A DNA stretch of 64,000 nt from a virus. A program made the translations under genes and the position numbers. Of this stretch, positions 1-64,000 are shown piece after piece. The stretch lies in the IMG/VR virus record IMGVR_UViG_3300025128_000017, positions 1 to 64,000 of that record. One strand, given 5' to 3'. The notes under the pieces were generated by a model. The model was not told the origin of the DNA. It searched no databases and worked only from the letters and a program-made list of their open reading frames with translations. Within the stretch, counting starts at the first letter, position 1. Each line of letters begins with the position of its first letter.

Positions 1-24
1 TGGGAAGAAGAATGTGATACTCTA

Positions 25-1488
25 ATGGCAGATGTAAGAAAGCCTGTTTTTGTTGATAATGCTGTACATTTTGCTAAAGTTGATGTTCACAGTTTAGATG
101 GTAAACATAAGGTTACAATAGAATCTGAAAATAAAAATGAGTATAAACTTGCCACTGAAAAAGCCTATCAATACGTAGAATCTGGTGATTCTTTGTTAAT
201 AACGCATTTTGAAACACCCGGCCATTCCTTAAAAAGTGACATTTGGACACCGGAAGGTAGAAATGTTACAACTAAAATTGTATTTTCTTCTTTAAATCCT
301 CAAAAAAGATTGACTACTAGTACACAGAGTAGTACTTCTGACGGTCTGTTATTAGAACTTCGCAACATGAGAAAAAGAACATTAACAGATTTAGGGTTTA
401 GTCCTACTCCGATTTATCATGATGCTTTCATTAGACAAGGAATAAGAGATGGGGTAATTGACCCTCTAATGTTAAATCCACCTTTATCTTTACATTTTGG
501 TAGAACGGTAGATATAGGTTTTAGAACTACAGATTTAGTATTAAAAATGACATCTCGAATGGAAGATTCTGCTACATCTGTGGGTATTGGTGAAACTATG
601 AATTTGACTAGTGCTGGTACAAATAGAAGAAAACACAGTAATGTATTTCTTGCCCATGATTTCAATTCTATGAATACTATAACTGCTCTAAATTTAATTT
701 CAAAATACGATAATAGGTCATTAAATATGAATAAATACGGTAATTTACAATATATTCCAGCATCTCATCAAAAAGTACCTTCTTTGTTGTTGGAAGAAAA
801 AAGACGTGGCTCAGAAAATACAAATCCTCTAAATGATGAAGACAATAGAGTTACAATACAAGGCATTCCTTCTACTTTGAATGATGATGTAATAATTACT
901 ATGGAAGATGCTGAAAGTCAACAAAGTAAATTTAATGTGAATGTTAGAGAACAAATTGCTCCTACAATAGATGTTACTGTAAAAACATCAGAAGCCGCTA
1001 GGAAAGTAGCACGAAAGATGTTACAGATAAATAAACTTGCAAAAGGTGCTATTGATAGTAGAGGTCATCCTGATGCTTGGAAATTTAGACCGGGTGATTT
1101 AGTTTCTTACAAAGGTGAAATTTTATCTATTATCGATGCAAAACATGATACACAAAAAAATCTAAGTGACTTTAAATTTGTTCACTCATCAAGTGGTTTA
1201 AGCGGCATATTACAACTGTTATCTGAAAATTCAGCATTAAATGTAGCAACTCGTATGCCTGAAAAAACTACGCAAATAAGAGATTACAATTTTTCATTCT
1301 TCAATTCTTTAGAAGTAAAAGTAATACCATCCATACTTGTGCGGTCAGTAGCAGAGGAGAAAATTTTGTTAGGTCAACACGCCGGAAGGAGAAGTATTGG
1401 AGGTGCTGCTACAATAAGTGGTAGCACTACTGTTTCTAGTATTGGATTAAACAAAGGAGTTTATATCAACATAGAAGGTGATTATTAA
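25..1488 (+). CDS. Putative tail/baseplate structural protein
   Basis: 487 aa ORF coupled to the tail-fibre genes; C-terminal '...AARKVARKML...FRPGDLVSY' resembles baseplate-hub proteins. Confidence 0.45.
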   Translation: MADVRKPVFVDNAVHFAKVDVHSLDGKHKVTIESENKNEYKLATEKAYQYVESGDSLLITHFETPGHSLKSDIWTPEGRNVTTKIVFSSLNPQKRLTTSTQSSTSDGLLLELRNMRKRTLTDLGFSPTPIYHDAFIRQGIRDGVIDPLMLNPPLSLHFGRTVDIGFRTTDLVLKMTSRMEDSATSVGIGETMNLTSAGTNRRKHSNVFLAHDFNSMNTITALNLISKYDNRSLNMNKYGNLQYIPASHQKVPSLLLEEKRRGSENTNPLNDEDNRVTIQGIPSTLNDDVIITMEDAESQQSKFNVNVREQIAPTIDVTVKTSEAARKVARKMLQINKLAKGAIDSRGHPDAWKFRPGDLVSYKGEILSIIDAKHDTQKNLSDFKFVHSSSGLSGILQLLSENSALNVATRMPEKTTQIRDYNFSFFNSLEVKVIPSILVRSVAEEKILLGQHAGRRSIGGAATISGSTTVSSIGLNKGVYINIEGDY

Positions 1489-1832
1489 TGCCTGTAAACG
1501 ACCACTTGAAACGACTTATGGTAGAAACAATTGCCGATAATATAAATGAACTAACACTGGGTTTTGATGGTACACCTTCTACAAGTAGCGATGGTAGTGC
1601 AGGAAGACCTGCGTTAACCCTGTCTCCAACTGTTAAAGTGATAGACAATTCTACATTATTGGTAGAAGCAGATATCCCTACAACATACGCTTTCGATGAA
1701 AGTTTGAAGGAAGTTTATATTCAAATGCGTACTAGTACTGGGTTTACGCCAGTATCAAGACATGTTTTTAGACCAATATTAAAAACAGACACAAATGAAA
1801 TGAAAATACAATTACTAATCGAGGTGAAATAA
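1488..1832 (+). CDS. Small virion/tail protein
   Basis: 114 aa, TAATG overlap with the upstream gene, beta-rich, directly before the fibre genes. Confidence 0.45.
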   Translation: MPVNDHLKRLMVETIADNINELTLGFDGTPSTSSDGSAGRPALTLSPTVKVIDNSTLLVEADIPTTYAFDESLKEVYIQMRTSTGFTPVSRHVFRPILKTDTNEMKIQLLIEVK

Positions 1833-1833
1833 T

Positions 1834-4464
1834 ATGGCAGACCCAATTTCTGGACACACAACAACATTGACTGATGGCGGATTTATACTATCCCCATCTT
1901 TAACTAATTTGATAGCAGCAACACATGGCAACGGGATATTGTCTTTGGAAGATACGGCTACTACAGCAAGCACTCGTAATACACCAGCGTCTTTACCCGG
2001 TGCTGTAACACATGATGGTAATTACACTATAACAATAAAAGGCGGTCATGCTGTAATAGATGGTCTGATTTGTGATTTTGCTGATGGTTACACCAACAAC
2101 GCTCCAACAGCAATGACCTTACAATTAACTGCCGCTAATACTAGTGGAAGTAATTCTGCTTTAGGTTCAGGAGAGCAATGTCTGTTTGTTGTATACGTCA
2201 CATCTGATACTGGTAGTGGTAACACTAACAAGGGTATTAGAGTAGAAAAAGGTACTAACACTACGACTTTTCCTAGTACACCAAGTGCATTTTTGACAGA
2301 CCCCGATAGTAGTTTAGATGTCAAACAATCTACTGTATTGGCTGTAGTAAGAGCGACATATCAAGCATCTAATGGTGGAGATTTAAATGTCGATATACAA
2401 GAAGTATTCGATGTTAGAACTTTTTTGAAACCATCTCCAATATACTTTACACCGATGGTGAAGAGTGCTGTTGGTGCAGCAATTAATGATACTACTAGAA
2501 TAAACGAGTTTCAAGATTTAGATGCTATGCATGGTGCAGGTAATGAGAACGGACAGTTAGAGGACTCGACGTTAGGTGCTATGTGGATGAGTAAAGATGT
2601 ACACGGTAACGATGCATTGTATTTTTCTGGAAAGTTAGGAGGTTCAAGAAGAACTTTCAAATTAGGTCCAGATAATTTATATCAAGCCTCAACTAGTTCT
2701 AATATCACATTTGAATATGACGATTACAATTATTTCCTAATTACTCCGGGTGCTGGTATAACATTAAATCCTGATGTTTCAGATGCTGCGTTTCCTCCCG
2801 GCCATACTGTGATAGTCACTAATTTAGCGGCTAATACACATAGTATCGCTTTTGATAGTACAGGAATAAACATATCAATTGGTCCTCAATCTTGGGGTAT
2901 TTTCAGTTATACTGGTAGTGCATGGGTTAAAGTTTTAGATGCGAGTCTTTCTACATCTACGTCTGCTGGTAATGCTAATGAAGTTCAACTTGGTACTGCT
3001 TCAGCAGCCTTTGCTGCTTCTAGTTCTCTAACATTTAATGCATCTAGTAACCCCAAGTTATTGACTTTAGGGGGTAATGCTAGTATTAGTGGTTTAGTGT
3101 ATAACCCAACAGGATTACAATTTACGAAAGTTAACGATAATCCCGGTAATGCATTTACATTATGGGTGGATGAAGATGATAGTGATAAATTAAAATTTGG
3201 TACTAGTGAAGTATCTGTAGGGGCAGGAACAACAACGTTTCTAGGTTTATCAGACACTCCTAGTAGTTTCACTAATGGACATATTTTGAAAACATCCGGT
3301 AGTGCTGTAACATCTGCTGCTCTTACTAATTCTGATTTACCTACTGCTTTGACCTCTGTAGTAAGTATAGGTAGAACTAACGATGTATTGACTGTAAGTA
3401 AAGATTTGACTGTAACAGGTAATTTTATTGTCAACGGTGAAACTACTACAATAAATAGTAATACACTTACTGTAGACGATAAATTTATTCAATTAGGTAA
3501 CATAGTAAGTGGTACTATAACAGGTAATTTTTCTAATGCGTCTGCCGTTGTTACCAACATTGCAGATACCAGTTCTCTAGTAGTTGGTATGGCTATAACT
3601 AATGGTGATGGTGGTGCAGGTGGTTTTACCGGAATAGCCGGAGGTACTACAATAGCAAGCATTGCTGGTAATGGTACTGAAATAACTTTGAGTCAAGCAG
3701 TTACTGGTACTGGAAGTACAAGAATTGTGAATTTTGGTGCTTCTAGCGATTTAACATCTGATGGTGGTGGTATAAAATTAGCAGGTACTTCAACAAATAA
3801 AGAAATAACTTGGAGCAACGCTAACGATGCTTGGACATTTAATCAAAATATCTATCCTAGTGCTGACAGTACTTACAATTTAGGTTCTTCAGCAATAAGA
3901 TTTGCTAATGGGTATTTAGACGCTATTGATGTGACTAGTGTAGTTGCTGGCACTATTACAGGTTCAGGTGATTTGAATATAAAGAAAAATAACGGAGATA
4001 GTGGTCTATTGTTTGTTGATAAATCTGCTGATAAGGTTGGAATAAACACAGGTACAGACCCTGCAATTGATTTGGAAGTTGGTGGTGCTGGATTTTCCAG
4101 TGTAATAACTGTTGGCACTGGTACAACGGCTGCTGGTAGTGGTGTAAATAATTTTACTATATTAGATGCTACGAAAACTGCTAAATTTAAGGCTTTGAGA
4201 TTATTTATGGCAATTACTGGTGGCGACCCAGCGATAACAGAATTATCTACTGCACATGTCATTGTAAATGGAACTAGCAATGCTGTAATAGGCACTCCTT
4301 ATGGAGTCACTTTGAGTTCAGGTTCAACTGCTGTTGTTGGCACTTATGCAATTGGTTTGGGTAGTAGTAATGAATTGGTGCTAAAAATTACAGCAAACAG
4401 CGGAGCACCACAAAGCAACCCAATATCAGGAAAAATTACAATTCAAGGTATGGACTTAAGTTGA
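1834..4464 (+). CDS. Tail fibre/structural protein
   Basis: 876 aa, Gly/Thr/Ser/Asn-rich; fibre motifs 'LTVTGNFIVNGETTTINS', 'YNLGSSAIRF', 'VGINTG'; GAGGTG RBS. Confidence 0.7.
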   Translation: MADPISGHTTTLTDGGFILSPSLTNLIAATHGNGILSLEDTATTASTRNTPASLPGAVTHDGNYTITIKGGHAVIDGLICDFADGYTNNAPTAMTLQLTAANTSGSNSALGSGEQCLFVVYVTSDTGSGNTNKGIRVEKGTNTTTFPSTPSAFLTDPDSSLDVKQSTVLAVVRATYQASNGGDLNVDIQEVFDVRTFLKPSPIYFTPMVKSAVGAAINDTTRINEFQDLDAMHGAGNENGQLEDSTLGAMWMSKDVHGNDALYFSGKLGGSRRTFKLGPDNLYQASTSSNITFEYDDYNYFLITPGAGITLNPDVSDAAFPPGHTVIVTNLAANTHSIAFDSTGINISIGPQSWGIFSYTGSAWVKVLDASLSTSTSAGNANEVQLGTASAAFAASSSLTFNASSNPKLLTLGGNASISGLVYNPTGLQFTKVNDNPGNAFTLWVDEDDSDKLKFGTSEVSVGAGTTTFLGLSDTPSSFTNGHILKTSGSAVTSAALTNSDLPTALTSVVSIGRTNDVLTVSKDLTVTGNFIVNGETTTINSNTLTVDDKFIQLGNIVSGTITGNFSNASAVVTNIADTSSLVVGMAITNGDGGAGGFTGIAGGTTIASIAGNGTEITLSQAVTGTGSTRIVNFGASSDLTSDGGGIKLAGTSTNKEITWSNANDAWTFNQNIYPSADSTYNLGSSAIRFANGYLDAIDVTSVVAGTITGSGDLNIKKNNGDSGLLFVDKSADKVGINTGTDPAIDLEVGGAGFSSVITVGTGTTAAGSGVNNFTILDATKTAKFKALRLFMAITGGDPAITELSTAHVIVNGTSNAVIGTPYGVTLSSGSTAVVGTYAIGLGSSNELVLKITANSGAPQSNPISGKITIQGMDLS

Positions 4465-4473
4465 GGTGATTAA

Positions 4474-6102
4474 ATGACGGAAGTAGATTTTAAGGTCAAA
4501 AAGGGTTTTGTGTCCGAAAATGGGGATTTAACTCTACAGAATGGTAATATCGTATTAGCGAATGGTCATGCTGATATAGATAACATCAGGATTGATGCTA
4601 ATACTATAACAAGTCAAAATACTAATGGTGATATTAAACTAGTACCTAATGGTGACGGTTTAGTGAAAATTAATACTGGTGATTCAGAGTTTTATCTTCC
4701 AACAAGTACTTCTCCTACTAATGGACATGTAATTACTTATAACGGTAAACAAACAATATGGTCAGCCCCTACTGCTGGTGGTGTAGCAGCAGATGATATT
4801 ACAACTGGTGATGCAGCCATAAATATCGTAACAACGTCTGGAAATATTACATTAGACGCTCAAGCGACAGATGCTGATATTATCTTTAAAGTAGATGATG
4901 GTGATACTCCTGTTACTGCTTTGACATTAGATGGTTCTGATGCTGGTAGAGGTATTTTTGCAGGTAATGTTACTGTAACTGGTAATGAAGTTGCATTCGG
5001 TAATGGTGCAACTATTGTAAACACTAATGCTAATTTATTAACAATTACTGAAGCAACTACAACCTTTAGTGGAGATGTCATTGTTGGTGGAGATTTGGAA
5101 GTCACAGGTAATGATATCAAATCATCCGGTGGTACTACTGCGATTACTCTGAGTGGGGCAAACGTTTCAGTTGCTGGAGATTTGACTGTAACGGGAAAAA
5201 CAATTACTACTGAAGTGGAAACTGTATCGACATCTAATGGTGTAATCTTTGAAGGAAGTCAAGCGAATGACCATGAGGTATTATTGAAAGCAGGTGCAGT
5301 TAGTGCAGATAGAATTATTACTTTACCTGATGAACAAGGTACTGTACTAACTAGTGTATCTACAGCATCTGCACTTACATCTGTAGGTACATTAACTGCT
5401 TTAACAGTAGACAATATAAGTATTAATGGTTCTACAATCGGACACACTAGTGATACTGATTTATTAACACTTGCTAATGGATTATTAACAGTAGCAGGAG
5501 AGATATCAGTAACAACACTTGACATTGGTGGAACTAACGTCACAGCAACAGCAACAGAACTCAATGTTTTGGATAATGTGACGGCTGGAACTGTTACTGC
5601 AAGTTTAGGACTAGTTGTTGATAGCAATAAAGATATCGCTACATTAAATCAACTAGATTCAGCAACGCTCAAGGCAGGTGCTGGTGTTGCTGTAGGGACT
5701 GGTGGAGACCATATAATAATTGGAGATGACGATAAAACCAGTATTTATTCTAAAACTTCTACATCTACTAGTTTTAGTGCAGGTACTGCAACAACCATAT
5801 TTACACTTGACAGCACTACAAATAAAGGTGTTAAACTTTTAATTCATTTTAAACAACATGATAGTCCTTATAACGTTCACATGGAAGAAATGTTAGTTAC
5901 ATGGGGTGGCTCTAGCAGTAATAGTCAAGCAGGGGCTGATGCAGATGTACATGTAGTACAATACGGTCTAATCCGTACCGATGTATCGGGTGCAGGTTCG
6001 GGTACAATAACTGTGGCTCGTAGTAGTGCTAACATAAATGTTCAGTGGACTTCAGCAGTACTTGAAAATTGGGTTTATAAAATACATGCTGTCAAAATAT
6101 GA
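4474..6102 (+). CDS. Tail fibre protein
   Basis: 542 aa, 'GDLTVTG' and 'NTNGDIKLVPNGDG' fibre repeats; GAGGTG RBS. Confidence 0.7.
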   Translation: MTEVDFKVKKGFVSENGDLTLQNGNIVLANGHADIDNIRIDANTITSQNTNGDIKLVPNGDGLVKINTGDSEFYLPTSTSPTNGHVITYNGKQTIWSAPTAGGVAADDITTGDAAINIVTTSGNITLDAQATDADIIFKVDDGDTPVTALTLDGSDAGRGIFAGNVTVTGNEVAFGNGATIVNTNANLLTITEATTTFSGDVIVGGDLEVTGNDIKSSGGTTAITLSGANVSVAGDLTVTGKTITTEVETVSTSNGVIFEGSQANDHEVLLKAGAVSADRIITLPDEQGTVLTSVSTASALTSVGTLTALTVDNISINGSTIGHTSDTDLLTLANGLLTVAGEISVTTLDIGGTNVTATATELNVLDNVTAGTVTASLGLVVDSNKDIATLNQLDSATLKAGAGVAVGTGGDHIIIGDDDKTSIYSKTSTSTSFSAGTATTIFTLDSTTNKGVKLLIHFKQHDSPYNVHMEEMLVTWGGSSSNSQAGADADVHVVQYGLIRTDVSGAGSGTITVARSSANINVQWTSAVLENWVYKIHAVKI

Positions 6103-6111
6103 GGTGAAAAA

Positions 6112-9100
6112 ATGGTAACATATACACCTTTTAAGGCATTACACGGTGCAAAAATTGAAGATGATGGTAATGCTGAAATCAATGTAGAGAGGTACAGTGG
6201 TACAAATCTCCGTATACAATCACAAGCATCTGCTGGTAGAATTGAGACAACAACTGCACATCCATTATGGTTAGGTGCGAATGGCAGCGGTAGAATTGAA
6301 ATTCAATCCGGTGGATTAGTGAGCATACCCGGTGCTTTGACAGTTAGTGGTACATTTAATGCAACACTTGCTACTGCTGCTCAAACCAACATAACATCTG
6401 TTGGTTCTTTAACTTCTTTAGATGTAAATGGTGATACTACAATATCAGGTACACTTTCATTAGATGGTTCTGCTAATGAATTAAGATTTTATGAAGGTTC
6501 TAATTATGTAGGGTTTGAAGCCCCTGCTTTATCTGCTGACCAAATATGGGTATTACCTGCTGCTGACGGTAGTGCTAATCAAGCCTTAACTACGGATGGT
6601 AGCGGTAATTTTCAGTGGTCTAGTGCAAGCAGTATTGCAGGAGCAGGTAGTAATTTATCTCTTGCCAACGGTACTAACAATCGCATTGTAACTGCGGTAG
6701 ATGGTAGTAATCTAAACGGTGAAGCAAATTTAACTTTTAATGGTTCTACATTAACCGTTGCAGGTGATATGTTAGTTAACAATAATGGCTCAATAAAGGC
6801 AAACGGAAGTGGGTCTTTACTACTTGGAAATACAAATGCTGGTCTTATTAAAGTTCATGGTGGCACAGGTTCGTCTATTGTAGAAGGTCATAGTAATCAC
6901 CTAGTTCTACAAACAGTACGTGATAGTGATGATATTATATTCAACGTAAATGCAGGAGGTACTGATTCAGATACTACTGTTGTTGAAGCGATGAGAATAC
7001 ATGGGCCGGATGCTAATATTGGAATAGGCACTACTTCCCCCGAATATACGTTAGATGTTCAAGATGGTTCAGTTAGAATATTACCTACTATTTCATCCAA
7101 TGCAGGAACGGCTATTAGAATAGGAGCAAGAGGTAATAGTAATGATATTACCTTGCTAAGAATAGACGGAGAAGGTTCGGGTGCAGATGGGGCAGGTAAT
7201 TCGGGAGAATCTGATAGTGCTAAGTATGGTTTCTCAATGAAATACATGGGTAGTGGTAGTGGTGAAGGTAATAGATATGCTATGTTTATGGATAATCAAG
7301 CCGGAAGTGCCATTGAAGCCATGAGTATTTTACAAGGTGGTAATGTCGGAATAGGCACTACAAGTCCTTCAAGTGAATTAGAAGTTGCAGGTAATACAAC
7401 AGGTAATGTGGCAATTACCATAGATAATGACAATACGGCAGGTTTGGGTTCTTTTATGCTACAAGAAGATGGTACAACTACCGGAATATTCCAATATAGA
7501 GGAAGCACTAATGGAACTTTACCAAATACAGTTCGTGTAGGTTCTAATGTCGCAGGTGGCAATCTTGCATTTACTTATGCAGGTGGAACTACTGGAATGT
7601 ATCTGAAAGGTAGTGATGGTAATGTTGGAATAGGAACTACAAGTCCTTCTGCTCCATTACACATTGTAAGTTCAACTACTTCTGATATGTTAAGATTAGA
7701 AGGAACAGATGCAGGTAGTTCTTCTGCTCCCGATTTAATATTATATAGAAACTCATCAAGTCCGGCAGTAAATGATTTTGTTGGAATTATTGATTTTAAA
7801 GGTAAAGATGATGGTGGTAATGAAAAATATTATGCTAGAATGGGTGCTAAAATAAGAGATGCTTCAGCAGGTAGTGAATATGGACAACTATTCTTTATGC
7901 CCGCTAGAAATGGTTCAACAGATGTTAGTAACGCTTCATTATTATTAGATTCAGGATTTGGTGCAGTTTTCAATGAAGGTGGACAAGCCGCATTGGATTT
8001 CCGTGTAGAATCAGACACAAAAGATAAAGCAATTTTTGTTGATAGTGGTTCTAATACTGCCGCCTTCATTAACGATGCCTTGATAGTTAGTGCCACACTA
8101 GTACATATAAATTCAAATAATGCTAATTTTGATTTTAGGGTTGATGCTGAATACGCTGATAATTTATTAAGAACTGATGGTTCAACGGGTGCTGTTGGAA
8201 TTAATACTGCACCGGATAGTGATGTTTCTTTACATGTTAAAGATTATAATAGTCAAGATACAGTCGTAAGAATAGAAAGTGATGAAAATAGTACCGATAA
8301 ATCACCTGCTTTAGAATTATATAAAAGTTCTACGGCTGATGTTCAAGACCCAATCGGTAGAGTTTTATTTGCAGGGAAAAATGACGGCGGAAGTAAAACA
8401 GAATATGCTTCAATTGTAGCATATATTCAAGATGAAACGGCGAGTTCTGAAGACGGTTCAATGAGATTTGAAATACTAAAAGGAAATTCAAACAAAGAAT
8501 ATCTTAGAATGAACTCTTACGGAGTTATATTTAATGAATTAGGTGCTGACCAAGATTTCAAAGTCGAATCTAATAATAATGCAAATATGTTCGTTATTAA
8601 TGGTGGAACAGATAGAGTAGGAATAGGCACTGCAAGTCCTTCCAATACATTACACGTTGAAAGTGCAGATGAAAAATTGGCTCTTTTCAAATCCACAGAT
8701 GCAGGAGCAGGAATACAAATAGATTCTCCCGATGATGGGTATAGCGTAGTCTTCTTTTCAGAAGGGGGAACTGATAAATGGAGTCTTGGTAAATTAGCAA
8801 ATAATTCAGATAAGTTTTCTATATATGATGAAGTAAATAATGCTCCTAGATTAGTTATTGCCTCATCGGGTTATGTTGGAATAGGTACTACAAGTCCTAC
8901 CCATAAGTTACATCTTAGTGATAGTAGTAGAGTTGATATTAAATTTTCAAAAGACAGTTCAGAAGACCATTACATTAGAAAAGACGGTGATTATCTTAGA
9001 TTTAGAGGACATGACGATAGCACGATATTGATGGAAATGAGAAATAATTCATCAAGCAACCATGTTAGTTTTCCTAGTGGTAAGGTTGGAATAGGCACTA

Positions 9101-12100
9101 ACACTCCTTCTTCTCTACTACATATTCACGGAGATATGGCTGATGGCAAGCAAGGGATACTGATAACAAGAAATGATACTAGTACTGCCGACACTAATCT
9201 TCTTGGGGCGATTGGTTTTGATTCTAGTGACGGCAATATCCCTAGTAAAGTGACAGAGGCATCTGCGGGTATTGCTGCTTATGCCGCAGAAGACCACAGT
9301 ACAGGAGATAAAGGTGGAGACTTAGTATTCTTTACTTCGCCTATTGACCAAGACGATGATACTGCCTCTCTTGAGAGAATGCGTATTAATTCAGAAGGCA
9401 AGATTGGGATAGGTACTAATGACCCTTGCGATTTAGTACATATAGCAGGTTATGGTAGAGTATTTACTGAAACTGCGGGCTATCTTGATGGTAATATTTT
9501 CAATAGTTATTCATGGTCGCCAATGTCCGATTTGAGTAGCCCACCTGCCGGATTTACAATTAATGGTGGAACAGATGAAAATAGTATAGTCTATGGTGAA
9601 ACCCCGTTAGGCTCAGATGATTATTATTATGCTAGAGGATTACTATGGCGTTTTCAAGATAGTGGTAATAGTAGTGCAAGTGGTGGATTCTTAACTGCCA
9701 CACCATATCCTAAAATTGATGTAAATAAAAGTTATAGAATGTCTGTATGGATAAAAAGAAGTCATCTTACAGAAGGTTCTTACTATATGGGTATGTATGG
9801 TATGGATGGTCCTAGTGGGGCTAACGTAGGTATACAAGACGTAACTAGGAGAGGTACTTTAGATGGTGCAATAACTGCTACAGGTACTTTTACTGCTAAT
9901 TTCTCTAGCGGTAGTGCCACTCTTACAAATATTAGCATAAATACTAATTTATTAGTAACAGGAATGTCTTTGTTTGATGTGGCAGATGGTACATTTGATG
10001 GTATACCCGACAACACTACTATTCAATCAATAGATTCATCTTCTCAAATAACCATGAGTGCTAATGCTACAGCCACAGGTACAGGTAGAGGTGTTAATTA
10101 CGGTAAAACAAGTATTCTTTTAAATTCCGGTCATGGTTTACTTGATGGTAATGGTAGCACGACAAGATATGCAGTGATAAATAACGTAGATAGAATATCT
10201 TATACTGATATAGATAACAATATGCTAACGGGCATTCCATTAACCGGAGAGTATGCTATAGGTCAATCACATGCTGATGGTGCAAAGATAATGCAGAATG
10301 AAACTAACGCTTATTTTACGAGTGGCGATTTACCGGAAGTAGATAAGTGGTATTTAGTTGTAGGTTACGTTCAAGGAATGGGAGATACAGATTATACAGA
10401 TAGAGGTGCGGTATATGATGGTGAGACAGGTAATAGGGTAGGTGTTTGCGGTAATTTCCAATGGTGGTCGCAAACTACATATGTTAAAAATAGAGTTTAT
10501 ATGTATTACAGTGATGATAGTCCTGAACAGATTCAACACGCTTTTGACCCACGTTTTGAAGAAATAAGTGGTGCTCCACAGATAAACACTCTTCTAGGTG
10601 GAAAAATAACAACAGGTATGACGATTAAAAATGATGTATCTGATATAAGTCCTACAAGTGGTTATGTTTCTCTTGGAGAACATTCAGGTACATTAGAGGT
10701 GAATACTGAACACGGTTATCTTCGTTTAGGTGCTGCAAATAGTAGTTATAACCATATACAGGGAGAAAATGCAAAATTCTATTTCAATAAACCTTTAGTT
10801 ATAGATGGTGGAAATACATCGGGTAGTGCTTACCAAATTTCTTCTTACTCTTCTGAAGATTTAGTGTTGGCAACTCAAGATGGTGCAGAAAATAGAATAA
10901 CAATAAAATCGGACACAGGTAATGTAGGAATAGGTGTTACAAGTCCGGCAGCAAAATTACAAGTTCTTCAAAATAATGCTGCATGGACTATACTTGCGGG
11001 TGCTGATTTAAGTAATCCAACTTTAACTGATGATACTAGAAAATTTATGAGATTAGGTATGCCACATTATGATACTGACGAACAATCATTTTCTCTAATA
11101 ACAGGTGATACCGATAATGGTACTAACAAGTTATTCATAGGTGGTGGAACAAGTGTTGGAAATGCGGCAACTCACATTTTCTTCAATACTGCGGCTGACT
11201 CAACTACAACTACCGGAACAACAAGAATGACAATAAAAGATAGTGGTAAAGTTGGAATAGGTACTACAAGTCCAGATGGTCCACTTCATATCTATCATAC
11301 AGACAACACAGGAGTTCCGGCACTGAAAATAGAAACAGATGCAAGTGCTTCTCCCTCGGATTGTATATTTAGAATGCAAGAGTCTCATGGTTCTGATACT
11401 TATATAGATTTCACAGTCAACACATTCGGGCAATTGGAGATATCGGGTGGTGCTGGTACAAGAAGACCGATATTAACAGCAGATGACCCCGATACAGATA
11501 CATCGGGTGTAATCAGCCTGAACAAAAGCCACTATGAGTGGGACACACAGATATTCGGTGATTCAAGCACTCCTGTCATCTTTGTGGATGGAACTAACAA
11601 TCGAATGGGTGTAAACACTGGAAGTCCTGCTTCATTGCTTCATGTTTATGGTGAAGACCCTATTCTAACTCTTGAAGACACATCAATAGGCGTTTCCGCA
11701 CTTAGTAGAACTATGGCAGGAATAAATATAATCTCAGGAGGCATGAATGCGAGTTCTGCTCAATACGGTACTGCGGTTAAGTTTTTATCTCATGATGACC
11801 AATTTACAACGGAAAATCCTAAATTTTTAGCGGCTATTGCTCCAAGAGCAACAGAAACCTATGATGGTGATACTGATGGTGGAATGGCGTTAGATTTCGC
11901 AGTAACAGATAATGCACAAGGAACAACAAATGTTCCGCTTGTTAGAATGACAGTTGACCACACAGGTTATGTTGGAATAGGTACTACACACCCTGCAAGA
12001 AAATTACATGTTCAAGGTAGTGCTAATGATGAAGTTGTAGCGTTATTCACGACAGTAGGTGGAACAGGTGGTTCTACTCAAGGTAAAGCACATATCGGTT

Positions 12101-12747
12101 TATCTCATTTTAGTTCTGATAGTACTCCTAGTGTTACTATTAGTGCAGAAGAAATTGACGATTCCGACCATAGAGCAGATTTAGTTCTTAGCACTAGAAC
12201 AAGTGCTTCTAGTAACGCTACACCTACTGAAAAATTAAGAATTACTTCTGATGGTAGTATAAAATCTTCATTGACTAACCTTAACACTTGTGTGGCGTAT
12301 TTTTGGAATAGAAGTGATATGAACACAAATTCTGCTAATTTAAAGGCAGTATCACATGATGCCGCTTCAAGTCAAAACCATTGGGGATTCATTATGCCTA
12401 AATCGGGAAGAGTAAAATATTTCACATTAAACACTAGAAATCATACAGTAACAAGTTCAAACGTACAAACTTGGAAAATAAATAGAAATAATAATAATGG
12501 TGGAACTACCGGAGTTGACCATTTTGTAATTGATGTAGCGAAAGGTGCAACTCAAGATGATACAGGAGTCAGTGGAGATGCTACAATGGAATTAACGCAA
12601 TCTTCTCATTCAAGTACAATATGGAGAGGGGCAGTAGTTGTTAATTTCTCTTTTAACGCCTTAGATGAAATTAGAATACAAAGAACAAATGCCAACAGTG
12701 TTGACATGGGAGATACTTCGGGTGTGATGTATGTGGAGTTTGATTGA
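6112..12747 (+). CDS. Long modular tail fibre/receptor-binding protein
   Basis: 2211 aa with >=10 'GxVGIGTTSP' repeats; followed by a fibre-chaperone-like gene. Confidence 0.82.
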   Translation: MVTYTPFKALHGAKIEDDGNAEINVERYSGTNLRIQSQASAGRIETTTAHPLWLGANGSGRIEIQSGGLVSIPGALTVSGTFNATLATAAQTNITSVGSLTSLDVNGDTTISGTLSLDGSANELRFYEGSNYVGFEAPALSADQIWVLPAADGSANQALTTDGSGNFQWSSASSIAGAGSNLSLANGTNNRIVTAVDGSNLNGEANLTFNGSTLTVAGDMLVNNNGSIKANGSGSLLLGNTNAGLIKVHGGTGSSIVEGHSNHLVLQTVRDSDDIIFNVNAGGTDSDTTVVEAMRIHGPDANIGIGTTSPEYTLDVQDGSVRILPTISSNAGTAIRIGARGNSNDITLLRIDGEGSGADGAGNSGESDSAKYGFSMKYMGSGSGEGNRYAMFMDNQAGSAIEAMSILQGGNVGIGTTSPSSELEVAGNTTGNVAITIDNDNTAGLGSFMLQEDGTTTGIFQYRGSTNGTLPNTVRVGSNVAGGNLAFTYAGGTTGMYLKGSDGNVGIGTTSPSAPLHIVSSTTSDMLRLEGTDAGSSSAPDLILYRNSSSPAVNDFVGIIDFKGKDDGGNEKYYARMGAKIRDASAGSEYGQLFFMPARNGSTDVSNASLLLDSGFGAVFNEGGQAALDFRVESDTKDKAIFVDSGSNTAAFINDALIVSATLVHINSNNANFDFRVDAEYADNLLRTDGSTGAVGINTAPDSDVSLHVKDYNSQDTVVRIESDENSTDKSPALELYKSSTADVQDPIGRVLFAGKNDGGSKTEYASIVAYIQDETASSEDGSMRFEILKGNSNKEYLRMNSYGVIFNELGADQDFKVESNNNANMFVINGGTDRVGIGTASPSNTLHVESADEKLALFKSTDAGAGIQIDSPDDGYSVVFFSEGGTDKWSLGKLANNSDKFSIYDEVNNAPRLVIASSGYVGIGTTSPTHKLHLSDSSRVDIKFSKDSSEDHYIRKDGDYLRFRGHDDSTILMEMRNNSSSNHVSFPSGKVGIGTNTPSSLLHIHGDMADGKQGILITRNDTSTADTNLLGAIGFDSSDGNIPSKVTEASAGIAAYAAEDHSTGDKGGDLVFFTSPIDQDDDTASLERMRINSEGKIGIGTNDPCDLVHIAGYGRVFTETAGYLDGNIFNSYSWSPMSDLSSPPAGFTINGGTDENSIVYGETPLGSDDYYYARGLLWRFQDSGNSSASGGFLTATPYPKIDVNKSYRMSVWIKRSHLTEGSYYMGMYGMDGPSGANVGIQDVTRRGTLDGAITATGTFTANFSSGSATLTNISINTNLLVTGMSLFDVADGTFDGIPDNTTIQSIDSSSQITMSANATATGTGRGVNYGKTSILLNSGHGLLDGNGSTTRYAVINNVDRISYTDIDNNMLTGIPLTGEYAIGQSHADGAKIMQNETNAYFTSGDLPEVDKWYLVVGYVQGMGDTDYTDRGAVYDGETGNRVGVCGNFQWWSQTTYVKNRVYMYYSDDSPEQIQHAFDPRFEEISGAPQINTLLGGKITTGMTIKNDVSDISPTSGYVSLGEHSGTLEVNTEHGYLRLGAANSSYNHIQGENAKFYFNKPLVIDGGNTSGSAYQISSYSSEDLVLATQDGAENRITIKSDTGNVGIGVTSPAAKLQVLQNNAAWTILAGADLSNPTLTDDTRKFMRLGMPHYDTDEQSFSLITGDTDNGTNKLFIGGGTSVGNAATHIFFNTAADSTTTTGTTRMTIKDSGKVGIGTTSPDGPLHIYHTDNTGVPALKIETDASASPSDCIFRMQESHGSDTYIDFTVNTFGQLEISGGAGTRRPILTADDPDTDTSGVISLNKSHYEWDTQIFGDSSTPVIFVDGTNNRMGVNTGSPASLLHVYGEDPILTLEDTSIGVSALSRTMAGINIISGGMNASSAQYGTAVKFLSHDDQFTTENPKFLAAIAPRATETYDGDTDGGMALDFAVTDNAQGTTNVPLVRMTVDHTGYVGIGTTHPARKLHVQGSANDEVVALFTTVGGTGGSTQGKAHIGLSHFSSDSTPSVTISAEEIDDSDHRADLVLSTRTSASSNATPTEKLRITSDGSIKSSLTNLNTCVAYFWNRSDMNTNSANLKAVSHDAASSQNHWGFIMPKSGRVKYFTLNTRNHTVTSSNVQTWKINRNNNNGGTTGVDHFVIDVAKGATQDDTGVSGDATMELTQSSHSSTIWRGAVVVNFSFNALDEIRIQRTNANSVDMGDTSGVMYVEFD
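7021..11995 (+). repeat. Dispersed GGAATAGG(C/T)ACTACAAGTCC-type repeats (GIGTTSP)
   Basis: Copies near 7021, 7348, 7628, 8620, 8878, 9088, 9407, 10927, 11254, 11974. Confidence 0.85.
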
Positions 12748-12980
12748 TTATGAGTGAAATAACGGCAGAAGAAACGGCTTGGGATATACTAAGAGAAGAT
12801 AGAAATGCACTATTACGTGGCATAGATAAATACCAAGGTGTATTATTTTATGAATCATTAACAGATACACAAAAACAAGAACTGATTACTTATAGACAGG
12901 CACTTTTAGATTTACCTGCGGCATACGATAATCCCGAAGATTGTTATGCTAACATTCCAACAAAACCTTCTTGGGTTTAA
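12744..12980 (+). CDS. Tail fibre assembly chaperone
   Basis: 'LREDRNALL...YRQALLDLP...PTKPSW' pattern typical of Tfa/Phage_tail_APC proteins. Confidence 0.75.
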   Translation: MIMSEITAEETAWDILREDRNALLRGIDKYQGVLFYESLTDTQKQELITYRQALLDLPAAYDNPEDCYANIPTKPSWV

Positions 12981-13616
12981 TTTTTCTTTCTAAGTGCTAA
13001 CCACACAAAGAACTTATTTGATAAAGTCCAAAATGCTTTATCTATTTTGTTCATTAATCGTACCTTCCAATATAACTTCCCAATAATCCCAATTGATGTC
13101 AGTCATGATTCAAATTCCACCTATAAATTATATTGCCAAAAATCATCGACATTGTACCTATAAATAACATCAATGTAAAAACTGAAGAGTCTAAACTTAC
13201 TGGAATATCACTTTCCAAAAATCTCATAGTATGGTCAATGTTCAATTTCATTCATCCCACTCTCCAAATGCTTCTTCCATAAATTCTTTTATCCACTTAC
13301 ATGACCCGTTGTGATGTTTTCTATCTTTCATTCAAAATCCTCTTCTGTTTTGCCAAACCAATTTAGAAATGCTTCTCTCATAGGTTTATTAGTTATCCAA
13401 CCTTTAGGCATGGTGTAAAAATTACACCAACGGTTCTTCTATATTTCCCTTTCTTGCATCATGAGTAAAGGGCGGGGGAACAGTATCAGAGGAGAAAGAA
13501 GTGCCCCTGTTCTACGGCGGGTAATACACGATAATATGCATAGAACGATGTAATAAAAGAAAATATGTTGCAAACTGTTTTTAAAATGTAGAAACCCCCG
13601 ATAACCCTAAGAGGTT

Positions 13617-13793
13617 TTATTTTATAGTTTTTTTGAATATAGAGTCTTCCCAAAGATGACCACATTCTCTACATTTCCAAATGTAAACTCTTGTTCTTTT
13701 TTCATCGTGAAATCTTCCAGAAATCCTGATGGGTATATGTTTGTGGTTACATTTTCTACAAGATACTTTTAATCGCTCAGAAAGTTTTTTCAT
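13617..13793 (-). CDS. 58-aa TFS/TFIIS-C-like zinc ribbon (not in ORF track)
   Basis: Hand translation MKKLSERLKVSCRKCNHKHIPIRISGRFHDEKRTRVYIWKCRECGHLWEDSIFKKTIK; ATG overlaps the thermosome TGA. Confidence 0.6.
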   Translation of the reverse strand: MKKLSERLKVSCRKCNHKHIPIRISGRFHDEKRTRVYIWKCRECGHLWEDSIFKKTIK

Positions 13794-15286
13794 CAATCCA
13801 TGCCTCTTTTTGCAATGATGTCGTCAATTTTTAATATTGCAGTTGTTACCTCGGTTGCACTAAGAATTGCTTGTCTAACCAAATCACATGGTTCAACAAC
13901 ACCATCTTCCAACATATTTGCAATACCACCTTCTTCTACATCAACACCCATATGATAGTCGCCATCTGATATAGCGTGTCTCATGTCAAGAATTACATCT
14001 AATGGGTCGTGTCCTGCGTTTTCCGCTATAGTTGCTGGTAATATTTCTAAAGAATCTGCAAATGCGTTAATAGCCATCTGTGCTCTACCCTCAACGGTAT
14101 TAGACTTCATTCTCAAATGATTAGCCAAAGCCGCATATGTAGACCCTCCACCTGTAACGATTTTTCCTCCATTTAATACTAAAGACACTACACCTAATGC
14201 GTCATCAAAACCACGAGCGACTTCATCAAGAGTTGAACTTGTTGCACCTCTCAAAATTAATGTTGATTGATTAGATTCAACTTTCCCACTAACGAATAAA
14301 TAATTTATTTCATTGAATGTTTTTCTATTAATTAAACCTGAAATTACATTTTCTATATCATCAGGAGTCTGTGCTATACGAGAACCTAATGCTAATCCTA
14401 ATGCTTTCATTGATGATTCAGGCACTCTTCTAACAATTGCTATATTCTGTTTTGCTAAGTAAGCAGCAACGTCATCGGTAACTCCATCCCTGATGAATAC
14501 TACTCCACCATTTGGCAACATATTACCAATTCTTTTTGCTTGTGTGAGTAAATCATCTGTGTCGCTTTTCTTAAATGCGTTGTAACCTTTCATATCTACT
14601 TGCACTGTAACATTTTCTTCTCTCTTTACAGGTTCTAAACCAGTGTTAAGTAATATAACATTAGAAAGATTTTCTTCCTGTACTTCATAAACAAAATCTT
14701 TGTTGACTACAACACCATTGAAGAAATAAGAATCAGATAATGCACCGCCAGCCAATCCAACAACTTTTACTTTGTCTGCACTTCCTGCGACATTGACTGC
14801 TTCAACACATAGTTTAGACACTTGGTCTATTGCTGCTTCTAATGTTTTTCCAGTAACTGAAGTTTTTGCTATTTGTAATATTTCTTGTTCATTTGCTTCA
14901 TAAGATAGTTTGTTATCTAAGAAATCAATAGCCATAGTAGCCGCTTGATTATATCCTTTACATACTAAGTTAGGATGTAATCCTTTTGTGAAAAGATTTT
15001 CTGAATCTGCTAATAATTGACCTGCCAGTATTACAGTAGATGTTGTACCATCGTAACACAATGCTTCTTGTGTTTTAGCAATATCAACCATCATTTTTGC
15101 ACCGGGATGACTAACATCTAATTCTCTTAGTATTGTTGCACCATCATTAGTGATTATTGTATCACCGCCAGCATCAACCATCATTTTATCTCGACCCATT
15201 GGACCAAGTGTACTTTTGACAGTATCTACAATCGTTCTTGCTGCTCTTATATTATTTTGTAAGGGGTTCATTCTCTCATCTTTCAT
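13793..15286 (-). CDS. ths: Group II chaperonin (thermosome-like)
   Basis: 'STLGPMGRDKM', 'ITNDGATIL', 'DGTTS', 'ILRG', 'GGG', 'ENAG', 'GVVEP', 'ILKIDDII'. Confidence 0.95.
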   Translation of the reverse strand: MKDERMNPLQNNIRAARTIVDTVKSTLGPMGRDKMMVDAGGDTIITNDGATILRELDVSHPGAKMMVDIAKTQEALCYDGTTSTVILAGQLLADSENLFTKGLHPNLVCKGYNQAATMAIDFLDNKLSYEANEQEILQIAKTSVTGKTLEAAIDQVSKLCVEAVNVAGSADKVKVVGLAGGALSDSYFFNGVVVNKDFVYEVQEENLSNVILLNTGLEPVKREENVTVQVDMKGYNAFKKSDTDDLLTQAKRIGNMLPNGGVVFIRDGVTDDVAAYLAKQNIAIVRRVPESSMKALGLALGSRIAQTPDDIENVISGLINRKTFNEINYLFVSGKVESNQSTLILRGATSSTLDEVARGFDDALGVVSLVLNGGKIVTGGGSTYAALANHLRMKSNTVEGRAQMAINAFADSLEILPATIAENAGHDPLDVILDMRHAISDGDYHMGVDVEEGGIANMLEDGVVEPCDLVRQAILSATEVTTAILKIDDIIAKRGMD

Positions 15287-15290
15287 TATA

Positions 15291-15896
15291 TCACCATTCT
15301 ACGGGTATTTCGATTATCGCACCTGTATCTAAAGACCTAGATTTTATAATACCATTGTCCTTACCATACATATACAAATCGAATGTTAATTTACTATCTT
15401 TGAGACAGTATTCTGCTACTTCATTATATTTACCATTTCTCCAAGCAGTGGGTGCATCAATACTAGACATACTTTTTTGCATTTCTAAAGTACATCTTGA
15501 AAGTGACTGTAAAGTAGTTTCTACTTTATTACCAATTGCTGCTTTAGCAACTAAATTTTTAGTATCAATGATGTTTTCTGATTTACTCATAACGTCACCT
15601 ATAGCCCAACAATCTAATGACTCTTTGAGTACAGGAAAATCAAATCCCATGATGTTATGTCCTAAAATCTGTCCTCCTTCTTGTATATGTTTTGTAATAT
15701 GGTCTCCTAAAATTTGTGGGTGTAAGGGGTGTATAATCGCTCCTTCTACAGTAATATCTTCTTTACAAAATATATGTGCATTACTACCATCCCATGTTGC
15801 AACTACCGATGTATCAAACATATTTTTATTATTCCACCCACCAATTTCCCAAGAAAAATTTGCTGTTTCTATATCTAATGCCATCACTTTATTCAT
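15291..15896 (-). CDS. DEDDy 3'-5' exonuclease (RNase H-like fold)
   Basis: ExoI 'LDIET', ExoII 'HNIMGFD', ExoIII 'YCLKD'. Confidence 0.85.
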   Translation of the reverse strand: MNKVMALDIETANFSWEIGGWNNKNMFDTSVVATWDGSNAHIFCKEDITVEGAIIHPLHPQILGDHITKHIQEGGQILGHNIMGFDFPVLKESLDCWAIGDVMSKSENIIDTKNLVAKAAIGNKVETTLQSLSRCTLEMQKSMSSIDAPTAWRNGKYNEVAEYCLKDSKLTFDLYMYGKDNGIIKSRSLDTGAIIEIPVEW

Positions 15897-17293
15897 TTGT
15901 CAATCCCTTCTTTGAGCCTAATGAACACTGTACGCCCATCCTTCGCTACATCAAACAAAGATTCGCCCCATTTATCAAAATTGTTGTAAGCACTACCTCT
16001 TGAACAATCATTTTGAGTTTCATAAACTTTGATTACTTTACTCTTCATTTGCCAACCTTCACCCTTGTTGCCTAATTCTATTTTCTCTACTTGTTGAGAT
16101 GCAATGACCCACTTTCCTCTTTGTTGTGCTTTTTGTGCTACCTTTGGTCCTATTTCAACTTCGTCTTCTAACCACAATATCAATGCTTTAAATAAATCAT
16201 ATAATATATCTTTAGCCATGTCAACATGGTCGCCTGTAACTATCCAAGAATCATCCAACATAGCCATGTGTGTAGCAAAGATTACTGTATTATTCTCCAT
16301 AGCAGGTACGAAAGAAGCAACTACTTCTGTAATTGCTGGATTTAAACCTGTGAGCAAATCGTAGTAATCTTCAATCGCATCGTATAATGCAGGGTAAAAA
16401 GTATTATCTTCTGCTGAAAACATATTACTCATACATGACTGAACTAAATCTTCTTGGCTATCTCTATCCATATCATTCCATTCTACAAATGTTGTTTGTG
16501 TTTCTTCCAATACTCTATTTCTTAGTTTCACTTCTAAACTTTTGAAATAACTTGTTATATCATCATAACTAATTTTCATTTTAGGTTGTATTTTAAATGC
16601 TGATTCACTTCTTGTGTGGCTTACTGCTTTTCTTCTATCTAAATTCCAATGAGACCAATATAATAACACTCTTTGAAATATTCCTTTCGTTAATACATAT
16701 TCTTTAACCCCACTAGGTGGATATGTTGTTATCCATAAAGACACTAACGATTCAGTTTCTATACGACCTACTTTAGTATGCTTTACCAATTTATTGTTAT
16801 TACTACCAACAGGGTTACAGGCTGACTGAAGATACAATACGGTCTCTTGGCTGTGTTTGTTAGGGTTAAGTATGATAGAACCTTCATCAAAATTCAATGC
16901 CTTTCTACCCCCAAGCATACCTTCTTTCAATACATCTTCTTTAGTACCGTCTTCATGTTGTATAACATCAAAACCACCTATGAGACCAGCATCAGTTCCA
17001 GTAGTAAATAAGTCAGAAGGTACACCAATGTCGCCCAACACATCACCAATAAACTCCCATGCTATTGATTTACCAGTTCTACTAGATTGTATCCAAAAAG
17101 TATGAACTCTAGGGTCTAAATGACTTGAACCCCATGGTATTCTGATGTAAGGTACAGACACTTGACCTTGAATAAAAAAGAAAGATAACATGCCGGGTAT
17201 ATCATTATCAATTGATGTTTGGTTAAAATGGTCAATGTAACCTGCAAATATTGGAAATTTTTTAACCGCTTGATAGTTTTTCGCTGCTCTCAT
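15893..17293 (-). CDS. MCM-like AAA+ helicase
   Basis: Walker A 'SRTGKS', 'TDAGLIG', Walker B 'LNFDE', Arg finger 'IFQR'; lies in the replication block. Confidence 0.7.
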   Translation of the reverse strand: MRAAKNYQAVKKFPIFAGYIDHFNQTSIDNDIPGMLSFFFIQGQVSVPYIRIPWGSSHLDPRVHTFWIQSSRTGKSIAWEFIGDVLGDIGVPSDLFTTGTDAGLIGGFDVIQHEDGTKEDVLKEGMLGGRKALNFDEGSIILNPNKHSQETVLYLQSACNPVGSNNNKLVKHTKVGRIETESLVSLWITTYPPSGVKEYVLTKGIFQRVLLYWSHWNLDRRKAVSHTRSESAFKIQPKMKISYDDITSYFKSLEVKLRNRVLEETQTTFVEWNDMDRDSQEDLVQSCMSNMFSAEDNTFYPALYDAIEDYYDLLTGLNPAITEVVASFVPAMENNTVIFATHMAMLDDSWIVTGDHVDMAKDILYDLFKALILWLEDEVEIGPKVAQKAQQRGKWVIASQQVEKIELGNKGEGWQMKSKVIKVYETQNDCSRGSAYNNFDKWGESLFDVAKDGRTVFIRLKEGIDK

Positions 17294-17379
17294 AATTTGA
17301 CCTCACAAATAGCAACCTTATAATTATTATGTATAGAAAGAAAAATAGAATAATTAGATACATAATGTTGTTTTATATA

Positions 17380-18081
17380 CTACCGTCTTTTTGTTCTTTC
17401 AATATGAACTGGTTCTTCGCTTGTTAGAACATTCATTATTTTCTGCCTTAGTGCTGGTCCTAAACCTTTTATATGTTTTAATGATTCTTCAAAACACATT
17501 TCTTCAATACTTCCGCATTGTTCTAACATCTTTTCTCCTGTTTCTCTCCCAATACCGGGTATAGCCATTAACATGTCTAACCTTACATCATTTGTACTAA
17601 CTCTTCTTATTGCTCTCGCACCGTGGCTAGATGCAGGTTTATGTAATTTATCATGTAATTTTACAATAAACATAGCCGCTTCTGATTGATTTTCTGTAAA
17701 GAAAACTTGACATTCAAAGTCGCTCATGATTCTCGCAATAGTGCCTAGTAATTCGTTTTGCACTTTACTATACGTCACTTTGTAACCATTACTTTTAGAC
17801 ATAGCAACATGTTTTGCTATTGAGCCGTGTATCAAAAGAAAGAACCTACTGTAATTGGCATCTAAGTTTTCTAGTTGTCTCCATAAGTGCCCACTATGAC
17901 TAGACATAAATAAATCCGATATCGATTTAGCCTCTATGCAAGCCTCACCTAATAGATAATCTCCTACTATCAATGTCTTACGAACTACTGTTAATCCTTC
18001 TTTCTGTGCTCTCCTAATAACGGACTCACACAAACCGCCTCTCTCGTTACTATCAACAAATAAGTCCGGTTTATGTCTCAT
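17380..18081 (-). CDS. ERCC4/XPF-family structure-specific nuclease
   Basis: 'VDSNE', 'GDYLL', 'IEAKSISDL', C-terminal HhH pair ('IPGIG', 'IKGLG'). Confidence 0.9.
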   Translation of the reverse strand: MRHKPDLFVDSNERGGLCESVIRRAQKEGLTVVRKTLIVGDYLLGEACIEAKSISDLFMSSHSGHLWRQLENLDANYSRFFLLIHGSIAKHVAMSKSNGYKVTYSKVQNELLGTIARIMSDFECQVFFTENQSEAAMFIVKLHDKLHKPASSHGARAIRRVSTNDVRLDMLMAIPGIGRETGEKMLEQCGSIEEMCFEESLKHIKGLGPALRQKIMNVLTSEEPVHIERTKRR

Positions 18082-18220
18082 TTTGTACCCTCCTTATTTC
18101 TCTTTTCCACTCTAAATAACATGAACCACATCTCAACGTTTTAGGTTTCCTTGCTCTCCATAAACCTTTAGTGTTATAACTATTAAGTTCAACATGACAA
18201 TCTTCACAATAGTGTATCAT
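18071..18220 (-). CDS. 49-aa zinc-finger protein (not in track)
   Basis: MIHYCEDC...RCGSC; ATGA-coupled to the primase stop. Confidence 0.55.
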   Translation of the reverse strand: MIHYCEDCHVELNSYNTKGLWRARKPKTLRCGSCYLEWKREIRRVQNET

Positions 18221-19311
18221 ATAATGTCCTCCGCAGTACCATCGTAATAATTACAGATACCTGTACACAAACCTTCCATCATTAAAGTTTTACAATTAGA
18301 ATAATTATAGTTACCAAAAACTATACTTTTAACTTGAGTTGTTGTAATATTTCTATCGAAATCAACCCAACCTTGTGCCTCACATATATTTACAATTTTA
18401 TTAGAATGTTCGTGTTTATCTTGTTCTGTTGCGTACTCAGGAGGAAACCAATATCTTAACCTAGCCGCTAAATAATTTGCTAAATGAAATCGTGCCCTAT
18501 GAGTTGGATTACCTTCACCTAATGCTGCTTGAGCAATACAAGGTAGTACTAGAATTTTATCAAGAGATACATCGGGTAAATCTATATTTCTTTTAGTTTT
18601 CGTGAAAGTCACTTTTTGTTTCTCAGGTATCATCAATTCAAATTTAATATCACCGTGTTTGATTGCACCACTTCTAGGTTCTTGTGCTAATTCTATCAAA
18701 TCATCGTGAGATAAATTCATTATTTCATCATGTTTCAATGGTATACTCCAACAACCTCTTTTTGTGTTATATGAATTGGGTATTCTAATCATACCAGCGG
18801 TATCAAATGCAACTGTAGGGTCGTTAGAAGGTAAATCTAATTCTTTATGTAATTTAACTAAATACTTTTTACCTGCATTTTTTATTCTACTGACTTCTAA
18901 TCCAGTGCTTGGTGTCAAAGTTTTATTCAGTGGAATCCAAATATGAAATCCACCCCCTGACATCCAAATATAGTGTTCATAATCATTTAATAAAAAATGC
19001 TGATGTAATCTTTTGACTTGTTCTTGTACAAATGCAAATTCAACTTCACGCCCTTTATTTCTGAAATCTTTACAATCGAAATCTAAGACAAAATGCCTTA
19101 TGATTGGTGTATTATAATCTACTCTGTGATGACGTGGTGCTTGTGTCGCTCTATAACCATAGGCTGTCATATATACATTACCGCTTCCGTTTTTACCTTT
19201 CCAATAGTTTGACAACTGTTTAGAATTATTTACTAATCTTCTAAATCCTTTATCACCATTAGAATCAATGTCTAATACTTCTCTAGGATAATCAAACTCT
19301 ATGAAACCCAT
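18217..19311 (-). CDS. Archaeo-eukaryotic primase, PriS-PriL fusion
   Basis: AEP motifs 'LDFD', 'SGGGFH', 'DTAGMIRIP'; PriL-like C-terminus 'PCI...HRARFHLANYL...CKTL...LCTGIC'. Confidence 0.85.
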   Translation of the reverse strand: MGFIEFDYPREVLDIDSNGDKGFRRLVNNSKQLSNYWKGKNGSGNVYMTAYGYRATQAPRHHRVDYNTPIIRHFVLDFDCKDFRNKGREVEFAFVQEQVKRLHQHFLLNDYEHYIWMSGGGFHIWIPLNKTLTPSTGLEVSRIKNAGKKYLVKLHKELDLPSNDPTVAFDTAGMIRIPNSYNTKRGCWSIPLKHDEIMNLSHDDLIELAQEPRSGAIKHGDIKFELMIPEKQKVTFTKTKRNIDLPDVSLDKILVLPCIAQAALGEGNPTHRARFHLANYLAARLRYWFPPEYATEQDKHEHSNKIVNICEAQGWVDFDRNITTTQVKSIVFGNYNYSNCKTLMMEGLCTGICNYYDGTAEDII

Positions 19312-19315
19312 CTAA

Positions 19316-19666
19316 TCACTTTTGCATTTTTTTGTATTTTAATAAAGCATTCTTTGAGCAATAATCTATACCTTCACTGTGTCCATGTAAATCAAACACT
19401 GCTGGATTAATCACAACATCTAATGCTTGAAACCCGCCATTGACATCGTCTTCAGTAAAAGCATCTAATGTAATTTGTTTACCGTTAAAAACTCTTATCA
19501 AAGGTCTTCTATTGCTACCCTTTTGTGTAAAAGATATATTTATTACAGGTTTTTCATTTTTTGTAAAATATTCATCTTTTTCCATATCGCTCATCATTAT
19601 CATCATTAAATCATTTTTTATTTTCATTTCATTCATAGTTTTATACCCCCGTTCCAAGATGGACAC
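19316..19666 (-). CDS. Hypothetical protein
   Basis: Fills the gap between the Cas4-like and primase genes; start may be slightly downstream. Confidence 0.55.
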   Translation of the reverse strand: MSILERGYKTMNEMKIKNDLMMIMMSDMEKDEYFTKNEKPVINISFTQKGSNRRPLIRVFNGKQITLDAFTEDDVNGGFQALDVVINPAVFDLHGHSEGIDYCSKNALLKYKKMQK

Positions 19667-20598
19667 AAATCCATAAAGTCACACCAAGAACATAAATTCT
19701 CGTGCCTACAATACGACTTACATGTGTCCTTGTGTATTGGTGGAAATTCATTTTTAACATGTGCTTCAACAAGTTTTTTTATTCTATTATTAACTGTTCT
19801 AGGTGCATACTTTGTCTTCCTTGTACCTATTTCTTCTATCTCCCATTCTTTCTTTGTACCGTTTCTTACATCGCCATCAGGAAATTCCCACGCCCAATGT
19901 GTAACAGGTAGAAACTCTTCCATGTGACCTTCTTCTAATAACATTTTATAAAACTGCATTTCTGTACGCATACTTGTTGCTTTCTTTGGATTCCATTTAC
20001 CAGTTTTTAATTCCATAAGCACGAAGCCGCCTTCACTATCTGAAAAGATTCTATCAATGAAACCTTTCAGATGTACTGGATATTTTTTACCATTGACTTC
20101 AACTTCAATTCTAGCATGACCCTCTACTTCATTACCAACAGGCTTCCAATCTTTACCTTTAGTTACCAGTAATCTATCCCATTGCCATCTCAACCAAGTA
20201 TCAATAATTGTATCTTCACCATACATGTAAGGTGATGGTGGTTTTGGTATCACTGTTTTTAGTTTTTCATAACCAAGAAGATGTTTTTCTTCTTCTATTA
20301 ATTTCAATACTTCAGGTAAGACACTATCTACATTTTTCCAAAAGTATTCACAAACATCATGCACGTTTGTTCCTTTTATCATATGTTCAGTTTCTTGTCC
20401 CCTATGACCTAATATTTTAGTAAGATAATATTGATATGGACACCAGTTAAAATCACCAAGACTTGACTTAGTTATTCTAAGGATACCATCATCGTTAGGT
20501 TTCCAAGCATAACTGCTTTCTTCATACGATTTTATCATTTCCACATTAGCGTAATCAGAACTTTTCGTAAAAGATTCACCGTTTGGATTAAACTTCAT
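19633..20598 (-). CDS. Cas4/RecB-like PD-(D/E)xK exonuclease
   Basis: 'CPYQYY', 'GFIDRI', 'ELKTG', 'QFY', C-terminal 'C..C.....C' Fe-S ligands. Confidence 0.88.
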   Translation of the reverse strand: MKFNPNGESFTKSSDYANVEMIKSYEESSYAWKPNDDGILRITKSSLGDFNWCPYQYYLTKILGHRGQETEHMIKGTNVHDVCEYFWKNVDSVLPEVLKLIEEEKHLLGYEKLKTVIPKPPSPYMYGEDTIIDTWLRWQWDRLLVTKGKDWKPVGNEVEGHARIEVEVNGKKYPVHLKGFIDRIFSDSEGGFVLMELKTGKWNPKKATSMRTEMQFYKMLLEEGHMEEFLPVTHWAWEFPDGDVRNGTKKEWEIEEIGTRKTKYAPRTVNNRIKKLVEAHVKNEFPPIHKDTCKSYCRHENLCSWCDFMDLCPSWNGGIKL

Positions 20599-20599
20599 A

Positions 20600-20770
20600 T
20601 TAATACCCCATATCCATTTTACTAGGAGTTATTCTAATATCCCCATTTTTAATTTTCATATACATCTCTACTGCTTCTTCTATACAATTATGACAAATCA
20701 TACCTTGACTACCGACAGTTTGCATTGCAATGGTAGTATTATACAGACTTGAACAACAACTACACTGCAT
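20600..20770 (-). CDS. 56-aa zinc-finger protein (not in track)
   Basis: MQCSCC...ICHNCI; tightly packed between its neighbours. Confidence 0.5.
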   Translation of the reverse strand: MQCSCCSSLYNTTIAMQTVGSQGMICHNCIEEAVEMYMKIKNGDIRITPSKMDMGY

Positions 20771-20922
20771 CTATTCTTCCTCCTCACACGTACATTTATT
20801 TAATTCCCATTCTTCTATTTTTAATTCATTACCTGTATAACCTTGACATAATTCACATTCTTCTAAATCACTGGCATCTACATCGAATGAATCAAAACCT
20901 ACAACCATATGATTTTCCAAAC

Positions 20923-21149
20923 TCATTGTAAAAACCCCCAATTTTTGTAAGTCAAACCTTGTAAAGCAACGCCTGTAAATGTACCTATCACGAATGTTGG
21001 TACTGTGATAAACATGAAACTGATAAGTGCTGCTGAAGCCCATATCCAATGATGTAGATGATACTTTTCTGTTTTTAGAGAAGGTACTCTAGGCACTGCC
21101 CATTTTGCTAAGGCGAAACCACCCAACACCGATAGACTATACAACAACA
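20923..21149 (-). CDS. Small membrane protein with HLHHW motif
   Basis: Hydrophobic segments; likely start MLLYSL directly after the upstream stop. Confidence 0.55.
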
Positions 21150-21332
21150 TTACTTTTCCTCCATGATTAACTTTTGCAAGTATATGCACAAATCCATCGC
21201 TTCCTCTTGGGCATGAATTAACCATTCTTTACGAGATAAATCAGTTCTTTCCATTGTAGTGTTATATTTACTTTCACCTAACTTTGCTCTTGCTTCTATT
21301 TTCTTTATTACTATATCTTCAATCTCACTCAT
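21150..21332 (-). CDS. Small all-alpha NTP pyrophosphohydrolase-like protein
   Basis: 'R..LG..KY...WL.HAQEEAMD...Y' with an EExxD motif. Confidence 0.5.
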   Translation of the reverse strand: MSEIEDIVIKKIEARAKLGESKYNTTMERTDLSRKEWLIHAQEEAMDLCIYLQKLIMEEK

Positions 21333-21334
21333 AT

Positions 21335-22093
21335 TTATTCCTCATGGTCTATTATAACAACTGTCTTTTCTGTTGTCTCTGTTGTTTGTTCTATTATCAG
21401 CACAGTAGAATCACCAAAGTGTATCTGTGCTGGTGTATTCGTATCTATCATACAGATACAAGGCAATAACCAAGCACCGAAATTAGACACTGCTGTGTGG
21501 TTTGGACCTTCTGCATTTTCAAGAGTTGCCGATGCAAATATAGATGCACCGTTTCTTTTGAAAGCATTCAGAACAAACTCATTCTCATCTGCATTTGCTT
21601 TAATTTGAAAATTTGAATCACTGGATATTAATTTACCCAATGATGATATTTTTACTATCTCATCGAAATTTACTGTGCCATGAACATCTAATGCCCCACG
21701 ACCAAAGTTCTGCCATTGATTTTCTCTTGATGCTTTTACTAATCTATCAAAAGTCGGCACTCTTTGAGAACTAATATTATCAAAACATGGTAATGTCATT
21801 TTCATGCTACCACATTGCAATGATAGCCTGTTACCTCTTCCTTGTTTTATTGTAACATCGTTTTTACATTTCTTCAAGAAAGCACTTGTCTTAGATAAAT
21901 CTGATACAACTAATTGCCCTGTTGATGTCGGAGTTACTGGTAATGTCTCTTTAAAAGAGAGGTAATGTGTCATGTAAGCAATCTTGAATGATATATCGTT
22001 TTCATTAACATGTAATATTACATCTGTTACATTTCCACCTAACATTGTTAAGTATCTAAGCCACTGTTTTGGTGGTAGTGTTAATTCAACCAT
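21335..22093 (-). CDS. PCNA-like sliding clamp
   Basis: ~252 aa, alternating alpha/beta pattern, directly downstream of PolB, RFC nearby; sequence is divergent. Confidence 0.55.
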   Translation of the reverse strand: MVELTLPPKQWLRYLTMLGGNVTDVILHVNENDISFKIAYMTHYLSFKETLPVTPTSTGQLVVSDLSKTSAFLKKCKNDVTIKQGRGNRLSLQCGSMKMTLPCFDNISSQRVPTFDRLVKASRENQWQNFGRGALDVHGTVNFDEIVKISSLGKLISSDSNFQIKANADENEFVLNAFKRNGASIFASATLENAEGPNHTAVSNFGAWLLPCICMIDTNTPAQIHFGDSTVLIIEQTTETTEKTVVIIDHEE

Positions 22094-22094
22094 A

Positions 22095-24443
22095 TTACCA
22101 ATACTCCTTTGGTTTTTTGTCACCACAAGCAAAACCTAAATCCCAATCTAATACTTTGTAAATAGGTTCTAGTTTCTTACGAATAAATTTCTCTACCATT
22201 AAATCATAATCTAATGAAAAATCTTTGATTTCATCTGCATCACGGAATGACACTACATTAGTCGTAGGGAAACCTTCAGGTACACCGTTAACATACACCC
22301 ATTGACCTGAATCGCCTACCCTAAACGGGTCATTAGTAGCCATGTGTTCATTGTAATACAAAGCACCTTTAGCACCATTCGGTGGTACTCTATCATAAGA
22401 TGCTTTACCTAATCTACCATAGGGTGCTAAATCCTCAATACTTTTTTCACCTTTCCTCAAGGCTAAAGATATCGGTCTAATTTCTTTACTTACATCATTT
22501 TCTTCTGCACCTTCGCTTATCATTCGGAACATAGTACGTTGAATGTCTCTTGTTAAAGGAGATGAGTTGGCCGCTTTCAGACCATAGCCTGTAACTTTCA
22601 AATCACCTTTCTTAGACTCCGGCCAAGTTATGATACCAAAGTTTCTATTCTTGCTACTAGCAGTAGTCCAATAGTCAAAGAATGCTTCAAACTCCACATC
22701 CATTAATGGCAGTTCTAATTCAGTTCTAATAGTCTTATTGAGATGTTCTACCAATGGTGGAACTTCTTCAAATGGTGCTTGTATATAGCACGAATCTGTA
22801 TGACCTGCTAGTACAGTATAGCCTTGTCTTTCTGCTTCTGTCATTAGTAGTGTAATACTCTCTCTACCCATACTTGTAATAGCCGCCCCAACGTCAGGGT
22901 CAGTCCACATACCACCTATCGCTGCTTGGCTAATATAGCCATAGATTGCGTTGGTGGTAACTTTAACCGCTAATTGCATCATATCATTTTTGAATTTATC
23001 ATCTTCATTAGTGGCTTCTTTGGCTAACTTTTTATATTCTTTACGTAATAACAACATATCCTCTACTATACTGGGTAATATGCCTTTTTCATCTTGTTCC
23101 CATCTACTACCGTCAGGTAACTGTCTGATGTTACCTTCAGTATCAAACTTACTTCTCTTAGTTGTAGGACATAAATTTAGACATACTATCAGTATTGGAT
23201 ATAGAGATGCGAAATCAACAAGTGCGACATTCTGATGTCTACCTGCTTTAGTTTCTAATACATGTGCAGCAGTTAAAGAATCTCTTTGTCTATTGTACAT
23301 AGATGGTGCTTTCAAATCAGAATACCTACCGAACAATCCTCGAACATAATTAGTAACTCTATGAACAGATTGAAATCTTACTCCACAGAATTGTTGCATT
23401 GCAACTAAGAAAGGTATAGCATTTAGTTTCTCATCACATTGACGTAATAGTGTAGTATCTCTCAAACAATAATCTACAAATAAATCAAAGTGAGTGTACC
23501 ACCATGTGCGAACATCTAACTTGTTGCCATCCTCATCTTCATCAATCTTTCCACCTAAACCTAGTGCTTTGGCTATAGTATCTAATTTTCTACTCGGTAA
23601 TTGCCCTCTACCTGACTTAATCCATAGAGTTTCAAATCCTGAACCAGTCATACCTTTAGCAGCACTATCAAAGCACAACCTACCTTTGATTGGTTGTTGT
23701 GTTTCCTTGTAGCCATACTTAGCGTGAGGCTTTACAATTTCACCTATTGGTGACAATCTTCGAGGGTCAGGTAGTCTTTCCATCATTTTGGGGATGTCAG
23801 CCCAGTGACCAGCATGAGCAGTGAGTATATCGGGGTCACATTCTTCTAAATGGTCTAAAAATGCATTGCACATGTCAGTTTCATTATCATAAAGATATAA
23901 CATGTAACCGCCTTCTCTATCAATCCAATCGACAGTATGTTCTTGATTCTCTCTCCATGCGAAAACCACAGGGTGTTCAGCATGACTATCATCAATAGCC
24001 ATAACTGTTAGGAAGCCATCGTTTACATCCCACTCCAAATCGTAATACCAAATTCGTGGTACAAACTCAGGTATCTTTTCAGGATAGGTCTGCAATAAAT
24101 ATTGGTCTTCATATGGCATATCTGCTTCATATGTATCAATCTCTTTCTTGATATCCCAAAAAGCACGAGGGTTAGGTACAATCATTTTCTTCAATTGTTT
24201 ACCATCTAACCCTTCGGCTCTTTGTTCTTCATCTACATATACACCTTGATACCTAGACATCACTCTACCTAGTCTTCGAGGATTAGTATCAACAGGTATC
24301 CAACAATGTGGTTTCACATACTTGTCATCGTCAGGACTTATCATGTTCACGTACAAGTTACCATTGGCATCTCTTGTACGCTCATACAAATGAGGAAATG
24401 ATATCTCATCAAATCCATTTGGATAGTAATAGTCTATAATCAA
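22095..24443 (-). CDS. polB: Family B DNA polymerase
   Basis: 'YDLE' exonuclease motif, 'DFASLYP', 'KVTTNAIYG', 'GHTDS'. Confidence 0.95.
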   Translation of the reverse strand: MIIDYYYPNGFDEISFPHLYERTRDANGNLYVNMISPDDDKYVKPHCWIPVDTNPRRLGRVMSRYQGVYVDEEQRAEGLDGKQLKKMIVPNPRAFWDIKKEIDTYEADMPYEDQYLLQTYPEKIPEFVPRIWYYDLEWDVNDGFLTVMAIDDSHAEHPVVFAWRENQEHTVDWIDREGGYMLYLYDNETDMCNAFLDHLEECDPDILTAHAGHWADIPKMMERLPDPRRLSPIGEIVKPHAKYGYKETQQPIKGRLCFDSAAKGMTGSGFETLWIKSGRGQLPSRKLDTIAKALGLGGKIDEDEDGNKLDVRTWWYTHFDLFVDYCLRDTTLLRQCDEKLNAIPFLVAMQQFCGVRFQSVHRVTNYVRGLFGRYSDLKAPSMYNRQRDSLTAAHVLETKAGRHQNVALVDFASLYPILIVCLNLCPTTKRSKFDTEGNIRQLPDGSRWEQDEKGILPSIVEDMLLLRKEYKKLAKEATNEDDKFKNDMMQLAVKVTTNAIYGYISQAAIGGMWTDPDVGAAITSMGRESITLLMTEAERQGYTVLAGHTDSCYIQAPFEEVPPLVEHLNKTIRTELELPLMDVEFEAFFDYWTTASSKNRNFGIITWPESKKGDLKVTGYGLKAANSSPLTRDIQRTMFRMISEGAEENDVSKEIRPISLALRKGEKSIEDLAPYGRLGKASYDRVPPNGAKGALYYNEHMATNDPFRVGDSGQWVYVNGVPEGFPTTNVVSFRDADEIKDFSLDYDLMVEKFIRKKLEPIYKVLDWDLGFACGDKKPKEYW

Positions 24444-24451
24444 ACTAACAC

Positions 24452-25411
24452 CTACAATGTGCCATCGTTTAATTCAGGTAGTCCGTAGAAGATAGGTGCT
24501 TTACCTACTTCTGTTACTAAGACTGTCCTCTTCTGTCCTTGTAAACCTGCATCCGTTTTACTCTTTTCAAAAGAAGCAGTGAACCTTTGTATCAGGACAT
24601 TGCCTTCTTCATCGAGCGTATCTTCTCTTTCCATTTTAATGATTTGGAATAAGAAATTGTTGGTACTCTTTTCCCAAGCGGGCTTCCATGAAGCATTTGC
24701 CTCATTTGCACCAAGTGCATAATTAGTTAGAGACAAATGTGTTTCCATAAACACTTTAGTTCCTCTCTTTACTAATGCTCTACACAAAGATACTAACTGT
24801 TGGAATCTAGTTTTTCTTATGCTCCAATCCCACTGGCTGCCTACTCTTTGTCCATCTCCAGCACCTCTTACGTCCGATGCACTAATCGCATCGCTCGCCA
24901 ATCCTAAGTCGTTTATCCTCATATTATTAACACATACTGCATCCCATTGGTCTACACCAGTGATAAGTAAACCCCATATATTACCACTATTTTTTATAGC
25001 GAATTGCATTATTTGCATTACTCGATTGTGTGTAGCATCATAGTCAATAGCAGTTCTATTTCCTGTCATATATACATAAGGCTCAAAAGATTTGATACCA
25101 GTATTTTCAGGATAGAATGCACTTTTGTTAGCGAACCCACCACCGTCAAAATCTAGTAACCATAGTTGTTTAGGTTCTTCATTATCTTCCCAATACTTGT
25201 TGTAAGCAGCAGTCACGATAGCAGTTTTACAAGTGTTTTCGTGACCGATTATACCAGCAAAGGTATGTGTGTTCAACGTAGGTTGTTCTGCATCTAGTTC
25301 AGCCTGTAAAGCAGCAAAAGGGTCTGCTCTTTCATGGGCAGGTAGTTCTGCGTCTGCTAAGGTTTCTGCTAAGGCTTCTTGTGCCTTCTTAGTCTGTCCA
25401 AAGCCAGCCAT
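24452..25411 (-). CDS. RecA/RadA-superfamily (Sak4/AAA_24-like) ATPase
   Basis: Walker-A-like 'GHENTCKT', 'LDFDGG', Walker-B-like 'LLITGVD', 'FMETH'. Confidence 0.65.
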   Translation of the reverse strand: MAGFGQTKKAQEALAETLADAELPAHERADPFAALQAELDAEQPTLNTHTFAGIIGHENTCKTAIVTAAYNKYWEDNEEPKQLWLLDFDGGGFANKSAFYPENTGIKSFEPYVYMTGNRTAIDYDATHNRVMQIMQFAIKNSGNIWGLLITGVDQWDAVCVNNMRINDLGLASDAISASDVRGAGDGQRVGSQWDWSIRKTRFQQLVSLCRALVKRGTKVFMETHLSLTNYALGANEANASWKPAWEKSTNNFLFQIIKMEREDTLDEEGNVLIQRFTASFEKSKTDAGLQGQKRTVLVTEVGKAPIFYGLPELNDGTL

Positions 25412-26115
25412 TACTCTTCCTCCTCATTTGGGTCTATGACTTTACAATAAGTGCCGTATAACCAAAGAGGAATCTTCTCCTTAGTAACGGGGTCAACACT
25501 ACCTATTAGCAAACCTTGTTCACCTGCATCAGCCATTTCCATCATTTCCCTACGTGTAAGTGCTTGAATTATATCGCCTTCCCTATTCATGTATCTCATG
25601 AACGCTTTGTCATCAGTAAGTAAATGATAATCGTCAGGGTCAATCTCTACATGTTCACCAGTGTTTGGGTTCAATAACCTGTAAGCCCATATCTCTATCT
25701 CTTGTGTATCTCCACCTTCTAGTAAAACATCTTCCATTTTTATAAATTCAGGGAATGTATTGTAGGGATTCATGTCAATTAGTTTTGTACCATCTTTATC
25801 AGCCCAACTTTTAGCAATCTGTTTCTTTTCTTCAACTTCCATACGTTGTGCTTCTTCTAAAGTTGCTGGCGGCTCTTTCCATTCCGTATTCTTTTCATTA
25901 AGAGAATATCCTAAATCAAACATAACAGTTCGTATTCCATGCAATGTTTCAATACAAGCAGGGTGCTGTATTGCTTTCTGTAATGTCCACTCTTTAGTAT
26001 CTGTTTTCAAGAAAATTAATCCTGTTCCGTCAGGACTCCAAACACCGCCCAAAGGGGAATGTGCAAAATGTTCTTTCGCCCAATCAACAACTCTAGGGTC
26101 TGTCCAATTACTCAT
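25411..26115 (-). CDS. Hypothetical protein (replication block)
   Basis: Likely start MSNWTD with GGTGA RBS. Confidence 0.6.
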   Translation of the reverse strand: MSNWTDPRVVDWAKEHFAHSPLGGVWSPDGTGLIFLKTDTKEWTLQKAIQHPACIETLHGIRTVMFDLGYSLNEKNTEWKEPPATLEEAQRMEVEEKKQIAKSWADKDGTKLIDMNPYNTFPEFIKMEDVLLEGGDTQEIEIWAYRLLNPNTGEHVEIDPDDYHLLTDDKAFMRYMNREGDIIQALTRREMMEMADAGEQGLLIGSVDPVTKEKIPLWLYGTYCKVIDPNEEEE

Positions 26116-26335
26116 TTGATTCACCTTGCTCAGATTCATCAACGGGTGCTTGAACCTCAGCAAAGTCTGCTCTAAGAGCATTCATGAGTGTGTTTACATC
26201 GTTGGCAAATTGCTCTAATCTTCTCATGATTAGAAGTCTATTACCAGCAAGGTTACGCACCCTATCAAGTTCCGCTTTCAACATTATATTCTCTTGTTCT
26301 ACATTTATTTCTTGTTTATCATTATTTTCAGTCAT
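26108..26335 (-). CDS. Short coiled-coil protein
   Basis: 75 aa with heptad pattern; GAGGTG RBS. Confidence 0.55.
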   Translation of the reverse strand: MTENNDKQEINVEQENIMLKAELDRVRNLAGNRLLIMRRLEQFANDVNTLMNALRADFAEVQAPVDESEQGESNE

Positions 26336-26345
26336 TTATTTCACC

Positions 26346-27674
26346 TCAATCAAATTGTCCTAAGTCTGTATCTCCACCACTAACTCTAGGTCTAGCCCTT
26401 CGTTGGTTTGTGTAGATACCCATAACGGTTAACTTTGGAATTTTACTATCATTTCTTTGTTGCATACCTATTCTACCGAATATTAACACAGTGGATTTTT
26501 CAGCATACTCAAATCTTTCACCTTCACTATCTACAAAAGAGAATGGGTGAGTTAAATCATAACATGCACTAGAAACGTTACATAATACTTCAGCACCATC
26601 TCCACCGCCGTATGTACTTTGTAGTTCTGATGATGTAAGACTCAAACTGTATGATATACCGGATTCATCGTATTCGGTTTCTCTTCCTTCTGTGCTCAGT
26701 CTGTTTACTGTTCCCTTTGTGATTACCAGTGGACCAACTTTACCTTGTCCATCTGCTGTTTGGAATGTTCTTAATCCACTTTCGTAAGCATCACCTAATT
26801 CTTCTATTCTAGTGAACATGTCTGTAAAGTCATCAGTAGTCCAAAATTTGAATGGCTCAAGTAAAGGTCTCATTTCCACTGGTACAAATTCATTAGTATA
26901 GTTTATACTATCAACAAAGCCAGTATTTGTATCCAAAACATCTTCAAAACCTGCTCTCGCATTATCAGAAGGTGGCTTTGCTTTGATAACGCATGGTTGT
27001 CCTATGTTTAGAGAGCGTTCCATATCATCTCCTGTGATGTCTACACGCCACATTTTTATGTCGCCATTGTCAACAAATTCTTTTTGCTCGTTACCGAGGA
27101 AATATGCATACCTGCCGAATTGAACATGAGGGTATGGATAACCTTTCTTTGATACGAAACAAATGTATTGATTGTTACCAGCAGGAATACCCATACTTGG
27201 TGTTTCTGTTATCATTTCAGATGTTTCAATAATTCCACCAGCAGTATTGATGACCCAATGACCATCTTGTTTTTCATAGACTCCACCTTTTCCATCTGAC
27301 ACAAACGCATTAGGGTCTTCTTTGTATTGTCTGACCATCCAATTAGCCAGTCCTTTTCTACGGTCTCCTGCTTTATTAGCAACACCTAAGAAATGACCAA
27401 CGTATGTTTGTGTTCCAACACCACCACTCACTGTGCTGCTTCTTAGCATAGTAGCAAATTGTTCAGCCCAATCAAGAACTAAATCTTCATCTTCTTCCTG
27501 CCAGTTATCACAACTATAATTGGTCTTGATATAATCAAAGAAACCTTCCTTGACAACGGGTAATGTTTCCCCAGTTCTTTCAGAGTGTTTCTCCAATCTC
27601 TCCATTACCCCTTGAGGTAACTCTTTCGTCATATTTTCTTCTTTCATTTTTTTAAACGGGTTTTCTTCATTCAT
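26346..27674 (-). CDS. Putative ssDNA-binding protein (RPA/OB-fold-like)
   Basis: 442 aa with beta-rich C-terminal half and acidic tail 'GDTDLGQFD'; position next to the recombination ATPase. Confidence 0.5.
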   Translation of the reverse strand: MNEENPFKKMKEENMTKELPQGVMERLEKHSERTGETLPVVKEGFFDYIKTNYSCDNWQEEDEDLVLDWAEQFATMLRSSTVSGGVGTQTYVGHFLGVANKAGDRRKGLANWMVRQYKEDPNAFVSDGKGGVYEKQDGHWVINTAGGIIETSEMITETPSMGIPAGNNQYICFVSKKGYPYPHVQFGRYAYFLGNEQKEFVDNGDIKMWRVDITGDDMERSLNIGQPCVIKAKPPSDNARAGFEDVLDTNTGFVDSINYTNEFVPVEMRPLLEPFKFWTTDDFTDMFTRIEELGDAYESGLRTFQTADGQGKVGPLVITKGTVNRLSTEGRETEYDESGISYSLSLTSSELQSTYGGGDGAEVLCNVSSACYDLTHPFSFVDSEGERFEYAEKSTVLIFGRIGMQQRNDSKIPKLTVMGIYTNQRRARPRVSGGDTDLGQFD

Positions 27675-27796
27675 TTTTTTTCATCTCCTTCAAGATTTTT
27701 TTAACAGTATCATGTAAATTCATGATTTCTAATCTATTCTCCATTATTGCGGAACGCAATGTTATTCCTAGTTCTTCAAAATCTATCGCTCTTATA

Positions 27797-28729
27797 CTAC
27801 TCATCTTTTTTTCCTTCCTTCATCTTTGCTACCAAATAATCACAGAATGCATAATCTCCAGCGGGCCATGCATAGACGTGAAGTAAAACATCGCCATACG
27901 CTTTCATTATGTCATATCTGAATTTCTTTCTTATTTGGTTGTAGAGACCTTGTAACAGGTTTCGTAGGGGAACTCCGTCATCCAATCCTCTATGAAGGTT
28001 GTTACGAATTTTATCCCATTCATTGTTCTCAACATATTCCATTATGTTTTCATCTTGTAATTTTTGTAGTCTCAATAATCTTGATTTTAGTGCATCGGGT
28101 TTTGGTGGTAATGTCTCTAATAAATTAATAGATGCTCTCAAATCCCCATGCATAGTTTCCACTAACAAAGGTAAATCTTGACCCCAAGTTGTAGTTGTAG
28201 GAATTTGCATTGCTGCTAAAATATCCCAAAGTCTCGCAGCACCCTCTTCATTTGAAATAGGTTTGAATTGATAGACACTACACCTACTTTTGATAGCAGG
28301 TGTAATTTTAGATTCATCGTTAGCAGTTAAAATCACCAAAGCATTTCTACTGTAAGATTCTATCAATTGTCTCATACTGTCTTGTGCTGCTTTTGTTAAT
28401 CCATCGGCTTCATCTATGAGAATTACTTTTCTTTTAGCACCAACAGGTTTAGTTCGTAAAGCATTTTTTAAATCAACTCTTACGAAATCAATTCCTCTAT
28501 CATCAGAACCATTTGTCTCTATGTAATTCATGTCATCGAAGAAATCATCTAAGACATTTCTACCGATAATTCTAGCAGCACTGGTTTTTCCCGTACCTGA
28601 AGGTCCAACAAATAGTAAAGCAGTAGGCCATCTTCTGTTATTTTTCCAAGTTTGCATATCGTTAGTTAGTGTGGATTGACCGACTAAATCTGTAATTCGT
28701 ATCGGTCTTGTAGTTTCCACCCAACTCAT
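27797..28729 (-). CDS. rfcS: Replication factor C small subunit (clamp loader)
   Basis: 'WVETTRP', 'GPSGTGKT', 'NGSDDRG', 'DEADGL', 'SRC'. Confidence 0.92.
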   Translation of the reverse strand: MSWVETTRPIRITDLVGQSTLTNDMQTWKNNRRWPTALLFVGPSGTGKTSAARIIGRNVLDDFFDDMNYIETNGSDDRGIDFVRVDLKNALRTKPVGAKRKVILIDEADGLTKAAQDSMRQLIESYSRNALVILTANDESKITPAIKSRCSVYQFKPISNEEGAARLWDILAAMQIPTTTTWGQDLPLLVETMHGDLRASINLLETLPPKPDALKSRLLRLQKLQDENIMEYVENNEWDKIRNNLHRGLDDGVPLRNLLQGLYNQIRKKFRYDIMKAYGDVLLHVYAWPAGDYAFCDYLVAKMKEGKKDE

Positions 28730-28744
28730 AATTTACTTACGATG

Positions 28745-28761
28745 TGTTCTTTTATATACTG
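28745..28761 (-). promoter_or_regulatory. Repeated promoter CAGTATATAAAAGAACA
   Basis: Exact 17-mer; RFC ATG 16 nt downstream. Confidence 0.85.
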
Positions 28762-28770
28762 TTGATTTTT

Positions 28771-30126
28771 TTAGACCATTATATCTACCATTTGAACTAC
28801 GTCTTGTATCCCTTTGTCATATTGAATGCTCATAAAATAACCATCTATCATCTGAGGTAAAACGTCTTTAGTGAAACTAAGCACTGAAACAGAAAGAACG
28901 ATGCAAATTTCATCAGGTATGATGCAATCATCTTGATTTTCTATAATCATTTGTCTCTTAATTGCATCCCAAATCACAGTCTTGTCAGTCAGTCTATCGG
29001 TTGTAATTTCTCCTATTGTAAAGAAATCAACACCGTCTAAGGCTTCAACTTCTATTATTATATTACCATTTTCTTTTCTAACTCTATTCAACCTTACATC
29101 ATAAAGATGAGAACTTTTAACTAGAATATAACCACCGTAATGATTTGGATTGTATTTCTTGTTGTGAGGGATTCTAATGACTCCTTCTTTGTGTTCAGGG
29201 TCATACTTTAACAAATCTGAAATTGTTTTTACATCTTTCAGTTTTCTTAACTTATTAATTACTAAGTGGTCTTGTTCTTCACTCAACTTTTTTAACCTAG
29301 ACTTTAGTGTTAGTTCAGGGTGTTTGAAATATATTACATCGAGAATTTTCATCTCACTATCAATTTCTACCCATATTTTTTCTTCATAATTTAAACATTT
29401 CATTTTTGTTATACCGTCTTTTGGGAGTATTTGATAATCAATTTTCATATCGGTTATATCGTCACCTGTCCATCTTTCATATGTTCTTCTTTTCAATTCT
29501 ATATCCATTTCAAACCATTTCTTCTTTGAATATGTATAGAAGTTTTTATCAGTCATAGCCATCGTTAATATTTGAAAATGACTTTTATTATCACTCAATA
29601 AATTACTTAACAAATCAGATGCTTCTACATACTCTATTTCTAATCTTTGTTTTATCAGAAAAGTTAGAAATTTATTTTTTGTAATAGGTGGATAGCCGAG
29701 AAAACAAGCCCATGTTAATTCATTTTCTAATTTAGTTAAATTTCTCGCTAACCTGATGAATTTAGGTTTTATCCCATTTGCTTTTCTCTCTAAAATACTT
29801 CTAGCAGTAACATCAGTCCAAGCATCATAATATGATTCATGATTTCTTAATTCACTTTCTGAAGTTAATGCTAAACTTAGTTTCTTCCATAAAGGCATAG
29901 AGTCATTACCAAATGATTTCAATACTTCTTCTAAGACTGGTTCAAAAACATTCATCTCATCTGCTATATCTGAAAGCATAACTGTTGCTTTATATGGTAC
30001 TTCAGGAAACAATACGTAGTACACCCATTTAGCCTGTACATAGGTTTCAATAAAAGATGTATCAAAAGTCCCTTTGTATTGTTTTAATCTTGTCGCTAAG
30101 TCTAATAATTTATTATCAATAACCAT
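28771..30126 (-). CDS. Degenerate ATP-dependent DNA ligase-like protein
   Basis: Motif IV-like 'EGVI', motif V-like 'YNPNHYGGYILVK', OB-like C-terminus; no canonical KxDG. Start MVIDNK has a GGAGG RBS. Confidence 0.5.
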   Translation of the reverse strand: MVIDNKLLDLATRLKQYKGTFDTSFIETYVQAKWVYYVLFPEVPYKATVMLSDIADEMNVFEPVLEEVLKSFGNDSMPLWKKLSLALTSESELRNHESYYDAWTDVTARSILERKANGIKPKFIRLARNLTKLENELTWACFLGYPPITKNKFLTFLIKQRLEIEYVEASDLLSNLLSDNKSHFQILTMAMTDKNFYTYSKKKWFEMDIELKRRTYERWTGDDITDMKIDYQILPKDGITKMKCLNYEEKIWVEIDSEMKILDVIYFKHPELTLKSRLKKLSEEQDHLVINKLRKLKDVKTISDLLKYDPEHKEGVIRIPHNKKYNPNHYGGYILVKSSHLYDVRLNRVRKENGNIIIEVEALDGVDFFTIGEITTDRLTDKTVIWDAIKRQMIIENQDDCIIPDEICIVLSVSVLSFTKDVLPQMIDGYFMSIQYDKGIQDVVQMVDIMV

Positions 30127-30391
30127 ATCTTTCCCTCCAAACGTGTGGTTTGGGTTGGGTAGAGACTCCATATAATTCTTTAGTAAGGTCAATCATCGTG
30201 TCTAAAGTAATACCAACTTTGTATTTTTTCCCTATAATGTATATACAATCTATTAAGAGACATTGATTGTTTCTTATGGTATCCCAATTTTTATCTCTTG
30301 AAACTTTATAGAACATATCTAGTGCTTCATGAACTTGATTAGGTGTTAAATCTATTAATAAACCTAAATGATATGCTTTTCTTTCATTCAC
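30116..30391 (-). CDS. Single TFB/TFIIB cyclin-repeat-like protein
   Basis: 'L.LTPNQVHEALDMFYKV...R...LLIDCIYIIGKKYKVGITL' parallels the TFIIB repeat pattern. Confidence 0.5.
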   Translation of the reverse strand: MNERKAYHLGLLIDLTPNQVHEALDMFYKVSRDKNWDTIRNNQCLLIDCIYIIGKKYKVGITLDTMIDLTKELYGVSTQPKPHVWRERYGY

Positions 30392-30791
30392 GCTTAATCA
30401 CCTGTGGTAAAAAACCATATGTTGCATCTTCCCAAGCAATTAAAGCATCGTTTGGGTTTGTTGTTTTTGCTTTCTTCATGTCGAATGGATTAACAAGAAC
30501 TCTAACAAATGGAACAAAATTTTTGGTATCTTTCAAACCATTTTCTAAAACTCTTTCATCTATGTAATTTTGTAAGTAGTAACATATCTTTTTTAAATCT
30601 ATATTTCTGTTAAAACTCTTCTTCCATTTCATGTCCATAAAGTTTGACTCATTTAGTACAAACAGTATATCCTCCGGTACTGTTATTCTTTGTCTTATTC
30701 TGAAACCTAATTTACTATCAACTCTCTTTTCCATCCAAGTATGAAATCTAACTTCTCTCAGAAACATACCAACTGCAATTTCTTCATTCAT
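30384..30791 (-). CDS. Hypothetical protein, possible degenerate LAGLIDADG fold
   Basis: 'FHTWMEKRVDSKLGFRIRQRITV' resembles the LAGLIDADG beta-hairpin; catalytic helix not canonical. Confidence 0.35.
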   Translation of the reverse strand: MNEEIAVGMFLREVRFHTWMEKRVDSKLGFRIRQRITVPEDILFVLNESNFMDMKWKKSFNRNIDLKKICYYLQNYIDERVLENGLKDTKNFVPFVRVLVNPFDMKKAKTTNPNDALIAWEDATYGFLPQVIKRE

Positions 30792-30882
30792 CGGTTAACC
30801 TCCTTACATTTAGGACACTTTCTTTTTCTATCATGACCCCAATGAACGTCAGCCTTACACCATCTGCATAGTAGATTATTCC

Positions 30883-31308
30883 TCATTCTTCCTCACCCCA
30901 AACATAGTTGTCAAACTTATCCATCAACTCTTGAGTGGAGCATCGCTTGTGACCCCACTCTATTGCTCTAACCAATGCCTCGTATAGTGAGTCAGCATAG
31001 TCCTTCCAATCTCTTTCTGTGAAAAAGTCTGTGTCGGCAGCCCATTCGCTCAATCCATCCACCATAACACGATGTCCTTTTTCTAACATCCATGTCTCAC
31101 AATGGTCAAAGCAGCAGTCATCTCTGTATTCATAGAAGGCTTGAACAATCTGTTGTTCAATGCGTAGTTCCTTCTGCAACCGCTCGACTTCTGCGAGCAG
31201 GTGTGCTATCTTCCTGTAATGGACATCAAGCCAACCGTCATTGTCATCAATGAGTCCAGCATCTTCAACCATCTTCTTCGCATCTTCGTATTTGTCTATG
31301 TCAATCAC
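30883..31308 (-). CDS. MIDxDKYE...LLAEV family protein
   Basis: Shares termini motifs with 37516..37854. Confidence 0.6.
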   Translation of the reverse strand: MIDIDKYEDAKKMVEDAGLIDDNDGWLDVHYRKIAHLLAEVERLQKELRIEQQIVQAFYEYRDDCCFDHCETWMLEKGHRVMVDGLSEWAADTDFFTERDWKDYADSLYEALVRAIEWGHKRCSTQELMDKFDNYVWGEEE

Positions 31309-31730
31309 TCAATCAACTCCAATCCATAATACCCATTACCTCTAACAGTAAATCCCATGTAAAGAGCGTAGCATTTTTCAGAACAAAATACTCTTGTTCC
31401 TACTGCTAAATTTTCTACTATGTATTTTGGTTCGTTATCACACATCGCACAAGCCTTAAGATTACCAAACATTATTCTTCACTCTCCAGCACAAAATGAC
31501 CACCTTGATTATCAAGGAAGTTTTCTATTAAATCATCTAAGTCTTTGAAGGAGCAAATTATCTCCCCATTAGGTTCTACATAATTTATCATTCAATCCAC
31601 CCGCCTTCATCGCCTCTAAGCCGCTTGACTTCTTCACGCAACTTCTGAATTTCTGTTATGAGATTTGTTAGTGTATCTCCCAATGTTCCTCCTTCAGAAA
31701 TAAATTCTGCAAATTCAGGATGGTCTGTCA

Positions 31731-32303
31731 TCATTTTATCACCTCTTTCATTGGTGATGTTAACTCAATCATAGCATTCATCGGCACTGCTTTGACATTC
31801 AGCAATGTATCACCAGCCCTAGTAGATACAGTATGTTCTAACAAATCACTAATTGCTTTGTTCACTGCATCTGCATACTTTGTATCATCAGTCGACCATT
31901 TACTTTCGTTAGCAATTTCCGCAGCAGTATCATCAATAAATTTAGCAACCATTGTGCTGTATACTTCAGGACTAGCATCTTTAGGTACAAAGTTTCGTAC
32001 CATCATACTAACCAATCTACCTACTATTTTCTTAGTAGGTAACTTAGAAGTCATTCGTTGTGTAACTGCACTGCAACTTCTATAACCACGACCATTTGTT
32101 TTTCCTGTCGTTTTAAGTACATCAGGCTGTATCATTAAAGATGCACCCGTCACCAAATCCTGTATATACAATTGAGGGTCAGCATAGTAATCCTCATCTG
32201 CATTATGTCGTTCTTTCTCTTGCTTCGCAATCGGTCCAGCAATGGTTTTCAACACCTTCGCTATTCCATCATTCCATTCTTGTTTCATTATTTCTTCTTT
32301 CAT
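31731..32303 (-). CDS. Hypothetical protein
   Basis: Start MKEEIMK with GGAGG RBS. Confidence 0.6.
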   Translation of the reverse strand: MKEEIMKQEWNDGIAKVLKTIAGPIAKQEKERHNADEDYYADPQLYIQDLVTGASLMIQPDVLKTTGKTNGRGYRSCSAVTQRMTSKLPTKKIVGRLVSMMVRNFVPKDASPEVYSTMVAKFIDDTAAEIANESKWSTDDTKYADAVNKAISDLLEHTVSTRAGDTLLNVKAVPMNAMIELTSPMKEVIK

Positions 32304-32316
32304 ATTTTTTCCTCCT

Positions 32317-33153
32317 TTATTCACCTCTCCACATGGAGTAAGTACCATCGTCATCCACTGTGTATGATGTCAGCCCACTCTCTCCCATGTATGTCATCAT
32401 GTCACTATGCCTTTCCTTCTCTGCCTCAATCTCAGCCTTGCCTTCCTCAGTCTCACTGTATCTCCAACTCTTTATCATGCTCGTATTCATATCCCAATCG
32501 AGCATCGTCTTAGTAATACTTCTCGCTACCTTCAATTGAACCGTGTTCTTGTAGAAGTACTGTCCGTATGGCTCTCTCACTGTGCGAACCTTGTCCCCTC
32601 TATCCAGCGTGACTGTCCAGTCAGTGTCGGATATCATCTTGTTCAACAAACCTCTCGCATTCTCTTGTAGTTCTTCAGGTGTAATACTGGCATCATAATT
32701 CTTCAGTATAGTCAAGAACTCACGGTATGCAACATAGCCTTCTTCGTTCCAATCATCGTTCTCTTTATGCTTTTCCCACAACGCCTTGATGTCAGGCTCA
32801 CCAAATCTAGGACCAAGCAGGTATTGCCTGAACAATGCCGCTTCCAATCGTTCTACGTCTTGATACTGAGCCTCCGACTCGAACACAGAATTACACTCAT
32901 CCTTATCAGGGTGCTGAAAATACTCCGGCATCTTAGAGTAATGATTTGCTTCTGCATTCAGTACTTCAATCAAAGCATGTACTGCTGCATCCATGTCTGT
33001 GTACACATAGGTTTTTTCTCTTTCAACAACTATACCATCGTCACAAAAATCATTGGGGTCTGCTGCCAACTCTTCTTTGGTTCTACTTACTAGCATGAAC
33101 ATTATGTCTATCTCTTCCGTACTACCGTCATCATTCATTATTTCTTCTTTCAT
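32317..33153 (-). CDS. Acidic hypothetical protein
   Basis: Long ORF in operon orientation; exact start uncertain. Confidence 0.6.
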   Translation of the reverse strand: MKEEIMNDDGSTEEIDIMFMLVSRTKEELAADPNDFCDDGIVVEREKTYVYTDMDAAVHALIEVLNAEANHYSKMPEYFQHPDKDECNSVFESEAQYQDVERLEAALFRQYLLGPRFGEPDIKALWEKHKENDDWNEEGYVAYREFLTILKNYDASITPEELQENARGLLNKMISDTDWTVTLDRGDKVRTVREPYGQYFYKNTVQLKVARSITKTMLDWDMNTSMIKSWRYSETEEGKAEIEAEKERHSDMMTYMGESGLTSYTVDDDGTYSMWRGE

Positions 33154-33400
33154 TTTTCTCACTCTCTTCTTTTCCTTTTATTATCGCTTCTTGTAGTTGC
33201 GGAAGAAGCATCTCCGCTTGTTCTAGTGTAAGCCTTACACCATGTCTTGTATGTTGGGATTCACCAACGGGTCTTTGGACATTCATGATTCTCAAGTCTA
33301 TCCATTGCCTGTTGTAGTATTCAATTTGGCTTAGGACAACATGTCCTTTACCATTCTTCCACTTACCTTCAAATGATACATCTCTCCAAATTTCAGTCAT
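33131..33400 (-). CDS. PC4/YdbC-like ssDNA-binding protein
   Basis: 'WIDLRIM...TRHGVRLTLEQ' PC4 signature. Confidence 0.75.
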   Translation of the reverse strand: MTEIWRDVSFEGKWKNGKGHVVLSQIEYYNRQWIDLRIMNVQRPVGESQHTRHGVRLTLEQAEMLLPQLQEAIIKGKEESEKNERRNNE

Positions 33401-33401
33401 T

Positions 33402-33755
33402 TCATTCTTCCTCCATCTTAATTAATTTTTTATTCTGTTCTTTTAAATACTGTTCTTCTTCTAATCTATCTAAAGTAAACAACTTACAACTTTTACATGC
33501 AAATATTTTACCTAAATTAGTAATCATTGAAGCACTTTTTGTATTTTCCTCACCACAACTAGGACATTTAGAATTATCTTCAGTCATCATATAGACTTCA
33601 ATTAATTCCATCTCACCTCTAAAGTTGCCCTTGAATGTGCTGTACACAATGTCAATAGTTTCATCTGAACTATACTTCGCATGACCTGCATCTACCATTA
33701 TATCATCTACACTCATATGGTTTTTACCTTTCTCTTTCATTTCACTTTCACCCAC
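33402..33755 (-). CDS. Zinc-ribbon protein
   Basis: CPSC...CKSC. Confidence 0.55.
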   Translation of the reverse strand: MGESEMKEKGKNHMSVDDIMVDAGHAKYSSDETIDIVYSTFKGNFRGEMELIEVYMMTEDNSKCPSCGEENTKSASMITNLGKIFACKSCKLFTLDRLEEEQYLKEQNKKLIKMEEE

Positions 33756-34006
33756 ACATCGACATTAGCCTTTCTGTTAATACCATATCTTGAACTATGT
33801 AATTTTATTGTATCATCTACTCTAAACTCACTACTTCTTCTTAATATGTGACTAATTTTAAATTTATTAATTGAATGATTGCTAAGTCTTAACAACTTAC
33901 CATTCTTCAATGTCGCACCTTCAAAAATTTCTAACACCGTACATGGTGTGTGTTCATTCGCATATTTCATTATCGCTTCTTCAGCCCTAGCACATATTTT
34001 CTTCAT
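33737..34006 (-). CDS. Basic small protein, possible winged helix
   Basis: 89 aa, coupled to its neighbours. Confidence 0.45.
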   Translation of the reverse strand: MKKICARAEEAIMKYANEHTPCTVLEIFEGATLKNGKLLRLSNHSINKFKISHILRRSSEFRVDDTIKLHSSRYGINRKANVDVWVKVK

Positions 34007-34503
34007 TCATTTTTCCTCCTTTCTATAATTTCTTTATATTTATCATGTTTAAACTTCACTTTGCCACCCTTATGTAGAACTAATTCATCTAAGATACCAT
34101 CAAACATTTCAGATACATGATTTTCTAATCTCAATTGACGTGTATTCAATATTGATAAACTTCTCATATATTTCTCACGTTCTTTCTTAACACCTTTCTT
34201 AATATGTTTTTCAATGTCTTTTTTCAAATTATCTGAAACAATTTTGATGGTTTGCGTTATAGCATCATCAGGAACAATAGAATGAACTACGTGTTTTAAC
34301 TTTTCAAATTCTTCACGCATAAATTCCATATCTAATTCTTCATTGTCCTTTAATACTTTAGGTGGTTTAAGATAGACATTATTCTTTTTCCTACTGTCTC
34401 CTCCAACTCCCTTTTTACATTTGAAACAAAGACCACCCACTGCCTTCATGGAAAACTTTCTAAATTGTGTACCACATTTAGTACATGTTGCAAACATACT
34501 CAT
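34003..34503 (-). CDS. Zn-finger plus coiled-coil protein
   Basis: CTKC...CFKC at the N-terminus. Confidence 0.55.
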   Translation of the reverse strand: MSMFATCTKCGTQFRKFSMKAVGGLCFKCKKGVGGDSRKKNNVYLKPPKVLKDNEELDMEFMREEFEKLKHVVHSIVPDDAITQTIKIVSDNLKKDIEKHIKKGVKKEREKYMRSLSILNTRQLRLENHVSEMFDGILDELVLHKGGKVKFKHDKYKEIIERRKNE

Positions 34504-34636
34504 ATGCTATCCCTCGAACGACTATCATCTTCGTGTACAATTTCTACTGCATCGTATTCATTTATATCTTCTAGGGGAATCCATAGTTTCTTTTCGCCCG
34601 TTACCTTATGTTTCCACTGATGTGTTTGTCTTCGCC

Positions 34637-35176
34637 TCATGCGAACCACGCTCCATAGCCTGTATTGTGTTCACCAAAATCTAAGTTTTCCATAACGCTC
34701 GCAGGTAAACTTTCATACGCAGGTGGTAACGTTAACACATCTTCCATGTCCCATAACCCTAGTAATGCACCATCGTATGCTATACGTAACAAGTGGGGTG
34801 TAGATTTATTAATTCTTAACAAAGGTATAACCCCTCTGTTGACGATATACATTCTAGCAGGTTCTGTATACATTGAGAAATCAAAAGCAGTCATAAAAGA
34901 TAACGGTACATCCCACGCTTCTGCTAGTTCTTCACACAACAACAACCGAGTCATACCATCTTCAATAGATAAGGCTGAATGGATTTCTAACCATCCAGTA
35001 TGTGCAATACCAGTATCTTCTACTTTTGATACTACTTTGGTGAACAGTCTTCGCCTAGCCTCAACATGGTCTGCTACAATGGGGGGTATCAACAATTGCT
35101 TACCTATCTTCTCATTAAGTTCATCCAATGTTTTTTGTATTTGTTTTAATAATATCATACTTCCACCTCCAAACAT
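34637..35176 (-). CDS. Hypothetical protein
   Basis: Operon orientation; GGAGGTG RBS before MILLK. Confidence 0.55.
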   Translation of the reverse strand: MFGGGSMILLKQIQKTLDELNEKIGKQLLIPPIVADHVEARRRLFTKVVSKVEDTGIAHTGWLEIHSALSIEDGMTRLLLCEELAEAWDVPLSFMTAFDFSMYTEPARMYIVNRGVIPLLRINKSTPHLLRIAYDGALLGLWDMEDVLTLPPAYESLPASVMENLDFGEHNTGYGAWFA

Positions 35177-35442
35177 GCTCTCAACTTACCTTGCATATTT
35201 GGTAATAACTTTTTCAATTCCGCAATGAACTCTTCAACATAACCTCCACCCCAATAGTAATCACAATGTTTCAAAAGTCGTATGGTATCTTTCAGAAATT
35301 TAGGGTTAACCTTGCCACCCATATCAACGGAAGTTAAAAACTCATCGTGTACTATGTTTGCCATTCTCTTAGGTGTACCATCGTTGGCCGTTAGTTGTAA
35401 TAACATGAACTTCATTTCTTTTGACAATCTTATCTCGTTCAT
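35155..35442 (-). CDS. Hypothetical protein
   Basis: GGTGA RBS, coupled to its neighbour. Confidence 0.5.
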   Translation of the reverse strand: MNEIRLSKEMKFMLLQLTANDGTPKRMANIVHDEFLTSVDMGGKVNPKFLKDTIRLLKHCDYYWGGGYVEEFIAELKKLLPNMQGKLRACLEVEV

Positions 35443-35581
35443 ACTGTCACCCTCGTTTCTTCTTCACATACATTACAGAAGGGATGTTCCTCACAGTCAT
35501 CTGTAATCTCCATATCTTGATTCACCCACATCTTGAACTCCAAATCAGTAGAGCCACAGTGTTTGCATTCAAACTTGTATG

Positions 35582-36103
35582 TCATGCTGTCACCCCCGTC
35601 CACCAGTCAGGCGGGCTTGTGTGTCTGTAATGCACACCACCTTTACTGTGTATCTTGCTGTGATAATAGGCACGATAGGCTTTGACTGCATCATCATCTT
35701 TGTACTCATCAGGCATAGCCTGAGCGAATGGTGTCAGTCTGTCTCTATTGAGATGGCTGAACCCATCAACGTGCATGGCATTCATGTAACAGATAGCATC
35801 CTCACAAGCATGTTCTTTGCCGAACCTGTGTCTGTACTCAACACACAGTGCTATCCCATGTGATGTCAACCAGTCGAAGTTCTTCCATGAGTCACCAGCC
35901 CACACAGTGCATGGGTGATATTTGTACGCACCCTTGTATGGTGTGCCACTCTTGGTCAATGGCATACGCTCATCTGTGACACCATGCCTACGTAGGGCTG
36001 ATGCCATCATCTGTGCTGTCTCAACAATCATTTTCGGCACTCTCACACAATCCATCGCCTGTGCTGCCCTAATTGGGTTTTCGTCTAATACAAATATATT
36101 CAT
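35582..36103 (-). CDS. Pyrimidine-dimer DNA glycosylase-like protein (DenV-related phage family)
   Basis: 'MNIFVLD..P..AA', 'KMIVETAQM', 'HPCTVW', 'EYRHRFGKEH', 'AYRAYY'. Confidence 0.75.
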   Translation of the reverse strand: MNIFVLDENPIRAAQAMDCVRVPKMIVETAQMMASALRRHGVTDERMPLTKSGTPYKGAYKYHPCTVWAGDSWKNFDWLTSHGIALCVEYRHRFGKEHACEDAICYMNAMHVDGFSHLNRDRLTPFAQAMPDEYKDDDAVKAYRAYYHSKIHSKGGVHYRHTSPPDWWTGVTA

Positions 36104-36387
36104 TTACTCTTCCTCCTCACAAACTTCAACTGTAAAACCACATCCTACACATTCTCCATATTGTAAAATCCATTGAAAATAAGTATCACAGTTTGAACAT
36201 TTTAATAACATTACTCTTCCTCCGCAAAGATACCTGTTGCTTTTTCATAAACAGTATAGATGTCGTTATCGGGATAGAGGTGTCTATGTGTTTCTTCTAA
36301 CCACACAACATATTGAAGGTCTTCTATAAATCTTTTCTCCAATGAGTTAAGTAAATTTCTTAGTTGTTTTATTGTTCTTGTTGGCAT

Positions 36388-36870
36388 TTATTCTTCCTCC
36401 TTACGTACTGCTAATACAATACTTTTGATGTCGCTTATTATTGATGAAACATCTTCAATAGATACGAAATTACCGTACACTTGAGCCGCTAACTCTGACA
36501 TATCTATTTCTGCTGCTACTTCTGCTGAACCAAATTGTGCGTCTACGTCTATCAACTTCGCTAACTTATCGTAATCAATATCTAATTCATACGCAATGTC
36601 GCTACTATTGACATGAGAAGCAACATCTTGTACATCTATCTTGTCTGCTAAGGTGTAGTAATCGACTTCCATGTGGTCAGCAATCTCACTCTCATTCATT
36701 CCACCAGCAATATCAGCAGGGTCAATAGACAGTGCTTCTGCTAATTTATCATAGTCAATATCTATCTCATGTGCTATTTCATAGACCACATCTTCAAGTT
36801 TATCAATTGGTTCACTCATCTTTTTCATTATTCTTTCATCTATCTTTTTATTTATCCATTTCATTATCAT
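36388..36870 (-). CDS. Acidic tandem-repeat protein
   Basis: Repeated 'DIDYDKLA'/'EVDYYTLA' units with ~9-aa periodicity. Confidence 0.65.
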   Translation of the reverse strand: MIMKWINKKIDERIMKKMSEPIDKLEDVVYEIAHEIDIDYDKLAEALSIDPADIAGGMNESEIADHMEVDYYTLADKIDVQDVASHVNSSDIAYELDIDYDKLAKLIDVDAQFGSAEVAAEIDMSELAAQVYGNFVSIEDVSSIISDIKSIVLAVRKEEE

Positions 36871-36970
36871 TCTTTTTCATCTCCTTTCTTTACTCTATAT
36901 TTACCTGCTAGGTAATGTTTATGTCTTGCTTTAAACTTACTAAAATATCTTACTTTTACTGCTGTTTTCA

Positions 36971-37519
36971 TTAGTTCATCTCCTTAAACTTATCTGTTTC
37001 GTTACCCCAAATTTCCCAACCAGTTCTATTTTCCCTACTGAAAACATCTATCTTCTTAGAATTAGGATATAATTTATCTATCATTTCATAGGCATAGTTT
37101 GGTTTTCTGCTATGTTGTCTTGATTTTTCTTCAAACACTGTTAGTAATTTTCCTCTCATATTTTCTGCTATCTTAATCATTTTTGGTTTGTAATACCAAA
37201 TTAAATATTCATGAGAATATCTAACTGTAAATGCAGGTGCTACACCATTTAATTTATTCCAAATAAATATGCAGTGTTTCTTATAACCTCTCTCAAACAT
37301 ATAGTCGTCAACTACTGTAATATATTTATCAATACACCACATAAAAACAGTATTAGTTTCATTTGCTTTGGGAAATATCTCTTTATCTAGCAACGCAAAA
37401 ATATCCTCTATTTCCATAGTCACATAATCTAACTTTCTAGTTTGGTTCGGTCTAGTTTTTCTTAACCCGCCCTTACGTTTCTTCCACGGTGGGTCAATCA
37501 TCAGAATATCATACTTCAT
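36971..37519 (-). CDS. MT-A70-family adenine methyltransferase
   Basis: 'IDPPW', 'FMW', 'WNK', 'HSRKP', 'DVFSR...GWEIWGNE'. Confidence 0.9.
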   Translation of the reverse strand: MKYDILMIDPPWKKRKGGLRKTRPNQTRKLDYVTMEIEDIFALLDKEIFPKANETNTVFMWCIDKYITVVDDYMFERGYKKHCIFIWNKLNGVAPAFTVRYSHEYLIWYYKPKMIKIAENMRGKLLTVFEEKSRQHSRKPNYAYEMIDKLYPNSKKIDVFSRENRTGWEIWGNETDKFKEMN

Positions 37520-37854
37520 TCTTTCACCTCACAATAGTCTCCTATTTTTCTTTCAATCAATTCCTTTACAATGACCCTATCAACATGGGGATAATCTTCC
37601 TCAAGTATCTCCCATATCGCAATCAATTCATCAGCCATTGGCTGCAACTGCTTGACTTCTGCTAGGAGAAGTGGTGCGTCTGCTATGAGTTGTGCATTGG
37701 GATGGTCGTTGTCAGTGAAGTAAGATGTCTCAGTCACCAACACCCCGTTTGCATCTACAATGTCAAGGTGAGAGCCTTCATCATCGTATGGCTGTCCTTC
37801 GGCAGTTCGCCACGGTGCTTCGTTATGTCCTTCGTATTTGTCTGTGTCAATCAT
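37516..37854 (-). CDS. MIDxDKYE...LLAEV family protein
   Basis: 'GHNEAPW...NAQLIADAPLLLAEVKQL'. Confidence 0.65.
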   Translation of the reverse strand: MIDTDKYEGHNEAPWRTAEGQPYDDEGSHLDIVDANGVLVTETSYFTDNDHPNAQLIADAPLLLAEVKQLQPMADELIAIWEILEEDYPHVDRVIVKELIERKIGDYCEVKE

Positions 37855-38264
37855 TCCTCTTCACTTCCCGCTGGTGTATATCTTCCGCCTATGATATTAA
37901 TTACTAAGTTCGCTTCTTCAGCAAACCGAATCATTCTTTGTATCTCTTGGTCTAAAGGTTGTAAGTCAAGCATAGCACCTTCAGGATGATTCGCTTCACT
38001 ACCTTTAATGAACATCTGATATGAACCATCTGCATACTTGAGTACATCAAATGGTATATACATCAATTCACCTGAAGCAGCCGACTTAAGTATCGCTGGT
38101 TGTTCTCTTAACCACAAAGAAACATCGTCAGCAGTACGCATCTTCAAAGCGATACCATACTTCCGACCATGTTTAACAGTAGCACTAACACCTTGTATGT
38201 GTAGTCTACCTATATCATAGTTACATTTCACTTGCATTCTTTCTTCTTCTTGTTCATTCATCAT
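37851..38264 (-). CDS. Hypothetical protein
   Basis: First gene after the promoter at 38294; GAGGT RBS. Confidence 0.6.
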   Translation of the reverse strand: MMNEQEEERMQVKCNYDIGRLHIQGVSATVKHGRKYGIALKMRTADDVSLWLREQPAILKSAASGELMYIPFDVLKYADGSYQMFIKGSEANHPEGAMLDLQPLDQEIQRMIRFAEEANLVINIIGGRYTPAGSEEE

Positions 38265-38293
38265 TTTTATTACCTCTTTTTATTATTTTAATC

Positions 38294-38310
38294 TGTTCTT
38301 TTATATACTG
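38294..38310 (-). promoter_or_regulatory. Repeated promoter CAGTATATAAAAGAACA
   Basis: Exact 17-mer in intergenic gap. Confidence 0.85.
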
Positions 38311-38314
38311 TTTT

Positions 38315-39538
38315 TTAAATCCAATCATCCAAACTCCCCTTATCTAAACCTACATCTTTGTCACGTTCGACAAATTCATCAAAAGTCATTAATTTTTTAT
38401 CACTAGGTATCACAACCTCTTTTGAACATACAAGATGTTCTTCAAAGTGTAAGAATACAAGTGGTCTAACTCTACCGGATATGTCACACTTGTACTGTCT
38501 ATCTTCCCATCTTTTTCCACCATTTTTTATTCGTAAGTTTTTAGAATTACTACCGTACTTGTTTAATTTTATCAGATGTAGTTTACTAATTTCATTGTAC
38601 GTTTCTAATGGATGGAACATCTCACCAGTTTCTTCACACTTCACTTCACAGTAATCTTCATAGTTCTCATCATCCAAAGTCATTTCACCTAACCCATACA
38701 CCATATCTGTGCTACCACATATAGTACAAGGCAACTTAGCATTTGATTTCTTATCAGTTCTGAACTCGTACTGACCGCAAACATCACACCAGTATAAGAC
38801 ATAACCTTTGATATGAGTGTTAGGTATTGTCTTATGCTTACTTTTCTTGCTAGTAAAATAATTCTTACCTACCTGCTTCTTCTTACTTTTCTTCTTACTA
38901 TTCCTTTCTAACTCAAACTCAAGTTCATCAGGGTCAAATGCTTTTGATGGTGAACTCCAATCAAATACGGATGCTGAACTAGACAATGTTTGTACCTTAT
39001 CTTCACCGTGTGGTATTTGACATACTGTGGCTATATATTCTTGTTGTGACTGGGCTTCTACTGCATGGCTACAATAACTGTCTCGTACCCACTGTATCAA
39101 CTCACCTGCATCTTTCCATGTTTGATTCTTCTTCTCAATCATAAGGTGGGCTAAGATAGCCAACTGAACACCAGTACGACCATGACCACCCATACATTGA
39201 CAAGAGATAGATTTGATACCCTTGGTCTTTATATCAGCAACAAGTGATACCCAAAACTCTCTACCTACATTACTAGGTATGCTGAAGTCAGGCCACTCTA
39301 ATTCAATAATGTGTGGTGTATCAATTGCTTGTACATGATTAACACAAGTAAATCCGTCTGGTATAACATCAAACTTACGTGCTGTCCTGATAACACCTTG
39401 TGGACCAATGGCTAAATCAGGCCGTGGCTTCATTTGCATCCAACCACCATTACGTGTATTACCACCAGCGTATATTCTAATACCATCACTTGTTTCAAAC
39501 ACTAAAGGATTACCTGTGTGACAATTTACTTTACTCAT
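38315..39538 (-). CDS. Tyrosine/dual-specificity (CX5R) phosphatase with C-terminal Zn ribbons
   Basis: 'WPDFSIP' loop, 'CMGGHGRTG' P-loop, 'WVRDSY...AVEAQSQ'; CxxC pairs. Confidence 0.88.
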   Translation of the reverse strand: MSKVNCHTGNPLVFETSDGIRIYAGGNTRNGGWMQMKPRPDLAIGPQGVIRTARKFDVIPDGFTCVNHVQAIDTPHIIELEWPDFSIPSNVGREFWVSLVADIKTKGIKSISCQCMGGHGRTGVQLAILAHLMIEKKNQTWKDAGELIQWVRDSYCSHAVEAQSQQEYIATVCQIPHGEDKVQTLSSSASVFDWSSPSKAFDPDELEFELERNSKKKSKKKQVGKNYFTSKKSKHKTIPNTHIKGYVLYWCDVCGQYEFRTDKKSNAKLPCTICGSTDMVYGLGEMTLDDENYEDYCEVKCEETGEMFHPLETYNEISKLHLIKLNKYGSNSKNLRIKNGGKRWEDRQYKCDISGRVRPLVFLHFEEHLVCSKEVVIPSDKKLMTFDEFVERDKDVGLDKGSLDDWI

Positions 39539-41919
39539 TCTAAAACACCTCCTGACAATATTCTTGTCACTTGATTAGACCAGTCAACATTAGTGGTAAT
39601 CATTTTCTTAAGATATTTCTTAAGCATGGCTGATAATGTTTTATACATCGGGTCTGATTTAGTGAGACCATTCCAAGCATCAACAAATATTTGTGGCTCA
39701 ATATCATTGTACTGTTTCTGTTTTATTAGTTGAGCAACACCGTATGCTTGTGGACTAGACTTGTCATGCTTCAATGCAAAGAATGCCGAAGGTGCGTCTT
39801 CTGTAAGTAACATGCTAGTAAACTCATTCCCTATTTCAAGAGACACATTGATTATATTTTTATCCATACATGTTTCACAATCTTCATTACCACAAGGTAT
39901 GAACATATCATCGTTCAAAGTATACTTAGTGTTGTGATGTAACCACTTACTTCCCAACGAAAGAGCAGCACTACGTATAGAAGGTTGCATATGTTTAGAT
40001 GTTATCCAAACTTCCCTGTAATGTGATGGCTTTCTATGCTTTGCTGTATAACTAAACAAGGCCAACCAATCATTTTCAGGTTTGGTCGCCACAAATGTTT
40101 GCTCAATAAATGTACGTGTCACCTCGTAAGTTTTGAACATTCTACAAAGTGCTTTATCTTCATGTCCAAAGTAACCTGTTGTGTCATCTGCATCGTTTAA
40201 GGTAGCATAATCAAATGCTGAACCCTCAAGGAACTTATTGTATAAACTACCATTGTTGTGTGCAAAGTTCTCAGCCATATTGGTATGTTTAACTACATTT
40301 TTGATATGAACTTCATCTTGACACGCCAAGAACTTGCGAATAGATTTAGCCAATTCAGCAGCACCGAATGCACAATCAGCCCATGCTTTACCACCAAATG
40401 CACCCGACCAACCTGTTTTGAATTGTTGACCACACCAATTTAACGCTAGTTCCATTTCTTCATAAGTTAAATCAAAACTTTCCATAGCAAGATAGTAATG
40501 TTTACGTTGCTTACTAGGTGTACTTTCATGATTTAGTTCAATCAGTTTTTTAGTACCTATTGCCGATACAAGCACTGGGGCAAACTCAATCGACATATCT
40601 TTCTTCATACCGAAACCATGTCTTAACTCACCAAGACATAAACCAACAGCGGCCTTAACTAACCAACCTGAGAAAGCACCTGCTAACATCGAGTTATGTT
40701 TAGGATTCATGTTATGACCTGACAACCATTGGTGGAAATAATGTGCAAACCAACCTTGTTGTCTACGCCACTGTGTTCTACTTCGTTCTAAGCCATTAGC
40801 AAAAGCAGTAATATCATCAGATAGATATGGATTGTATGGGTTAGGGTCAATTGGAAGTCCTTCTTCTTTAGCAACATGTGTAGGGCTACCTTCTACCCAC
40901 ACATCACCAACAGATACATCAGCCACAATGTAAGGTATGTCATGTGCCCTACAATGTGCATAGACGTGACTACCTAATGAACCATTAGGGTGAGATATAA
41001 CGAAGTCTTCAGGCATCTTGTCCTTAGTAATGTTGGCCTCTAACCACGCTAGTTCTTCCAAACCTTCTGTCTTCCATACGTGCTTGACTTCTATCTTACC
41101 AACACCATTAGGTACTGCACCCATTTCCATAGAAAGAGTTTCAACTGTTACACCATCAATTAATCTATTGTATACGAAAGGTGGACCACGAACTGTATGT
41201 GCTTCACTACCTCTTAATTGTGTAAATTTAGTTGAACCGTGTGCAAATTTTTCAGTTAAGTAGTTCATGTCTTTTTCATATACATATTCTAATTCGTATG
41301 TGTTTGGCTGATGACCTATTTCCTGAAAATGTTCAGCACAAGTCTTATCGTTTGGATTAACTAAGTAACACAAGGTTACACCATCTTTACCAGCAGTAAT
41401 ACCATCATGGTCACGACCAATCCAAGCATAGACATTTGGTGCTAAAACCATACTAGATGAAGCAGGGACAAAAGGTTGTAATATCATACAACCATTAGGG
41501 TCTGCTTCTTTCATAGTGGTACGTAGTCTACTCCATGAGTCTTCTAAATTATCGATTGTTACTTCAATAGATTCTAACACACCGTGTCTAGCAAATTCAG
41601 GACATGCTCTGAGGAAAGCAACATCGCTACCTATTCTATTAAAAGCACTAAGTACAACATCGTATTCATCATCTAATAAGATTAATTCAGTATGTGGTAC
41701 TTTGTATTTACCTTTACCTGACTTCACTACTTTTATGTAATTCAAAAAGGATTTAGCCTTCTGTGACTTGACCATAAAAACACGTTCATTGGTAGTAGTT
41801 TCTTGTAAAGTCCTACCTGTGTTTTTATCATCTGTCACTACTTCGTTTACTTCTTCAACAAGTTGTTTGAACATATCTTCAAAATTCATTTCATCATATT
41901 GTTTTTCCATTTCATTCAC
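39535..41919 (-). CDS. PEP-synthase/PPDK-like phosphohistidine dikinase-like protein with unknown C-terminal domain
   Basis: ATP-grasp-like 'KAKSF', 'FLRACP', 'ILQPFV', 'ELEY', 'TQLR'; swivel-domain 'GSLGSHVYAHCRAHDIPYIV' (cf. GGxTSHAAIxARxxGIPxV). Confidence 0.7.
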   Translation of the reverse strand: MNEMEKQYDEMNFEDMFKQLVEEVNEVVTDDKNTGRTLQETTTNERVFMVKSQKAKSFLNYIKVVKSGKGKYKVPHTELILLDDEYDVVLSAFNRIGSDVAFLRACPEFARHGVLESIEVTIDNLEDSWSRLRTTMKEADPNGCMILQPFVPASSSMVLAPNVYAWIGRDHDGITAGKDGVTLCYLVNPNDKTCAEHFQEIGHQPNTYELEYVYEKDMNYLTEKFAHGSTKFTQLRGSEAHTVRGPPFVYNRLIDGVTVETLSMEMGAVPNGVGKIEVKHVWKTEGLEELAWLEANITKDKMPEDFVISHPNGSLGSHVYAHCRAHDIPYIVADVSVGDVWVEGSPTHVAKEEGLPIDPNPYNPYLSDDITAFANGLERSRTQWRRQQGWFAHYFHQWLSGHNMNPKHNSMLAGAFSGWLVKAAVGLCLGELRHGFGMKKDMSIEFAPVLVSAIGTKKLIELNHESTPSKQRKHYYLAMESFDLTYEEMELALNWCGQQFKTGWSGAFGGKAWADCAFGAAELAKSIRKFLACQDEVHIKNVVKHTNMAENFAHNNGSLYNKFLEGSAFDYATLNDADDTTGYFGHEDKALCRMFKTYEVTRTFIEQTFVATKPENDWLALFSYTAKHRKPSHYREVWITSKHMQPSIRSAALSLGSKWLHHNTKYTLNDDMFIPCGNEDCETCMDKNIINVSLEIGNEFTSMLLTEDAPSAFFALKHDKSSPQAYGVAQLIKQKQYNDIEPQIFVDAWNGLTKSDPMYKTLSAMLKKYLKKMITTNVDWSNQVTRILSGGVLE

Positions 41920-43639
41920 TCTCCACTATATTATCTGCACTATTTATTATTTTCATTTCATGTGGATGTATTGTTTTAGCATTGTCATCACTGTAACCAG
42001 CACCACTACGTCTTTTTAGATAACCTTCTTTGACTAAGTCTACCGCCTCATTAACTTCACTTGGATTACCAAACAAAAGCATATCTTTTACCTGTACAGC
42101 AGTCGGTAAATTTTCAGGGTCTTTATCCCATTTCATACTTAGAATTAAATCTCTTCGTACTATTCTTACACCTATATCTTCCTTTTCAACGTCAGTAAGA
42201 ACTTCACTACCTGTTGTTAAATCCCAAGTTCTCTTATGTTTAGCAACACTACCTGTTGGCATTTTATCTATCAACTGTGGTATAAAAGCCCTCAATCGTG
42301 CTGCATGTTCAATATCCTTAAACAAATACGGTATCTCCCAATTGTTGTACCCAAGTAAAACATAAACTCGCTGTGGTTCTATGGGAGTCCATTGGAACTT
42401 AGCAATTTCATGACCATAGGATGACTTCTTGTCATACTTTGTGTATCTCCAACCATCGCCACATCTGCATATTGATTTGTCTGTGTGTTCTTCCGTTTCA
42501 CCTGCTACATAACAAACTGAACATGCAGTATCATTTTCATTTCTGTTCTTACTTCGTGTGTCTTGAATCCAACTTGATACTTCTGTAAGCCAAGACCAGT
42601 CAGACCAACCATGTAATGCTCTCCTACCTATACCAGTTTTATTTACTAACCTACGACCATCCCAATTTCTCATACGTTGTATTGAACCTTTGATTTCGTT
42701 TATCACTACTTCATCAGGTACACTTTGTGCTAGTGAACGTTTGACTCTATTGAATGGTACTATGCGACTTAGTGCTGTATTTCTAGCAGTTATATTTCTA
42801 CGCTTAAATTGGTCATGATTCCAACCACTGTGAACAACACGACCCTTACCCCTATACCAAATAGTATCCATTTCATCGGAGTCTTTTTCTTCTCTAATCA
42901 TGTACCAATCAGTTGCAGTTACTTCATTGTGATGGGCACAACTACCATAGTTAGCATCATCTCTTGTGTAACCGCACTCACCTTTCGTACGCTCCCATAG
43001 AAAACTAGTTGAAGACAAAAGTGCATAGTTGTCACTCATAAGTTCATGACTAATATTGAATTTGTCTGTACCGAATTTTTCTGCTAGATATAGTAATAGA
43101 GGTTTACATTCTTCTCTCATGAGGTATGCAGTGAAATTTGGCAAATTTGTTAAGTCCCCGTTTGTCAATTGGGGAGAATCACATCTAAAATGACACGCTT
43201 TCTTAACCACATCAGGTGCATCATCGTAGTACTCCCATTTGCTGATGCGACTACTATTTTTCCAAGCAATTCTGCCTTCATATAGATAAGGAAGAGGTAG
43301 TTCATATTTAATAGTAAATACTTCATCATGTCCACATGATTCGACAAGAGGACTGGGTAAATTACCGTACCCTACCTTACCTGTCATCATAACTGTTGCA
43401 ATACGTGTATTTTGATTTACCATATCTTTCCAAGTAAGTTGTGCTTGCTCTCCGTGGTTAGCAAGAGTGTACGCCACTGCTGCATCAATAGGCCAACACT
43501 TACTCAATTTATCCTGTATACGACCTAGTGTATTATCTACTAGAATAGGGTCATCTGTCCATAGTAAAGTTTCTTCTACTACACCTGCCGATACATATCT
43601 TTGCCAAGTATTCCAACCTTCTCTTTCTGCTTTACCCAT
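41912..43639 (-). CDS. Hypothetical protein (575 aa, Trp-rich, CxxC..H..C)
   Basis: Long ORF coupled within the dikinase operon. Confidence 0.7.
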   Translation of the reverse strand: MGKAEREGWNTWQRYVSAGVVEETLLWTDDPILVDNTLGRIQDKLSKCWPIDAAVAYTLANHGEQAQLTWKDMVNQNTRIATVMMTGKVGYGNLPSPLVESCGHDEVFTIKYELPLPYLYEGRIAWKNSSRISKWEYYDDAPDVVKKACHFRCDSPQLTNGDLTNLPNFTAYLMREECKPLLLYLAEKFGTDKFNISHELMSDNYALLSSTSFLWERTKGECGYTRDDANYGSCAHHNEVTATDWYMIREEKDSDEMDTIWYRGKGRVVHSGWNHDQFKRRNITARNTALSRIVPFNRVKRSLAQSVPDEVVINEIKGSIQRMRNWDGRRLVNKTGIGRRALHGWSDWSWLTEVSSWIQDTRSKNRNENDTACSVCYVAGETEEHTDKSICRCGDGWRYTKYDKKSSYGHEIAKFQWTPIEPQRVYVLLGYNNWEIPYLFKDIEHAARLRAFIPQLIDKMPTGSVAKHKRTWDLTTGSEVLTDVEKEDIGVRIVRRDLILSMKWDKDPENLPTAVQVKDMLLFGNPSEVNEAVDLVKEGYLKRRSGAGYSDDNAKTIHPHEMKIINSADNIVESE

Positions 43640-43640
43640 C

Positions 43641-44273
43641 TTAGTTACCTCCTGATGGTGCGTATGTCATTTCAAAATTCAATTTTGACCAATCGAGAAC
43701 ATACCTTGCTTTCAAAATCTTAGCACTTTGAGCATCTTCTTTCAAATCCCAATCGTTCTCAAGATATTTCTTATTCGTTACACCATAAAACATACCACGA
43801 GGTATACATGCAGGGATTGGTTCTTTAACTGCTTTATCTTTCTGTGGACCATTCTCTAACGTGTAACTTACTCCAACATTATGTTCCCAAGTAAAACTAA
43901 TTGGTTTCAATTTAGATACATCAATATCTTTTTGTTTAAACCACCACAACATTTGTTCTCCATAGGGATGGTTACACAGACCAGACTCAGTCGTTGTGTA
44001 TACTTTCAAAATATCGCCGTCAGTTGTTTCAGGTTTCATCGCACTACTCAATTGCAAATACTCAACAGTATCTTTGTTCCACTTGCGGTCTCCCCAATTG
44101 GCAATTGCGAATATTTGTCCTGTCTCTTCGTGTTCCCAACCACCACATCTTTGTCCGTAGCCACTACCACCACAATAGAATAAACGCACCTTTCCATCAG
44201 GACATTCAAATCCCACTTTTTCGCCTTCTACCCATTGACCATTCTCTATCTTATCACTTATATCTTCACTCAT
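43641..44273 (-). CDS. Hypothetical protein
   Basis: 210 aa, ATGA-coupled. Confidence 0.65.
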   Translation of the reverse strand: MSEDISDKIENGQWVEGEKVGFECPDGKVRLFYCGGSGYGQRCGGWEHEETGQIFAIANWGDRKWNKDTVEYLQLSSAMKPETTDGDILKVYTTTESGLCNHPYGEQMLWWFKQKDIDVSKLKPISFTWEHNVGVSYTLENGPQKDKAVKEPIPACIPRGMFYGVTNKKYLENDWDLKEDAQSAKILKARYVLDWSKLNFEMTYAPSGGN

Positions 44274-44515
44274 TCTTCATTCACTCCTATTACCTCATTC
44301 CACATTTCATTTGCTTCAGTTGGTGTTACAACTGTGGTAAATATTGTATCTGATGATACATGTATATCTACATCTATAACCTTTGGATGATTACTTCCCA
44401 GTACTCTCATCTGTATAGCAGTTATATCACTATATCTAATGGCAGTAGCATAATCCATACCATCTCTTTTTGTTACCACTTCAATCCATTTTTCATTCTT
44501 ATTGTCATTCAACAT
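44270..44515 (-). CDS. Small hypothetical protein (likely leaderless start)
   Basis: ATG 16 nt from the promoter; the track's N-terminal 'SVYKRTE' is translated promoter sequence. Confidence 0.65.
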   Translation of the reverse strand: MLNDNKNEKWIEVVTKRDGMDYATAIRYSDITAIQMRVLGSNHPKVIDVDIHVSSDTIFTTVVTPTEANEMWNEVIGVNEE

Positions 44516-44530
44516 AGTTTCTTTATGTTC

Positions 44531-44547
44531 TGTTCTTTTATATACTG
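44531..44547 (-). promoter_or_regulatory. Repeated promoter CAGTATATAAAAGAACA
   Basis: Exact 17-mer. Confidence 0.85.
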
Positions 44548-44706
44548 AAATTTGTTTGAACAAAAAAATATAACTCTTATTGTACGTATTACATTATATA
44601 AAAGAAATATACACGTAACCCTTCATGATTTTGACTATACGCTACGCTATTATTGAATCATAAATTCATTGATATGTACGTGAAAATGGAGACTATCATC
44701 TCTCAA

Positions 44707-44721
44707 CAGTATATAAAGAAC
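44707..44721 (+). promoter_or_regulatory. Promoter variant CAGTATATAAAGAAC on the + strand
   Basis: One-A deletion of the consensus; divergent from the copy at 44531. Confidence 0.55.
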
Positions 44722-44748
44722 GTGCGTATAGGGTACAAATGCCAAGCC

Positions 44749-44781
44749 AAAAAAAAAGGCGAGGGCCGTTAAGCCCCCGCC
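44749..44781 (-). terminator. Hairpin plus U9 terminator
   Basis: Minus strand GGCGGGGGC-TTAACG-GCCCTCGCC-T9; the G.U pair works only on the minus strand. Confidence 0.75.
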
Positions 44782-44827
44782 AGTTTGTTATGTGTTACGT
44801 GCGTGTGTTAATAGATTCCCTTCTTCA

Positions 44828-45205
44828 TTATTTAATCTCCTCCATATATTTCTTTAAATTCTTAGGTAAGTATTTGTGTAAACGTTCATTCTGCATGGCT
44901 ATATATTCATGGTTACTTACCCATATTATACCCATACTTCTTGCTTTACTTTTGTTCTTTTTCATTATACCAAGTAACCCTTCATGTGGTGGTCTAGGAT
45001 GTTCATATAAAGCACGACAATGAAAAATAGGTTCTCCCCACCTAGTAAATGCACCTTTATCAAACCATTTTTTTAAATGCCACATAGATGGTCTTAACAT
45101 ATCATAATCCGGTACACCATTTACTAAACAAAAACCGTGTGTGCTTATACTCTCATTCATATTTCTTAGCCCCTTTGTTATTTCCTTTACCTTGTCTGTA
45201 ATCAT
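44828..45205 (-). CDS. Hypothetical protein
   Basis: Follows the helicase and ends before the terminator; start probably internal (MNES). Confidence 0.55.
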   Translation of the reverse strand: MITDKVKEITKGLRNMNESISTHGFCLVNGVPDYDMLRPSMWHLKKWFDKGAFTRWGEPIFHCRALYEHPRPPHEGLLGIMKKNKSKARSMGIIWVSNHEYIAMQNERLHKYLPKNLKKYMEEIK

Positions 45206-47300
45206 CTAGCATAGACGCTGGTACTTGACCTGACTCTACCATACCTTGTAGTATCTGTTCAACTATCTCACCCCTATTTACTGCTTCTTCAGTACCATTA
45301 AGAATGGATGATATGACTCTTCTCTTTTCCTCAACCACACGGTCGAAGTGTTGGTCTATTGTTCCATCAACTGTTAGATAGATAGCCCAACAAGTATCAC
45401 CAGTAGCACCTATCCTTAGCACTCTATCTTCTGCTTGTTCTTCCCAACCTGATACCCACTCACGTTCTAAGAATACAACAGTATCAGCGGCAGTAAGAGT
45501 AATACCTGCATTGGCAGCAGTTATAGAACAAAACAGTATATCTAAATTACCATCTTGAAAGTCATCTACAATTTCCTGTCTCTTCTTAGACAATGTATCA
45601 CCTGTTATCTTTGCTACTCTTTTGATACCCGATGCAACACACTCACTCATGCAATCCTCCAACACATCTTTGTGGTGCGTATAAACTATGATTGGTTTGT
45701 TATTATTATTAGTCCTGTAATCTTCTATGTACTTTACCGCACTGTTTACTTTTAAATGTCCACACAGTTTTCTTAAGTCAGTCATCATGTTCAATACAAA
45801 ACCTCTCGGCATACCTTTGTGTGCTTTATACATATCATATTGTGAAACCCATGACGCTTGTGTCTCCATGTAATCATCTAACTCATCTTCACTAGGTTGT
45901 ACAATAAATGACTGTCTTACTTTCTTAGGTAACTGTGGTAAGACTTCTGTTTTTAGTCTACGTATCATAAAGTCTCTACACATAGCATTTAATTCCTGTG
46001 TATTACTTGCACCTTTAGTATACCAAAAACCATGATTATCTTCAGGTCTTCTACCATCGCAATATCTTAAAACATAATCTTGCCATCTACCTCTCCAGTC
46101 AGCAGGTCTAAGCATTTGTAGTATAGTAAAGAAATCAATAGGTCTGTTAGATATGGGTGTACCTGACATACATAGTATTGATTCAGCACTACCGCCAACC
46201 TTCAAACAAGACATAGTTCTTTTTGCTTTAGGGTTCTTCATGTTATCACATTCATCAAACACAACAAGATTAAACCCACGTTTGAGTATGTTGCTCTCTT
46301 GTTTAGCCATCTTAGCGTAGGTGATTACTGTAAAGTCTACGTCTTCCAGTTCATCATCACCCCTTTCAACTACTTGCACCGTTGCATCTTTAACCCAACG
46401 TAGTATTTCTTTCTTCCAATTTTGTTCTACGATAAGTGGTACAACAACAAGCACAGGCCAATGTTCAGGATGAAGTGCTGCATACGCTATGGCTTGTATC
46501 GTTTTACCAACACCCATGTCATCAGCAATTAAACAACGACCACCCGATAGTTCAGCATATCTCACACCTACATACTGAAAGCCGAACAATTCTAAATCGG
46601 GATTAAACTGTACTGCTAGTCTACTCTTCATGTCTTCTAGTGTTTCATCATCTTCTAAAGATACTGCACCACTAATTGCTATTCTTTCAACCTTGCCTTC
46701 TAGGTATGAAGCAACTTGAGGTAACTCTCTGATTGAAGTAGCCATGTTAGCACACTCACTATGTTCATCAAGAAGCGAAAGTAATTCCATACATGAACTC
46801 AATGGCACTGACCACTCAAGTGATTCAGCCTTCCATCTTCTACCACTCATACCACTTACTATACCTCTAGCAACATCATCCTTATTCATTCTCATGTGTA
46901 TGGCATCCTTAACCATACGCACACCCAAAGGAACTACAACTTTTTCAACACCTTCAGGTGCATCATATAAATAATCATGTAAGTCATCGCACAAGTAAGA
47001 TTCTGTTATACCTAAATTGTAATACTCTTTACGCTTGTAAGCATTCTCTAGTAAATCAATTGCCTTAGCGATTGTAATCTTGTCATCTTTAAGACATCTT
47101 ACTTTTGCTTCATTATCCCATTGATAATCAGGAAACTCTATTCCATTTTTTAATATCGTATGTATGTTAGCATGGTATGGATTATTCCTATCCCAATCTG
47201 ATTCTAAATCTATGGAGATACTAGGGTTATTCCATTTTCTATACATCCTGTTATATCGTTCTGCTTCTATTGTTCTACGTCTTAATACCCTACGATTCAT
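45153..47300 (-). CDS. SNF2-family (SMARCAL1/HARP-like) helicase
   Basis: 'ADDMGVGKT', 'DECD', 'SGTPISN', 'GITLT', 'QAEDRVLRIG'; HARP-like 'RRWKAESLEWSVP'. Confidence 0.9.
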   Translation of the reverse strand: MNRRVLRRRTIEAERYNRMYRKWNNPSISIDLESDWDRNNPYHANIHTILKNGIEFPDYQWDNEAKVRCLKDDKITIAKAIDLLENAYKRKEYYNLGITESYLCDDLHDYLYDAPEGVEKVVVPLGVRMVKDAIHMRMNKDDVARGIVSGMSGRRWKAESLEWSVPLSSCMELLSLLDEHSECANMATSIRELPQVASYLEGKVERIAISGAVSLEDDETLEDMKSRLAVQFNPDLELFGFQYVGVRYAELSGGRCLIADDMGVGKTIQAIAYAALHPEHWPVLVVVPLIVEQNWKKEILRWVKDATVQVVERGDDELEDVDFTVITYAKMAKQESNILKRGFNLVVFDECDNMKNPKAKRTMSCLKVGGSAESILCMSGTPISNRPIDFFTILQMLRPADWRGRWQDYVLRYCDGRRPEDNHGFWYTKGASNTQELNAMCRDFMIRRLKTEVLPQLPKKVRQSFIVQPSEDELDDYMETQASWVSQYDMYKAHKGMPRGFVLNMMTDLRKLCGHLKVNSAVKYIEDYRTNNNNKPIIVYTHHKDVLEDCMSECVASGIKRVAKITGDTLSKKRQEIVDDFQDGNLDILFCSITAANAGITLTAADTVVFLEREWVSGWEEQAEDRVLRIGATGDTCWAIYLTVDGTIDQHFDRVVEEKRRVISSILNGTEEAVNRGEIVEQILQGMVESGQVPASMLDDYRQGKGNNKGAKKYE

Positions 47301-47402
47301 GCTAATCTACTCCTTACACATTCATATACTAGGTTGCCAAGCGACCACAAAAACGCAACACCAACAAGAACTATTGGAAATACATCTACTTCACTCATAT
47401 GA

Positions 47403-47909
47403 TTACCATCCTCTCTCGTTCAAATCGTGTAACTCTTTATCTGTCAGCAGTCTATGTCCTTTTGCTTCTGCTTGTCTACATGGACGACAAACCTTGTTCA
47501 CATCATCATCTTGATATCTACCTTCACACTTTTCAGTGTAATGCCAACGGAAATCACCTACATTATGTTCAGTATCTATTGGTAGGTCAGTGTAGACGTT
47601 ACCTGTGTTACGACATTTGTATGTATATATTATACCTGCGACTTTTGGTTTTGTATCTTTCAAATAACTCGTATGGTATGCGTCCACTTCACATTCTTCT
47701 ACCCTTCTAATTGCTTCGGCTTTACTTACTGTGGCATTTGGAAACATACTTTCTTTACCATACTTAGCATCCACTGTAAAACAATCTTCTTCCCATCTTC
47801 TACGTGTCAATAGATACTGTACTCTTATTACTTCATCACCATGTTTACTTTTCTCTTTCCAATATTTATGGTGTTGAACATACGCATCTACAAATGGTAC
47901 TGAACTCAT
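47403..47909 (-). CDS. Hypothetical protein
   Basis: ATGA-coupled; Cys motifs. Confidence 0.55.
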   Translation of the reverse strand: MSSVPFVDAYVQHHKYWKEKSKHGDEVIRVQYLLTRRRWEEDCFTVDAKYGKESMFPNATVSKAEAIRRVEECEVDAYHTSYLKDTKPKVAGIIYTYKCRNTGNVYTDLPIDTEHNVGDFRWHYTEKCEGRYQDDDVNKVCRPCRQAEAKGHRLLTDKELHDLNERGW

Positions 47910-48115
47910 TCTTCTTCCCCCATATCAAACGCTTCAGCGTACATTTCCCTCACTTGCTCATCAGTTAATTGATTGTATGGAATCCAACCATCACCTGATA
48001 GAATAGCCCAAAGAAACTCACGGTCGCCGTAAGTATAAGAGTTTTCTATTAAAGCGATGTCTGTCTCTATCAATGCGTTCACCATCATTTCTCTTGTCTT
48101 TACTACATCACTCAT
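47906..48115 (-). CDS. Hypothetical protein
   Basis: ATGA-coupled at both ends. Confidence 0.6.
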   Translation of the reverse strand: MSDVVKTREMMVNALIETDIALIENSYTYGDREFLWAILSGDGWIPYNQLTDEQVREMYAEAFDMGEEE

Positions 48116-48420
48116 TCTTCCTCGCCTCCTAATTCAGCATCTAACCTAGCCAACTCTTCACGTAATGCTACTCTTCTTGCTTTCTTCTTACGCAATTCAA
48201 CTATCGCTTTCATAGCAACAGGGTCATAGTCATCAGTGTTACCTTCAGTCTCAAACCAATCAAGCAAGTCATCGAACCTCGATATGATTTCAGGTGCATA
48301 CCAATGTCCAAACATATTCATTGTACCTGACTCCTGTACACTACGGTAATCATCCCACATGGCTTTCGTTACGTTTGCTAACATTCTTCTTTGTATTTCA
48401 TTTTGTGTTAATCCTCTCAT
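48112..48420 (-). CDS. Hypothetical protein
   Basis: 'VQESGTMNMF' motif; ATGA-coupled. Confidence 0.6.
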   Translation of the reverse strand: MRGLTQNEIQRRMLANVTKAMWDDYRSVQESGTMNMFGHWYAPEIISRFDDLLDWFETEGNTDDYDPVAMKAIVELRKKKARRVALREELARLDAELGGEEE

Positions 48421-49361
48421 TCTTCCTCGCCCCCTAGTATCGCTGACAGTATGTAGTCAGCCGCTTTCTGTGCATCACCAAACGCTTTGTTCAATGCTTT
48501 GTCTTTATCTTTGCAAGCCTTGAGCCATGACTGTAAGTATGCTACGTTGTTAGCATTCTCTTCGGCCACCAAGTCAGGCTTGAACTCACCACCAAGAGTG
48601 AGTGTAACAATCAATGAACCAAGTTCAGCAATCAATTCCTCGTAGGCATACTCCGCCGAACCAAAGTGAGACTTGAGATTTCTATTTAGTCTTGTTGCAT
48701 ATCCAGTGGAGTGAACTGCCTCATGTATAGCAGTCATCACTTCACCCATGCTGTCAGTGAATGACTCATGTGGTGGTAGTACAATCTTATCGTGTACTGG
48801 TGTATAGTATGCTCTGTCGCCACCTCTTGAGTAATCAAGATTGACTTGCGATGCTACGTATTCATCCATGTGTTCCATCATTTCTGACACAGGTACAATC
48901 TCTTCAGCATTCTCAACAACGGGTGCTACGTAGTCCTCACATTGTTCAACACAAAACACTTCATAGTATCTAAGTGTACGACCGTAGTGTTCTTCTTCCT
49001 CACCCTCATCATTCTTCTTAGTGTACTTAGTAGTATTGAACCACTTGATGCTTACACCTGTACCATTCTTCAAGCCTTTGATTGACATTTTCTTAGCCAT
49101 CAACTGCTTACGTGTAGCAAACCGTAGGTCAGTCCAACCATTAGTCATCGCTTCAATCCAAAGCATGACTAGATTACCACCACGATATGATTTCTTAGAC
49201 ACTAGATTGGATGGCATACTACTCTTACCACCCTTCCAATGCTTACGCCAAGCCAACTTCTCACCCTGTATCGCACCCTCTAGTTTCTGAAACCACTCAT
49301 CGTTAGCAGTTTCTCTCTTCATCTTTGCATATTGTTTCTTCTGTTGTATACTCATCGTCAT
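48417..49361 (-). CDS. ardC: ArdC-like antirestriction protein (ssDNA-binding plus zincin domain)
   Basis: 'W.K.W', 'P.NLVSKKSYRGGN', 'AYYTP..D.I.LP', 'HEAVHSTG..RLNR', 'YAYEELIAELGS', 'YLQSW'. Confidence 0.9.
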   Translation of the reverse strand: MTMSIQQKKQYAKMKRETANDEWFQKLEGAIQGEKLAWRKHWKGGKSSMPSNLVSKKSYRGGNLVMLWIEAMTNGWTDLRFATRKQLMAKKMSIKGLKNGTGVSIKWFNTTKYTKKNDEGEEEEHYGRTLRYYEVFCVEQCEDYVAPVVENAEEIVPVSEMMEHMDEYVASQVNLDYSRGGDRAYYTPVHDKIVLPPHESFTDSMGEVMTAIHEAVHSTGYATRLNRNLKSHFGSAEYAYEELIAELGSLIVTLTLGGEFKPDLVAEENANNVAYLQSWLKACKDKDKALNKAFGDAQKAADYILSAILGGEEE

Positions 49362-49362
49362 A

Positions 49363-49581
49363 TTATTTCATCTCCCTTATCTGTTTTGCTATTGATTCTC
49401 TCATCGCTTTCTTTTCTTCGTCTGTATGGCCCATGACTATCCATTGAGAACCACACTGTTCACAAAAGAAATCATTTGCATCTTCATCATAGTCCACAGT
49501 TTTCTCACTACATTCTTCTGTTACATTACAATGTAACCAATCTTTCTTCTTTATTTCCTCTATCGTCATTCTTTTATCCAT
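49363..49581 (-). CDS. Small Zn-ribbon protein
   Basis: C....C and CEQC. Confidence 0.5.
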   Translation of the reverse strand: MDKRMTIEEIKKKDWLHCNVTEECSEKTVDYDEDANDFFCEQCGSQWIVMGHTDEEKKAMRESIAKQIREMK

Positions 49582-49582
49582 A

Positions 49583-49900
49583 TTATTTCATCTCCTTTGT
49601 AGGCCAAGCAATCTTTTGTGCTTGTTCTAATTTTTCTAGTAACTCATCGTAAGTATTGAACATATTACCATTCTTACCATGTATTTTCAATTGTCTAATC
49701 AAGTAATCAATCTGTGCTTTAGCCGCTTGTTGATTCATGAGATATTCATACTTCAATTGTGAATCTCTACCCCACTTTTCTATCTTAGCCCTGTCGATTT
49801 TATTCCACTTACTCTTACTTCTTATCCTTGCTTCTTCATTAGCAGGTAAATATCTGTCATCATTCTTACTATTATATTTTCTTCTTCTCATTTTATTCAT
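49583..49900 (-). CDS. Basic hypothetical protein
   Basis: Directly after the promoter at 49914. Confidence 0.55.
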   Translation of the reverse strand: MNKMRRRKYNSKNDDRYLPANEEARIRSKSKWNKIDRAKIEKWGRDSQLKYEYLMNQQAAKAQIDYLIRQLKIHGKNGNMFNTYDELLEKLEQAQKIAWPTKEMK

Positions 49901-49913
49901 CTCCTTTCTTTAT

Positions 49914-49930
49914 TGTTCTTTTATATACTG
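49914..49930 (-). promoter_or_regulatory. Repeated promoter CAGTATATAAAAGAACA
   Basis: Exact 17-mer. Confidence 0.85.
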
Positions 49931-49938
49931 TTTTCATT

Positions 49939-50517
49939 TTATATTATCTCCATTATATCTTTCATACTCTTTATTACTAATCCTTCTCTAAGCACTAACC
50001 AATCACCATCATCAGTCTTAAAACATCTATACCCATCCTTTTTTATGGCGGCCTTATCTTTATTCCACAAATCCCAAAACTCTTGGTTAGGTGTAGCATA
50101 CCATGTTTTGTTCCCTTTCTTATTCTTCTTGTTCGATAGATTAAATGTCAAACCGAATGCTTCGTACTTAGTATAGACAGGTCTAGGTTCTTCGTGATGC
50201 TCTACTCTTACGTTCAACCATACGCCTGAATCTGCAAGTTCTCTTGCCCTTGCGAATGCTTTTTCTGTTGCATCGTCTGCTTTATGTGATAGGTTTTGCA
50301 CAAAGTATTGGAACTGTGCCGCACCCCTTCCATTATAAACTACTCCTTCATAATACAATGTGTAGTATTGTTCTTTCTTACCTGTCCTACAAACGTGTAA
50401 TGTTATGTCATTGAAATTATTATTACCACCCTTACGTACTATATACAACTCCCTGTACCCATAACCATCTTCATCAGTCTTCTCTTCATATTCATATATC
50501 TGCTTTGTCTCTGTCAT
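49939..50517 (-). CDS. Hypothetical protein
   Basis: 192 aa, coupled. Confidence 0.6.
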   Translation of the reverse strand: MTETKQIYEYEEKTDEDGYGYRELYIVRKGGNNNFNDITLHVCRTGKKEQYYTLYYEGVVYNGRGAAQFQYFVQNLSHKADDATEKAFARARELADSGVWLNVRVEHHEEPRPVYTKYEAFGLTFNLSNKKNKKGNKTWYATPNQEFWDLWNKDKAAIKKDGYRCFKTDDGDWLVLREGLVIKSMKDIMEII

Positions 50518-51047
50518 TCATCTTCACCTTCCTCTTCATCATCTAACATCCCAAATAGGGCATTTCCATACACTTCAGGGTATTTTGGATGTGTGCTATA
50601 CAACATCACCTTTGATGACCACTCTCCATTGACGAATGATACGATGTCTTTTGTAGATATATAATACACATCACCAAAGGGAAAGGATGTATTTGCATAT
50701 GTATCTTCTAAGTACCATTCCCAATTCTTTTGGAATACACGGAATCCTCTTGGTAAGTATTCATTCAATCGTGCTTTGGTAGTAACTGATTGCCAACCAC
50801 CGTCTGATGGCAAGATTCTGTCCTCGTATATGTCTATGATTCTATTACCATGTAGGCGTATTGTGTAGTATGGAAAGGCATCCGTTTTACTCTTTTCAAA
50901 AGAATATGTAAGATTATGATTCCATCCACGCGTTCCTTTAATTTCTTCGGCAGTAGTGAAGTACAACCGTGTGTTGTTTCCAATAGGCTTACCCTTTTTC
51001 TTGTTTCTCGCCGTCTTCATCAATTCTTCTGCTTCATTCCAATTCAT
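50514..51047 (-). CDS. Phage hypothetical protein
   Basis: 'LHGNRI...GGWQSVTTKARLN...VFQKNWEW'. Confidence 0.6.
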   Translation of the reverse strand: MNWNEAEELMKTARNKKKGKPIGNNTRLYFTTAEEIKGTRGWNHNLTYSFEKSKTDAFPYYTIRLHGNRIIDIYEDRILPSDGGWQSVTTKARLNEYLPRGFRVFQKNWEWYLEDTYANTSFPFGDVYYISTKDIVSFVNGEWSSKVMLYSTHPKYPEVYGNALFGMLDDEEEGEDE

Positions 51048-51241
51048 TCTACATCCCTCGTTAAAACCATGTTCCCATCATCATCATGTTCCCATGTACC
51101 TAGTCTTCCGTAGTAATCTGCTATGGCATCTAATGCCTCTCGGTATAATCGGATACTAGATTTACGTAATGCGTGAGTAAATTCAGAAGCATTAAAGACA
51201 ATATCTTCGGGAGTTATTATTCTCAACCCTTCATCACTCAT
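51044..51241 (-). CDS. Small hypothetical protein
   Basis: ATGA-coupled; shares a 64-bp segment with the upstream gene. Confidence 0.55.
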   Translation of the reverse strand: MSDEGLRIITPEDIVFNASEFTHALRKSSIRLYREALDAIADYYGRLGTWEHDDDGNMVLTRDVE

Positions 51242-51684
51242 TCTGTCACCACCAATGGGTCGTCTAAAGATTCCATGAGCGTTATCAGTAATTCACGATG
51301 AGTACGTATGTCAATCACACCTTTGTGTATCTCACCATTGTCCAAGATGATGTCTATACCAATCTTACCCACTGGTACTGCATCCCTTACAATGAGTATC
51401 TTACTACCACTTTCTATTTCTTCCATGATGTTCATTACCAATGGGTCGTCTAAAGATTCCATGAGCGTTATCAGTCCGTAGTAATCTGCTATGGCATCTA
51501 ATGCCTCTCGGTATAATCGGATACTAGATTTACGTAATAATTCACGATGAGCATGTATGTCAATCACACCTTGATGTATCTCACCATTGTCCAAGATGAT
51601 GTCTACACCAACCTTACCATAAGGTACTGCATCCCTTACGATGAGTAACTTACTACCATTTTCTATTTCTTCCATAATGTTCAT
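51107..51684. repeat. Nested direct repeats
   Basis: 64 bp exact (51107-51170 = 51475-51538); 39 bp exact (51251-51289 = 51437-51475); ~147 bp diverged (51289-51436 vs 51538-51684). Confidence 0.92.
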
Positions 51685-51699
51685 TTTATTTTCAATCAT
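51238..51699 (-). CDS. Internally duplicated hypothetical protein
   Basis: Two copies of 'MNIMEEIExGSK...HRELL'; ATG 16 nt from the promoter. Confidence 0.6.
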   Translation of the reverse strand: MIENKMNIMEEIENGSKLLIVRDAVPYGKVGVDIILDNGEIHQGVIDIHAHRELLRKSSIRLYREALDAIADYYGLITLMESLDDPLVMNIMEEIESGSKILIVRDAVPVGKIGIDIILDNGEIHKGVIDIRTHRELLITLMESLDDPLVVTE

Positions 51700-51714
51700 A
51701 TCCTTTATTAATTC

Positions 51715-51731
51715 TGTTCTTTTATATACTG
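51715..51731 (-). promoter_or_regulatory. Repeated promoter CAGTATATAAAAGAACA
   Basis: Exact 17-mer. Confidence 0.85.
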
Positions 51732-52221
51732 AAAAGAATTCAAGCCCACTCACTACACGCAATCCAACAACAAAAACCCAACAACAACCTATTGCGAGGG
51801 TATTATTCTAGTGATTCCAATAATTCGTTTGTACACATGAATAATTCGGACTTTATTATTATTCATACCCCCCTACACTCAATATATACTACTATTATTA
51901 TTATGTATAGATGAATAATAGATTAATTAGAAACATTTGCTGACGTGTATTTGCTTTTTGCTTATACACATACGTGCGTATATGTATATAGGGATTGAAA
52001 ATAGTGGCACTGCATACGGGGTTACGTCATGTTCCCCAACAACAACGGTTTGATTGATATGATAGTCCTCTCTTTGTGCGTACCGCTCTATCAAAAACCT
52101 ACATATTATCAGAATATACCCATCCATATGGGTGGCAACCCCGATTTTTAGACGTATAACGCACCTTTGTTGATTTTTGACGTAATTAGGCACTATTGCG
52201 ATAGGGTGCATATCGCAAGCC

Positions 52222-52254
52222 AAAAAAAAAGCCCCACCCCGTGAGGGGTGAGGC
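52222..52254 (-). terminator. Hairpin plus U9 terminator
   Basis: Minus strand GCCTCACCCC-TCAC-GGGGTGGGGC-T9, downstream of 52328..53161. Confidence 0.8.
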
Positions 52255-52327
52255 GTGTGTTAGGCCACACCTATGAGCCGAAGCCCATAGGGTGGTTATG
52301 CGGTCTGAACTATACGTGAGTACACAT

Positions 52328-53161
52328 TTATTGCATTGTAGACATGGTTTGTACGTATGCTTTGACTTTCTCTGTGTCTGCACCATATATCTGAATGCCT
52401 TGTTTTACGAGTTCTTCATACCCAAGAGTAGAGGTAGGAGTATCTACAACAGGTGCATTCACAGTATTATCTAAGGCACGACCTTCCATGATAAGTCCAT
52501 GATTACGAGCATAGATGTAGGAAGCAAATCCTTTGCAGTCTTCTGGTGTATCGGCAGGGATAGGGAAGTTTTGATTGCTTGCCCATCTGATAGCGTCTTT
52601 ACGAGTACCTTCGGATTCAGCAGTTCTACCTACACCCCAATTGTAAGCCACTTTCACATCAGCCATTTTCTCTTCGTGTGGTCTAGCATTCTTAGGAGTA
52701 CGTGTGATTGCTCTATATGCAATACCAGCACCGAAAGAAGCACCACTTAGGCCATATGCCATTAGGTTAATCTTACGTGGGTTTTGCCCACCTACTTGGT
52801 ATGGTATATTCATCAATGCACTGGTGGATTTACCACGTAGTGCGGCTGGCCCAACTATGCTTACTTCACCTTTAGCAGTACGTATGACACTTGTTGCTTT
52901 ATCCGCATCCCTAGATAGGTTAGCAGCCCATGTATTTAGGTATACTTGTGCTTGTTCGTAGGTTATCACAGCAGGGGTAGGTGTTTTACATACCACAGGA
53001 TAATCGACTGTATCACAATCGAAGTGTTCGTTACGTAGTACTTGACCCGCCTTAAGGGATGATAACCCCTTCACAAGAGAGCCATATGCACCCTCATAGG
53101 AAGACACTTTACCGTCCTCATTCATCTTTACATTCATCTTTTTCTCAGTCTGTTTTGACAT
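52328..53161 (-). CDS. Monocistronic first early gene, function unknown
   Basis: Start MSKQTE 16 nt from the promoter; has its own terminator. Confidence 0.7.
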   Translation of the reverse strand: MSKQTEKKMNVKMNEDGKVSSYEGAYGSLVKGLSSLKAGQVLRNEHFDCDTVDYPVVCKTPTPAVITYEQAQVYLNTWAANLSRDADKATSVIRTAKGEVSIVGPAALRGKSTSALMNIPYQVGGQNPRKINLMAYGLSGASFGAGIAYRAITRTPKNARPHEEKMADVKVAYNWGVGRTAESEGTRKDAIRWASNQNFPIPADTPEDCKGFASYIYARNHGLIMEGRALDNTVNAPVVDTPTSTLGYEELVKQGIQIYGADTEKVKAYVQTMSTMQ

Positions 53162-53176
53162 GGTAACTTCATATTC

Positions 53177-53193
53177 TGTTCTTTTATATACTG
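53177..53193 (-). promoter_or_regulatory. Repeated promoter CAGTATATAAAAGAACA
   Basis: Exact 17-mer. Confidence 0.85.
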
Positions 53194-53229
53194 AAGTGGA
53201 TTTTTGATAGGACTTGTCCATTTTTTTTG

Positions 53230-53760
53230 ACTGGTAACGGTACTTTTTTCACGTAACCCTACCGTGTGTGTGAGTTTTACCTGTCGGTAACAAGAGGAGG
53301 GTATAGTATACCCCTACCATATGGGTGGGAAGTTCCAACATTGGGAGTGGGTTGTTGGTGTTTGCATCAAGCAAATGCAGCATCACGCTGTTGTTGAAGC
53401 GTTGTTGGAAGGTTGGGGGTATCAGGCGACCCACCAACAACAAACCCTCAACACCAACAGCGTCACGCTCGGTGGGTTGTTGTTGTTGGCACGTAACCCT
53501 AGCATCACGCTGAGTTTAGCGTCACGCTCGCCCCACCAACAACCTTTGATTCCAACGTAATTAAGCACTTTTAGCGTCACGCTAAGGCGGAGTGATACGT
53601 AACCCTAGGCCACGTAACCCTCTTTTAGTCACACACAACGCTGTGAAAAAATTTGACTGAGGGCGAAAAACATAGCGGAAACGCACTTTTAAAAAAATTT
53701 TTTGTAAATTTTTGTTGTTGGGGGTGCGTTGTTGCCCCAAAACATTGTTTCCCGCTATGT
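53230..53760. repeat. Repeat-rich divergent intergenic region (origin/terminus candidate)
   Basis: ACGTAACCCT x4, AGC(G/A)TCACGCT x5, CCAACAAC/GTTGTTGG tracts. Confidence 0.75.
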
Positions 53761-53792
53761 TAATATCCAAACACTAAGTCGGACAAGACGTT

Positions 53793-54497
53793 ATGAGCAG
53801 CGGCTTTGGTAAAAACAGTGATTTTCATTATTTGTCGCCAAATTTTGTGTTAAAGGCGAAAAGGTCGGGCGAATATTCTACGCCTGACCATGTTTTGTTG
53901 GATAATGTTAGGAATAATAGGCCAAATTCAGCAGATGATAGGCTAACGCCGGAAGAAATGCAAAGAAAAAAAATAGAAATGGCTATGATGAACAAACCTA
54001 ACCCGGATATGATGAAAAGTGATGACAAAAAGAAACCTGCGATGGCTCTTGTGATTTCTGTTGGACCTAAAATGCCAAAAAAACCTACAGACACGGCAAC
54101 TCCTGACAAAATGAAAAAATATGGTACTATGAAAAAAGCATGGAGTGTTTTAAAAAATAACATGGAAGTTGGAATGTGCAAAAATTGTGAAGGTACTGGT
54201 AAAATTCCGTTTAGAGCATCGCAAGCAAGAGGAAGGTTTGACCCTAATCCAGAAGCAGGACAAATAGGAGACCCATGCCCATCATGCGGGGGTGATGGGA
54301 GTGCCCCTATAAGTGACCCTGCTTTTACATCAATGCAACAAAAATTAACTGGTGAGCCTATGAATTTAGCATTTAGATTACTTAAAGAGTCTATTGACCC
54401 TAAAAAATTAGCAGAAATGAGAGCAGCAAGAGATGCTGCTAGAAGACAAATGGGTCAATCAAATCCCGAAAGAGGCGGAGATGTTGACCCAATTTGA
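53793..54497 (+). CDS. Modular protein with DnaJ-type Zn finger and two shared-peptide copies
   Basis: CKNCEGTG...CPSCGGDG; 'KAWSVLK', 'EPMNLAFRLLK'. Confidence 0.65.
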   Translation: MSSGFGKNSDFHYLSPNFVLKAKRSGEYSTPDHVLLDNVRNNRPNSADDRLTPEEMQRKKIEMAMMNKPNPDMMKSDDKKKPAMALVISVGPKMPKKPTDTATPDKMKKYGTMKKAWSVLKNNMEVGMCKNCEGTGKIPFRASQARGRFDPNPEAGQIGDPCPSCGGDGSAPISDPAFTSMQQKLTGEPMNLAFRLLKESIDPKKLAEMRAARDAARRQMGQSNPERGGDVDPI

Positions 54498-55479
54498 CAT
54501 CGCTTGGTCTTTTTTGAAGGCCGATGATGATGCAAAGTTAATGGCTGAAATACAAAGGCAACTTGCTGAATTTAGAAATAATGAAAATATGAGCAACGAT
54601 GTATCTGAGCAACCCGCTACAGAACCTCAATCTTTTAATCCAAGTGAAAGAAAACTTGCTTTTCCTAGAAAACGTAGTAAAAAATATTCTATACCAATAA
54701 GACAAGACGAATCGAATGAAGAATTTAAATTAGGACCTTCGTTTAGAGAAAGAACTGATGAATCGCAAGGTTCACAAATGCAAATAGAAGAACAAAAACG
54801 ACAAGCCGTTGAAAGATTAAAAAATAAAATAAAAAGAAAAAATGAAGTTGCAGTAACGAGAGGCGGTAGTGGTGTTTACGCTGACGATGAACATGCAGAA
54901 ACAGTTAGGCAAGATTGGTTAGACTCAATGTCTGATGATGAAAGACAAAGATTTGCAGAACATGAAGAAGATTTCAACACTTTGGCTATATTGGCAGAAA
55001 TGAAAAGACAAGGTGCAGTAGACCAAGACGCATTGGGTATGTATGGAGAAAATCTTGCTAGTGGTGCTATGTTGTTGGCTACTCCTGAGTCACAGCGTGA
55101 TGAAAATTGGAATAATGCATTGAAAAACCACAAATTGGCTCATGCTGTGCATAATGATGAGTTAGACAATTCTTTTGATGGTTATGATAAAGTTTCAGAC
55201 AATGTTGGTGTGGTTGATAACAACAAAAAAATGGCTGAAAAATTATATGGTTACAAAGAAGATGTTGACGAAGAAGAAGAAGACGATGGTGATGAATTAC
55301 TTCCAGATGATTATGTTATGCCCGGTTCGCCAGTTGCTTTACAAAATGAAAAGAAAGAACAAGAAAATAATACTTTACAAAACGAAATTGCACGTCAAAT
55401 TGCAGAATACAATAAAAACATGGTTGGTGTTACAAATAAACCACAATATACTGAAGAAGACTATGAAGCAGGTGATTAA
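54481..55479 (+). CDS. Acidic protein with N-terminal shared peptide
   Basis: Start MLTQFDIAWSFLK after GAGGCGGAG. Confidence 0.65.
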   Translation: MLTQFDIAWSFLKADDDAKLMAEIQRQLAEFRNNENMSNDVSEQPATEPQSFNPSERKLAFPRKRSKKYSIPIRQDESNEEFKLGPSFRERTDESQGSQMQIEEQKRQAVERLKNKIKRKNEVAVTRGGSGVYADDEHAETVRQDWLDSMSDDERQRFAEHEEDFNTLAILAEMKRQGAVDQDALGMYGENLASGAMLLATPESQRDENWNNALKNHKLAHAVHNDELDNSFDGYDKVSDNVGVVDNNKKMAEKLYGYKEDVDEEEEDDGDELLPDDYVMPGSPVALQNEKKEQENNTLQNEIARQIAEYNKNMVGVTNKPQYTEEDYEAGD

Positions 55480-55537
55480 CGCCAACAGTATATAAAGCAC
55501 AAGTTTTATTTACACACTACGTGTAGCATATATACAG

Positions 55538-55741
55538 ATGAGTGCGAGCCAAAGAGCGTTTGATGATGCTTGGTTGATGTTAAAGTCTCAGCCTGTAGGT
55601 TTGTCATTTACTAAATCTCAAAGAGACAAAATTGTTCATACAATTGTTAAGATGATGCAAAGTGATAACCCTGAAATGATAGAAAAAGCCACAGAATTGT
55701 ACAGTCTCTACAATAATTCTTTTGATATTACTCTGAATTGA
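55538..55741 (+). CDS. Small protein with N-terminal shared peptide
   Basis: 'AFDDAWLMLK'; promoter-like CAGTATATAAAG at 55486. Confidence 0.6.
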   Translation: MSASQRAFDDAWLMLKSQPVGLSFTKSQRDKIVHTIVKMMQSDNPEMIEKATELYSLYNNSFDITLN

Positions 55742-56060
55742 AACCAGTTGTTGTGCCAGCGTGTTCTCTAGCGTCCGTAGCGGCTTCTTGTATTTTATTA
55801 CCTGTGTCGCCTACTTTAGCACCAACTTTTTTCCCTGCTTTTCTGCCAGCCATACCACCGACTAGTGAACCAACTCTTGCACCAATTGCTGTTCCAATTC
55901 CCGGAACTACACTTCCAATCGCAGCACCAAGTGCAGCACCACCAGCAGCACCTGCCGCAGTTCCACCAACAGCACCACCACCAGCACCTACTTTTCCTTC
56001 AGTGGTTTTAGCATCGCCGTATTTTAAAACAGACCACGCTTCTTCAAATGGGTCGACCAT
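55728..56060 (-). CDS. Glycine-zipper protein with N-terminal shared peptide
   Basis: 'PFEEAWSVLK' then 'GAALGAAIGSVVPGIGTAIGARVG'. Confidence 0.7.
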   Translation of the reverse strand: MVDPFEEAWSVLKYGDAKTTEGKVGAGGGAVGGTAAGAAGGAALGAAIGSVVPGIGTAIGARVGSLVGGMAGRKAGKKVGAKVGDTGNKIQEAATDAREHAGTTTGFNSE

Positions 56061-56087
56061 AATAAGCGGAGGAAGGGGAAGGTAAAA

Positions 56088-56858
56088 ATGCTGTCGCCTT
56101 TCGTAAGACCTATCATGTACGTAGGTGTTATACGGAAAGCACCTGTAGATTTCTCAACATATCAGCAAGTACAAGACAATGGAAGAACAATTCATACTGC
56201 TGATGCTTATGAAGATGGAACTGAAGCAAACGAATACACCTCTCCTAATTATCAATTAAGAGCAGAAACAGAAGGTTTAGGTGGTAGAAAACCGTTTGCA
56301 CAAGTTGTTGCAGGAAAAGTAGGTAGAACACCAATAGGTACAGATACAGAAGACCAAAGTTTTGGAGAACCTACAAACATTAGAGGTAAGGCTACCTTTA
56401 GTAGAGTACCTGCAAGAGAAGATTTCAAATTAGATGATGAAGAAGCGGGAAATTTAGCAGCAGACAATGTTTATGTTGATGAAGCAGATAGAAGACGAGG
56501 TATTGGTTCTGACATGTACGATTTAATGGCACATATAGGTGAACGAAAAAATATGAATTTAGTTCCATCTGAAAATCAAACCGCTGATGGAAAAAAATTT
56601 TGGAGTAAAAGTGGTCAAGAAGGTCAATGGAGGATTAATAGAAGTGAACCTATGAATATAACTTTACAACTACTAAAGGGAAAAAGTTACATTCAAGATA
56701 GACCAAAACGACTCGCACAAGCCAAAGTTCAACGTCTTAGCCGAAAAGTTAAGAACGCACGCACTCAACACAAGTACAAACGTAATTTGGCTCGTGGAGC
56801 AATTAGACCAAAAATGAGGACACAAACCGGATTAATTAGAGTAACAAGGAGTAGATGA
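56088..56858 (+). CDS. GNAT acetyltransferase-like domain plus basic tail
   Basis: 'VYVDEADRRRGIGS' motif A, 'QTADGKKFW', then 'EPMNITLQLLK'. Confidence 0.65.
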   Translation: MLSPFVRPIMYVGVIRKAPVDFSTYQQVQDNGRTIHTADAYEDGTEANEYTSPNYQLRAETEGLGGRKPFAQVVAGKVGRTPIGTDTEDQSFGEPTNIRGKATFSRVPAREDFKLDDEEAGNLAADNVYVDEADRRRGIGSDMYDLMAHIGERKNMNLVPSENQTADGKKFWSKSGQEGQWRINRSEPMNITLQLLKGKSYIQDRPKRLAQAKVQRLSRKVKNARTQHKYKRNLARGAIRPKMRTQTGLIRVTRSR

Positions 56859-56859
56859 T

Positions 56860-57153
56860 ATGAAACCAATAGACGCAGCATTTTCTTTTTTAAAAGCAGC
56901 AGGACCAATGAGACAATTAATGGATAATCCAGCCGACCCACAGAGTGAGTTAGTTGCTGGTGATGATGAAAAATTACAACAAGCGTATGAAGAAGCACAT
57001 AAAGAAATAGATGAGCATCATAAAAAGAAGCAGACTGCACAAAAAAGAAGAGATGAAATGAATCATCGCAATTCCAAGAAAGATGTTGACAAATTCTATG
57101 AAGATAATCACCCTGATTTCTTTAGCAGTTTAACTAAACCTGAATTAGATTAA
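56860..57153 (+). CDS. Small helical protein with N-terminal shared peptide
   Basis: 'PIDAAFSFLK'. Confidence 0.6.
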   Translation: MKPIDAAFSFLKAAGPMRQLMDNPADPQSELVAGDDEKLQQAYEEAHKEIDEHHKKKQTAQKRRDEMNHRNSKKDVDKFYEDNHPDFFSSLTKPELD

Positions 57154-58338
57154 GTGATTATGATGAACCCGTTTGACGTTGCTTTTGAATTTATTAAAGC
57201 ACCTCCACCTGATTTATATTACAATGCTGAAGAAAGTGTACCATACGATAATGACGCAATGCATAATATAATGGGTACTGCTAAATTACAAGAAGTATTA
57301 CAAGAAGACCCCGCTGTAATGGTAGATGCACATTTTGGTGCTTTCGATGAAGGTGTTAGAGGGGCAGATTTAAACCCAAAAGGGATGAATTATGGTATGC
57401 CTTATCATAAACTTATTACTAACCAACGAATGAAACCAGAAACAATTAATTTCATAAGAACTTTAGGAGCATCTGAAACATCTCCAGTTGGGATGAGTGT
57501 TGATGCAAAACAAATTTCAAACATAGTACATGACGGAGAAGATTGGATACACAGTAAAGAAAAAAATAAAGGTCATTGGCAATATTCAATCAAACCTCTT
57601 GTGGGTACATCAGAAACTGGAAGAAAACAATTTCCCAATTTTGATTTAGGTGATATGAGATTTTTAAATGATATGGAAAATATGTCCGATGAAGAAAAAT
57701 TTCATAGAGATTTTTTCCTATCTGAAAAAGGGCAAGACATGTTTTATAGTGATGATAATCATCATAAAGCGAAAAGAGATTCTATAGAATACTCCGTAAA
57801 TGCACCAGATGAAAATTCTACTGCTGAAGAATTGATGACTTATTATTCTAATACAGGGGCAAAAGGTGCTGAATGGTATCCACATTTATCTGAAGCAGGA
57901 AGAAAATACATAAATAAAAATTTAGGAAAACCGGGATTTGCAAAGCCTATAAAAATCCTTATAGATAATGCAATGGTGGAAAGAAAGAGAGTTTTAGAGG
58001 CAAGGGAAGAGGCAAAGAAGCGAGGTCCTTTAGACGAACAAGGTAGACAAATTTCCGTTAAAAGCGAACCAATGGATATAGCCTTCCAATTACTGAAAGA
58101 ACGTAAGTCACCTGAAGCGTTTGCCAACAAAAAGAAATACGATAGTGAATATCAAAAAACACCAAAGCGTGTAAAATATCGTGAACAACTAAATGCAGAA
58201 CGTAGAAGAAGAGGAATATATGGCAAAGGTGGAAAAGATGTCAGCCATACACAAGGTGGAAAATTAACATTAGAAAGTGTTCATGCTAATAGAGCAAGAC
58301 ACTTTAAGAATAAAGGAACGCTTAGGAGAGTGAAATGA
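57154..58338 (+). CDS. Modular protein with C-terminal HNH-like domain
   Basis: 'PFDVAFEFIK', internal 'EPMDIAFQLLK', 'KDVSH...LESVHANRAR'. Confidence 0.6.
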   Translation: MIMMNPFDVAFEFIKAPPPDLYYNAEESVPYDNDAMHNIMGTAKLQEVLQEDPAVMVDAHFGAFDEGVRGADLNPKGMNYGMPYHKLITNQRMKPETINFIRTLGASETSPVGMSVDAKQISNIVHDGEDWIHSKEKNKGHWQYSIKPLVGTSETGRKQFPNFDLGDMRFLNDMENMSDEEKFHRDFFLSEKGQDMFYSDDNHHKAKRDSIEYSVNAPDENSTAEELMTYYSNTGAKGAEWYPHLSEAGRKYINKNLGKPGFAKPIKILIDNAMVERKRVLEAREEAKKRGPLDEQGRQISVKSEPMDIAFQLLKERKSPEAFANKKKYDSEYQKTPKRVKYREQLNAERRRRGIYGKGGKDVSHTQGGKLTLESVHANRARHFKNKGTLRRVK

Positions 58339-58405
58339 AACAAACATTACCTTTGCGGAGAATAAAAACAAGTAGTAGGTTTAATTGGTGGAAGTGTGAC
58401 TTAAT

Positions 58406-58588
58406 ATGAGTTGTGAATGTGGTCATTGTGTAGGTATGGATGGAGCATGGGATATGCTTGAAAAAAAATTATGTCCTGCTGGTAAAGCGGCTGCAAAAAG
58501 AAAGTTCAAAGTTTATCCATCTGCATATGCTAATGGTTGGGCTGTACAATATTGTCGTGGTAAGTTTAAGGGGAAGAAAAAGAAATGA
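58406..58588 (+). CDS. Small basic phage protein
   Basis: 'KRKFKVYPSAYANG'; 'DGAWDMLEK'. Confidence 0.6.
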   Translation: MSCECGHCVGMDGAWDMLEKKLCPAGKAAAKRKFKVYPSAYANGWAVQYCRGKFKGKKKK

Positions 58589-58797
58589 ATCATATTGCTA
58601 ATGTGAAAGCATGGAATCTTCTCAAAGGGAAAGAGGATGCACCAAATTATCGGAAAGCCACAGGACCAAAAAAATGTGGTAATTGTAAAGCATGGGATTC
58701 TTCAAAAACAAATGACCCAATGACAGGGTATTGTGAAATGTATGATTTTACTTGTAGAGCAGACCATACTTGTGATGCATGGGTGAGTAAAAAATGA
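58585..58797 (+). CDS. HiPIP-like Cys protein
   Basis: 'NY...CGNC..W...C.........CDAW'. Confidence 0.55.
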   Translation: MNHIANVKAWNLLKGKEDAPNYRKATGPKKCGNCKAWDSSKTNDPMTGYCEMYDFTCRADHTCDAWVSKK

Positions 58798-59102
58798 CAC
58801 GATGTACTTGTTATGATACTCTCGTAGTTAAAAACCTGAATCGTTGGTTTAAAGAAAAATGGGTAGATGTTTCAAGAAAAGACAAGGATGGCAAGCATCC
58901 ACCGTGTGGGAGAAGTAAAGCAAAACTTTCAGGTAAAGGCTATCCAAAGTGTAGACCTTCTGTAAAAGTTTCAAGCGATACACCAAAAACTTCTGGTTCA
59001 ATGAGTAGTGGACAAAAACAAGCAGCAACTAAAAGAAAAAGAGCCAAAAAACAAGGTGTTGGCGGAAAACCTACTATAGTAAAGATGGTTGGGGTGATAT
59101 AA
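58794..59102 (+). CDS. Small basic phage protein
   Basis: 'LNRWFKEKWVD...PCGRS...YPKCRPS'. Confidence 0.6.
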   Translation: MTRCTCYDTLVVKNLNRWFKEKWVDVSRKDKDGKHPPCGRSKAKLSGKGYPKCRPSVKVSSDTPKTSGSMSSGQKQAATKRKRAKKQGVGGKPTIVKMVGVI

Positions 59103-59455
59103 TGGAGCACGAGCCTTGTAATTGTTGCACACCTTTCCAACAAGCAACAGTCGCTTTGATGGATAATGTTTTTGAAAAGGCTAAAAAGAAATCTAAACCA
59201 TTTCACGGTTACAATCCAAACAGACATAGCAGAAGTGGTGGTCTAAATGCAAAAGGTCGTGCAAAGTTCAAAAGAGAGACAGGTGCAAATCTTAAAAGAC
59301 CTGTTACAAAGAAACCAAGTTCTCTAAAACCCGGTAGTAAAGCGGCAAAAAGAAGAAAGTCTTTCTGTGCAAGAATGGGTGGAAGTAAAGGTCCAACGAG
59401 CAAGGGTGGGAAACTTACCCCGAAAGGTGCAGCGTTGAAAAGATGGAATTGTTGA
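59102..59455 (+). CDS. Small basic phage protein
   Basis: 'GGLNAKGR...RRKSFCARM...RWNC'. Confidence 0.6.
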   Translation: MEHEPCNCCTPFQQATVALMDNVFEKAKKKSKPFHGYNPNRHSRSGGLNAKGRAKFKRETGANLKRPVTKKPSSLKPGSKAAKRRKSFCARMGGSKGPTSKGGKLTPKGAALKRWNC

Positions 59456-59544
59456 TTATTCCAATTATTCATTATTCTATCTATAATAAAGAATAATAAT
59501 ATATATTGTGTATAGAAAGAATAATGAAACATTAGAAACATTAG

Positions 59545-60237
59545 TTGTTAATTTTCAAAACCCTTATTATGTCAACCTCTGTGGCCTTTAACAAGGTCAT
59601 TACTATGGTAGGAGCGAACCACGATAATCACGAGATGAGATTGACAGGACTTATTCTTGCACAATCTGCACTAATTGGTGCGGCAGTAGGAATATTTGAC
59701 GCAGGTATTTGGTTGCCAGCAGGAACAACAGAAAACCATTGGGTAAACGGAATGACATACTCAATGGGTGCTTTAGCAGTGCAAATTCTAGCATACTATT
59801 TGTTTAAAATGTTCTTTGAACAGCAAATGCAAGAAAAAGTTAGAATTTCTGAAATGCAAAGGCAAAGAGATAGTAGATATAGAGAAATGCAATACAGCCA
59901 TGACCAGCGTAGACAGGATATGGAATTGAGAATGCAAGAAATGCAATTAGAAAAAGAAATTATGTGGATGCAACAAAATCCCGGTAAAGCATTTCCACAG
60001 TTTATGGATAAAACATCAAAATATAATTCTAGTAATGTTAGTGGTTTAGGGGTTGACTATAGTAGTTCTGCAAAACCACCGCAACATATGGCAGACGTAA
60101 GTAATTCTGCTTTAACTTTAGGTATGTCAGGTAACAATCTAAAAAGTGATGTTACACCACCAAGAAACATGGATGAAGATGGATATAGATTAAAAGCCGA
60201 TGGAACTATAGACAAAAGATTCAAGAAAAAAAGGTGA
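59545..60237 (+). CDS. Two-TM membrane protein with Q/M/R-rich coiled coil
   Basis: Two hydrophobic helices, heptads, C-terminal 'KADGTIDKRF'; start probably 59605. Confidence 0.7.
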   Translation: MLIFKTLIMSTSVAFNKVITMVGANHDNHEMRLTGLILAQSALIGAAVGIFDAGIWLPAGTTENHWVNGMTYSMGALAVQILAYYLFKMFFEQQMQEKVRISEMQRQRDSRYREMQYSHDQRRQDMELRMQEMQLEKEIMWMQQNPGKAFPQFMDKTSKYNSSNVSGLGVDYSSSAKPPQHMADVSNSALTLGMSGNNLKSDVTPPRNMDEDGYRLKADGTIDKRFKKKR

Positions 60238-60240
60238 TGT

Positions 60241-60507
60241 GTGAAAACGATGGGGCGTATCTTCAAGACACCAAAAGACGATTCAGTTGAAGAAACACTG
60301 AGAGCCATGCACTTGGCTAACACTGTTGATAATACCTATGAGTGGGGTGTTGGATGGTTACGAACTGTTATCTTTTCAGCAATAACTGCTCTGATTATTA
60401 GTTACGTTGAATCAGTTTCTGATTTTAGATTGTGGGGTTGGACTGTTGAATGGTCTTATGAACAGGCTAGAGATTTAGCAGACTGGCTTTATGCTAAAAT
60501 TGATTGA
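60241..60507 (+). CDS. Small membrane protein
   Basis: TM 'WLRTVIFSAITALIISYV' plus Trp-rich tail; AGGTGA RBS. Confidence 0.65.
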   Translation: MKTMGRIFKTPKDDSVEETLRAMHLANTVDNTYEWGVGWLRTVIFSAITALIISYVESVSDFRLWGWTVEWSYEQARDLADWLYAKID

Positions 60508-60519
60508 GGTGTATAAATT

Positions 60520-61233
60520 ATGATGACGGGTGGTAGCGTATTAGTAGGTGCTGCCTTATACGGTCAAGCGTTATATAATTCTTGGAAACCTAGAAGAGTA
60601 GGAATATATGGTACTAGTATGGTTGGTAAAACTACCTTAGATAGATATATGACAACACCGGGTGAAATGGAAGAAATTCCTGTAGATGAAAGAACTGACC
60701 ATTTTAAATTAATAACTAGATATATATTACCTAAACCTACAAGAAAACGAATTAGTTATTCCGGTGAAAAAAGAGTTGTTTATTCTTCTGATGTAGGAGG
60801 ACATGATAGATTTTGGAATCTTTGGATAGATGATATGGTTGCAAGACAAGTTGAATGCGTTGTATACATGTTTGATGATAGGGCTTTTGCAGGTGGTCCT
60901 GATGGTATAGACCAATTAGCCGGATTCAAGTTTTTAGTTGATGCTTTGATAAATCGTAATTATAGGTATAGAACTCTTAAAAGTAGATTAAAGGGTAAAA
61001 GATACGCTCCTAGATTACTTATGTTAGTAGCAAATAAGGCTGATAGATTCTTTGATAAAAGTGCAGCAGATTTATGGTCACAAGGAAGAATAGGTGAACA
61101 TAAAATATTTGACCCGTTTAGAGATGAGTTGATTAGATTGCAAAAAGCAAACCTACCAACAAAACGTGCTTTCATGGCAACTAGGGTAGGTTGGAACGTA
61201 GAGCCAACAATGGTAGATTTATTGACTACATGA
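60520..61233 (+). CDS. Small Ras-superfamily (Arf/Sar1-like) GTPase
   Basis: G1 GTSMVGKT, G2 PT, G3 DVGGH, G4 NKAD, G5-like MAT..G.NV. Confidence 0.88.
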   Translation: MMTGGSVLVGAALYGQALYNSWKPRRVGIYGTSMVGKTTLDRYMTTPGEMEEIPVDERTDHFKLITRYILPKPTRKRISYSGEKRVVYSSDVGGHDRFWNLWIDDMVARQVECVVYMFDDRAFAGGPDGIDQLAGFKFLVDALINRNYRYRTLKSRLKGKRYAPRLLMLVANKADRFFDKSAADLWSQGRIGEHKIFDPFRDELIRLQKANLPTKRAFMATRVGWNVEPTMVDLLTT

Positions 61234-61262
61234 GTGACCTTTTTTATGTGTAACGGTGTCGG

Positions 61263-61451
61263 ATGTATATGGCGAGAGGTGCGACGAGTACTGTTTTAGT
61301 TCCAATTGGTGGAGCAAGTAAGTCACTTAGGACTACTGTGCCTATGTGGATTATTAAACAATTTAACCTCGATGCTGGCAGTAAACTTAATTGGAGAATA
61401 GACATCGAAGGCGACGAGATGCTCATCAAAGTGTCTCCTGTGGAGAAGTGA
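61263..61451 (+). CDS. AbrB/MazE-like DNA-binding protein
   Basis: 'SLRTTVPMWIIKQFNLDAGSKLNW'. Confidence 0.8.
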   Translation: MYMARGATSTVLVPIGGASKSLRTTVPMWIIKQFNLDAGSKLNWRIDIEGDEMLIKVSPVEK

Positions 61452-61455
61452 AAAA

Positions 61456-62487
61456 ATGGTTTTAGATATACCGGATAACATGTATCGAACACTTACCAAC
61501 ACACCATTACAAACACATTCTTTGTCATCGTTGAATGAGGCTGCTATGATGGCGATGGCTCAACAAGGCAATCCTCAATTTAATCAAGGAGCAATCATGG
61601 AACAAGCCACTGCACAACAACACATGCAGCAATACGGTACACAATTAAATCTTCAAGTTCCTAAAGTTAATTTTTATCCTTCTAATAATCCTGACCCACG
61701 AAAAGCAAGAAGAAAGGATATTAAACAAGCATATAAACTATTATCTCCGACAAAACGTTCTATATTCGACCCTAGAAGATGGGTAGGTAGTAAATATAGA
61801 TATAATAAAGATACAGGAGTTTGTTGTATTGATGGTTGTAATGTTAAAGAATTAATACAACATGACAATCTGTATGCTAGAATTAGTGATGAAGAAACAG
61901 GTGTAAGTCTGTGGGAACTTTACTGGACAAACCCTATCACTTCACAACCTGAAGCATTTATTGCAAGAACCGGGGTTACTAGTGGTCGTAGATTACAAGC
62001 AACTTATTGTCCTGAACATCTACATCTTTATCATTTACTTTGTAAATGGGAAACAGAACAAGATAAAGAAGATGAATTAAAACCATCTTATTTTAAAGAT
62101 AAAGTAAACAAGGGTGTAAGTTTAGTTACTGTACCTGTTACTGCCATGCAAAGTAAAGAAACACAAATGCCTGAGTTAGTACAAAAATATGAAAACTTCT
62201 TTAAAGAAATAGAAAAAGACTCTAATAGAACTAAAGGGATTAATGTTTGGCACGTACCAAATCCAGAAACTGGATTAAATGATATTACTATGATACAGTT
62301 TGACATGAGAATGTTCCAAAAAGAAGAAGTGCAACAACAAATTGCTGCTCAACAAGCATTTCAAACAGTTTTAAACCAACAGGCTCAAGTTCTTAACCCC
62401 GCCACGGTAGTGCAACCACCACCTGTAACACCAGCACCGGCGGTAATACCAGTAACAGAAATACAACAAAATGAGGTGACACAATAA
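61456..62487 (+). CDS. Hypothetical protein, Gln-rich ends and Cys/His core
   Basis: 'CCIDGC...YCPEH'; low-complexity termini. Confidence 0.65.
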   Translation: MVLDIPDNMYRTLTNTPLQTHSLSSLNEAAMMAMAQQGNPQFNQGAIMEQATAQQHMQQYGTQLNLQVPKVNFYPSNNPDPRKARRKDIKQAYKLLSPTKRSIFDPRRWVGSKYRYNKDTGVCCIDGCNVKELIQHDNLYARISDEETGVSLWELYWTNPITSQPEAFIARTGVTSGRRLQATYCPEHLHLYHLLCKWETEQDKEDELKPSYFKDKVNKGVSLVTVPVTAMQSKETQMPELVQKYENFFKEIEKDSNRTKGINVWHVPNPETGLNDITMIQFDMRMFQKEEVQQQIAAQQAFQTVLNQQAQVLNPATVVQPPPVTPAPAVIPVTEIQQNEVTQ

Positions 62488-63110
62488 TGGGATTATTTTC
62501 TACAACACCAGCAAGCAACAATTCATCATTTAGTTTAGGAGCACCTGTAATGAATACTGCACCTCCTACACAACAAGGTTATCAGAATTCTTACGGTGCA
62601 TCACCATTGACTGCTGGCATATTAGGTGGTGCTGGTATAACTCCGCAACAGTATGGGATGCCCGTTGCCCCACCTTCTGAAACAGATGTTTTAGCAGCCA
62701 TGTTAACAACTTTACAACCGATAGATAGATTTATTGTCAGTCAAAATATGCCTGTATTCATAGAAATGCTTTCTAACATAACCACATTTTCTCTTCTGAA
62801 TGTGTTAAAAAATGCTACTTTTAAACTAGATGAAGAGGGTAACATGTCATTAGATGTTATGTCTTTACCTAGTGATTTACAGACATTAAGTGCAGAAAAT
62901 ATTGTTGCACAACTAAATAGTTTACAAAACACATCCATGCAATCCATCCAATCTGCTGAACAACAAAGGATGCAAATAAAAGCAATGGCTGACCAATCGT
63001 TATTACAAGGTGCTCTTGGTGCAGCAATGCAACCCGGCGTTATGGAAAATGTTGGACAGGCTGCTGGTGGATTTTTCAATAGAGCATTATTTGGAGGTAC
63101 AATGAAATGA
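62487..63110 (+). CDS. Hypothetical protein, Pro/Gln-rich N-terminus and amphipathic C-terminus
   Basis: TAATG-coupled; GAGGTG RBS. Confidence 0.65.
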   Translation: MGLFSTTPASNNSSFSLGAPVMNTAPPTQQGYQNSYGASPLTAGILGGAGITPQQYGMPVAPPSETDVLAAMLTTLQPIDRFIVSQNMPVFIEMLSNITTFSLLNVLKNATFKLDEEGNMSLDVMSLPSDLQTLSAENIVAQLNSLQNTSMQSIQSAEQQRMQIKAMADQSLLQGALGAAMQPGVMENVGQAAGGFFNRALFGGTMK

Positions 63111-63352
63111 TAAATGGAGGAAGTATAACACCTAAGCCAGTTGCCGATATGACGTTACAATTTTTTAATCCTAGACATAGCACAATTGTCGATATGATTA
63201 TGATACAATTAATTGCAGCCATCATTACTAGTTTGATTATTTTAATATACAAAGGAAATGAAATTTCACAAAATGATGCTACACTTTTCTTAGTTGGAAT
63301 CTTTGCATCTTTCATTTTATTAACTACAGTGTATTCACGTATAACGAGATGA
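63107..63352 (+). CDS. Two-TM small membrane protein
   Basis: Two ~20-aa hydrophobic stretches; ATGA-coupled. Confidence 0.7.
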   Translation: MINGGSITPKPVADMTLQFFNPRHSTIVDMIMIQLIAAIITSLIILIYKGNEISQNDATLFLVGIFASFILLTTVYSRITR

Positions 63353-63406
63353 TGATAGTCTCTTTTTCTAACAAACTTAATTTGCTACGCATGTAGTCGA
63401 CACATC

Positions 63407-64000
63407 GTGACCGAGCGTGAGCAAGTGACAAAAAGGTCCTGTGCCTTTTGTCAACATCCTGATAGGAATGACTTGGAAGACATGATAAGGAACGGAGAAA
63501 CTTCCATAAAAACTCTCGACAAAGACATGGGTTGGAGAGCCAATACAGCAGACCGTCATTTTAGAAATCATATGGGAGAATATCACATGGCTGCTAATCC
63601 TAGTTGTGTAATTTGCACACATCCTGAAAGAGCAGAATTTGAAAATAGGTTTTTTACAGATGGTTCTCAATCTGATATAATAGCCAAAGAATTAGATGTT
63701 GCTGAAAATACTGTTTACCATCATATGAAACATCACTTTCAACCTTTAGTACAAAGGTCTGCTGCTACTGAAGTTGTAGTAAAAGTAGGACATGAAGTGA
63801 ATGTGTTGAGAAATAATGTAGAAAAACTCAATAATAGATTAAATGATTTCTTAGATGAATCTACAGGTTATGAAGATGGTTTTGTTCGAGATGCAGTTAC
63901 ATTACATAAAGAAGTTAGAGAAAGCATAAAAGATTTAGTCAAGTTCAATGAAGCATGGGGTACAACCGCAGAAGGTACTCAAGTCAATCAAACAATCAAT
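63407..64000 (+). CDS. Partial terminase-small-subunit-like protein (runs off window, not in track)
   Basis: GTG start; 'CAFCQHPDR...RHFRNH' and 'CVICTHPER...IAKEL...HHMKHH' tandem Zn/HTH units, then coiled coil. Confidence 0.55.
   Translation, partial: MTEREQVTKRSCAFCQHPDRNDLEDMIRNGETSIKTLDKDMGWRANTADRHFRNHMGEYHMAANPSCVICTHPERAEFENRFFTDGSQSDIIAKELDVAENTVYHHMKHHFQPLVQRSAATEVVVKVGHEVNVLRNNVEKLNNRLNDFLDESTGYEDGFVRDAVTLHKEVRESIKDLVKFNEAWGTTAEGTQVNQTIN

What the first reader, a model, noticed from the sequence alone, without database searches (positions are those of the whole stretch)
38315..44547. Five-gene operon pairing a phosphohistidine dikinase-like enzyme with a CX5R phosphatase
One promoter (44531) heads coupled genes of 81, 210, 575, 794 and 407 aa, ending at the next promoter. 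The 794-aa protein has ATP-grasp-like and His-swivel motifs of the PEP synthase/PPDK/rifampin phosphotransferase/glucan-water dikinase family. In place of the pyruvate-binding barrel it has an unknown helical domain ('FGGKAWADC...AHNNGSLYNK'). The next gene is an intact phosphatase. Plant glucan-water dikinase and SEX4 are a known writer/eraser pair of these two folds. Inference: a viral reversible phosphorylation system for an unknown substrate (protein, glycan, nucleotide or DNA end), possibly anti-defence.
Basis: partly seen in the sequence, partly recalled or inferred. Interest (0 to 1): 0.8.

Follow-up and report, generated by a model that had tools for sequence, protein, structure and literature searches.

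The report
Viral swivel-histidine kinase with phosphatase partner
A marine archaeal virus encodes an ATP-driven enzyme that carries phosphate on a swinging histidine to a substrate-binding domain of unknown fold, always next to a cysteine phosphatase; the pair recurs in many viruses of archaea and bacteria, and its target is unknown.

Summary
Five tightly coupled minus-strand genes (81, 210, 575, 794 and 407 aa) lie between two copies of an 18-nt promoter-like motif.

The 794-aa protein matches no Pfam, PHROG, NCBIfam or PDB sequence. A confident AlphaFold model shows three parts:
- an ATP-grasp domain;
- a PEP-utilizer-type swivel domain with His318, invariant in 87 of 87 relatives;
- a roughly 330-residue helical domain with no match in the PDB.

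Its best structural matches include PPDK and rifampin phosphotransferase. Among viral models the best match is Bacillus phage G gp139, a true PPDK_N + PEP-utilizers protein.

The 407-aa protein is a PTP-superfamily phosphatase (WPD, CX5R, Q-loop-like motif) with a Lys-rich linker and a zinc-ribbon-like tail.

The two genes are adjacent in every testable viral locus, searched from either gene. This includes unrelated bacterial-virus contigs. Only these two genes, plus a 137-aa neighbour in the archaeal viruses, are conserved, so this is not a five-gene unit.

The substrate and the "writer/eraser" logic remain inference. This scan had already flagged the same module in other viral genomes. I found no description in the magrovirus papers I read. 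I rate it a new variant of a known kind (a dikinase with a new acceptor domain and an obligate phosphatase partner).

The parts
44530..44547 (-). Promoter-like 18-mer (TATA-box-like CAGTATATAAAAGAACAG) heading the unit. The ATG of the first gene lies 15 nt downstream of the motif's end.
   Evidence: 8 copies on the minus strand against 0.18 expected; sequence context.
44270..44515 (-). 81-aa acidic protein, poorly conserved
   Evidence: A homologue was found in only 1 of 45 related loci.
43641..44273 (-). 210-aa protein, poorly conserved, no family match
   Evidence: Homologues in 2 related loci.
41912..43639 (-). 575-aa Cys/Trp-rich orphan protein. It is conserved in the neighbourhood, but its position varies.
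   Evidence: Profile hits in 32 loci, either directly upstream of the kinase or 2-3 kb downstream of the phosphatase. No Pfam, PHROG or PDB match.
39535..41919 (-). 794-aa dikinase-type phosphotransferase. The likely true start is the ATG at residue 4.
   Evidence: AF2 model with pLDDT 86; fold matches; 808 relative clusters.
41110..41772 (-). ATP-grasp domain (residues ~50-270) carrying K54, R104..G113..S117, HDGITAG 171-177, E209/E211 and Q234/R236
   Evidence: VIA Z 9.8 over 159 aa to biotin carboxylase. RPH 5hv1 gives Z 7.3 over 184 aa and HpeI Z 6.8. Motifs are in register with PpsA and gp139 and invariant across the family.
40855..41097 (-). Phosphohistidine swivel domain (residues ~275-355). 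The catalytic His318 codon is at 40966-40968.
   Evidence: The PPDK 1dik alignment runs over residues 32-353 (260 aa, Z 8.7) and RPH 5hv3 over 22-353 (269 aa, Z 8.5). hhalign places H318 on PpsA H421. The motif G-x4-H-x5-R-x3-IP appears in 41 of 200000 shuffles. H318 is present in 87 of 87 relatives.
39850..40842 (-). Orphan helical acceptor domain (residues ~360-690) with invariant E431, R433, R472, G509, G510, H554 and K562, near-invariant H396 and N547, plus an H661/C676/C681/C684 cluster
   Evidence: Domain model with pLDDT 88. Foldseek against the PDB gave only noise. The best VIA-wide match is Z 6.7, to GPCR-like helical bundles. Conservation.
38315..39538 (-). 407-aa PTP-superfamily cysteine phosphatase. 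Core is residues 1-182 (W82-P83-D84; C115-x5-R121, Cys codon at 39194-39196; V160-E161-x3-Q165-Q166). A Lys-rich linker spans 183-245 and a CxxC-rich tail spans 246-407.
   Evidence: Profile against the PDB: CRYP-2 at E 2.9e-6 and PTPRO at E 6.6e-5, with the WPD, CX5R and Q-loop regions aligned. Invariant columns; charge and CxxC analysis.
38293..38310 (-). Next copy of the promoter-like 18-mer, closing the unit
37851..38264 (-). 137-aa acidic orphan protein. It follows the phosphatase in archaeal-virus relatives and is probably a third member of the module.
   Evidence: Profile hits in 40 loci, including the misbinned MAG contig L048. It is absent from the bacterial-type loci. No PDB or Pfam match.

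Best explanation
The 794-aa and 407-aa genes form a two-enzyme phosphoryl-transfer module. It is expressed from an early-region promoter of a magrovirus-like archaeal virus.

Shown by computation: the 794-aa protein has the catalytic layout of the PEP synthase / PPDK / rifampin phosphotransferase superfamily. That layout is an N-terminal ATP-grasp with the family's Lys, Arg, Glu and Gln-x-Arg motifs, followed by a swivel domain with an invariant His. In place of a PEP/pyruvate barrel it has an orphan helical domain with its own set of invariant polar residues.

Inferred mechanism:
1. ATP binds the grasp domain.
2. His318 takes the beta-phosphate, releasing AMP and Pi.
3. The swivel domain carries the phosphate to the helical domain.
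4. There, the Glu431-x-Arg433 pair and residues R472, H554 and K562 transfer it to a hydroxyl of a bound substrate.
5. The translationally coupled PTP-type phosphatase (Cys115 nucleophile, Asp84 general acid) hydrolyses that phosphoester or a closely related one. The virus thereby gets a timed or reversible mark.

The substrate is unknown. The pair moves between archaeal and bacterial viruses, sits among DNA-metabolism genes, and its phosphatase carries a Lys-rich linker plus zinc-ribbon-like tail. My best guess is therefore a target common to both domains of life and associated with nucleic acid: a DNA or RNA end or base, or a DNA-bound protein.
For: - Fold: the AF2 model has pLDDT 86. The top Foldseek PDB hit is PPDK 1kbl, followed by ATP-grasp enzymes and RPH. 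By VIA, PPDK 1dik gives Z 8.7 over 260 aa spanning residues 32-353, and RPH 5hv3 gives Z 8.5 over 269 aa.
- Viral match: the best viral model is phage G gp139 (E 1.8e-4, target TM 0.51). By Pfam, gp139 is PPDK_N (1.8e-46) plus PEP-utilizers (1.5e-21).
- Motifs: six are collinear and in register with PpsA and gp139. R104, E211, Q234, R236 and H318 are invariant in 87 of 87 relatives, and K54 in all 85 with a residue aligned there. The same holds for E431, R433, R472, H554 and K562 in the helical domain.
- Phosphatase.
- Linkage from the kinase side: the phosphatase is next downstream in every locus that has downstream DNA.
- Linkage from the phosphatase side: 51 of 51 testable loci.
- Linkage in distant bacterial-type contigs: L051, L052 and podovirus MW202572.
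- Coupling: ATGA start/stop overlap.
- Precedent: in RPH an Arg-Glu pair in the acceptor domain is essential for the second transfer, and Lys22 is essential for the first (PMC4844700).
- Phosphatase tail: a basic linker is present in 24 of 24 homologues.
Against: - No sequence method reaches significance. Pfam PPDK_N and PEP-utilizers do not match. hhalign against PpsA gives only E 0.056 for the swivel and 0.017 for the collinear alignment.
- Generic ATP-grasp ligases score as high as PPDK or RPH on the grasp domain alone.
- Nothing shows that the phosphatase acts on the kinase's product.
- No fused kinase-phosphatase form was found.
- The helical domain gave no clue to the ligand.
- A kinase and a phosphatase acting on one site would be a futile cycle unless separated in time or space.
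Confidence: 0.6

Rival explanations
1. Small-molecule dikinase, like RPH, HpeHI or phenylphosphate synthase. The helical domain would bind a metabolite, antibiotic-like compound or nucleotide second messenger and phosphorylate it to inactivate or activate it. The PTP would recycle it or act on an aryl or sugar phosphate.
For: Every characterised family member with a non-barrel acceptor domain acts on a small molecule: RPH (PMC4844700) and HpeHI (PMC12167813). HpeI appears among the structural matches (Z 6.8). PTP enzymes hydrolyse aryl phosphates (general knowledge). A module that moves between host domains fits a universal metabolite.
Against: The acceptor domain does not resemble the RIF-binding or HpeH domains in the searches run. 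The phosphatase carries a Lys-rich linker and zinc-ribbon-like tail that a metabolite enzyme would not need. The neighbours are DNA-metabolism genes.
Confidence: 0.2
2. Two-site processing rather than writer/eraser. This would be a polynucleotide end-healing pair functionally like T4 Pnkp: the kinase phosphorylates 5'-OH ends and the phosphatase removes 3'-phosphates, so that a ligase can seal damage made by host nucleases.
For: An obligate kinase-plus-phosphatase pairing is the hallmark of end-healing enzymes (general knowledge of T4 Pnkp). The context includes an SNF2 helicase, and in relatives a PD-(D/E)XK nuclease and DnaB. The phosphatase has a basic linker and CxxC tail. Magroviruses almost always encode a DNA ligase (PMC10160649).
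Against: No known polynucleotide kinase uses a swivel histidine. Known 3'-phosphatases are HAD or metallophosphoesterase enzymes, not WPD-type PTPs. No nucleic-acid-binding fold was recognised in the helical domain.
Confidence: 0.12
3. The phosphatase regulates the kinase itself, resetting a phosphorylated residue next to the catalytic His. This would parallel the control of PPDK and PEP synthase by PDRP/PpsR.
For: E. coli ppsA sits next to its regulator ppsR. Position 317, beside His318, is Ser in 71 of 87 relatives and Asp in 12.
Against: PDRP/PpsR are unrelated kinase/pyrophosphorylases, not PTPs. This reading leaves the true substrate unexplained. The long variable tail of the phosphatase suggests that it binds something else.
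Confidence: 0.08
4. The 794-aa protein is an ordinary ATP-grasp ligase or carboxylase-type auxiliary metabolic gene, and its resemblance to a swivel domain is incidental.
For: Biotin carboxylases give the highest VIA Z (9.8) on the grasp domain. The Pfam dikinase models do not match.
Against: There is no biotin-carboxylase N- or C-domain, BCCP or carboxyltransferase. An invariant His sits in a PEP-utilizer-type motif directly after the grasp domain. The N-terminal Lys motif and the R..G..[DE]-S motif are typical of PPDK_N. The best viral match is a true PPDK_N + PEP-utilizers protein.
Confidence: 0.05

Closest known systems
Rifampin phosphotransferase (RPH-Lm; PDB 5hv1, 5hv3, 5fbs; PMC4844700)
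   Same: It has an ATP-grasp, a His-swivel and a non-barrel acceptor domain. Like X794, it has a Lys near the N-terminus and a Glu/Arg pair in the acceptor domain. Structural matches are Z 8.5 over 269 aa and Z 7.3 over 184 aa.
   Different: The domain order differs: in RPH the acceptor domain is inserted and the swivel is C-terminal. The acceptor domains show no detectable similarity. RPH has no dedicated phosphatase partner. RPH matches the Pfam models and this protein does not.
Pyruvate phosphate dikinase / PEP synthase (PDB 1kbl, 1dik; E. coli PpsA)
   Same: The order is the same: grasp, then swivel, then acceptor. The motifs are in register and His318 aligns with PpsA His421.
   Different: There is no PEP/pyruvate TIM barrel. 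The sequences have diverged beyond the reach of HMMs.
Two-component small-molecule dikinases (HpeHI, phenylphosphate synthase; PMC12167813)
   Same: The same chemistry is applied to substrates other than pyruvate. HpeI is among the structural matches.
   Different: Those enzymes are split into two proteins, use an RPH-like acceptor domain, and act in catabolism. This one is a single chain, viral, and has a new acceptor domain.
Glucan, water dikinase with SEX4 / laforin
   Same: A swivel-His dikinase works together with a CX5R phosphatase on one substrate.
   Different: GWD has the reverse domain order (His domain before a C-terminal grasp) and carbohydrate-binding modules (general knowledge). 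No such modules are detectable here. SEX4 is a DSP with a CBM, whereas this phosphatase has a zinc-ribbon-like tail.
Bacillus phage G gp139 ('pyruvate phosphate dikinase', 365 aa)
   Same: It is the best viral structural match and consists of a grasp plus a swivel domain only.
   Different: It has no acceptor domain, and no PTP or helical partner was detected among its neighbours gp136-gp145.
M. tuberculosis VadK (PPDK-derived autophosphorylating kinase; PMC13400623)
   Same: It is a PPDK-superfamily enzyme that, according to the paper, was repurposed from central carbon metabolism to a regulatory kinase that autophosphorylates and interacts with methylcitrate-cycle enzymes.
   Different: It is cellular and has no phosphatase partner. 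No sequence relationship was tested here.

Membership tests
PEPS/PPDK/RPH swivel-histidine dikinase superfamily | ATP-grasp nucleotide-binding domain | tested here: met
   Nearly all of the top 50 VIA matches are ATP-grasp enzymes aligned over residues ~50-245, with Z up to 9.8. Foldseek gives probability 1.00.
PEPS/PPDK/RPH swivel-histidine dikinase superfamily | Family-specific ATP/phosphate-binding residues (equivalents of PPDK/RPH Lys22, the R-S-S..G..D-T loop, the Mg-binding Glu, and Q-x-R) | tested here: met
   K54, R104..G113..E116-S117, E209/E211 and Q234/R236 are collinear and in register with PpsA and gp139. R104, E211, Q234 and R236 are invariant in 87 of 87 relatives, and K54 in all 85 with a residue aligned there. 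The mapping rests on motif register, not on superposed coordinates.
PEPS/PPDK/RPH swivel-histidine dikinase superfamily | Swivel (PEP-utilizer mobile) domain with a catalytic His | tested here: met
   The PPDK and RPH alignments extend through residue 353. H318 aligns with PpsA H421. The motif appears in 41 of 200000 shuffles. H318 is present in 87 of 87 relatives.
PEPS/PPDK/RPH swivel-histidine dikinase superfamily | Match to the curated sequence models PF01326 (PPDK_N) and PF00391 (PEP-utilizers) | tested here: not met
   The protein has no Pfam hit. A six-frame search of the virus genome with PF01326 found nothing. The profile-profile comparison is not significant.
PEPS/PPDK/RPH swivel-histidine dikinase superfamily | Autophosphorylation on His with ATP converted to AMP + Pi | not testable with these tools
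   Needs biochemistry.
PEP synthase / PPDK proper | C-terminal PEP/pyruvate-binding TIM barrel (PEP-utilizers_C) | tested here: not met
   Residues 360-794 are all-helical in the model. There is no Pfam hit.
Rifampin phosphotransferase | RIF-binding acceptor domain | tested here: inconclusive
   No RPH row appears for the C-terminal domain model in Foldseek or VIA-wide. Absence from those lists does not exclude a relationship.
PTP superfamily (cysteine phosphatases) | C-x5-R-(S/T) phosphate-binding loop | tested here: met
   C115-M-G-G-H-G-R121-T122 is invariant in 24 homologues.
PTP superfamily (cysteine phosphatases) | General-acid Asp on a WPD-type loop about 30 residues upstream of the Cys | tested here: met
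   W82-P83-D84 is invariant and aligns with the WPD loop of CRYP-2 and PTPRO.
PTP superfamily (cysteine phosphatases) | Significant match to known PTP sequences or models | tested here: met
   The family profile against the PDB gives E 2.9e-6. The protein alone scores below the Pfam cut-off (18 against 20.9 bits). Several homologues carry PF00102, and distant partners pass PF22784 and PF00102.
Classical pTyr-specific PTPs | Q-loop Gln and the pTyr-recognition (KNRY) loop | tested here: inconclusive
   V160-E161-x3-Q165-Q166-x-Y aligns with the Q-loop region, but Glu takes the place of the first Gln. No KNRY motif is present. The core is only about 180 aa.
GWD / SEX4 glucan phosphorylation pair | Carbohydrate-binding modules, and the GWD domain order (His domain before a C-terminal grasp) | tested here: not met
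   The order here is grasp, then His, then acceptor. No CBM was found in either protein by Pfam.
Biotin-dependent carboxylase (a label used loosely for magrovirus AMGs) | Biotin carboxylase N- and C-domains, BCCP, carboxyltransferase | tested here: not met
   Only the central grasp part aligns (residues 53-243). There are no Pfam hits.

The most novel reading that the evidence does not exclude
The helical domain binds a macromolecule: a protein side chain such as Tyr, or a DNA or RNA hydroxyl. That would make this the first swivel-histidine 'dikinase' to act as a protein or nucleic-acid kinase. With its dedicated PTP eraser, it would be used early in infection, by viruses of both archaea and bacteria, to take over the host or disarm a defence.
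Probability: 0.3. Interest if true: 0.85.

Novelty: new variant of a known kind. Interest (0 to 1): 0.62.

Why it matters
Swivel-histidine dikinases are known for pyruvate, starch, rifampin and phenolic compounds. This family adds an unrecognised acceptor domain. It comprises at least 808 sequence clusters at E <= 0.001, none annotated and none matched by Pfam. Every full-length member whose flanks could be read sits next to a cysteine phosphatase.

The family occurs in magroviruses, abundant viruses of uncultured ocean archaea, and also in bacterial-virus contigs. It is therefore probably a common viral tool with a target shared by bacteria and archaea. Identifying that target would define a new enzyme activity and possibly a new way for viruses to manipulate host cells. 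It would also correct database labels that are either empty or borrowed from central metabolism.

Tried and rejected
- Sequence searches of the 794-aa protein found nothing useful: Pfam, PHROGs, NCBIfam, PDB by sequence and by profile, tblastn against the phage collection, and the ESM Atlas for the helical domain.
- hhalign against E. coli PpsA, against an 8-member PEPS/PPDK alignment built from genomes, and against phage G gp139 gave correctly registered but non-significant alignments.
- The helical domain, folded alone and searched with Foldseek PDB and VIA-wide, gave only noise: transporters and GPCR-like bundles, best Z 6.7.
- The 575-aa and 137-aa proteins gave no PDB or Pfam match.
- Fused kinase-phosphatase forms were not found among the kinase homologues or among longer proteins sharing the phosphatase core. 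The second result is weak evidence.
- The phage G gp139 neighbourhood was checked for a split form of the module and none was detected.
- The 'pyruvate carboxylase / phosphatase' AMGs reported for group A magroviruses (PMC11706807) could not be tied to these genes. In that text they appear to be a carboxyltransferase-type gene and a class A acid phosphatase.
- I considered glycogen or glucan as the substrate and set it aside, because neither protein has a carbohydrate-binding module.


Full report
**What is there**

The window comes from a 96-kb viral record. It encodes a family B DNA polymerase, a Cpn60/TCP-1 chaperonin, an SNF2 helicase, an ArdC-like protein and tail proteins. These features, a TATA-like repeated promoter motif, and homologues found on contigs binned as archaea fit the magroviruses of Marine Group II archaea. 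SNF2 is reported for group A (PMC5434244).

On the minus strand, genes of 81, 210, 575, 794 and 407 aa follow each other with ATGA overlaps or gaps of 1-2 nt. Each junction has a Shine-Dalgarno-like site inside the end of the upstream gene. The 18-mer CAGTATATAAAAGAACAG occurs eight times, always on this strand, against 0.18 expected. Exact copies lie at 44530-44547 and 38293-38310.

**The 794-aa protein**

No sequence library recognises it. It nevertheless has 75 full-length relatives in the word-indexed search and 808 clusters at E <= 0.001 in the exhaustive one. All are unannotated, and none of the eight long relatives scanned has a Pfam hit.

An AlphaFold model built on 43 relatives is confident (pLDDT 86, pTM 0.79).
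- Foldseek against the PDB puts PPDK 1kbl first. ATP-grasp ligases, the ATP-binding domain of rifampin phosphotransferase (RPH) and PEP synthase follow.
- VIA-align gives Z 8-9.8 for generic ATP-grasp enzymes over residues 53-243.
- PPDK 1dik aligns 260 residues over 32-353 (Z 8.7). RPH 5hv3 aligns 269 residues over 22-353 (Z 8.5). Both therefore cover the grasp domain and the domain that follows it.
- An unfiltered search of 48,161 chains again returns ATP-grasp folds, including RPH and HpeI.
- Among predicted viral structures, the only hit with E < 0.001 is Bacillus phage G gp139 (E 1.8e-4; TM 0.51 normalised to the target, covering its whole length). Pfam identifies gp139 as PPDK_N plus PEP-utilizers.

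**Motifs**

Six motifs occur in the order and register of PpsA and gp139:
- S-Q-K54
- R104-x8-G113-x2-E116-S117
- H-D-G-I-T-A-G177
- E209-x-E211
- Q234-x-R236
- G313-x4-H318-x5-R324-x3-I-P329

hhalign places His318 on PpsA His421. The RPH paper numbers the PEPS swivel His as 422 and describes it as conserved in RPH, PEPS, PPDK and enzyme I (PMC4844700). The His motif arises in 41 of 200000 shuffles of the protein. Across 87 relatives of 543-875 aa, R104, E211, Q234, R236 and H318 never vary, and K54 is present in all 85 with a residue aligned there.

Profile-profile statistics remain non-significant (E 0.017-0.056). The assignment therefore rests on predicted structure plus motif register, not on sequence statistics.

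**The acceptor domain**

Residues 360-794 are helical. Folded alone (pLDDT 88), this part matches nothing meaningful. Foldseek gives transporter noise. VIA-wide gives at best Z 6.7, to GPCR-like bundles, below the level the tool itself treats as informative for helical proteins.

The domain has its own invariant set: E431-x-R433, R472, G509-G510, H554 and K562, with H396 and N547 nearly so. The longer forms also carry an H661/C676/C681/C684 cluster. In RPH an Arg-Glu pair in the acceptor domain is essential for the second phosphotransfer (PMC4844700). By analogy, E431 and R433 are my candidates for that role; this is inference.

**The 407-aa protein**

Its first ~180 residues carry W82-P83-D84, C115-x5-R121-T and V160-E161-x3-Q165-Q166. 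All are invariant or nearly so in 24 homologues. The family profile hits the receptor PTPs CRYP-2 and PTPRO (E 2.9e-6 and 6.6e-5), with these loops aligned. The single sequence scores just under the Pfam cut-off.

A Lys/Arg-rich stretch follows the core (net +6 to +14 in 30 residues) in all 24 homologues, and most also have CxxC pairs. This looks like a tether to a polyanion. I treat that as a hint, not a result.

**Linkage**

- Starting from the kinase, 45 viral loci were fetched. In every locus with downstream DNA, the phosphatase is the next gene on the same strand.
- Starting from the phosphatase, 52 loci were fetched. In 51 the kinase lies immediately upstream. In the remaining one, the contig ends 66 nt before the phosphatase.
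- At 25-29% identity the same pair appears on an Acidobacteriales MAG contig (with an SNF2 helicase upstream), on a Thermoanaerobaculia contig, and in a 41-kb freshwater podovirus. There the partner is annotated as a dual-specificity phosphatase.
- Two deltaproteobacterial loci hold a shorter relative with no detected phosphatase.

The pair is therefore a mobile two-gene module. It is not confined to one virus lineage or one host domain.

**What the five-gene unit is not**

The 81-aa gene recurs in one related locus and the 210-aa gene in two. The 575-aa orphan recurs in 32 loci, either directly upstream of the kinase or 2-3 kb downstream of the phosphatase. It follows the phosphatase in 40 loci but is absent from the bacterial-type contigs.

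**Mechanism and rivals**

Most likely (0.6), this is a dikinase-type phosphotransferase. ATP binds the grasp domain, His318 picks up the beta-phosphate, and the swivel domain delivers it to a hydroxyl on a substrate held by the helical domain. The coupled phosphatase then removes that phosphate or a related one.

The chemistry up to the phospho-His is inferred from family membership. Everything after it is inference. The rivals are:
- a small-molecule dikinase in the manner of RPH or HpeHI (0.2);
- a Pnkp-like end-healing pair acting on two different sites of a polynucleotide (0.12);
- a phosphatase that resets the kinase (0.08);
- a plain ATP-grasp ligase (0.05).

**Comparison, novelty and caveats**

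The nearest relatives by mechanism are RPH and PPDK/PEPS. This protein fails the PEPS/PPDK test (no barrel) and the Pfam model tests. It differs from RPH in domain order and in its acceptor domain. The GWD/SEX4 analogy holds only at the level of "dikinase plus CX5R phosphatase".

The main texts of three magrovirus papers do not describe these genes. The same scan had already flagged this module in three other viral genomes, and a split form in phages. I reached my fold and linkage results before reading those notes, and they agree.

I call this a new variant of a known kind.

Noticed in passing
window 17365-53193, minus strand: An 18-nt TATA-like motif (CAGTATATAAAAGAACAG) occurs eight times with at most 3 mismatches, always on the minus strand, in front of gene blocks of the early/replication arm. 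It probably defines the early transcription units.
   Followed up: partly
window 39538-39565, 41912-41945, 43639-43670, 44270-44300: Internal genes of the unit have GGAGG-type ribosome-binding sites embedded in the last codons of the upstream gene. This may explain why many proteins here and in relatives end in Gly-Gly or Glu-Glu. The first gene, by contrast, starts 15 nt after the promoter-like 18-mer and looks nearly leaderless.
   Followed up: partly
window 37516-37854 and loci L002, L008, L025, L030: The 112-aa protein (phrog_1273) belongs to a small-protein family present in several tandem copies per virus, up to four in L030. The copies share a conserved N-terminal stretch of about 75 residues.
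   Followed up: no
window 35582-37519 and 45153-49361: The pair sits among counter-restriction or DNA-handling genes: an MT-A70-type methyltransferase (36971-37519), a pyrimidine-dimer-glycosylase-like gene (35582-36103), an SNF2 helicase (45153-47300), and ArdC-N plus a zincin peptidase (48417-49361).
   Followed up: partly
L116:7881-8978 (Bacillus phage G gp139): A cultured jumbo phage encodes a 365-aa 'headless' PPDK consisting only of PPDK_N and PEP-utilizers domains. It lies among nucleotide-metabolism genes, and neither an acceptor domain nor a phosphatase was detected nearby.
   Followed up: partly
proteins P0110, P0124, P0129, P0134, P0164 and others: Relatives of 900-1400 aa carry the kinase core in the middle or at the C-terminal end, with N-terminal extensions of 200-570 residues. 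The eight of these scanned (P0110, P0124, P0127, P0129, P0131, P0134, P0138, P0175) have no Pfam match.
   Followed up: no
window 44758-44781, minus strand: A 10-bp GC-rich hairpin followed by a run of nine T lies just upstream of the unit. It is a bacterial-style terminator in a virus thought to infect archaea.
   Followed up: no
window 38315-39538, residues 6-7 and 156-158: The phosphatase has invariant Cys6-His7 and Cys156-x-His158 outside the catalytic loop. They may form a structural metal site not seen in classical PTPs.
   Followed up: no

What the first reader, a model, noticed from the sequence alone, without database searches (positions are those of the whole stretch)
53793..59455. 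Shared 'F-D-x-A-W-x-x-L-K' peptide on unrelated proteins: putative capsid-targeting/processing signal
Eleven copies in nine ORFs: MKKAWSVLK, EPMNLAFRLLK, QFDIAWSFLK, AFDDAWLMLK, PFEEAWSVLK, EPMNITLQLLK, PIDAAFSFLK, PFDVAFEFIK, EPMDIAFQLLK, MDGAWDMLEK, VKAWNLLK. Each is at an N-terminus or a domain boundary, ahead of different cargo (DnaJ Zn finger, acidic domain, glycine zipper, basic tail, HNH-like, HiPIP-like). Codons vary and one gene is on the opposite strand, so selection acts on the peptide. T4 internal proteins use a short N-terminal capsid-targeting sequence removed by the prohead protease. Inference: a modular tag that loads proteins into heads, with cleavage near the Lys, for delivery into the host.
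Basis: partly seen in the sequence, partly recalled or inferred. Interest (0 to 1): 0.85.

Follow-up and report, generated by a model that had tools for sequence, protein, structure and literature searches.

The report
Shared address tag on magrovirus proteins
An abundant ocean archaeal virus (a magrovirus) puts the same ten-residue helix ending in Leu-Lys in front of or between many unrelated late proteins, probably as a combined loading label and cutting site for proteins placed in the virus head, though neither loading nor cutting has been shown.

Summary
All 11 copies sit where stated, in 9 ORFs. A profile built almost entirely from other genomes finds 9 of them and nothing else in the 96-kb genome except one further copy at 64.9 kb.

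The window is the first 64 kb of a magrovirus, a virus of marine group II archaea. In 60 related loci the motif occurs 272 times against 10-20 by chance. About 116 copies are N-terminal, 135 internal and 9 C-terminal. They stand in front of at least 100 unrelated modules, of which only 6 of 107 representatives match Pfam. Synonymous codons vary freely, so selection acts on the peptide. None of about 61 early or replication genes carries it.

New here:
- The tag's second half, [A/T]-aromatic-x-h-h-K, recurs twice in the head protease-scaffold protein, which belongs to the HK97-type S78 family.
- h-h-K also precedes the protease domain.
- The capsid protein has a conserved h-x-K|A-D at the position matching HK97's known K103/S104 cleavage site.

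My reading is an address helix plus an S78 cut site, working like the T4 capsid-targeting sequence (confidence about 0.5). Loading and cleavage are inferred, not shown. The one complex prediction gave no answer.

This scan found the same tag earlier in other magrovirus genomes. No paper in the library searched holds it.

The parts
53793..54497 (+). Tagged protein A (234 aa). It has a possible short strand-like leader ending N-F-V-L-K (nt 53841-53855), an internal tag M-K-K-A-W-S-V-L-K (nt 54129-54155) directly before a Cys-rich zinc-finger-like stretch, and an EPM-type tag (nt 54354-54386) before a short tail.
54481..55479 (+). Tagged protein B (332 aa from the ATG at 54481). N-terminal tag at nt 54490-54519. 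The cargo is strongly acidic (73 Asp+Glu) with no family.
55538..55741 (+). Tagged protein C (67 aa). N-terminal tag at nt 55556-55585, then a small helical module conserved in at least 5 related loci.
55728..56060 (-). Tagged protein D (110 aa), the only minus-strand member. N-terminal tag at nt 56022-56051, then a glycine zipper. In other magroviruses a look-alike Gly-rich stretch (by eye, not aligned) stands behind the strand-like leader instead.
56088..56858 (+). Tagged protein E (256 aa). Strand-like leader ending G-V-I-R-K (nt 56124-56138), a weak GNAT-like middle part, and an EPM-type tag (nt 56646-56678) before a Lys/Arg-rich tail.
56860..57153 (+). Tagged protein F (97 aa). N-terminal tag at nt 56866-56895, then a charged helical module whose family occurs in 13 related loci.
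57163..58338 (+). Tagged protein G (391 aa). N-terminal tag (nt 57169-57198), about 290 aa of unknown module, and an EPM-type tag (nt 58066-58098) before a basic module of about 80 aa (phrog_6437). That basic module is 70-97% identical on hundreds of otherwise different proteins.
58406..58588 (+). Small basic protein H (60 aa). Cys-rich start, a degenerate tag (nt 58436-58465), then the first half of DUF5872 (phrog_27331), which begins right after the tag.
58585..58797 (+). Small protein I (70 aa). Shortened N-terminal tag (nt 58603-58626), then a Cys-rich module with a weak DUF7140 hit.
58794..59102 (+). Small basic protein J (102 aa). Strand-like leader ending T-L-V-V-K (nt 58818-58832), directly before the second half of DUF5872. 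No helical tag.
59102..59455 (+). Small basic protein K (117 aa, DUF6321). It has no clear tag and belongs to the same run of basic mini-proteins. A relative (L031) carries a tag-like start.

Best explanation
The motif is a portable helical peptide of about ten residues. Its consensus is P-[F/M/I]-[D/E/N]-x-A-[W/F]-x-[L/V/F]-L-K.

Its hydrophobic residues fall at positions i, i+3, i+4 and i+7, so they line one face of a short helix. I propose two jobs in one peptide, as in the phage T4 capsid-targeting sequence:
- The first half docks the carrier protein to a component inside the assembling head.
- The last residues (h-h-K) are a site for the virus's HK97-type (S78) prohead protease, which cuts after the Lys once the shell is closed.

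Proteins with several tags would then be polyproteins cut into modules inside the head.

The cargo is a fast-changing set of mostly family-less modules, many of them Lys/Arg-rich or Cys-rich. Its role would be to accompany or follow the DNA.

Shown:
- the tag and its modular placement
- selection on the peptide
- restriction to late-direction genes
- restriction to one virus lineage
- the resemblance of its second half to conserved sites in the protease-scaffold and capsid proteins

Inferred:
- docking
- head location
- cleavage
- delivery
For: 1. **Modularity.** There are 272 copies in 60 related loci plus this genome, against 10-20 by chance. About 116 are N-terminal, 135 internal and 9 C-terminal. 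The 361 segments fall into 157 sequence clusters. Of 107 representatives, only 6 match Pfam.
2. **Add-on nature.** The same cargo domains occur without the tag in cyanophages, where the match starts right after the tag. The phrog_27331 match in protein H likewise starts right after the tag.
3. **Peptide-level selection.** Every synonymous codon is used at the invariant Ala, Leu and Lys.
4. **Late-gene restriction.** This genome has 0 copies in about 61 early-strand genes. All copies lie in the transcription direction of terminase, portal, protease and capsid genes, apart from one divergent gene inside the cluster. One tagged gene sits among the head and tail genes. In a complete 115-kb relative, all 15 copies lie in one 15-kb stretch on one strand.
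5. **Link to the protease.** The protease is Peptidase_S78. HK97, the type member, cuts its capsid protein at K103/S104 (PMC10275583).
6. **Capsid protein site.** Position 34 is Lys or Arg in 110 of 124 diverse homologues. It is preceded by a hydrophobic residue at P3 and followed by A-D-x-P. It comes after a conserved N-terminal helix and a linker of variable length.
7. **Structural equivalence.** In the AlphaFold model (pLDDT 85), confidence rises from there on. The structural alignment puts model residue 49 on HK97 residue 119. If the unaligned N-arm has no insertion or deletion, HK97 residue 104 then falls on model residue 34.
8. **Core motif count.** The six-residue core [A/S/T]-[F/W/Y]-x-[I/L/V/M]-h-K occurs 10 times in late proteins (0.9 expected, at most 4 in 200 shuffles). 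It occurs 0 times in early proteins. Seven hits are tags and two are in the protease-scaffold protein: one at the end of the protease domain and one in the scaffold part. Both are conserved in about 100 relatives.
9. **Protease N-terminus.** h-x-h-h-K|[A/G/S] directly precedes the protease domain in all relatives seen.
10. **Residue after the tag.** Ala and Glu are each enriched about 2.6-fold after the Lys. Val, Trp and Cys are absent.
11. **Second leader.** A strand-like leader ending h-h-V-(K/R)-K stands at the same place on the DUF5872 domain, and on Gly-rich stretches that look like protein D's glycine zipper by eye, in other genomes. This suggests the shared h-h-K is the functional end.
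Against: - No tagged protein has been shown in a virion, and the virus is uncultured.
- No docking partner is identified.
- The protease-scaffold protein and a small head-region protein share a different C-terminal helix (M-S/T-W-x-D/E-V/I-H-x-L/M-A). That helix is a better candidate for the scaffold-to-shell contact, so the tag need not bind the shell.
- The core-motif hit at the end of the protease domain lies inside the Pfam S78 match. It may be structural rather than a cut site.
- The capsid K|A-D site is conserved in relatives that have no tags at all: HVTV-1, and a 69-kb marine relative whose capsid protein is 49% identical. It therefore says only what the protease probably cuts, not that tags are cut.
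- Nine copies sit within 8 residues of a stop codon, where cutting would release nothing.
- The P2 residue is almost invariably Leu in tags but varies in the capsid-protein family.
Confidence: 0.5

Rival explanations
1. The tag is a docking helix for one common partner that is not the head. The partner could be a viral hub, such as the thermosome-type chaperonin or the late GTPase and membrane module, or a conserved host protein. The tag is not cut.
For: - The F/W/L spacing (i, i+4, i+7) is that of classic short docking helices, as judged from the sequence itself.
- The tag works at N-terminal, internal and C-terminal positions, as a pure binding module would.
- Its sequence is extremely conserved while the cargo changes fast.
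- The genome encodes a chaperonin.
- No head partner was found.
Against: - It does not explain why the second half of the tag matches conserved sites in the protease-scaffold and capsid proteins.
- It does not explain why a quite different leader ending in the same h-h-K replaces the tag on the same cargo.
- The strict form of the tag occurs on only one contig among 185,579 prokaryote genomes, a short one in a MAG. It therefore does not copy a common host motif.
Confidence: 0.22
2. The motif is only a processing junction. The S78 protease, or another protease, cuts long precursors into modules, and the helix has no addressing role.
For: - There are 1-4 internal copies per protein with modules of about 60-325 aa between them.
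- The shared h-h-K end matches the likely protease sites.
Against: - Nearly half of the copies are 2-4 residues from the start Met, where a cut would remove only a dozen residues. That is what an address propeptide looks like.
- The first half of the tag (P-F-D-x-A-W) is as conserved as the cut-site half. A bare cut site would not need this.
- S78 proteases act inside the procapsid (established knowledge of HK97), so substrates must get there somehow.
Confidence: 0.12
3. The internal E-P-M copies are internal translation starts or scars of gene fusion. The Gly/Ser-Glu-Pro codons would be a ribosome-binding site and the Met a start codon. The polyproteins would then really be several separately made proteins that each begin with the helix.
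For: - Met fills the first hydrophobic position in 103 of 143 internal copies, while Phe dominates in N-terminal copies.
- Ser before Glu is AGY in 28 of 29 cases, and G is nearly fixed at -8 and -6.
- Some database ORFs start exactly at that Met, so fission and fusion at tag boundaries are common.
Against: - The codons before the Met are not enriched for Shine-Dalgarno-like words. GGC and AGC dominate, and GGA and GGT are not above their genome-wide share.
- The purine block sits 2-3 bases closer to the ATG than at true starts.
- The AGY bias is also what single G-to-A steps between Gly and Ser give.
- Ile, Phe or Leu replace Met in about 40 internal copies.
- This reading says nothing on what the helix does.
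Confidence: 0.1
4. The tag is a membrane-binding amphipathic helix that takes late proteins to the host membrane.
For: It is short and amphipathic, with a Trp or Phe. One cargo is a glycine zipper. Membrane proteins follow the cluster.
Against: The helix is neutral to acidic (Asp or Glu at position 2, one Lys), unlike known cationic membrane-targeting helices (my own knowledge). Most cargo is highly charged, soluble and DNA-binding-like.
Confidence: 0.04

Closest known systems
Capsid targeting sequence (CTS) of phage T4 internal proteins IPI-III and Alt (Mullaney and Black 1996; reviewed in PMC9026906)
   Same: - It is a short (about 10 aa) peptide shared by otherwise unrelated, fast-evolving proteins.
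- In T4 the first residues address the protein to the scaffold core and the last residues form the prohead protease site.
- In T4 the cargo is basic internal proteins and effectors.
- Here too the peptide has a conserved first half and a second half that resembles the likely protease sites.
   Different: - There is no sequence likeness.
- T4's protease (gp21) cuts after Glu, whereas an HK97-type S78 protease would cut after Lys.
- Here the tag also stands inside and at the end of proteins, up to four per protein.
- The host is an archaeon.
- Loading and cutting are proven in T4 and unproven here.
HK97 gp4 (Peptidase_S78) maturation cleavage of the capsid protein at K103/S104 (PMC10275583)
   Same: - The protease family is the same.
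- Lys is at P1.
- The conserved K|A-D of this capsid protein falls at the structurally matching place before the N-arm.
   Different: HK97 has a 103-residue scaffolding domain on the capsid protein and no known family of tagged cargo. Here the removable piece would be 34 residues, and the scaffold is fused to the protease.
Encapsulin cargo-loading peptides
   Same: A short peptide on unrelated cargo binds the inside of an HK97-fold shell, and it works when moved to other proteins. Encapsulin shells are among the structural neighbours of this capsid protein (Z about 17-18).
   Different: Encapsulin peptides are usually C-terminal, are not helical F/W/L tags, and are not cut. No binding to the shell is shown here.
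Phage P1 DarB/DarA and giant-phage (SPN3US, phiKZ) head-packaged proteins with protease-removed propeptides (PMC9024508, PMC5694885: titles and abstracts only)
   Same: Sets of anti-defence or ejection proteins are loaded into heads, and many are trimmed by the prohead protease.
   Different: Those systems use longer, protein-specific N-terminal regions or only a short cleavage motif. They do not use one nearly identical ten-residue helix repeated on dozens of proteins.

Membership tests
T4-type capsid targeting sequence (functional class) | The same short peptide at the N-terminus of otherwise unrelated proteins | tested here: met
   There are about 116 N-terminal copies, 2-4 residues after the start Met, on unrelated cargo. 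About 135 internal and 9 C-terminal copies exist as well, which T4 does not show.
T4-type capsid targeting sequence (functional class) | The peptide ends in the cleavage motif of the virus's own prohead protease | tested here: inconclusive
   The tag's h-h-K end resembles the conserved K|A-D site of the capsid protein at the HK97-equivalent place. It also resembles conserved sites in the protease-scaffold protein. No cleavage data exist.
T4-type capsid targeting sequence (functional class) | Tagged proteins are present in proheads or virions, and the tag is sufficient to load a foreign protein | not testable with these tools
   The virus is uncultured. No paper in the library searched holds both 'magrovirus' and 'metaproteom...'.
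T4-type capsid targeting sequence (homology) | Sequence relationship to the T4 IPIII propeptide and a gp21-type protease cutting after Glu | tested here: not met
   The protease here is Peptidase_S78 rather than the T4 gp21 type. The tag ends in Lys, not Glu.
Substrates of HK97-type (S78) prohead proteases | An S78 protease is encoded next to the capsid gene | tested here: met
   PF04586, E 3e-9, above the cut-off, at genome 81211-82566 directly upstream of the capsid gene.
Substrates of HK97-type (S78) prohead proteases | Cleavage after Lys, demonstrated | not testable with these tools
   There is only the analogy to HK97 K103/S104 and conservation of Lys or Arg in 110 of 124 capsid homologues.
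Encapsulin cargo-loading peptide | The peptide binds a pocket on the inner face of the HK97-fold shell protein | tested here: inconclusive
   The single complex job (capsid protein with tagged protein C) gave no answer. See Tried and rejected.
Viral polyprotein | Several modules in one ORF separated by a recurring junction motif | tested here: met
   There are up to four junction tags per protein in relatives and two in two proteins of this window. Processing itself was not tested.

The most novel reading that the evidence does not exclude
Magroviruses run a general cargo-loading system for their heads. One ten-residue helix serves as both address and protease cut site, can be placed anywhere in a protein, and loads a large and rapidly shuffled repertoire of effector and DNA-binding modules, including multi-module polyproteins that are cut up inside the capsid. 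This would be the first capsid-targeting signal known in an archaeal virus. It would be a natural counterpart of encapsulin cargo peptides in a true virus.
Probability: 0.4. Interest if true: 0.85.

Novelty: new variant of a known kind. Interest (0 to 1): 0.72.

Why it matters
- Magroviruses are among the most abundant archaeal viruses of the surface ocean, and nearly all their non-core genes are unexplained (PMC5434244).
- A shared tag would assign a common fate, and probably a common place in the particle, to a dozen or more dark-matter proteins per genome and hundreds across the group.
- It would show how these viruses swap effector modules.
- If the tag loads cargo into an HK97-fold shell and is then cut off, it would be a compact, portable handle for packing foreign proteins into capsids.
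- It would also link phage internal-protein targeting with encapsulin cargo loading.
- It gives direct experiments for a virus group that cannot yet be grown.

Tried and rejected
- **Complex prediction.** Capsid protein (alignment A2) with tagged protein C (alignment A3) gave no answer: score 0.00 in both runs, and no controls were run. The capsid alignment used was shallow. The same alignment gave a useless single-chain model (pLDDT 39). This is neither for nor against binding.
The genomic context of the hits therefore came from IMG/VR loci instead.
- **Literature strings.** Fragments of the tag and of the capsid site are held by no paper in the library searched.
- **Papers not held.** The papers that may hold N-terminal sequences of halovirus HVTV-1 capsid proteins (PMC3592136, PMC3737338) are not held. 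The cut site in the nearest cultured relatives could not be checked.
- **Shine-Dalgarno reading of the internal copies.** No enrichment of such words was found. The reading is kept as a minor rival.
- **Host-derived signal.** The strict tag occurs on one short MAG contig only, among 185,579 prokaryote genomes.
- **Tag in haloviruses or cyanophages.** None was found in HVTV-1 or S-CBS2.
- **Solved-structure search with the protease sequence.** Nothing useful.
- **ESM Atlas look-up** of the unknown 290-aa module of protein G: no usable hit.
- **Pfam on 107 cargo representatives.** Almost nothing, so the function of the cargo stays open.


Full report
**What the window is.**
- The window is the first 64 kb of a single 96,157-bp virus contig.
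- Minus-strand genes from 13.8 to 53.2 kb encode replication functions. These include a family B DNA polymerase, a helicase, a primase-like protein, and a chaperonin of the TCP-1/cpn60 family.
- Plus-strand genes run from 53.8 kb to the contig end and again from 1 to 12.7 kb. They include terminase, portal, a 2143-aa protein, a prohead protease fused to a scaffold-like part, the major capsid protein, and tail genes.
- The capsid protein is 32-34% identical to those of the haloarchaeal siphoviruses HVTV-1, HCTV-1 and HCTV-5. It has no bacterial-virus match in the phage collection.
- This pattern, together with the chaperonin gene and a size near 100 kb, is that of the magroviruses, viruses of marine group II archaea (PMC5434244).
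- The finding sits at the very start of the late transcription direction, just after a GC-richer strand-switch gap.

**The observation.**
- A[WF]xx[LI]K occurs 14 times in the six-frame translation of the genome, and nine of those are in real ORFs of this 5-kb stretch.
- A profile of 58 copies, 57 of them taken from other genomes, finds nine copies in this genome and nothing elsewhere apart from 64900-64938.
- Small HMMs add two copies outside the finding. One is internal in ORF 64480-65760, followed by an extremely basic stretch. One is N-terminal in ORF 85468-86199, among the head and tail genes.
- The early strand has none: 0 in about 61 genes and 12.8 thousand residues, against 11 in the late direction.

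**One tag, two dialects.**
- Aligned in register, the two forms are one motif: P-[F/M/I]-[D/E/N]-x-A-[W/F]-x-[L/V/F]-L-K.
- N-terminal copies start two to four residues after the Met. They prefer Phe at the first hydrophobic place and Trp at the second.
- Internal copies are nearly always [G/S]-E-P-M-[D/E/N]-I-A-F-Q-L-L-K.
- The hydrophobic residues fall at i, i+3, i+4 and i+7, one face of a short helix.
- All four Ala codons, all six Leu codons and both Lys codons are used at the invariant places. The peptide, not the DNA, is under selection.

**How widespread it is.**
- A search with protein G returned 498 proteins of 216-685 aa. Nearly all share only its last 90 residues, the tag plus a basic module, at 70-97% identity.
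- These proteins carry one to four internal tags and often an N-terminal one.
- In 60 IMG/VR loci the nine-residue expression hits 272 times, against 10-20 in reversed or shuffled translations.
- There are up to 15 copies in 20 kb, almost all on one strand.
- In a complete 115-kb relative, all 15 profile hits lie within 15 kb.
- By position there are about 116 N-terminal copies, 135 internal and 9 within eight residues of a stop.
- Cutting the ORFs at the tags gives 361 segments in 157 sequence clusters.
- Of 107 cluster representatives, only six match any Pfam family: a phage zinc finger, DUF6321, a glycine zipper, an HD domain and weak others.
- Cargo domains that do have relatives elsewhere (phrog_6437, phrog_27331/DUF5872) occur in cyanophages without the tag. 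There, or in the profile, the match begins right after the tag. In magroviruses the tag is therefore an add-on.

**Lineage limits.**
- The tag is absent from HVTV-1.
- It is absent from a 69-kb marine relative whose capsid protein is 49% identical.
- It is absent from the cyanophage S-CBS2.
- Its strict form occurs on one contig only among 185,579 prokaryote genomes, a short one in a MAG that is probably viral. It is therefore a speciality of one magrovirus lineage and not a host signal.

**Link to the head protease (the new part of this report).**
- The protease belongs to Peptidase_S78, the HK97 gp4 family. HK97 cuts its capsid protein at K103/S104 (PMC10275583).
- I aligned 123 diverse homologues of the capsid protein (31-55% identical). 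They share three features:
  - a conserved N-terminal helix;
  - a linker of variable length;
  - then h-x-K-A-D-x-P.
- The basic residue is Lys or Arg in 110 of 124 sequences. HVTV-1 aligns with the same K-A-D.
- With this alignment AlphaFold gives a good model (pLDDT 85). Confidence is low for residues 1-30 and rises from the mid-30s.
- Structural alignment to HK97 starts at model residue 49 against HK97 residue 119 (Z 17.4, rmsd 3.3, 252 aligned). If the unaligned N-arm has no insertion or deletion, HK97's new N-terminus at 104 then corresponds to model residue 34, next to the conserved Lys.
- That Lys-Ala bond is thus the likely maturation cut, and in this virus it reads L-L-K|A, the same end as the tag.
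- In all relatives the protease domain is directly preceded by h-x-h-h-K|[A/G/S].
- The six-residue core of the tag, [A/S/T]-[F/W/Y]-x-[I/L/V/M]-h-K, occurs ten times in late proteins. About 0.9 are expected, with at most 4 in 200 shuffles. It never occurs in early ones.
- Seven of those hits are tags. Two are in the protease-scaffold protein: one at the end of the protease domain and one in the scaffold part. Both are conserved in about 100 relatives, and sequence conservation stops right after the first.
- After the tag's Lys, Ala and Glu are each about 2.6-fold enriched, and Val, Trp and Cys are absent.

**A second leader.**
- Many proteins of these clusters that lack an N-terminal helix tag start instead with M-[S/K]-[K/R]-x-h-h-V-[K/R]-K followed by a small residue. 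An example in this genome is ORF 64480. Protein J, protein E and perhaps protein A have similar leaders.
- This strand-like leader sits directly before the DUF5872 domain in this genome and in two relatives. In other genomes it also stands before Gly-rich stretches that look, by eye, like the glycine zipper that carries the helix tag here.
- Two different leaders with the same h-h-K end in front of the same kind of cargo point to that end as a shared functional element.

**Mechanism proposed.**
- The first half of the tag docks the protein inside the assembling head.
- The S78 protease, which acts inside procapsids, then cuts after the Lys.
- N-terminal tags would be lost as short peptides.
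- In multi-tag proteins the upstream modules would keep a C-terminal tag and the last module would be freed. The last module is usually the basic one.
- This matches the logic of the T4 capsid-targeting sequence, where the first residues address and the last ones are the protease site (PMC9026906).
- Steps shown: the tag, its modularity, the peptide-level selection, the late-gene and lineage restriction, and the sequence likeness to conserved head-protein sites.
- Steps inferred: docking, head location, cleavage, delivery.

**Weak points.**
- No partner is known.
- The scaffold protein and a small protein of the head region share a different C-terminal helix, which is the more obvious shell-binding element.
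- One of the two core-motif hits in the protease lies inside the Pfam domain and may be structural.
- The capsid site is conserved in tag-less relatives too.
- C-terminal copies cannot be explained by cutting.

**The internal-start idea.**
- Met dominates the first hydrophobic place of internal copies. The Ser before Glu is AGY in 28 of 29 cases.
- However, the codons there are not enriched for Shine-Dalgarno-like words. GGC and AGC are the most common.
- The purine block lies closer to the ATG than at true starts.
- I keep this as a minor rival. It would not say what the helix does.

**Prior knowledge.**
- No paper in the library searched holds the tag strings. The magrovirus paper I searched does not contain the word 'motif'.
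- Earlier notes of this same scan describe the same tag in other magrovirus genomes. They reach the same general reading, with the destination unproven.
- This report agrees with them. It adds the S78 and HK97 site comparison, the tag-like sites in the protease-scaffold protein, the second leader, the early/late count, the lineage limits and the codon test.

**Verdict.**
- It is a new variant of a known kind of system (capsid-targeting and processing propeptides), here in an archaeal virus and with polyprotein-like use.
- Interest 0.72.

Noticed in passing
window 53841-53855, 56124-56138, 58818-58832; genome 64495-64515 (L001:4495-4515): A second, strand-like N-terminal leader, M-[S/K]-[K/R]-x-h-h-V-[K/R]-K followed by a small residue, stands on many proteins of these clusters that lack the helix tag. 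In other magroviruses it stands in the tag's place before the DUF5872 domain and before Gly-rich stretches resembling protein D's zipper.
   Followed up: partly
L002:3211-4566 (genome 81211-82566) and L001:13815-14135 (genome 73815-74135): The protease-scaffold protein and a 106-aa protein between portal and the giant ORF end in the same helix, M-[S/T]-W-x-[D/E]-[V/I]-H-x-[L/M]-A. For the protease-scaffold protein it is conserved in about 75 distinct C-termini of relatives. It may be the scaffold's shell- or portal-binding end.
   Followed up: partly
window 58069-58338: The basic module of about 80 aa after the last tag of protein G (phrog_6437) is 70-97% identical on hundreds of proteins that are otherwise unrelated. 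This is far more conserved than anything around it. Tag-less relatives occur in Synechococcus phages S-CBP2, S-CBS2 and S-CRES1. The 'HNH-like' label has no family support.
   Followed up: partly
window 58406-58588 and 58794-59102: The two halves of Pfam DUF5872 lie in two separate small genes, each behind its own leader, with an unrelated Cys-rich gene (58585-58797) between them.
   Followed up: no
window 13793-15286 (-): A full-length chaperonin of the TCP-1/cpn60 family (PF00118, E 2e-124) is present, as described for 12 of the 26 magroviruses in PMC5434244.
   Followed up: no
window 53222-53792: This is a non-coding strand-switch gap between the early and late directions. It is GC-richer than the rest (0.44 against about 0.36 in 2-kb bins).
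   Followed up: no
L144 (NZMJ01000140.1, 8.8-kb contig of a Maricaulis MAG): This is the only prokaryote-genome contig with the strict tag. It is most likely a magrovirus fragment binned into a bacterial MAG.
   Followed up: no
genome 74736-81167 (L001:14736 onwards): A 2143-aa ORF lies between portal and protease, in the place where HVTV-1 has 1048-aa and 1313-aa proteins. No helix tag was found in it.
   Followed up: no
genome 85468-86199 (L002:7468-8199): The tagged protein among the head and tail genes carries P-E-P-[Q/M] repeats in its second half. Similar tagged genes lie downstream of the capsid gene in about half of 80 related loci.
   Followed up: partly

Follow-up and report, generated by a model that had tools for sequence, protein, structure and literature searches.

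What does a small GTPase do in a tailed virus of archaea, and why is its gene always preceded by two genes for small membrane proteins? The question is raised by a locus in the IMG/VR record IMGVR_UViG_3300025128_000017 (96,157 bp, ~96 kb), the genome of a magrovirus, a tailed virus of Poseidoniales. The window, that is, the whole stretch of DNA that was analysed, comprises positions 1 to 64,000 of this record. An initial annotation, made from the letters of the window, described an Arf/Sar1-like GTPase in an operon with two membrane proteins and proposed a GTP-switched system for membrane remodelling, egress or vesiculation. Our best overall explanation is that the protein is a GTP switch within a conserved late membrane cassette of magroviruses, a reading to which we give a probability of roughly 0.5.

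Results

Three tightly spaced ORFs on the + strand (59545-60237, 60241-60507 and 60520-61233) are present as initially described. Together with their surroundings they give the following features:

59456..59544, no strand assigned: AT-rich intergenic stretch with TATA-like runs, candidate archaeal promoter region
59545..60237, + strand: membrane protein of 230 aa, ORF with two hydrophobic segments
60241..60507, + strand: small one-TM Trp-rich protein of 88 aa, ORF with one TM segment
60520..61233, + strand: divergent Arf-like small GTPase of 237 aa, ORF with G motifs
61263..61451, + strand: small DNA-binding protein of AbrB/MazE (SpoVT-AbrB) type, 62 aa, sub-threshold match to PF04014
61456..62487, + strand: orphan Cys/His protein of 343 aa, found with the GTPase more consistently than any other partner
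62487..63110, + strand: orphan Gln-rich protein of 207 aa, start codon overlapping the Cys/His stop
63107..63352, + strand: small two-TM protein of 81 aa, holin-like in size and topology only

The ORF at 60520-61233 almost certainly encodes a real GTPase of the Ras-like superfamily (TRAFAC-class P-loop GTPases). All G boxes are present in the window protein, as had been claimed: G1 GTSMVGKT, a G2 Thr, G3 DVGGH followed by FWNLW, G4 NKAD and a G5 of SA type. Among 149 distinct members of the viral family, drawn from five subfamilies, G1, G4 and both the Asp and second Gly of G3 are conserved in every one (100%), 146 have Thr or Ser at G2, and G5 is a pair of the form [A/S][T/A/S]. The nucleotide site of the family is under purifying selection. 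Arf, Arl8 and Sar1 have a Trp at +7 after the catalytic position, and the reference signature of Arf switch II is WDxGGQxxxRxxW. Compared with this signature, the DxGG and the Trp at +7 are found in 149/149 viral members, whereas the Trp before the G3 Asp is absent and the Arg position is mostly occupied by Trp. Also unlike the Arf signature, the catalytic position is Q in 92 members, E in 44, D in 9 and H in 4, and hydrolysis chemistry may therefore differ among members.

The viral GTPase has the six-stranded sheet of the G-domain fold. The apolar or amphipathic N-terminal helix noticed earlier is recovered in the AF2 model, which places a predicted amphipathic helix of Arf type at residues 4-22, before strand 1, with a mean hydrophobicity of ~0.6. 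A hydrophobic helix at this position is conserved in every subfamily. Its Kyte-Doolittle 19-residue peak in the GTPase is 1.04, below transmembrane level (threshold used, 1.6). The hydrophobic moment is 0.36-0.44 in other subfamilies and 0.27 in the window protein; such a weakly amphipathic helix speaks against a membrane model.

Single-sequence searches of Pfam, PHROGs, NCBIfam, PADLOC and PDB with the window GTPase gave nothing, and the sole trace was TIGR00231 at E 0.11. Extreme divergence of the viral GTPase explains why Pfam, PHROGs and single-sequence PDB searches came back empty. The Pfam Arf model PF00025 gave no match to the window protein at a cut-off as lax as E 10, nor to anything in the whole virus record at E <= 1. 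Among 17 family members, PF00025 matched eight weakly (best E 0.0048), matches to Roc were equally frequent, and Pfam SRPRB matched two, again weakly. The best true match of family profiles was Asgard GerdArfR1 (PDB 8OUN; E 3e-7 and 8e-8), with an alignment that reaches from the N-terminal helix as far as strand 4. Arl8A/B and Arl10 followed at ~1e-4 in the family profile search, with Rab33B close at 3.5e-4. The top 31 VIA rows all belong to the Arf family. When one Asgard genome was compared with the viral profile, its three best Arf-type proteins scored 23-25 bits and 16 of the 17 remaining (Rab/Ras-like) GTPases scored 11 bits or less, a lead of ~12 bits for the ArfR proteins. In the ESM Atlas, the neighbours are viral GTPase clusters and then bacterial clusters with PF00025 Arf.

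The Arf family (Arf1/Arf6, Arl1/3/8 and Sar1; GerdArfR1, 8OUN/8OUM; HodArfR1, 8OUK) thus supplies the best structural and profile matches. It has in common with the viral GTPase the G-domain fold, the hydrophobic or amphipathic helix ahead of strand 1, the pattern DxGG[Q/H]...W with Trp at +7, NKxD and a similar G5 region, at ~16-18% identity. Compared with Arf chains of 160-190 residues, the 237-aa viral model appears to have a longer switch I, a basic segment inserted between helix 3 and strand 5, and an extension around helix 4. The viral protein differs further in coming from a virus of a non-Asgard archaeon and in having partners unrelated to known Arf GAPs, GEFs and coats. A quick IQ-TREE analysis of 27 viral and 24 Asgard GTPases, which left out eukaryotic, ArvA and SR-beta sequences, gave a monophyletic viral clade (99% SH-aLRT). 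This clade stands apart from every group of Asgard GTPases, with a stem of ~2 substitutions per site, and the tree does not fix how it attaches to the Arf and non-Arf groups. The GTPase represents a virus-specific family of its own. By profile and fold, Arf/Arl/Sar1 and Asgard ArfR are its closest known relatives, and the data do not establish that it belongs within the Arf family itself. The earlier label of Arf/Sar1-like is accordingly right about the nearest known relatives, but it finds neither a Pfam Arf match nor an Arf placement in the tree.

The family comprises 507 clusters at 90% identity and five deep subfamilies (G1-G5), with identity down to ~28%, and occurs at more than 340 IMG/VR loci on contigs of up to ~110 kb. 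Two members, P0127 and P0166, had no viral-contig matches. Some members carry the JGI pipeline label 'GTPase SAR1 family protein'.

The genes around the GTPase follow a fixed order: two-TM protein, one-TM protein, GTPase, Cys/His protein, Gln-rich protein and usually then the small two-TM protein. This order is kept with operon-like spacing in all five subfamilies, and the two small membrane-protein genes always precede the GTPase gene. In subfamily G1, gaps inside the trio of membrane protein, one-TM protein and GTPase are 3-5 nt, and the region upstream of the trio has a median gap of 145 nt and 68% A+T. The AT-rich stretch at 59456..59544 may, by its composition, serve as the promoter.

The two upstream proteins correspond to the 2-TM coiled-coil protein and the 1-TM Trp-rich protein of the initial annotation. 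The 230-aa protein has a strong hydrophobic segment (Kyte-Doolittle 1.93, residue 33) and a weaker one (1.39, residue 73), then a charged helix rich in Arg, Gln and Glu, and finally a basic tail that is disordered; its probable start is ATG 59569 (222 aa), not the listed TTG. It had no match in Pfam, PHROG or PDB. Homologues lie directly upstream in 82/83 G1, 4/4 G2, 12/13 G3 and 3/3 G5 loci, and in G4 an analogous 2-TM protein of ~145 aa, without detectable homology, takes that place. The 88-aa protein has its TM segment at residues 42-60 and six Trp (6.8% of residues). Its probable start is ATG 60250 (85 aa), not the listed GTG, preceded by a GGTGA ribosome-binding site that runs over the stop codon of the gene upstream. 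Homologues occur in 82/83 G1, 4/4 G2, 13/13 G3 and 3/3 G5 loci, mostly with -35 to +13 nt between the one-TM gene and the GTPase gene. When the upstream membrane proteins of G4 were compared with those of other subfamilies by hhalign, P was ~0.04, equal to mismatched controls; hence, homology of the G4 membrane proteins is unproven.

Downstream, the 62-aa AbrB-type protein matches PF04014 at E 7e-5 with 23.1 bits, just below the 24.7-bit cut-off, and its gene follows the GTPase gene in subfamily G1 only (70/83 loci). The Cys/His protein is found downstream of the GTPase in 175 of 180 loci and homologues of the Gln-rich protein follow it in 174 of 180, each across all five subfamilies. The Gln-rich protein had no family match, and PDB profile searches with the Cys/His and two-TM proteins returned nothing below E 0.02. 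The 81-aa protein, with Kyte-Doolittle peaks of 2.55 and 2.11, has homologues in 81/83 G1, 8/13 G3 and 3/3 G5 loci and no significant Pfam match. Among the cassette partners no GAP, GEF, coat, holin or lytic-enzyme fold was recognisable, nor any other known fold. The two membrane proteins are indeed conserved with the GTPase, but the unit is larger than the operon first proposed and its tightest partners are the downstream Cys/His and Gln-rich proteins.

The synteny check that had been suggested for related viruses shows neighbours conserved with the GTPase across deep divergence in five subfamilies, and we consider it very probable that these genes form a functional cassette. Gene order is conserved throughout magrovirus genomes (PMC5434244), so that synteny alone does not prove functional linkage.

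The cassette stands at the head of the late genes, and the GTPase gene is a core late gene of magroviruses. A gene for an HTH protein lies directly downstream, as do those for large terminase, portal and capsid; on the same strand, the rest of the record encodes large terminase, portal, prohead protease, capsid protein and tail tube, in agreement with the late-gene direction noted before. The virus is a tailed virus of archaea as proposed, but its host belongs to Poseidoniales (Marine Group II) rather than to the haloarchaea. Magroviruses of Marine Group II archaea that carry this GTPase are abundant in the ocean. No paper describing a magrovirus GTPase was found in the searchable literature.

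Discussion

According to our model, the GTP-bound form would expose the N-terminal hydrophobic helix, as in Arf and Sar1, and the exposed helix would dock the GTPase on the host cytoplasmic membrane, the site of the co-encoded membrane proteins, where it may contact its neighbours. The Cys/His and Gln-rich proteins could act as regulator or effector. Together, the proteins of the cassette would govern a step at the membrane late in infection, most probably when or in what manner the membrane is disrupted to release virions. In ArvA, a vesicle-forming Arf-like GTPase, the model has a precedent from archaea (PMC10927574). We regard action of the GTPase at a membrane as somewhat probable. A role in egress or lysis specifically is a tentative proposal, with the odds leaning against it. 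We hold as doubtful the still more specific picture of a GTP-timed egress machine, in which an Arf-like switch docks late and sets off or coordinates a breach of the membrane by the small membrane proteins.

In phage lambda, the lysis genes S-R-Rz immediately precede those for terminase. Lysis cassettes of phages, which encode holin, antiholin and spanin, resemble the viral cassette in position and architecture only: small membrane proteins are grouped at the head of the late transcript, beside packaging genes. The 230-aa, 88-aa and 81-aa proteins, with one or two TM segments each, share no more than this architecture. Unlike phage lysis cassettes, the viral cassette has no endolysin and no holin-family homology, and Pfam, PHROG and PADLOC gave no match to holins or lytic enzymes among its proteins. 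The earlier statement that no holin or endolysin is recognisable holds for the ~40 ORFs that the Pfam scans covered. To our knowledge, no known phage lysis system contains a GTPase.

Other explanations can be weighed against this model. The GTPase, Cys/His and Gln-rich proteins might function in building the virion or packaging its genome, for example as a checkpoint or scaffold of assembly, with the membrane proteins as mere neighbours. The position of the cassette directly upstream of the HTH protein, large terminase, portal and capsid genes fits such a role, and so does the finding that the partners detectable by sequence in all five subfamilies are the soluble Cys/His and Gln-rich proteins and not the membrane proteins. 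However, the hydrophobic helix is kept in every subfamily, two small membrane-protein genes stand before the GTPase even where their sequences are unrecognisable, and we know of no small GTPase involved in head or tail assembly of a tailed virus; we regard this explanation as unlikely. A receptor GTPase like SR-beta, aiding insertion of the virus's own membrane proteins, would account for an N-terminal hydrophobic helix. The G3 of SR-beta is DLPGH, which the DVPGQ of distant member P0166 resembles, and the weak SRPRB matches point the same way. Yet the helix, with its peak under the threshold, is not an N-terminal TM anchor. Moreover, SR-beta chains ranked far below Arf/Arl in profile searches and were absent from the best 60 rows of one, putative SRP-receptor chains reached only ~E 0.02 in the family profile search, and profile searches with the partners found nothing like SR-alpha/SRX. 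This makes an SR-beta role very improbable. That the GTPase is a recently captured host gene (a lone moron) or a chance P-loop ORF is refuted. Capture could be read from the 'SAR1' labels and from copies in three GTDB MAGs, binned as Maricaulis, Parvibaculum and an Asgard-labelled bin. They share 69-71% identity with the window protein, on contigs of 8-16 kb; since they are spread over unrelated MAGs, we read them as misbinned viral contigs, a reading taken from this spread and not from other genes. Against capture, phmmer on 1.84 billion proteins (E <= 1e-3) returned 79 representatives, none a recognisable canonical GTPase, and therefore the gene is not a recent host pickup, in line with the initial annotation. 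In a profile search of a 5.8-billion-protein set, the same viral family alone was among the 120 matches listed. The monophyletic viral clade, the invariant motifs and the five deep viral subfamilies with their fixed neighbourhood count against this explanation as well.

Host manipulation is a further alternative: by mimicking a cellular Arf- or ArvA-type switch, the virus might remodel or mark the membrane for superinfection exclusion, for vesicles, or as an anchor for replication or assembly sites. The Arf-like fold and helix agree with this, giant viruses of eukaryotes carry copies of Rab/Ras/Ran, and ArvA (OapA; HVO_3014), an Arf-like GTPase, drives vesicle formation in Haloferax volcanii (PMC10927574). 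ArvA resembles the viral GTPase in being Arf-like and archaeal, with an N-terminal amphipathic helix; its conserved operon includes small partner proteins, one of which contains Cys, and it is linked to membrane deformation (PMC10927574). However, ArvA is cellular and its operon has the DUF2073 (ArvB) and DUF2072 (ArvC) genes directly downstream (PMC10927574), whereas the viral neighbours include membrane proteins and gave no Pfam match to DUF2073/DUF2072 at E <= 0.1. Lacking such matches, they are not ArvB/ArvC-like, and the earlier analogy with an ArvA-type system fails on the neighbours. In addition, ArvA homologues are reported mainly from Halobacteriota, Methanobacteriota and DPANN, and the accessible part of that report does not name Thermoplasmatota/Poseidoniales (PMC10927574). 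With none of the 79 phmmer representatives a canonical GTPase, there is no cellular protein sufficiently similar for the virus to imitate, and a place in the late arm is a poor fit for exclusion or takeover; we regard manipulation of the host as unlikely. Giant viruses (Nucleocytoviricota) also encode small GTPases and are the sole viral structural neighbours among the best 50 BFVD rows, but theirs are annotated as Rab, Ras or Ran and belong to viruses of eukaryotes, whereas the magrovirus family, from a tailed archaeal virus, lacks any near relative in cells.

The conserved late cassette, with its private Arf-like GTPase and membrane proteins, is a concrete and testable candidate. If the picture of a GTP-timed egress machine is true, it would provide the first release mechanism described for tailed archaeal viruses without holin and endolysin, the first small GTPase with a function in a prokaryotic virus, and evidence that Arf-like GTPases have an old viral branch beyond Asgard archaea and eukaryotes. 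The cassette also brings Arf-like switches into viruses of a non-Asgard archaeon. Moreover, because copies lie on short contigs in an Asgard-labelled and two alphaproteobacterial MAGs, surveys of eukaryotic-signature proteins could take them for cellular Arf-like GTPases.

The GTPase and its viral family

Three closely spaced ORFs lie on the + strand at 59545-61233, separated by narrow gaps, as the initial annotation described:

59545-60237, +, protein with two transmembrane (TM) segments, 230 aa
60241-60507, +, protein with one TM segment, 88 aa
60520-61233, +, GTPase, 237 aa

In the DNA, an AT-rich gap of 90 nt precedes the first ORF, a GGTGA site ahead of the second ORF overlaps the stop codon of the first, and a GAGGTG site is located 8 nt 5' of the GTPase ATG. 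Genes 1 and 2 probably begin at ATG 59569 and ATG 60250, respectively; homologue L007 starts with MGRIF.

As a single query, the window GTPase gave no match in Pfam, PHROGs, PDB or PADLOC, and NCBIfam returned TIGR00231 alone (E 0.11). Judged from motif conservation and family-profile matches to PDB, among other evidence, 60520-61233 encodes a GTPase. The Gly, Gly and Lys of the G1 motif, the Asp and second Gly of the G3 motif, the Asn, Lys and Asp of the G4 motif, and likewise Trp102, Asp119, Arg121 and His194 are invariant in 149/149 distinct members, and the G2-motif position is Thr or Ser in 146 of the 149. Residue 95, the catalytic Gln position after DxGG, is Gln in 92, Glu in 44, Asp in 9 and His in 4 of these members, and the window GTPase carries His, the rarest state in the family. 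Among PDB sequences, the best true match of the family profiles was GerdArfR1 (8OUN; E 3e-7 and 8e-8), the Arf-related GTPase from Gerdarchaeales in the study of Vargova et al. (bioRxiv 10.1101/2024.02.28.582541), aligned from the N-terminal helix to strand 4. Arl8A/B and Arl10 followed at ~1e-4, with Rab33B near (3.5e-4).

As a within-genome control, proteins of one Asgard MAG, which has 40 small GTPases by Pfam Arf, were scored against the viral profile. The three best Arf-type proteins reached 23-25 bits and two longer Arf-type proteins 13 bits; of the remaining 17 GTPases, 16 scored <=11 bits and one atypical protein 24.5 bits. Viral switch II reads DxGG-x-x-x-x-x-x-W, with a Trp at +7 that Arf, Arl8 and Sar1 also have. 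The Arf/Sar1-like character proposed initially holds for the best profile matches. Against it, Pfam Arf did not match the window GTPase at all, and the Trp preceding the G3-motif Asp is absent. In the maximum-likelihood tree, all 27 viral sequences grouped as a single long-branched clade (SH-aLRT 99%), joined with confidence neither to Arf nor to non-Arf Asgard GTPases. Because of the missing Pfam match and Trp, the varied catalytic residue and the tree, we term the proteins a separate, Arf-like viral family; membership of the Arf family proper is not demonstrated by these sequence comparisons.

The N-terminal helix, annotated initially as apolar or amphipathic, is indeed hydrophobic (mean hydrophobicity ~0.6; Kyte-Doolittle value 1.04, under the transmembrane level), but its amphipathic moment is modest in the window protein (0.27) and higher in other subfamilies (0.36-0.44). 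These values fit a predicted peripheral membrane-binding helix.

In a separate protein of 2,161 aa (P0180), six separate stretches match GTPase residues 205-229 (E 3.6e-9); this may be a repeat protein with a short motif in common with the GTPase.

Distribution and novelty

The family comprises 507 clusters at 90% identity from marine metagenomes, some carrying the JGI pipeline label 'GTPase SAR1 family protein'. It divides into five subfamilies, all from viral or virus-like contigs of up to ~110 kb:

G1 (window), 185 IMG/VR loci
G2, 4 loci
G3, 13 loci
G4, 140 loci
G5, metagenome contigs up to 81 kb

A phmmer search of 1.84 billion representatives retrieved no more than 79 proteins, of which many were fragments and none a recognisable canonical GTPase. 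Both this result and the viral subfamilies argue against a recent, lone host-derived gene. Three GTDB MAG copies, 69-71% identical to the window GTPase, lie on contigs of 8-16 kb (L088, L090 and L089, the last being JABLTJ010000060.1, 8,011 bp). We read them as misbinned magrovirus contigs, since they are spread over Maricaulis, Parvibaculum and 'Promethearchaeati' (Asgard) bins; the 'Promethearchaeati' MAG holds 40 small GTPases of its own. Viral Arf-like genes in such bins could pass for cellular ones in surveys.

The word GTPase is absent from the main text of the magrovirus and Poseidoniales-virus papers and of the archaeal tailed-virus survey that were searched, and a literature search for virus-encoded Arf-like GTPases of archaeal viruses gave nothing relevant. 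In a viral structure library, 50/50 structural neighbours listed were from giant viruses of eukaryotes. The Arf-like GTPase of magroviruses is therefore new to the literature searched, and the SAR1-family label on some members pre-exists in automated annotation.

A conserved cassette in the late arm

The arrangement in 183 loci begins with a small two-TM protein (137-272 aa), then a small protein of ~70-88 aa that mostly has a single hydrophobic segment, followed by the GTPase, a Cys/His protein, a Gln-rich protein and often a small two-TM protein. The three-gene operon claimed initially is conserved together, but is only the front of this larger unit. Iterative profile searches inside loci detected the partners across the family:

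Cys/His protein, homologue in 175/180 loci, all five subfamilies
Gln-rich protein, homologue in 174/180 loci, all five subfamilies
Two upstream membrane proteins, detectable homologues in subfamilies G1, G2, G3 and G5

Upstream proteins of subfamily G4 are equal in size and position, have predicted TM segments in most representative loci examined, and are kept within the subfamily (77-78/80); hhalign gave no link to those of other subfamilies (P ~0.04, as for mismatched controls). The distance from the one-TM gene to the GTPase falls mostly between -35 and +13 nt; from the GTPase to the Cys/His gene, median distances range from -4 to +13 nt in subfamilies G2-G4. This spacing is operon-like.

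An AbrB/MazE-type gene (PF04014, E 7e-5) is confined to subfamily G1. Immediately 3' of the GTPase stop and before this gene (61234-61262) is a T6 run; runs of T5+ occur there in 34/83 G1 loci and in none of subfamilies G2-G4, and may represent a partial archaeal terminator linked to the AbrB insertion. In subfamily G5, an additional gene for an acidic protein separates the one-TM gene from the GTPase. The protein (~250-260 aa) combines a conserved N-terminal domain of ~110 aa with an extreme poly-Asp/Glu tail ending in GIVTWD, and has no homologue in the other four subfamilies:

L214:7229-7999, acidic protein
L219:6435-7181, acidic protein
L223:7217-7999, acidic protein

The source virus record is 96,157 bp, of which the window covers bases 1-64000, with G+C ~36%. 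Its relevant genes are:

minus strand, thermosome-type chaperonin, family B DNA polymerase, RFC-like clamp loader
minus strand, SNF2 helicase, PD-(D/E)XK nuclease, ArdC-metallopeptidase
+ strand, downstream of cassette, large terminase, portal, prohead protease, HK97-type capsid protein, tail tube

Magroviruses, tailed viruses of Marine Group II archaea (Poseidoniales), have a matching gene set (PMC5434244), and so the source virus is not haloarchaeal. The late-gene direction assigned initially is right, as the cassette heads the structural arm.

Possible role

A conserved, virus-specific nucleotide-binding switch is encoded in the late arm, always beside small membrane-protein genes. Cassette synteny is suggestive of functional coupling, and is no proof of it because magroviruses generally keep their gene order (PMC5434244). 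Cassette partners matched no known family or fold, with nothing below E 0.02 in PDB profile searches for the Cys/His and two-TM proteins. The viral neighbours differ from ArvB/ArvC (DUF2073/DUF2072) of the Haloferax volcanii vesiculation operon, as none matched Pfam.

By analogy with Arf, Sar1 and ArvA, GTP loading would free the N-terminal helix to dock on the host membrane, where the co-encoded membrane proteins and two orphan proteins would join the GTPase in a late membrane event. We put the probability that the cassette acts at the membrane at about 0.6. Lysis genes of phage lambda adjoin its packaging genes, and the magrovirus cassette occupies an equivalent place. To our knowledge, magroviruses have no known egress system; together with three holin-sized membrane proteins in the cassette and this lysis-like position, this makes virion release the most economical candidate, although egress specifically is tentative, at clearly less than even odds. 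Alternatively, the cassette may control assembly or packaging, may manipulate the membrane for another purpose, or its GTPase may be an SR-beta-like insertion aid.

Neighbouring ORFs

A 228-aa protein with Cys pairs follows the cassette (63407-64000, continuing to 64093 in the complete record). It is kept in subfamilies G1 and G3, has weak HTH matches (HTH_20, E 4e-5; phrog_867 DNA-binding domain) and could be small-terminase-like or regulatory. Beyond the window, a 389-aa ORF between the large terminase and portal (70516-71685 of the complete record, L086:6516-7685) has a weak LAGLIDADG_3 match (E 0.002) and may be a homing endonuclease.
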